A DNA stretch of 63,920 nucleotides, filler included, from Octopus bimaculoides (Eukaryota): NCBI RefSeq assembly GCF_001194135.2. It is 8 parts of 6 records of this genome, joined end to end, with 100 filler letters (N's around TTAATTAATTAA, not from the genome) between each part and the next. Parts side by side here need not be neighbours in the genome. Positions count along the whole stretch, not along the records: positions 62,869 to 63,920 come from NW_026438495.1; 7 more parts are not named here. One strand, given 5' to 3'. Positions 1 to 63,920 of the stretch are shown piece by piece. A model generated the notes under the pieces. It searched no databases. It saw nothing but the letters and a program-made list of their open reading frames with translations, and was not told the DNA's origin. Both the position numbers and the translations under genes were made by a program. Positions within the stretch are counted from its first letter, which is position 1, and every line of letters starts with the position of its first letter.

Positions 1-29
<29 letters not shown>

Positions 30-32
<3 letters not shown>

Positions 33-1110
33 TGACCAGGCTAAATTTGAGAGTTTGCATAAAAGGAAAATATAACCCAATATCATATTAAAAAGAAAAA
101 AACATTTTCGAAGATAAAAAAAGTAATCAAATAGATTATGACTGACACATAATAGTTTTCTCAAAATAGCCGCCATTTCCTGCCACTAAAGCCTGAAGAA
201 GGCTTCGAAATATGGCCCATGCGTTTCTCACTGTGTCCCTGCGAAGATCTTGGAACACGTCCATTATGTTCGCCACTGTTGCAGGCGAAGCGGCTGTCGT
301 CATTTACAACCGAGCCCAACACGATGTAATCGATGGAATTACCAGACATTGCATCTGGTGAAGTCTTAGAAATTCTCCGACAGACACGTTTGACTATTCA
401 CTGAGATATGTATGCCAAATTCTGCTGCTTCACATAGGGGCTTCCGGAAGCAACCCTCTCCAGCCAGTTTGGCCACATTTTTTAGTAGCTTCACATAACC
501 GTCTGAATTAAACCTAAATCTCTTTTCAAGAGTGTGGAGTGGCATGACATCACCCTCATGGGGGAAACTTAGTTTTTATGATATGTCGGCCACTAAAGGA
601 CTTGTAGGCATGCCATCTATTTTTTTTTTGGACTTCTGAAAGTGCTCCTGGCAGAAGATATTTTCATCTGACAAGGAACCGATAATCTCTCGATTGCCAG
701 GATGCCCCATTCTGTTGAAGGACTCTTGTACGATTAGCAGCGAACATTGTCATTCAGGCCCGAAAACATGGTGACGATTTCAACATTAATCTTTCTCACG
801 ATAGCCCAGATTTCCTTGCTCGGGTCTTAATTCATCCCACCCTACTATTGTTTGATCAACTCCAGATTGTCTAAAGCAGCCAGAAAGCCTCCTATGGCCT
901 TTCCTGTTGGTCACGGTTTTGTAGTCTCCGTTACAGCTGCCCATGTTGCAGAGCATTGAGTAGCAGTCATGATGTCGTCACTTTGATACCCGGCGCGAAT
1001 CACCATTATTCAGGTAACTATCTTCTAACATTCAGATAGCTTCCACACCGTCATGTGAGCTGGCTTTTTCTTAAATACAACTTCAATTATTATGCACGCC
1101 AATGCCTTTC
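30..1110 (-). mobile_element. Decayed Tc1/mariner-superfamily (maT/DD37D-like) transposon; near full-length transposase pseudogene at about 161-1054
   Basis: Manual minus-strand translation across stops and frameshifts: MTVWKLSE..IMVIRAG, SDENIFCQ, EGDVMPLHTLEKRFRFNSDGYVKLLK..WLERVASGSPYVKQQ, LSENF*DFT, NSIDYIVLGSV, FRSLLQALVAGNGGYFE. The left end starts CAGTG after a TA run; the right TIR was not recognised. Confidence 0.8.
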
Positions 1111-1123
1111 ACCTATACATACA

Positions 1124-1352
<229 letters not shown>

Positions 1353-1651
1353 TATATGAGGGATGAAAGATGTCATCTGTTCTCTGTTTCCCATCATGTA
1401 CATACGAACATGCATTATAGTAATCACTTGAAAATAATCTGAATAATCGGAATAGCATCCATTATTTTTGGAAAATAATAGTATTCTAATAACACTTATC
1501 ATTTATCTAACTCCACATACCAATCTACATTTAACGTTGCTCCATCAGTTTTCAAATATCTAGCATATTTGTGATAATTAGATAACAAATAGAACATAGA
1601 TATTGTTGGAATAATTTAAAGTTTCAAGAAGCCATGATGGAAAATCGTATG

Positions 1652-1708
<57 letters not shown>

Positions 1709-2487
1709 TAATTAGTTTATTTAGTTTTCAGAATATTACACACAGGAAATCTAAGAATCAATATTGTCGACCAATTAAGTCCATATTGCATCATTGATGC
1801 AATATAATTGATATAAGTTTAAAATACCAAACAAATATTCGCTTATGGGGTAAAGTGAAAATTGTAAATTACAAATGTTATTAGTTGCTAAATATCAATT
1901 TACATTAATAAACATACAGTATAAATCTAGGGACATTTTACGCTCTATTGGAGCTTATTCAATTGATAAAAACCTCACACAGACAATCACACGCAACACC
2001 CTATTATACAAACAGACACCGCGCAAGCCACAAACGGTCACATGGACCCTCCCCCACCACCAAACGTAAATAGATACTGTATGTACATTCCGCATGCATC
2101 AATATCTCCCACACATACTCTCACACACGAAGTCATACACACAATTGCGTTCTTTTGCATTGCACTCTTCCGCCTAAAAAGAAACATCTTTCTCTCACTC
2201 CAACTTTCGGTCAGTTACATTTTTGGTCACGTGCTTTTCTCAGCAGCTCTTTGCTGTCCCTCCTTTTCCACCTCTCTTGACTGTTTTCTCTATCCAACTT
2301 TTCATCTATTTTCTGTGCTCGAAACGTCATTTCCACACCAAGGCTTCCTATGTTTTTTTTTTCAAATTTTACTTGGAATTGCCTAGTATCGCAGGCTCAC
2401 AAAGATTTCCTGCATCCTTGCGACGATGAGTTGGAGTACTTAATTTGTGGATTAGCTTCACACTTCAATTAAAATGTTGTAGACACT

Positions 2488-2518
<31 letters not shown>

Positions 2519-2521
2519 GCA

Positions 2522-2594
<73 letters not shown>

Positions 2595-2605
2595 GTATAT
2601 GTGTG

Positions 2606-2932
2606 AAGGCAAATATCTCATGTGGTTACAACATTGGTCTCACTATCATGAGGTAGTCGGTTCGATTCCAGGAACGGGCCATATGTTGTGCTTTGGAGCA
2701 GGACACTTTTTCTCGTTACTGCATTTCGCTCAGCTGTATTAAAGAGTTGCCACGTCACTGGTGCCAAGCTGTATCGACCTTTGCCTTTCCATTGGATAAC
2801 ATCGGTGTTGGGGAGAGTGGCGGCTGGTGCGCATGGCGACTACTGGTCTATAATAAACAACCTAGCCCAGACATGTCCGTTGGTGGGGAACCTTCTAGGT
2901 GGAAACCCATGGCCATTTATGACTGAACGTTA
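2606..2932 (+). mobile_element. tRNA-derived SINE, family A (other copies 24731-25070 +, 26520-26863 -)
   Basis: A/B-box-like head (GGTTCGATTCC), central TGTG(T)C(C/T)TTG(G)AGCA(A/G)GACAC, shared body GTCACTGGTGCCAAGCTGTATCG..CCTTTGCCTTTCC; three homologous copies in the window. Confidence 0.8.
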
Positions 2933-3049
2933 GATGCCAATTTGATAATTGGGATTTATTACTTATTGCACTTTGATGGATGATTTATTACAGAAAGTTT
3001 TATCTCACGCACTTGTCGATACAAAGCAATACTGCTGCTGCTGTTGCTG

Positions 3050-3106
<57 letters not shown>

Positions 3107-5213
3107 TCCCAATATTCCAGGCCTTGTGCCCTATAACTGGAATAAATATTAACAGTGGCTTACCGGAACGAATGTGATGGTTTAGTAGGATCGTTAGTGA
3201 GACGGACTAAAATATTTCTGAATCCAACCGGTTACTAAAGAAGTAATTAACAATCAAGTATCATATTTGGCATTTTGCTACGTCAGAGATTGAAATACTG
3301 CGCATATCTCATCACAAATTTGTGGCGTTCTCGTTTCAAAAATGAATATCATTATTAGCGTGTTGGATCCTTTGATCGGCGCACAGAATGCCTTAGGGTA
3401 TTTATTCCAGCTCTGTAAGGCCTTCGTTTAAATACTGTCGAGGTTAATTGTTTCATTCCTTCGGCTTGTTGTTATCGGCTCATTCTACCTTATATTTCGG
3501 CTTCATACTTTGTCTAGAAACATTAACCACAGATGTCAGTATTAGTCATTCTATTACACTGTGTAAAAATGTTTTCTGGTCTTTGATCAGTGAGTGTTGT
3601 TTCGTATTCGCTTCTACACAGAAATCAAAAGAAATGACTGTTATTCCCTTCAAATTTGGCAATTGTAATCTGGACATCAATGATTTTCTATTATATTTCA
3701 GATAGATTCAGCGTTGAGTTGCTGAAGAAGAAATATACTTATAACATATTATATCGTTATAATATTAATATAGCATAATAGTTGTAATTGTCGGGATCCT
3801 AATAAATGCCCGTTAGATAAGCAATGCCGGAAGCATTTAGTTCATAAATGCTTAGTTGTTCCAGATAAAACAGTTTTCCATTACATAGGCTCTGTTACCC
3901 TACGATTTTCAAGTTTCAGTACTGTTACTATGTCTCATAATTTAAACACAGGTATACGGAGTACCGACTTCATTGAGGAAGTTCATTTGGGTGCTTAAAA
4001 ACAATAAAAACAAAATATAATATTAAGTGGTTACTACTGAAAAGTGCACTTCCTTACCACGTAGTGAAACACTAAATGTGAAGTTCAACTAGAAGAGTCA
4101 TTTTTAATACTTCCTTCTGTGTTTAAAACCCTGAAGTTTAGGTAGGAACCAACGATAAGATGGAAAATTTTTTACAGCAAAACCAATAAATCATTCCCAT
4201 GATAATTAATCATGTGAATAAATAGATATGGTAACACTCTCTCACCTCCCAACAACTTAGAAATAATAAACATTTAAATCAAATGGTAACTGTCTTAATT
4301 ACTAGAATTATAGAAGGTTTACTTTCCTTGTCCCTTCTGTTGAGTTGATGATAGCAAGATATCGTTTTTATTTCATATACCAATTCCCTTACTTTTCTAT
4401 TTTTTATTTTCAGTGTTATTTTTATTTTTGCTTTGTGTTTATGTTTGTCCCTTAGCACTTGTGTACTTTGCTCAACTATCTTATTTAAGAATCATATCTT
4501 AGCATTACCGTTGCAGCTGAACCAATGATACCTAATCCCATTGTCTAAGATTTAACGTTAATTTACCTGTTATAATTTATTTATTTATTATCCCAAATTA
4601 CTAGTTCTGAATATTTCTGCTAACCGTTTTGTACTATGTGAATTCCTGGGTATTAATTACATAAATATCAATACTTCAGTCTTAATATAAGTAGTAGTAT
4701 CTAAGCTGTCTTTCGCTTTGTATATTTGCAAACACTTCCCACAAACATAGTTTCAAGAATATAGTAGAAAGAACAAGAAGACTGCCACTGACTTCACAAA
4801 GTTTCCAAAAATACAGTAGTAAACTCTGGTAGCCAACAAAAATTTCCCGAGTATCAAATGTATGGATGTCAATAATATTCAACTGTGGCAATACAAGTCA
4901 ATGGGTGAAGATTAATGGTTAGGTGCAAGCAACCAAAGTCCTCTATGAATGCCAGACTTACCAAATTCCATCCTTTTTTTTCTTCTCTATTTTTCCTTTG
5001 GTAGTTGTAATGTTTGGGTTCTCATGAAGATACGATCGTGCGAGTAGTTTCCTATATTCTCAGTCGATCAATTGATCGATTGATAAGACTGAACCATGGA
5101 CGCAACCAAATACATATCTGAAATAGCTGTTAATGAATAAATGATTAAATAAATGTATATAAGGCATTATCTCCGTCTACTATTTATGTAGGTCCACGGG
5201 TACTTACTTGCAT

Positions 5214-5249
<36 letters not shown>

Positions 5250-5339
5250 ACATATATATATATATATTTTTATATGCACAACCAATTACTAAGTTATTAA
5301 AACTGGACTAAATTTTGAACAAAACTTTTAACTGAGCTT

Positions 5340-5705
5340 TGACTTTTACATTGTCACAACAAATAAAACCGAAAATAGCAATGACTACGAGCAAGTCTTA
5401 TACCTACATACTGGTCCTTTTTCTGAACCACTATAAATCAATCTCATCATTAGAAGAGTGCTCACCTAAATAGAAACCCTTAATTACAAATTTCAATATA
5501 TATGAATGAATTATAAACAATAATGTAACCACAAATTTAATTTAAAATGTCTCCAAAAGCCCTCACCACCGCAACACGCACTAATACTTTACCACTTAAC
5601 CCAAGAGAAATGTTTAACTCAATACTTACTATATAGAGCCAACATTAACTCTAATGTTTCACAGTCCGACTAAGTTGTAGCTGGTCGAAACATCGAAGTC
5701 ATTGT
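5340..5705 (+). mobile_element. Decayed Penelope-like element fragment (RT C-terminus/start of GIY-YIG region) ending in a damaged hammerhead motif
   Basis: Fragments GPFSEPL*INL, LNRN..ISIYMNEL and EKCLTQYLLYRANI resemble the Penelope NPPFS / FNRN..ISYSCM / C-L..IY.A.I blocks. Followed by ACAGT-CCGACTA..CTGGTC-GAAA-CATCGAAG-TC-ATTGT. Confidence 0.5.
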
Positions 5706-6399
5706 CAATAATATCCTTGTTTAAGTATAGTAAATTTGCACGCACAGAACTGTAGAGAAGCGTATCAGATTAATGTAAAATTGTTGTACTAATGACAGAA
5801 TATAACAAACATGAATATATATGTATGTATATATATATATATATNNNNNNNNNNNNNNNNNNNNNNNNNNNNNNNNNNNNNNNNNNNNNNNNNNNNNNNN
5901 NNNNNNNNNNNNNNNNNNNNNNNNNNNNNNNNNNNNNNNNNNNNNNNNNNNNNNNNNNNNNNNNNNNNNNNNNNNNNNNNNNNNNNNNNNNNNNNNNNNN
6001 NNNNNNNNNNNNNNNNNNNNNNNNNNNNNNNNNNNNNNNNNNNNNNNNNNNNNNNNNNNNNNNNNNNNNNNNNNNNNNNNNATATATATATGTATGTATG
6101 TATGTATATAACGGTTTCAGAGAATTCCAATTATATAATTGGAATGTCCATATGAAAAAATGGTTATGTCTCTCAGCCAAATATAATAGATTTTGCTTTA
6201 CTATTAAATATAAGCCTATTGATAATAAAAGGAAGAATATTTTTGCCGTATGAAATGATAAACACGGTATGGTAATGATGTGAATGTAAATATATCATCA
6301 ACATCATCAACATCATCAACATCATCAACACGTTTCTCCTGTTCATTATAGTTACAAAGATTTACAATCAAATTATGATAATAATACTAAGAATAATCG

Positions 6400-6605
6400 T
6401 TTGCACTATGAGCACAAGACCTGAATCATTGATGTAAAGAACTTGTCGTTTATGTCAACACCACTGCGAAACTGGTACTTAATTTTTAGAACCCTTGAAG
6501 TAAGGCAAATTCTGCCTCAGCGGAATTTGAACATAGGATGTAAAAATCGGACGAAATGCTGCTAAACAATTTGTCTAGCGAGGTAACGATTCTGCCCGCT
6601 CACTG
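6400..6605 (+). mobile_element. SINE family C (copies 26085-26300, 26315-26520, 31845-32000, 32020-32222)
   Basis: Shared core ACTGGTACTT-ATTTTATCGACCC-GAAAGGATGAAAGGCAAAGT..AATTTGAACTCAGAA; tends to occur as tandem pairs. Confidence 0.75.
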
Positions 6606-6869
6606 CTTGATTTACAATGATTTCAAATTATGGCACAAGACCAGTAATTTCAGGGGTGCGGTTACGTTGATTACATAAACCGCAGTATAAGAGCGCGCAT
6701 GTTTGTCTCACAACCATCGCTTGACAACCGATGCTGGTGCGTTTATGTTTCCGTTACTTAGCGGTTCGGGAAAGCAACCGATGAAATAAGTATTAGTGCT
6801 ACAAAGAATAAATCATGGGATTGATTTTTCCGACTAAAACCGTTCAATGTGGTCGCAGTAAAATGACTG

Positions 6870-7150
6870 AAATAAGTAAAAGAAAAGAAATAATAACTGA
6901 TTGGATGTGTTACCATGTGCATGTTTTGTATTGATCAATGGCACAGATTTTTGCTTGTTAGCAGTCTGACCTAAGCCAGTTGTGTATGTCCTTTGGTAGC
7001 TGACGATATGTGCATCTCTGATCACGAGCAGAAGTATTGAGGAAGCGTCATAACCATGAGTTGAGAGGAATTCTTTGGGGTTTGAATAATTCACCTCTGG
7101 AAATAAGGGTATTTCGGTCATCATCCTTAAACCTTATTAAGGAACATTTT
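6870..7150. repeat. Unclassified dispersed repeat (copies 53270-53640, 54440-54625)
   Basis: Shared AACCAGTTG..ATG..CTT.GT.GCTGA..ATATGTGCA.CTCTGATCACGA..GAATTCTTTG.GGTTTGAATAATTCAC. Confidence 0.7.
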
Positions 7151-7299
7151 CAGCGGGATGGACTAATCGATCTGAAGAAAATTGTAACTGAGCCCCACCT
7201 GTAAAGTCATGCACTGTTTATCTTGATCTGAGATAATCATGTCACGTACATATGGTTGTGATATATGTGCCTAGTGTAACCGTATCAGACGATAGTCAT

Positions 7300-8405
7300 G
7301 ATTAGGATATTGTACTTCAATATGCACCAAGAAAAAGAAGGGAAAGAGGACTTATTGCATGCGAACACAGCATTAGAGAATAAAAAAACAACATAGCATG
7401 GTATGTAAAAAAATGCTACAGAACCGCTAGTATTACAAGTAAGAAGGTCAGGCTTGTGTAGGATGAACGATTGCAAAGATAAAGCACTATACAAGAAATT
7501 GAAAACGAATATGACTGAAAGTAGGTGGGCAAAGAAAAGAATGCCTGGTCAATTTCATAGAGATGTTGAAGAAAAGACAGACGGCTGTGGATGACTAAAA
7601 GTGATTTAAAACCGGAAACGGAGGCTGTAATTTGTGCTGCCCAAGAGCAAGCACTAAGAACAAACTACATAAAATACAGAATAGACAACACAGTAGAAAG
7701 TGATAAGTGCAGAATCTGTGAAAAAAAAACGGTGAAACCGTATGGCATATTACTAGCCAATGTACGCCACTAGCTCAGAAGGAATATAAGAGACGCCACG
7801 ACAATATAGCCAGGCTTGTCCATTGGACAATTTGTAACAAGTATGGGACTTGACAGAGAAAAAATTGGTACAACTACAAACCTGAAGGCATCATCGAAAA
7901 TAGAAATGCAAAGATCCTATGGGATTTTATGAGTCAGTGTAACCATAAGAGAGAGAATAGGAAGCCAGACATAATCTTAATTGAGAAAGAAAACAAACTA
8001 TGCTGGATCATAGATATAGCGTGCCCAGCTGACAACAAGGTATGCGATAAGGAAGAAAGAAATGTTTAGAGATATGACAGGTTAGCTTGGGAAGTTAAGC
8101 AGTTTTTGTCGATGAAAAAGGTAGCAGTAGTAACAATAATTGCTGGAGCTCTGGGAGCAGTGAGCAAAAATCTCGAGAAGTACGTGGAACAAATAGGGGC
8201 TACAATAAGGGTGAAACACTTGCAGAAAACAGTACTGCTTGGAACCGCTCGAATACTCTGGAAGATGCTCGAAAAATAAGAGGTGTTACCTTAGTTCACT
8301 GGTTGTGGAGAGCTGACACCGTAGTACATCTCCATCGTTAGAAGCTGTGCAAAGTCAATAATAAAAATAATGATCATGATGATGATGATTATGATGATGA
8401 TAATA
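7300..8405 (+). mobile_element. 5'-truncated R4/Dong-clade non-LTR retrotransposon (RLE domain), decayed
   Basis: YAPRK..GRGLIACE; KSDLKPETEAVICAAQEQALRTNYIKYRID..CRIC; RRHDNIARLVHW; ILWDF..RKPDIILIEK..IIDIACPAD; QKTVLLGTARILWKMLEK* (stop 8277-8279); (GAT/AAT)n tail. Confidence 0.9.
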
Positions 8406-8819
8406 AATTTTCTTATGTCTTGAGAGATACTCTCTAGAACGAAAAATATGTTACCCTGGTCATAATACTACCTGGAACTTTCTTAATTTATATTGATAGT
8501 TGTGTTGATGTTTTGTAAAGATGCACTCCACAACAAAGGCAAGATTCAGTATGAGTAAAGGCGCACCTTCTCCTCCTTAATAGCTTGAAATACAAGATCG
8601 TGATGACATTGTGAAAAGATCAAATCTGTGCGCGCATTAAAACAACGGCAAAGACGTTCACAGCTACGTCATTTGATAAATGTTTCCTACTATCTATGTA
8701 AACCGTAACACTTAAGAACACACTTTACCTCGTTTCTCTTATTTAAACTAATTTAAGTTGTACATGTGGTTACTCACAAGTAAATCAATTTATCTGTTTT
8801 TTTTTTTTTACTTAAGAGT

Positions 8820-9380
8820 CAGTAAACAGAAACAGAAGCTCGTATGACTGCATGTAGAACAGCCAGTAGAAGTTCAAGGCAAACTGAGCCAGCAGCGGAG
8901 CGAAAAGCTCGCCTAATTGCACAAACAGTAACCAAGAAAAGAGAAAGTTAAACAGAGACGAAAGCAGAGGCAAGAGCTCGCCTGGCAGCAGATAGAACAG
9001 CCCATAGAAAGGCAAGGCTGTCAGAGACAGCAGTGGATATAGAAGCTCGCCGCACTGCACATGGACTATACCAAACAAGACCAACGAAAAGAGGTGGCAG
9101 TGGAGAGATAAGCTCGCCTAACTGCACTGAGAGTATGCCAAGAAAGAGCAAGGCAGGCAGAGACGACAACACAAAGAGAAGATCGCTTAGCTGCAGACAG
9201 AGAGTCACACTGTCTAACGAGAGAAATTGAGCACTCATCCGAAAGAAGGCTAAGAGAGAGACTCGAAAGGACAGCGCGAGCCTCATCCAGTGCAGATAAC
9301 ATTTTCCTAAAAACAAGATTCTATGTAAGACGGTTTGGTAGTCTCTGTGAATGCCAAAATTTGTTTTAAATGCTAAATAC
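8820..9380 (+). mobile_element. Decayed array of 69-bp (23-aa) STPR-like repeats, probably the N-terminal region of a Helitron RepHel
   Basis: GCTCG(C/T) recurs at 8838, 8907, 8976, 9045, 9112 and (GATCGC) 9181. Translation ET..ERKARLIA / ETKAEARARLAADRTAHRKAR / ETTTQREDRLAADRE, then KICFKC-like residues. Confidence 0.65.
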
Positions 9381-9645
9381 ATTGTATTGTTGTTATTGGA
9401 TTAGCGAAACAATTATTGGTGGATCGAGGTTTCGAAGGAGTGCTCCAATCATGAGGTGCAAGTTGTGCTCCTTAGTGGGCTGAACATGCAGAGGTTCGTG
9501 AGTTCGAAGCTAGTTTGAACCTGAATCGATATATTGTATGTATACATGTATGTGTCTAATTGTTGAACATTGGTCACCAAATTCTTTTCATACTGGGCGC
9601 TTTATTGGTATCAACCAGGATTTTAAATTCTTTTCATTCACACAC

Positions 9646-9686
<41 letters not shown>

Positions 9687-9873
9687 GATAATTATTAAAG
9701 TGTGCAGTACAATAGAGTTGCTATCCAATAAAAGAAAGCACCATACGGTTACAGCATGAATATAAACTAGTGGTAAAACAATGCTTTACTATAGCGTCGT
9801 ATATTATCGACTGTTATTTCCAGTAAATATTGGTGCCTTGTAGTACCACTATTCTCTTTTTGTATCTCCCTCT

Positions 9874-9943
<70 letters not shown>

Positions 9944-10929
9944 AGTGTGTGTGTGTGTGTGTGTGTGAGTGTGTGTGTGTGAGTGTGTGTGTGTGTGTTA
10001 TGTATGTATGTATGTATGTATATATGTATGCATGTATGTATATGTGTATGTATGTATATGCATGTACGAAAGAATGTATGCATTTTAATTCCGCTTTGCT
10101 ACAGTGGTGCCAACAGCCATTTGTTAGAACTGATGCTTCTTGCTTCTTGTAATTAAGAGAACCAGTAGTCTTCATGAAAAAGTACGTGTAAGCTAGACTG
10201 TCAGTACATACCCTTGTACTAGTTAATATATGAATGTTAAGAGAACTGTAGCTAAATAGTCACGATCCATAACATCCAACCGTCACAGAAAACAACACAC
10301 AATCACGAGCTCTCAACGTGTGATTAATATAATACATGTGTTGTGTGGAAGTAGAACACTCCTATTAGTTGTTTCCTAATAGACTGTGGCACAGTATAAA
10401 TGTACATGCACAGGAAGTATAATGGGGTCATTCGACCCTATGTAAAGCCCAAAGTTGCGTATTGTCGAGGTTTATTACCAGTATCTTGAGTGCAACGATT
10501 ATATTGAACCTCGAACGTGCTATATAACAACATGCTAATAAAAAAAATTGATTATATATATATTATAATACAAAATTTTTTTTAGAACACCAATAATTTA
10601 TCGGAAAGGCATAAAAGAAAACAATATATTAATTATTTTCCTAATTCAATAAAATGTATATTATATAATGTATAATGTAATATATTATTCAACATTATGA
10701 AATAATATAAATCAACGCATGGTTTTCTTTTTACTTTTCTTGACTCCGCCGCGTGTGTTGAACATCCTCTTTGCGAATTCTTGAATTTACAATTGTTCGA
10801 AATCTGTGAATTATTACATTCCATATACGTGTGGGAATGAATGTGTTATGGTTCATAATTCAATACACACACATACACACACACGTCACGATAAAGAACA
10901 CTGAAAGCAGCTTGAGATATTTGATAGAA

Positions 10930-11410
10930 AATATTTTTGTCGTAAGCAACAAGTGTTATAGTTTTACACTGGTTCACACTAAGTTACTAAGCCAACGTTT
11001 TTGGCATTTCATCTCTGGCAGTTTAAGTCGTTTGGCAAAGAAGGGAAGCGGTTGCCAGGTTCCCTTTTTTTGAAGAACGTCATTAACACCAACATCTAAT
11101 GCATAAACTAACAGAGTTGTGCATCAGGCTTCGGATGAACGAGCATCGTAGCGTCAGCTAAGGCCTTCTTTAACCTCTTGAAAAGCCGCAAACATTGTAT
11201 CACTGTTGTGTAATGTCGGAGAACATTTGTAAGGAGTTGTATAGGTTCTGTACAACGAGGAATGAACCAGCAATCAAAAATAATCAGGCCGATAAACTAC
11301 TTTCGCTTTATCAACGAAGTAGGATTTCGGGAAATCTAAAATTGATATAACCCTATCGTCAAGAGGGCGAATTTTTCTCACCAGTACGGTTTCCCAGAGA
11401 AATCTCAAGA
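10930..11410 (-). mobile_element. Gypsy/Ty3 LTR-retrotransposon pol fragment (RT end plus RNase H), decayed
   Basis: FLWETVLVRKIRPLDDRVISILDFPK; FIGLI..WFIPRCTEPIQLLT; LKKALADATMLVHPKPDAQL; LDVGVNDVLQKKGTWQPLPFFAKRL. Confidence 0.8.
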
Positions 11411-12859
11411 AGAGCTGGAAAGGGGGGAAATATATTGAAGAAAAGTAAAGGTGGAGAGTACGAGAGGGAAACTAGTTGAGAAGAGAAAAATGTCAAAAGA
11501 CCAGGCCGAAGGCTATTCAATGGTGATTCGATTTGAGAAAGAAGACTGAGAGGAGATCGTTTGTGCACGTATTGCCATGGAACATTACTTTTAGACTGCC
11601 ATATATGAAGGATTGCTGTGCGTTTGTGTTTTTGTAGAATCGTGCAAGTATGGAGGGAGACTGACGTGGTTTCTTGGGTGTGTGGTTGGTATGTGGCACA
11701 ATCATTAAGTAGGCGTTAATAAACTGTGGAAGTAAGGGGGGGGGAGCTAATGCGAGTGTGAAGTAAAAGGAAACGTAAGAGGAGAGTGGTTGACGGTAAT
11801 TGAAATGTATGCTTGGTCATGTGTGGTCGATGCCGTAATATAGAAAAAAGTTAAGAAGAAGAACGGTGCAAGAGGGTACAATACAACACTAATGTAAAAT
11901 ACTAGCTTTGTGATGGGAGAAAATTAGTGATCACGTGGAGGGACAGAAGCAATGCGATATTGGTGAACATAAACCATATAAATGGAATGGACTGTTTTTT
12001 TTCTTTTTTCCATGTCATGGTAGGTAATTACTGTAAATTTTGTTTGTATATATTTTATTCGGTATTCTTTGAAGGTCTTCAGATTAGATTTTTTTCTAAC
12101 TCATAAACTGAAATATTTTGAGAGCCTGCTGGAGTTATATATGATTTCATGGATATTCTGTCACTGTGGTGTAGCTCTATTTTTTTTCTTTTGTTTAATT
12201 TCCTTCGTATCTTGTAATCATTTTCCATTTTTTCATATAGGTGATATATGGAACCGGAAATATTTTCTTGTTTGTATATGAATATGAATCCCTTAGTATA
12301 TGAATCCCTTAGCAAAACCTAACTCTTAATTGTAGGAATTCTCAGGGAGAAAATACGTTTATGCCATGGAACATCTTACGATTATTGTAGTGTTGTATTG
12401 TGTATGCTTTTTAAATACTTTTCGAAATCATATTTGCAAGAGTATCTAAGTAACTGTACTTCTTCATGACCTTCGAAAATTACAGCTCTTACAGAAAGCC
12501 AAAAGTGATACCTTTCTCTATAAATATGAACGTTAAACCGATTACTATCACTCCTCACCACCAGTAGTCAGGAAGAAAAAGTAAGTAAATTTGTTCGTAC
12601 TTCAGTCTCCTGTAATTATTGTCTCTGGCGAAGCTTCAATAACATGCGCATATAATTTAAATGGCCGGATCAACTGTTATTTATGACTCAATTTGTTTCA
12701 TAGTTGAACAAAGTGAGTCGAAAGCTCGACTCGTACGTAGACATATCGAGAATTTTTCCGTGGTAGAAATAACAATAAAACATTTATCAAATGAAAACCT
12801 ACTACCATAGACGGCGTCAATGAAATGTCTTTTTTGATATCGTATATCCATTCCAACGA

Positions 12860-13090
12860 TTATATAATTAAAACTTGGCCGCCACTTTGGTCACAGACCT
12901 ACACAATCAAGAACAGCTTGAGGTTAGATAAGAGAAACAATACTCTATAAAACTTCGAAGGGTCCTTGACAGAAATATATATTTGCAGCCACTTGAAAAG
13001 ACATTGCACAATAAACTTACTTATAGTCCAAGGCATTTAAGAGGAGCAGCATAGAATTATTTACATACCGAATAGTGAAGCTGTTAACAC
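12860..13090 (+). mobile_element. Possible CR1/L2-type LINE 3' remnant
   Basis: Weak: NYFTYRIVKL resembles the CR1 terminal FF..RVV..WN.L block; heavily decayed. Confidence 0.3.
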
Positions 13091-53940: not shown

Positions 53941-54300
53941 CAATAACTCCAGATACTTTTGGAGAGAATCCTTTGTCGTTCAGGAGGAAGAAAGTTAAAT
54001 AACCATATTTAGGGCCCATATAATTGTATAAGTTCCGTCGGATAAGAAACGTTAAACCAGGACTAATTTTTATTTGCACAAATATTCCTTTTCCATTCAC
54101 TTCGCAAGATGCTCCAGAAAAGGCGATATCTGTTACGCGCTTCCAAATTAGGCGTTTACCGTCGAATACTATTTCATGTGTTGCTATCATTATTTCTACA
54201 TCGGCAGTCCTAATATAAATTTTACCGATGTATGTTATGTTTGGATGACCGGCTTTATAACTTCCTCTACCTTCAATCATTTTCGCCGTCACGTTGATTT
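53941..54300 (-). CDS. ITIH-like gene exon, ITI heavy-chain C-terminal domain
   Basis: ttacag|AA ATC AAC GTG..GTT ATT G|gtgagt; 360 nt, phase 1-1; INVTAKMIEG..TYIGKIYI..LTFLIRR..YLTFFLLNDKGFSPKVSGVIG matches the ITI_HC_C layout. Confidence 0.85.
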
Positions 54301-54337
54301 CTGTAATGATAAAATATTCATATCAGCAATAATAATG

Positions 54338-54369
<32 letters not shown>

Positions 54370-54655
54370 AACAAGAGTAAAAATTACATAGCAACCCAAC
54401 AATAACTCCAGATACTTTTCGATAGAATCCTTCGTCGTTCATATTCAGGGCTTGATGCAGTACCATGCAGTGGCTTTTCATCTTAACTGATAGGAAGTGT
54501 TATTATGTACATTTTTTTGTCTTGGTATAAAAGATGGGCTATAGCAGATCTCCCGCACAATATCACAAATTTGCTTGTTAGTTATTTGACCATAACCAGT
54601 TGAGCATGTGCCTTAGTGACTGATTGGGGTTTGAAACCTTCTAACCACACAGCCA

Positions 54656-54704
<49 letters not shown>

Positions 54705-55880
54705 ACACACACACAAATTTGATGTGTGGTGCAATGTATAGATTTATTGAATCATTTTTCTCTATAAGAAAGCTCCTCTACTGGACCCGGCTATCGTTCC
54801 ACAAGAGAATCGAATAAGGAGAAGTATTTTGCAGAATCCTATGAAATCCAGGAGATCGATGAAATTATTTAACTTCGAGNNNNNNNNNNNNNNNNNNNNN
54901 NNNNNNNNNNNNNNNNNNNNNNNNNNNNNNNNNNNNNNNNNNNNNNNNNNNNNNNNNNNNNNNNNNNNNNNNNNNNNNNNNNNNNNNNNNNNNNNNNNNN
55001 NNNNNNNNNNNNNNNNNNNNNNNNNNNNNNNNNNNNNNNNNNNNNNNNNNNNNNNNNNNNNNNNNNNNNNNNNNNNNNNNNNNNNNNNNNNNNNNNNNNN
55101 NNNNNNNNNNNNNNNNNNNNNNNNNNNNNNNNNNNNNNNNNNNNNNNNNNNNNNNNNNNNNNNNNNNNNNNNNNNNNNNNNNNNNNNNNNNNNNNNNNNN
55201 NNNNNNNNNNNNNNNNNNNNNNNNNNNNNNNNNNNNNNNNNNNNNNNNNNNNNNCCAGCATCGGTTGTCAAGCGATGTTGGGGGACAAACACAGACATAC
55301 AAACACATACACACACACACACATATATATATATACATATATACGACAGGCTTCTTTCAGTTTCCGTCTACCAAATTCACTCACAAGGCTTTGGTCGGCC
55401 CGAGGCTATAGTAGAAGACACTTGCCCAAGATGCCACGCAGTAGGACTGAACCCGGGACCATGTGGTTGGTAAACAAGCTACTTACCACACAGCCACTCC
55501 TACGCCTATATATATATATATATATATTATTTGGGTCACTGCATATGTTTATGCGCTGTAACTGAGTGGTTTGACAAACAGAGCGGTGAATTAAGAATAA
55601 TTCTGTAAAACAATGGAGTCAATATGGTCGAATTATTTCTTGAACGCAGCACCCTAGTATGTCCGCCGTCAATGAGTTGATAAAAAGAAAATGATAAAAG
55701 AAAAATACCTCCTCTGCTAATATTACCACCTGTTTTGTTTTGTGTTCAACGATAATGATTCAATTTCCCAGATATAAATAAAATATTTATGATTTTGCAA
55801 TAAGACTTCTCTGATTTTTCCTATTGGATATTAGAAACTCCTAAATATTATGAATGAACAAAGCTGAGAAGGTAACTCAC

Positions 55881-55994
55881 GTAATACTGGATCATATATT
55901 AACGTCATCAGTTCTGCTTTTGTGGGAATTTCGTAACATATAGGGAAAGTGACGTTTTTCAGTTTCACCATGAAATGGGGATCTCCGAAAAAAA
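55881..55994 (-). CDS. ITIH-like gene exon with the GDPHF motif
   Basis: ttttcag|TT TTT TTC GGA GAT CCC CAT TTC..TTA C|gtgagt; FFGDPHFMVKLKNVTFPICYEIPTKAELMTLIYDPVL; splice phases match both neighbours. Confidence 0.9.
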
Positions 55995-57199
55995 CTGAAA
56001 ATATGAAAAAAACAAAGAGAGAAAACCGTGAAATTAACTTGCATTACCATAGAAACATGGATATTTCAATATATGGCGAGATATGAAGCTATAAGTTAGT
56101 GATTCCATCACGACCATGATATTTTATAGAGAAAAACTGTTTATAGTTTTTATATCGTTTTCAAATAGAAATAAAACTTGAAATATCTTTCTTAAATGCA
56201 GCGTATTGAAGACACATAACATTTTCTGCAAGAGATTTCTGGTTACAGTATTTGGTAGTTATCACACTGACGCCATGGTGTAGTAAAAGTATTTCAGAGA
56301 TATTTTGTTTTGGTCATCAATTTGCAATTTTCATCTAAATTTGCATTATGAAACTGATGATTATTGGTCATTACGCCAATAATAAACACGCTCACTGTTT
56401 CGATTTCCTTTCTTTAATTTTATTCATCAATGGTTCGCAGTTTAACCAACTAAATAATTATTTGTTTGATCAATCATTCAGTTAATCAGTCAATCAGACA
56501 GACTGAAGCTAACTTTTGAGCAGACATGGCATGTCTTTTAACAGTTTGCAAATTGGCAAATAGAACCTATTGATTGATTACTCGAACCATTGGTCAAATA
56601 AATGATTAGCCAGTTGGTGAAATAGCTAACGAGTTGACGAATAATAATGAACTGAAATTGAAAGTGGGCGTGTGGCTATTATTGGCAGAATGATCTTCCA
56701 CTGACGCAACACAGCTTCAGAAGTAACAATCTAAATTATACTAAAATATTTCAGAAATTTAATCGTTAGTTTGTGTCATGTTGTAAATCGATAACTTAAC
56801 CATATAATTGTGTTTACCAAGTCGTTGAATGAATTATAAATGCAGGCAACAAGTGAAATCTCAAGATTCATTTCAAGCAATTCTAAAGGGTGTTAGAAAA
56901 TGACTTTGTTGAAATGTTTTTCTTCAACATTTATCAAAATACCATAAATTCGTTTTCGACTCAGAATCGTTCAGCATATGATGCCCCAACCACCACCACC
57001 ACCACCACCACCACCACTAATAATAATAAGATATATTTACAGACAATGAAGAAATCGGTCGGAAACAAAATGCAGTTTATAAAAAACAATATTTAAAATG
57101 TATTTAAAATAAACGTATTGTCGTACATACCTCTACGAGGAGCGTGCTGGGTTGTTGGTAACAAAGAAATAAAACATTGTAAATATTTATGTTAGCATT

Positions 57200-57253
<54 letters not shown>

Positions 57254-57987
57254 ATGATGAATGTATATGAATAAAAGTATATCTGTGACACAGAATGGAA
57301 TAAAATTGTGATGGTACATGTAATATATGGTTTAATATAGTTCAATCTGACGAATAGGGAGATCTGAATTTGATTCGATATTTTCGATATTATACAATAC
57401 AATATATTATACTGTTCAGTTTATACACACCCGACCAGCCAAACCGTTAGTGAATATAAGACCCTTCATGCTTTCAAAATAAATTACCCAATTAAATTCA
57501 AATGCCTATCCGTCAGAATATATCAAATCATATATTACATGTACCATCACAATTAGATTCCATTTCACAACTCCAGACGAACGGCAACAAGAAGCACCGA
57601 GCAGCAAATTTTTGTAATGTTTAACAATAACAACAACAACAACAACAACACGCACACACATATATATGTATATATGTGAAGGGCTTTTTCATGGTTTCCA
57701 TCTAACAAATTGCCTGACACAGCATAGGTGGGTTAAAGGTTATAGACGACATTTTAGTAAATCACCAATCCTGCCTTTGTCTTTTACCGTCTCATTTATA
57801 TCAGGTTCAAGACATCTGCTATTATCCATTCCATCGGCTAATTGGCTCCCATTCAAATTTATCACTAAGTTTATATAACTACATAAAGTATAGAACGTTT
57901 GAAGCTGCATTTCTAGGTACATGAATATAGTGATTGCAGAACAAAGTTTTCAAACTAGTATTACGTCTGTGTAATTAGGATACTTAC

Positions 57988-58123
57988 AGGGTTTGTAAAC
58001 AGGTACAGTAGGTGCAGGGGGAGGACAGTCGTGGGCAGACTCATCTGCAGCGCCTTCATCAACATCTTCTTTGTTGCCTGGTTTTACGACAGTCATCGAT
58101 GTTACAGGAGTTACAAAGTTATA
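57988..58123 (-). CDS. ITIH-like gene exon (YNFVTPVTSM motif plus Pro-rich linker)
   Basis: ttttag|TAT AAC..CCC T|gtaagt; YNFVTPVTSMTVVKPGNKEDVDEGAADESAHDCPPPAPTVPVYKP. Y.FVTP.TS.V.KP is an ITIH hallmark. Confidence 0.9.
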
Positions 58124-58424
58124 CTAAAATTACAAGAAGACGTACACTCAGATAATCAGATTATATATATATATATGTTTAATGAATTTATATTAAGGGC
58201 AAGCAAGTAAGTATACAAGTTTAGCCGCATGTTAAATGAAGACGTCAAATGGATTTAAGCTACTTTAAATACCACAATGTTTTGATATATTATATATGTA
58301 AAGCATAATGTTATACAAGTATGTATATTGTTATAATTGTCCTTTTAGTAAATAAATAAATTGACATAATATAGTGTCTAAAACTAGTGGAATACTACGT
58401 ATTGATCCACTCCATTTTCTTATT

Positions 58425-58469
<45 letters not shown>

Positions 58470-58642
58470 TATTTAAAAGCAGCAGAGATATAACAAAAGA
58501 ACTGTTACTCGGAGTTTCACGTCCCCGTTCAACGGGAACGTGAAACTCCGAGTAACAGTTGTTTGTTATATTTCTCCTGCTTTTAAATAAAGCATATTAC
58601 TCTACCTCTGGCATTTGAGTACTCTTTTTTCCACCTTGTTGC
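58470..58642. mobile_element. Palindromic (inverted) Penelope-type pLTR junction; 60-bp arms centred on 58530
   Basis: Both arms read AACGGG(A/G)ACGT-GAAA-CTCCGAG-TA-ACAG outward from the centre, which is the 3' half of a hammerhead. Confidence 0.65.
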
Positions 58643-58859
58643 NNNNNNNNNNNNNNNNNNNNNNNNNNNNNNNNNNNNNNNNNNNNTTAATTAATTAANN
58701 NNNNNNNNNNNNNNNNNNNNNNNNNNNNNNNNNNNNNNNNNNTATATGTATACATATGTACACACACACACACACACACAAACACATACAGGATGTGATA
58801 GTTATTTGTAATGCAACTTCAGCATGTCAGAGATATAGATGTAAAATTGTATGGAAGTT

Positions 58860-60280
58860 CACAATATAGAATAGCTTTGCAAAATTCATCAGTGTGTCCA
58901 GGCTCTTAGAATGCTGTCAGCTTGACCCGGGAGCTTCGAAGGACACGAACACTGTCATTTCCATCAGTAAATGAAATATATTCGCCATTGACTTGATGAT
59001 AATTCAATAACTTAGCATTTATCTGACACATATAGGTAGGGTGCTTCAGAAGTATTAAATATAATGAAAAACCCAACCTATTGATACTTCTTTAGTGGTG
59101 ATGTATCTCAGACTTTGATAAATCGAAGTGTCAATACGGTAGTTCGAATCTAAAACTTGATCAGAAAAGAGAAAGAACGGTACGGCTTCACGTACAGAAT
59201 GGATTTGGCTTAACTCAGAAATTCTGCATGGTTTATACATTGAAATTATTTGATAGTAGCGTGAGTATGAAATATGAGTTGATATACAGTCTGTATGTAT
59301 AGTTGAATATATTTGCCTGGTTGTGGTCATAAAATATTTTCCGTCTGATTTCTCCCCGTTGTACAGCGAATATCATCCGCCACAAATTTGTAACTTGCAC
59401 TAGAAAAGAAAACATAATTTTCGGTGCGTATATCAACTTTCATGCAAAATGATTGGCTTTTTCAAAAATCACAATGGAAATTGTATCATAGCCTTCCTTC
59501 TTCAAAGTTTCATGGAAGGCAAGATCACCGTATTCATCTGATATTTCAGCTCACAAAATAGCTTAATTTTCACGAATCTTCTATTTCCCACCAAATAACT
59601 AGGAGACATTCGATTTAGCTGTCTTCTAGGTAATGCGTATATTACATGAATGAACTAAATTTTGAAAGATACATCCTTTCAAGTTTTCTTTCAATTTATT
59701 CCTCATTTCGTAGAAATCCTTTGCAACAATATGATATCGATATAGAGTTTGTTGAACTGAAAACATTTCAATTCCTGCTTAAATAAATTTTGGATTATAC
59801 ATGAAGGTAATGCAGAAACCCGATGGACGAAACTTTCCGACATAAATTATAGGATTCATGTATATATCTTCATCATAGTATGATCTTCTCTGAAACATAA
59901 CGTAAATTGACAAATTGATCAACCTTCGCTTGATTTGCGTCACTATTCAAATGACCTCTTAGATGAATTTATGTTCCATTTTAAAATTAATCTGTAACGG
60001 AGAGGAGTAAAGCGTACGTCTGCGATCTTTATAAACATGTGCATTATGAACTGATGGAAGCATCAGTACAGCCTTCTCTCTGATGTGAGCAGTGATGAAA
60101 TGGATTTACTACAAAAATCTTAGAAATCAATTGCCGATACCTTCCTGTTAAAAATCTTTTGATAGTAAATATTTATATATCCTGACATTTCTAAAGCATG
60201 ATCTGATATTGCAAATGTGTGAGATGAGCGACGTGTTTCAGCATCTGCGATGACAAAGGGAGTAAAAGGCAGATATTTCT
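58860..60280 (-). pseudogene. Decayed intronless protein-coding remnant; identity uncertain (weak resemblance to a GT-A/family-92-like glycosyltransferase)
   Basis: A long frame of about 110 codons is broken by one stop (IHLRGH..GFCITFMYNPKFI*AGIEMF..CNIRIT); later blocks are SDEY, IVIFEKANHF and GKYFMTTTRQIYSTIH; acceptor-like site near 60246. Confidence 0.3.
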
Positions 60281-61239
60281 AGAGAATTATATCAATTTTT
60301 TAGGAACGTCTGCTTAACAATTAGAATGGAAATTTCAATGCAAGAAAGAACATTAAAAGTCGTTAATGTTCTACAGAGTCGTGTTATTATTTTTGTGGAT
60401 GAGAGCTTTCCTATCAGTTTCAAAAGTAGTTTTAAAGCTCGTTAACTATTCCGTATCTTGTGCCAACACATTTCCACTTATGGAGCACGAAATAAAATGC
60501 TTCCTTCTAATTACCAGTCACAGACAGAGAGACGCGCGCCTGGTGGTATGTTTGTTAGAAAAATATCTATCTATCTGTGTGTGTGCGTTTGTCTCTATGT
60601 ATGTAGGTATGAAAGTATTCATATGGATATGTATATATATATATNNNNNNNNNNNNNNNNNNNNNNNNNNNNNNNNNNNNNNNNNNNNTTAATTAATTAA
60701 NNNNNNNNNNNNNNNNNNNNNNNNNNNNNNNNNNNNNNNNNNNNTTTACAAAGTTCAGTTCATGAAGTTTACAAAATTCAAATATAAATATAAAGATATA
60801 AAAGCATATAAAAAAAGAAAAGAAACCATATAAAGAGTCATAAAAACTCACATATATATGCACATGCATACATACTTTCACATATACAGATATAGATAAA
60901 TACATGAGCATAAATACATGAATACCTATATGTGTGTTTAGATGTACATACATAAATGTCTATACATGCACACCAAAGAGTCAAATGTTATTGTTACTAT
61001 ATATGAGGAGGACAGACACATATATATACCCACCCACACATACATACATACACATATGTATATATATATAAAAACACTCCCATACATACATGTTCCCTGG
61101 TACATACGCTTTGGCTGGTGTACCCGGTAATTCCCGGGGGTAAAGATGTTCTATTAAAACGTCTTATTAATCTGATTATAAGAAATTTTGATCCACGAAC
61201 GCAATCAACAATTTTTCGTGGATCAAAATTTTGAACAAG

Positions 61240-62133
61240 ACTTTTTATTCGTTTTGCAGTATCTCAATAGAGCTTCTTTGGAGGTTCTGGTTCCATTCTA
61301 GCAATATACTGCTCGATCCGAATCTCGTTTGGACTTTGTTCTTTTTGTAAAAAGTTGATAAATTTCCAGACGTTGGGGTGATGAGACCCAACTTGGGTTT
61401 CGAATGCTCGATCCCATCCTTCGACAAAGTTATTTGTTTTGGACAAATCATCAAAAACTCTTAAATACATATTCCACTTATTTAGTGGGAAGAGGGGTGG
61501 ACGTCACGCATTCCTTCTGTTAGGCCTTCCAATCTATGTATCCTCGAAATAATCAATGACTTCTTGTGCCACATCAGGGAATAACGCAAACACGAGCGGC
61601 AGCGAAGCTTTCTCTTTTAATCCATGTAGGGTATATAACTGGTGAAATAACAAACGGACTATTTTAAATGTGCCGTCTGCATACCAGTGAATGCTTAGTG
61701 ATAAACACTGTAAATTACGCCTTGTCGCAAATATCACAATACGCTTTTCAACTGATCCTGAGTCATTAAGCATAAATTAATCACTTTTAAAAGATTTAGT
61801 AAGTTCGGGTGGGAAAACTACTTCACTGCAAGTTGATGGTAGGGCCGATCCAGTAAGGGTTTGTTGCCTTACAGATCTTATTGTTCTCATAATACTTTGC
61901 ATTTTCGGTAGTTTGGAGGCAACAGCTTGATCGCAATCATCGAGAACACCAGATACAACTGAATGGGGTGCGTCTTGTATTGACTTTGCCAGTTGACGTA
62001 TCCTTGAAACGTCTTCTTTTGCTGCAGTTTCAGCAGCATCCAATATGTGATTATGGGCGTTGGAAGATTTCGCAATTCCATCCTTTAAAGTAATTACGCG
62101 AGCACAGCATTTTGTTTTTAGATATTTTTTGCA
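61240..62133 (-). mobile_element. Mutator-like (MULE) transposase remnant with FLYWCH end and an internal deletion
   Basis: CKKYLKTKCCAR..HNH; RIVIFAT..WYADGTFKIV..FHQLYTLHG..PLVFALFPD joined directly to VIDYFEDT; TNNFVEGW..HHPNVWKFINFLQKEQ. Confidence 0.9.
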
Positions 62134-62152
62134 NNNNNNNNNNCGATCAACG

Positions 62153-62482
62153 GAACAGCCTGCTCGTGAAATTAACGTGCAAGTAGCTAAGCACTCCACA
62201 GATACGTGTACCCTTAACGTAGTTCTCGGGGATATTCAGCGTGACACAGTGTGACAAGGCTGACCCTTTGAATTACAGGCACAACAGAAACAGGAAGTAA
62301 GAGTGAGAGAAAGTTGTGGTGGAAGAGTACAGCAGGGTTCGCCACCATCCCCTGCCGGAGCCTCGTGGAGCTTTTAGGTGTTTTCGCTCAATAAACACTC
62401 ACAACGCTCGGTCTGGGAATCGAAACCGCGATCCTATGACCACGAGTCCGCTGCCCTAACCACTGGGCCATTGCGCCTCCAC
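62153..62482 (-). mobile_element. Well-preserved tRNA-derived SINE
   Basis: GGAGGCGCAATGGCCCAGTGGTTAGGGCAGCGGACTCG..GGTTTCGATTCCCAGACC head (A and B boxes) followed by a non-tRNA body; not a tRNA gene. Confidence 0.8.
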
Positions 62483-63110
62483 TTTTTATAGTATGTATGT
62501 CCATTAGCAACCAACTTCTTACACCTTTATCTGATTCAGTAAATTCAGCAGACATCTTTGGCTATGGCTCTTTTCACTGTGATTAATTCCAAATAAGAAT
62601 TTTGTTTTTAGAAAACAACTAGCGAAATCGTGATGGCACCTGTACCAGCGGGGCACTAAGAGCACCGTCCGAGCGCGATCGTGGCACGTAAATAGCACCA
62701 GCCTGATCGTTACCAAAGTCGCCTCCCTGGCACTTGTGCCAGATGGCACGTGTAAAGACATTCGAGCGNNNNNNNNNNNNNNNNNNNNNNNNNNNNNNNN
62801 NNNNNNNNNNNNTTAATTAATTAANNNNNNNNNNNNNNNNNNNNNNNNNNNNNNNNNNNNNNNNNNNNATAATAATAATAATAATATTAGGGACAAAATA
62901 CAAAATTACAGGTAAAAATGCAATTAAAATCAATTTATAAAAAATTAAAATTAAATTGAGCTTTACAGATTAAAATGTATATAAATATAAAGTTTTAGGG
63001 AAAACAAAACAAGTTTAATGAACTCATCGATGAAAATTCACTATCACATAGAAAAAAATTAATAAAAGCACAATAAATGAGTATAATATAATAAAAAATT
63101 GATTTTACAG

Positions 63111-63920
63111 CTTCCTGTCTATTCGAAAATTAGTTATGAAACGAACGTAGTCATTTTAAGACCTAACGATTAGCTGTATTTTTTAATAGAATTTATTTTC
63201 GATAATTTTAATCGATTGTAATCGATTTAAATTTCTTTCTATTCGAAAATTAGGTATGAAACGCGTGTAGTCATTTTAGGAGCTGACGATTAGCTGTTTA
63301 TTTGAATAGAATTTATTTTTGATAATTTTAATCGATTTTAATCGATTTAAGTTTCCTTTCTATTTGAAAATTAATTATGAAACGCGCGTAGTCATTTTAA
63401 GACTTGACGATTAGCTGTATTTTTGAAGAGAATTTATTTTCGATAATTTTAATCGATTTTAATTGATTACAGTTTCCTTTCTATTTGAAAATTAATTATA
63501 AAACACGCGTAGGCATATCAAGACCTGACGATAAGCTGTATTCTTGAATAGAATTTATTTTCGATAATTTTAATGGTTTTTCATCGATTTCCTTTTCCAT
63601 TCTATTCGAAAATTAGTTATGAAACGCACGTAGTCATTTTAAGACATGACGATTAGCTGTATTTTTGAATAGTATTTATTTTCGATAATTTTAATCGATT
63701 TTAATCGATTTAAGTTTCCATTCTATTCAAAAATTAGGTATGAAACGCGCGTAGTCATTTTAAGAGCTGACGATTAGCTGTATGTTTAGATAGAATTTAT
63801 TTTCGATAATTTTAATCGATTTCAACCGATTTAAGTTTCCTTTCTATTCCAAAATTAGTTATGAAACACACGTATTTATTTTAGACCTGACGATTAGCTG
63901 TATGTTTGAATAAATTCTTT
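63111..63920 (+). ncRNA. 121-bp tandem array (at least 6.6 units, runs off the window) whose consensus is a hammerhead ribozyme
   Basis: Unit anchors at 63121, 63241, 63362, 63483, 63604, 63725, 63846. Consensus GAAA-CGCGCG-TA-GTC-ATTTTAA-GAC-CTGACGA-TTAGCTGTATTTTTGAATAGAA...TTCTATTCGAAAATTAGTTAT-GAAA. Confidence 0.8.

What the first reader, a model, noticed from the sequence alone, without database searches (positions are those of the whole stretch)
63111..63920. 121-bp tandem repeat that is essentially one hammerhead ribozyme per monomer: candidate ultra-small retrozyme/circular RNA
Seen: each unit has GAAA, a palindromic CGCGCG, TA, GTC, a 7-nt loop, GAC and CTGACGA. The following TAGCTG(T)ATTTTTGAATAGAA pairs (with G-U wobbles) with TTCTATTCGAAAATTAGTTA just before the next GAAA, forming a stem II of about 20 bp capped by AATCGATT hairpins. 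Individual units carry scattered lesions (CTAACGA at 63163, TTGACGA at 63404, AAAA at 63500, ATGACGA at 63646), but the consensus is canonical, and 63522-63635 has all core nucleotides intact. No minus-strand core was seen. Established: tandem hammerhead repeats (newt satellite 2, schistosome SM-alpha, cave-cricket satellites, non-LTR retrozymes) self-cleave into monomers that can circularise and spread using other elements' RT; a palindromic stem III suits dimeric cleavage in tandem transcripts. Inference: a circularised 121-nt monomer would close all three stems with almost no spare sequence. It is smaller than the roughly 170-400 nt I recall for metazoan retrozymes, so it may be an undescribed minimal family. 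Penelope or RTE elements seen in this window are candidate mobilisers.
Basis: partly seen in the sequence, partly recalled or inferred. Interest (0 to 1): 0.88.

Follow-up and report, generated by a model that had tools for sequence, protein, structure and literature searches.

The report
Decayed 121-bp hammerhead-like satellite array
An AT-rich 121-bp tandem repeat whose consensus, but none of its seven actual copies, spells a complete hammerhead self-cleaving RNA motif; it is most likely a dead relic of a small ribozyme-bearing repeat of a known kind, not a demonstrably active or record-small circular RNA.

Summary
The repeat is real: period 121, 6.7 copies, 63104-63916, 86% matches. Its plus-strand consensus places every hammerhead core nucleotide (CUGACGA, GAAA, A15.1-U16.1, A17) at the junction of three helices. 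Shuffles reproduce this in about 1e-5 to 2e-4 of trials.

The support stops at the consensus:
- All seven copies carry at least one disabling lesion in the core or in the 3-bp helix I.
- No two consecutive units are complete.
- Core and helix positions mutate as fast as the rest (8% from consensus).
- None of 44 base pairs shows a compensatory change.
- Rfam finds no hammerhead, even at E<=10.
- No related copy turned up in any collection I could search.

The architecture is unusual. The bulk of the monomer extends helix II (20 bp), helix I is a 3-bp hairpin, 10.1/11.1 is U.U, and a stable helix III forms only between the CGCGCG hexamers of neighbouring units.

The size claim fails: a 2026 preprint reports retrozyme consensus lengths of 51-972 bp.

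Best reading is a decayed hammerhead-derived satellite or retrozyme-like array (about 0.55). Chance resemblance is about 0.3. Interest is moderate to low unless intact, expressed copies exist elsewhere in the unidentified source genome.

The parts
63104..63920 (+). 121-bp tandem array, 6.7 copies, cut off by the end of the piece. Weak homology to the unit starts at about 63095, inside the apical hairpin and not at the ribozyme site.
   Evidence: TRF period 121, 86% matches, score 1204; register and consensus.
62869..63103 (.). Non-repeat AT-rich flank (17% GC) beginning with (ATA)6. It contains no ORF of note.
63142..63267 (+). Hammerhead-register unit 1 (hexamer of the previous unit through its own hexamer). 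Core is CTAACGA, with G5 changed to A at 63165. Hexamers are CGAACG and CGCGTG. Dead.
63262..63388 (+). Unit 2. Core CTGACGA (63283) and GAAA (63379) are intact. Helix I is GTC/GAG (C2.1 changed to G at 63282). Three helix II pairs are broken.
63383..63509 (+). Unit 3. C3 is changed to T (63404) and G12 to A (63500). Dead.
63504..63630 (+). Unit 4. The core letters are intact (63525; GAAA 63621). Helix I is GGC/GAC (63513). Helix II has mismatches at 63533 and 63543. The hexamer is CGCACG.
63625..63751 (+). Unit 5. C3 is changed to A (63646). Otherwise this is the best-preserved helix II: arms 63654-63674 and 63721-63740, apical hairpin 63675-63720.
63746..63872 (+). Unit 6. The core is intact (63767). 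Helix I is GTC/GAG (63766). The hexamer is CACACG. The following cleavage-site region has lost one base (63873/63874).
63867..63920 (+). Unit 7, truncated by the end of the piece. GTC of helix I is replaced (63874-63877). Core CTGACGA is at 63887.

Best explanation
The array is a decayed relic of a hammerhead-derived tandem repeat, of the kind called a hammerhead satellite or non-LTR retrozyme, or possibly derived from a Penelope-like element's minimal hammerhead.

Inferred mechanism for the founder sequence (the consensus):
1. A plus-strand multimeric transcript folds so that the CGCGCG hexamers of two successive units pair. This gives an 8-bp helix III, ACGCGCGU with ACGCGCGU.
2. That helix encloses a 3-bp helix I hairpin (GUC-AUUUUAA-GAC), the core CUGACGA, a 20-bp helix II that carries the rest of the monomer, and GAAA.
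3. Cleavage after GUA releases 121-nt monomers.
4. Once ligated into a circle, the single hexamer has no partner. Helix III collapses to two pairs plus a GCGC loop, so the circle is protected from re-cleavage.
5. Reverse transcription by another element's enzyme would regenerate tandem DNA.

Shown here: the repeat, the consensus anatomy, its strand asymmetry, the predicted folds, and the decay of all seven copies.

Inferred only: transcription, cleavage, circularisation and retrotransposition.

At this locus the element is not functional. Since amplification it has evolved as neutral DNA, with local duplication and CpG decay.
For: - All core nucleotides sit in the right order and exactly at the three helix junctions of the consensus.
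- Chance reproduces this in 5.5e-5 of shuffles (whole monomer), 1.7e-4 (junction only) and 9e-6 (with the observed helix III length).
- The 127-nt consensus construct folds at -35.7 kcal/mol with z = -5.3. The hammerhead-competent fold is 0.8 kcal/mol above the minimum.
- The structure is plus-strand and RNA-specific because of G.U pairs. The minus strand folds at -25.9 with z = -3.5. A DNA-complementarity search does not report the helix II arms.
- The consensus folds much better than any real copy (-13.9 to -28.8), as expected for drift away from a structured founder.
- GC content is concentrated in the 32-nt ribozyme junction: 47% against 20% elsewhere.
- The dimer's minimum-energy fold forms the inter-unit helix III.
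- The odd features have precedents. Axolotl HHR_Amex2 has U.U at the base of helix II and a two-pair helix III with a tetraloop. PLE minimal hammerheads have a long helix II, a 2-5 bp helix I, a palindromic helix III and work as dimers. [quoted passage not shown]
- Low GC and tandem organisation match non-LTR retrozymes.
Against: - Rfam has no hammerhead match at E<=10 on the whole piece or on one unit.
- There are 0 compensatory changes in 44 pairs, and pairing is no better than in shuffles.
- Core sites are not conserved above background: core 4/77, helix I 5/42 and helix III 7/42 changed sites, against 66/817 overall (p = 0.5 to 1).
- No copy is intact.
- G10.1-C11.1, which is highly conserved in natural hammerheads, is replaced by U.U in all seven copies.
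- Helix I is only 3 bp. RNAfold prefers an alternative GUCA/UGAC pairing that sequesters U4-N7 of the core (probability 0.74 against 0.18).
- No loop-loop or pseudoknot tertiary contact was identified.
- No related copy was found anywhere. The family, its copy number and its host are therefore unknown.
Confidence: 0.55

Rival explanations
1. This is an ordinary AT-rich satellite and the hammerhead-like consensus is a chance resemblance. The dyad symmetry is a DNA-level property common in satellites, with no RNA role.
For: No covariation. No excess conservation of core sites. No Rfam hit. Non-canonical U.U at 10.1/11.1 and a minimal 3-bp helix I. All copies are lesioned. Under a lenient descriptor, chance is about 1e-4 per monomer per strand, which is not negligible if the first stage screened thousands of repeats.
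Against: The match is far better than the lenient descriptor requires: a 20-bp helix II abutting both core strands and an 8-bp palindromic helix III, seen in 9e-6 of shuffles. The fold is strand-specific through G.U pairs. GC content is concentrated in the junction. The palindromic helix III is a hallmark of animal hammerheads and was not imposed by my search.
Confidence: 0.3
2. The family is alive and this locus itself contributes. Transcripts of this array are cut into 121-nt units that circularise, making it an active ultra-small retrozyme.
For: The core letters are intact in 4 of 7 units. One type I reading, 63522-63635, keeps core, GAC and GUC. Animal minimal hammerheads with low in vitro activity are thought to use host factors.
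Against: Every unit has a lesion in the core or helix I. Each site's partner elements in the neighbouring units are broken. There are no two consecutive complete motifs, which is the criterion for 'active' in the 2026 preprint. Real copies fold poorly and not into the junction. The substitution pattern is neutral.
Confidence: 0.07
3. The repeat is a tandemised fragment of a Penelope-like element's terminal repeat that carries a minimal hammerhead. It would then not be an independent circle-forming element.
For: It shares with PLE minimal hammerheads a short helix I, a long helix II, a palindromic helix III and a need for dimers. The 2026 preprint links retrozymes to PLE terminal repeats.
Against: No PLE sequence or ORF lies in the piece. 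G10.1-C11.1, conserved in PLE minimal hammerheads, is absent. Helix II is 20 bp plus a 45-nt cap, not 6-8 bp.
Confidence: 0.08

Closest known systems
Metazoan non-LTR retrozymes and hammerhead satellites (newt satellite 2, axolotl Rtz_331/353, coral and mussel retrozymes; Cervera & de la Pena 2020, PMC7229834)
   Same: Head-to-tail tandem repeats of a short, low-GC monomer with one hammerhead per unit. The predicted monomer RNA is highly self-paired. Helix III is weak and palindromic, favouring cleavage in multimers. HHR_Amex2 also has U.U at the base of helix II.
   Different: Those carry type I hammerheads, with a roughly 6-bp helix I, a 4-bp helix II and loop 1-loop 2 contacts, and the rest of the monomer closes helix I. 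Here helix I is a 3-bp hairpin and the rest of the monomer closes helix II. The monomer is 121 bp rather than 170-400. No expression data exist and no copy is intact.
Minimal hammerheads of Penelope-like elements (Cervera & de la Pena 2014, PMC4209133)
   Same: Short helix I (2-5 bp), enlarged helix II, palindromic 15.x/16.x positions, an extra nucleotide after A9, proposed action as dimers, and high sequence decay within genomes.
   Different: They keep G10.1-C11.1. They sit in terminal repeats flanking an RT-endonuclease ORF and mostly occur as single motifs. Here 10.1/11.1 is U.U, helix II is 20 bp, and the motif fills a satellite monomer.
Small tandem retrozyme families predicted in vertebrates (Li, Clavereau & Pollet, bioRxiv 2026, 10.64898/2026.07.22.740005)
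   Same: Tandem repeats with a hammerhead per unit and consensus lengths down to 51 bp, with a mean of 98 bp in Sarcopterygii. A 121-bp unit is therefore within the reported range.
   Different: Their detection used type I canonical and minimal models and required at least two consecutive complete motifs. This array meets neither criterion.
Type II hammerheads (Perreault et al. 2011, PMC3088659)
   Same: Read linearly, the unit is 11.x strand - GAAA - short helix III hairpin - cleavage site - helix I hairpin - CUGACGA - 10.x strand. Stems I and III are capped and the rest hangs on stem II.
   Different: Type II hammerheads are known from bacteria and archaea. They usually have a loop I pseudoknot and longer stems I and III. 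Rfam's type II model does not match here. Repeat-associated eukaryotic hammerheads are almost all type I.
Double-hammerhead cleavage of multimeric viroid and newt transcripts (Forster et al. 1988, as cited in PMC4209133)
   Same: A stable helix III forms only between two units, so multimers cleave and monomeric circles are spared.
   Different: Here only the neighbour's hexamer is needed and the resulting hammerhead is contiguous (127 nt, helix III open). It is not two interlocked ribozymes.

Membership tests
Hammerhead ribozyme | Core C3 U4 G5 A6 N7 G8 A9, G12 A13 A14, A15.1-U16.1 and H17 (not G), in the right order | tested here: met
   Met in the consensus. In the copies, CTGANGA is intact in 4 of 7 and GAAA in 6 of 7.
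Hammerhead ribozyme | Three helices radiating from the core at the correct junctions | tested here: met
   In the consensus, helix I is 3 bp, helix II 20 bp and helix III 8 bp between units. The junction is the minimum-energy fold apart from the helix I register.
Hammerhead ribozyme | G10.1-C11.1 closing helix II | tested here: not met
   U.U in all seven copies. A precedent exists in axolotl HHR_Amex2.
Hammerhead ribozyme | Match to a curated covariance model (Rfam hammerhead types I, II, III, HH9, HH10) | tested here: not met
   No hammerhead family at E<=10 on 1052 nt or on a 135-nt single unit. The 88-nt insertion in helix II and the short helices may explain the miss. I could not test a trimmed sequence.
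Hammerhead ribozyme | Helices supported by compensatory changes, and core more conserved than surroundings | tested here: not met
   0 of 44 pairs are compensated, with 87.8% paired against 88.3% in shuffles. Core 4/77 against 66/817 changed sites overall, p = 0.5. Only six or seven closely related copies were available, so power is low.
Hammerhead ribozyme | Tertiary contact between helices I and II (loop-loop or pseudoknot) | not tested
   None is obvious by eye. In sequence this AT-rich, complementarity to the AUUUUAA loop would not be informative.
Hammerhead ribozyme | Site-specific self-cleavage | not testable with these tools
   Needs in vitro transcription.
Non-LTR retrozyme | Short head-to-tail tandem repeats with low GC, without LTR, PBS or PPT | tested here: met
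   121 bp x 6.7 copies, 27% GC. Definition taken.
Non-LTR retrozyme | Type I hammerhead with canonical helix sizes | tested here: not met
   The bulk of the monomer is on helix II, and helix I is a 3-bp hairpin.
Non-LTR retrozyme | [quoted passage not shown] | tested here: not met
   Every unit is lesioned. Criterion taken.
Non-LTR retrozyme | Monomer RNA predicted to be highly self-paired | tested here: met
   z = -5.3; linear monomer -25.9 kcal/mol.
Non-LTR retrozyme | Expressed as linear and circular monomers; target-site duplications; co-occurrence with PLEs | not testable with these tools
   There is only one array boundary, no transcript data, and the source organism is unknown.
PLE minimal hammerhead | Palindromic 15.x/16.x, enlarged helix II, short helix I | tested here: met
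   CGCGCG hexamer, 20 bp and 3 bp respectively. Features taken.
PLE minimal hammerhead | Location in the terminal repeat of an RT/GIY-YIG element | tested here: inconclusive
   No such ORF lies in the 1052-nt piece, but the piece is too short to exclude one nearby.
Type II hammerhead | Stems I and III capped by loops and stem II open, with a loop I pseudoknot in most members | tested here: inconclusive
   The topology fits when read linearly. The pseudoknot was not tested, Rfam's type II model does not match, and helix III is only two pairs within one unit.

The most novel reading that the evidence does not exclude
Intact copies of this family exist elsewhere in the unidentified source genome. 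They would make 121-nt circular RNAs from a eukaryotic tandem-repeat hammerhead whose non-catalytic sequence is entirely an extension of helix II (a type II-like permutation). A shared palindromic hexamer would act as a multimer-only switch for cleavage. That would be an undescribed architectural variant of animal retrozymes and one of the smallest ribozyme circles open to experiment.
Probability: 0.2. Interest if true: 0.6.

Novelty: new variant of a known kind. Interest (0 to 1): 0.35.

Why it matters
If active relatives exist, this family would show that repeat-borne eukaryotic hammerheads are not confined to the type I layout. It would also show that a circle barely larger than the ribozyme itself can carry the retrozyme life cycle, and it would give a compact system for testing multimer-only cleavage through an inter-unit helix III. 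As it stands, the locus is a decayed copy with no evidence of activity. Its immediate value is as a lead for searching the source genome and its transcriptomes.

Tried and rejected
**Searches that found nothing**
- Rfam at E<=10, on the whole piece and on one unit, gave only noise. The best hit was the U4 snRNA 3' half at 18 bits against a threshold of 46, which I rejected.
- An intact ribozyme-block pattern found nothing in viral, metagenome or prokaryotic genome collections. No copy in this window matches that pattern either, so it could only have found intact relatives.
- Patterns validated against the window found nothing in prokaryotic genomes or viral contigs.
- One 17-mer viral hit (L001) is unrelated GC-rich coding DNA, so it is chance.
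- Phage and plasmid BLAST found no match.
- ORFs in the array are at most 34 aa and are not on record.
- A protein search with the cyclic translation of both strands, meant to catch spurious ORFs called on other copies, found nothing.
- Sequence strings were absent from the paper library and from two papers' supplements.

**An error of mine**
- The first metagenome scan used a gap of 25-45 nt where the true gap is 24. The pattern does not match the window itself, so that zero is uninformative.

**Readings considered and rejected**
- A type I reading with an open helix I was considered. The 13-mer pairs with itself over only 3 bp before an A.A mismatch, so this is less stable than the hairpin reading.
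- A minus-strand ribozyme is ruled out because the core is absent there.
- The Tabler 1994 paper on a 3-nt helix I could not be read. Only its title was seen.

Full report

The piece 62869-63920 holds a 235-nt AT-rich unique flank (17% GC). This is followed by a tandem array with period 121, 6.7 copies, 63104-63916, 86% matches and no indels. I cut the copies in register and built the consensus: GTCATTTTAAGAC / CTGACGA / TTAGCTGTATTTTTGAATAGAA / 45-nt apical part / TTTCTATTCGAAAATTAGTTAT / GAAA / CGCGCG / TA.

There is no CTGANGA on the minus strand.

**2. Anatomy**

On the plus strand the consensus has every hammerhead core nucleotide at the junction of three helices.
- Helix II is 20 bp: 6 pairs, a bulged U, then 14 pairs, with three G.U. 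It is capped by a 45-nt arm containing an AAUCGAU/AUCGAUU hairpin.
- The pair next to the core (10.1/11.1) is U.U in all copies.
- Helix I is a 3-bp hairpin, GUC-AUUUUAA-GAC.
- Within one unit, helix III can only be A-U and C-G around a GCGC loop.
- In a multimer, the hexamer of unit k-1 pairs with that of unit k, giving the 8-bp duplex ACGCGCGU/ACGCGCGU.

The result is a contiguous 127-nt ribozyme with helix III open. RNAfold gives this junction as the minimum-energy fold of the 127-mer (-35.7 kcal/mol, z = -5.3) and of the second unit of a dimer. In a circular monomer helix III is lost.

Two cautions apply:
- RNAfold prefers GUCA/UGAC, which sequesters U4-N7 of the core, to GUC/GAC (probability 0.74 against 0.18). 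The hammerhead-competent fold is 0.8 kcal/mol above the minimum.
- Because the rest of the monomer hangs on helix II, the layout is type II-like. It is not the type I of animal repeat hammerheads.

**3. Is it more than chance?**

- A deliberately lenient descriptor (helix I >= 3, II >= 4, III >= 3) matched 11 of 200,000 shuffles of the monomer.
- With the hairpin kept and the 32-nt junction shuffled, it matched 170 of 1,000,000.
- With the observed helix III length, it matched 36 of 4,000,000.
- The structure is strand-specific. The minus-strand 127-mer folds at -25.9 (z = -3.5). A DNA-complementarity search does not report the helix II arms, because they depend on G.U pairs.
- GC content is 47% in the 32-nt junction and 20% elsewhere.

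These results favour a real hammerhead ancestry over coincidence but do not prove it.

**4. State of the copies**

Every unit is damaged in the core or in helix I:
- Unit 1: G5A at 63165.
- Unit 2: helix I GAG at 63282.
- Unit 3: C3U at 63404 and G12A at 63500.
- Unit 4: helix I GGC at 63513, plus two helix II mismatches at 63533 and 63543.
- Unit 5: C3A at 63646.
- Unit 6: helix I GAG at 63766.
- Unit 7: GTC lost at 63874-63877, with one base lost at the 63873/63874 cleavage site.

Only 2 of 7 hexamers are still CGCGCG. In a type I reading it also keeps GAC and GUC. However, its helix II base is weakened, its hexamer is CGCACG, and both neighbouring cores are dead.

Real copies fold at -13.9 to -28.8 kcal/mol and mostly not into the junction.

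| Region | Changed sites |
|---|---|
| Core | 4/77 |
| Helix I | 5/42 |
| Helix III | 7/42 |
| Helix II | 22/280 |
| Apical arm | 22/293 |
| Overall | 66/817 |

The core is not significantly more conserved than the rest (p = 0.5). On the six-unit alignment, none of 44 pairs has a compensatory change, and 87.8% of cells are paired against 88.3% in shuffles.

The array has therefore evolved as neutral DNA since it was amplified. With only six or seven close copies the power is low, so this says nothing about the founder.

**5. Databases**

Rfam shows no hammerhead at E<=10 on the piece or on one unit. The 88-nt insert in helix II and the short helices I and III may explain this, but I could not test a trimmed sequence.

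No related copy was found in any of these:
- viral contigs
- prokaryotic genomes
- metagenomes
- phages
- plasmids
- the protein collection, through spurious ORFs
- paper texts and supplements

My first metagenome scan was mis-specified and is uninformative. A single 17-mer viral hit is chance. None of the searchable DNA collections is a collection of eukaryotic genomes, so these zeros say little. The source organism remains unknown.

**6. Comparison with what is known**

- Animal non-LTR retrozymes are tandem, low-GC repeats with type I hammerheads, expressed as circles of about 170-400 nt. Amphibian ones need dimers because helix III is weak and palindromic. HHR_Amex2 has U.U at the base of helix II and a two-pair helix III with a tetraloop.
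- PLE minimal hammerheads have a 2-5 bp helix I, a long helix II, a palindromic helix III and low activity, but they keep G10.1-C11.1.
- A 2026 preprint reports retrozyme consensus lengths of 51-972 bp, so 121 bp is not below the known range. Its criterion of two consecutive complete motifs is not met here.
- Type II hammerheads are known from bacteria and archaea. Repeat-associated eukaryotic hammerheads are almost all type I.
[quoted passage not shown] 1994. I saw that title only in a reference list and could not read the paper.

**7. Verdict**

| Reading | Confidence |
|---|---|
| Decayed relic of a hammerhead-derived tandem repeat with an unusual helix II-anchored layout | about 0.55 |
| Chance resemblance in an ordinary satellite | about 0.3 |
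| Tandemised PLE fragment | about 0.08 |
| Present activity of this locus | about 0.07 |

The size-based novelty claim fails. What novelty remains is architectural, and it depends on finding intact, expressed copies elsewhere.

Noticed in passing
63104-63920 (CpG sites of the consensus, e.g. hexamers at 63142, 63262, 63504, 63625, 63867): Substitutions are enriched at CpG sites: 14/106 against 52/711 (p = 0.053). Of the 14 CpG changes, 11 are transitions, against 18 of 52 elsewhere. CGCGCG decays to CACGCG, CGCACG, CGCGTG and CACACG. This suggests the host genome methylates cytosines and that the array decays at the DNA level.
   Followed up: partly
63205-63227, 63325-63348, 63446-63468, 63688-63711, 63809-63832: Each monomer contains an internal 10-bp sub-repeat, ATTTTAATCG x 2.3-2.4. 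Its two ATCGAT palindromes form the apical hairpin, so part of the monomer arose by a small internal duplication.
   Followed up: partly
63150-63169 and equivalents: GUCA just after the cleavage site is complementary to UGAC inside the core (U4-N7, possible because N7 = C). RNAfold prefers this 4-bp pairing to helix I. It could be an inactive alternative conformer or simply a weakness of the motif.
   Followed up: partly
63365/63374 and 63486/63495; 63599 and 63720; 63784 and 63904: Adjacent units share private variants: C96T with G105A in units 63270 and 63391, T88A in units 63512 and 63633, and T31G in units 63754 and 63874. This points to local duplication or unequal exchange within the array, not independent insertions.
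   Followed up: no
about 63095-63104: The array's 5' boundary falls inside the apical hairpin of the unit (AATTGATT...ACAG resembles the variant in unit 63391). It does not fall at the predicted cleavage site. The other boundary is beyond the end of the piece, so target-site duplications cannot be checked.
   Followed up: no
62869-62886: An (ATA)6 microsatellite lies at the very start of the piece, and the flank is only 17% GC.
   Followed up: no
63360-63441 and 63602-63683: There is a weak Rfam match to the 3' half of U4 snRNA (18.1 and 12.2 bits against a threshold of 46), driven by AUUUUUG in the 5' arm of helix II. I judged it to be noise.
   Followed up: partly
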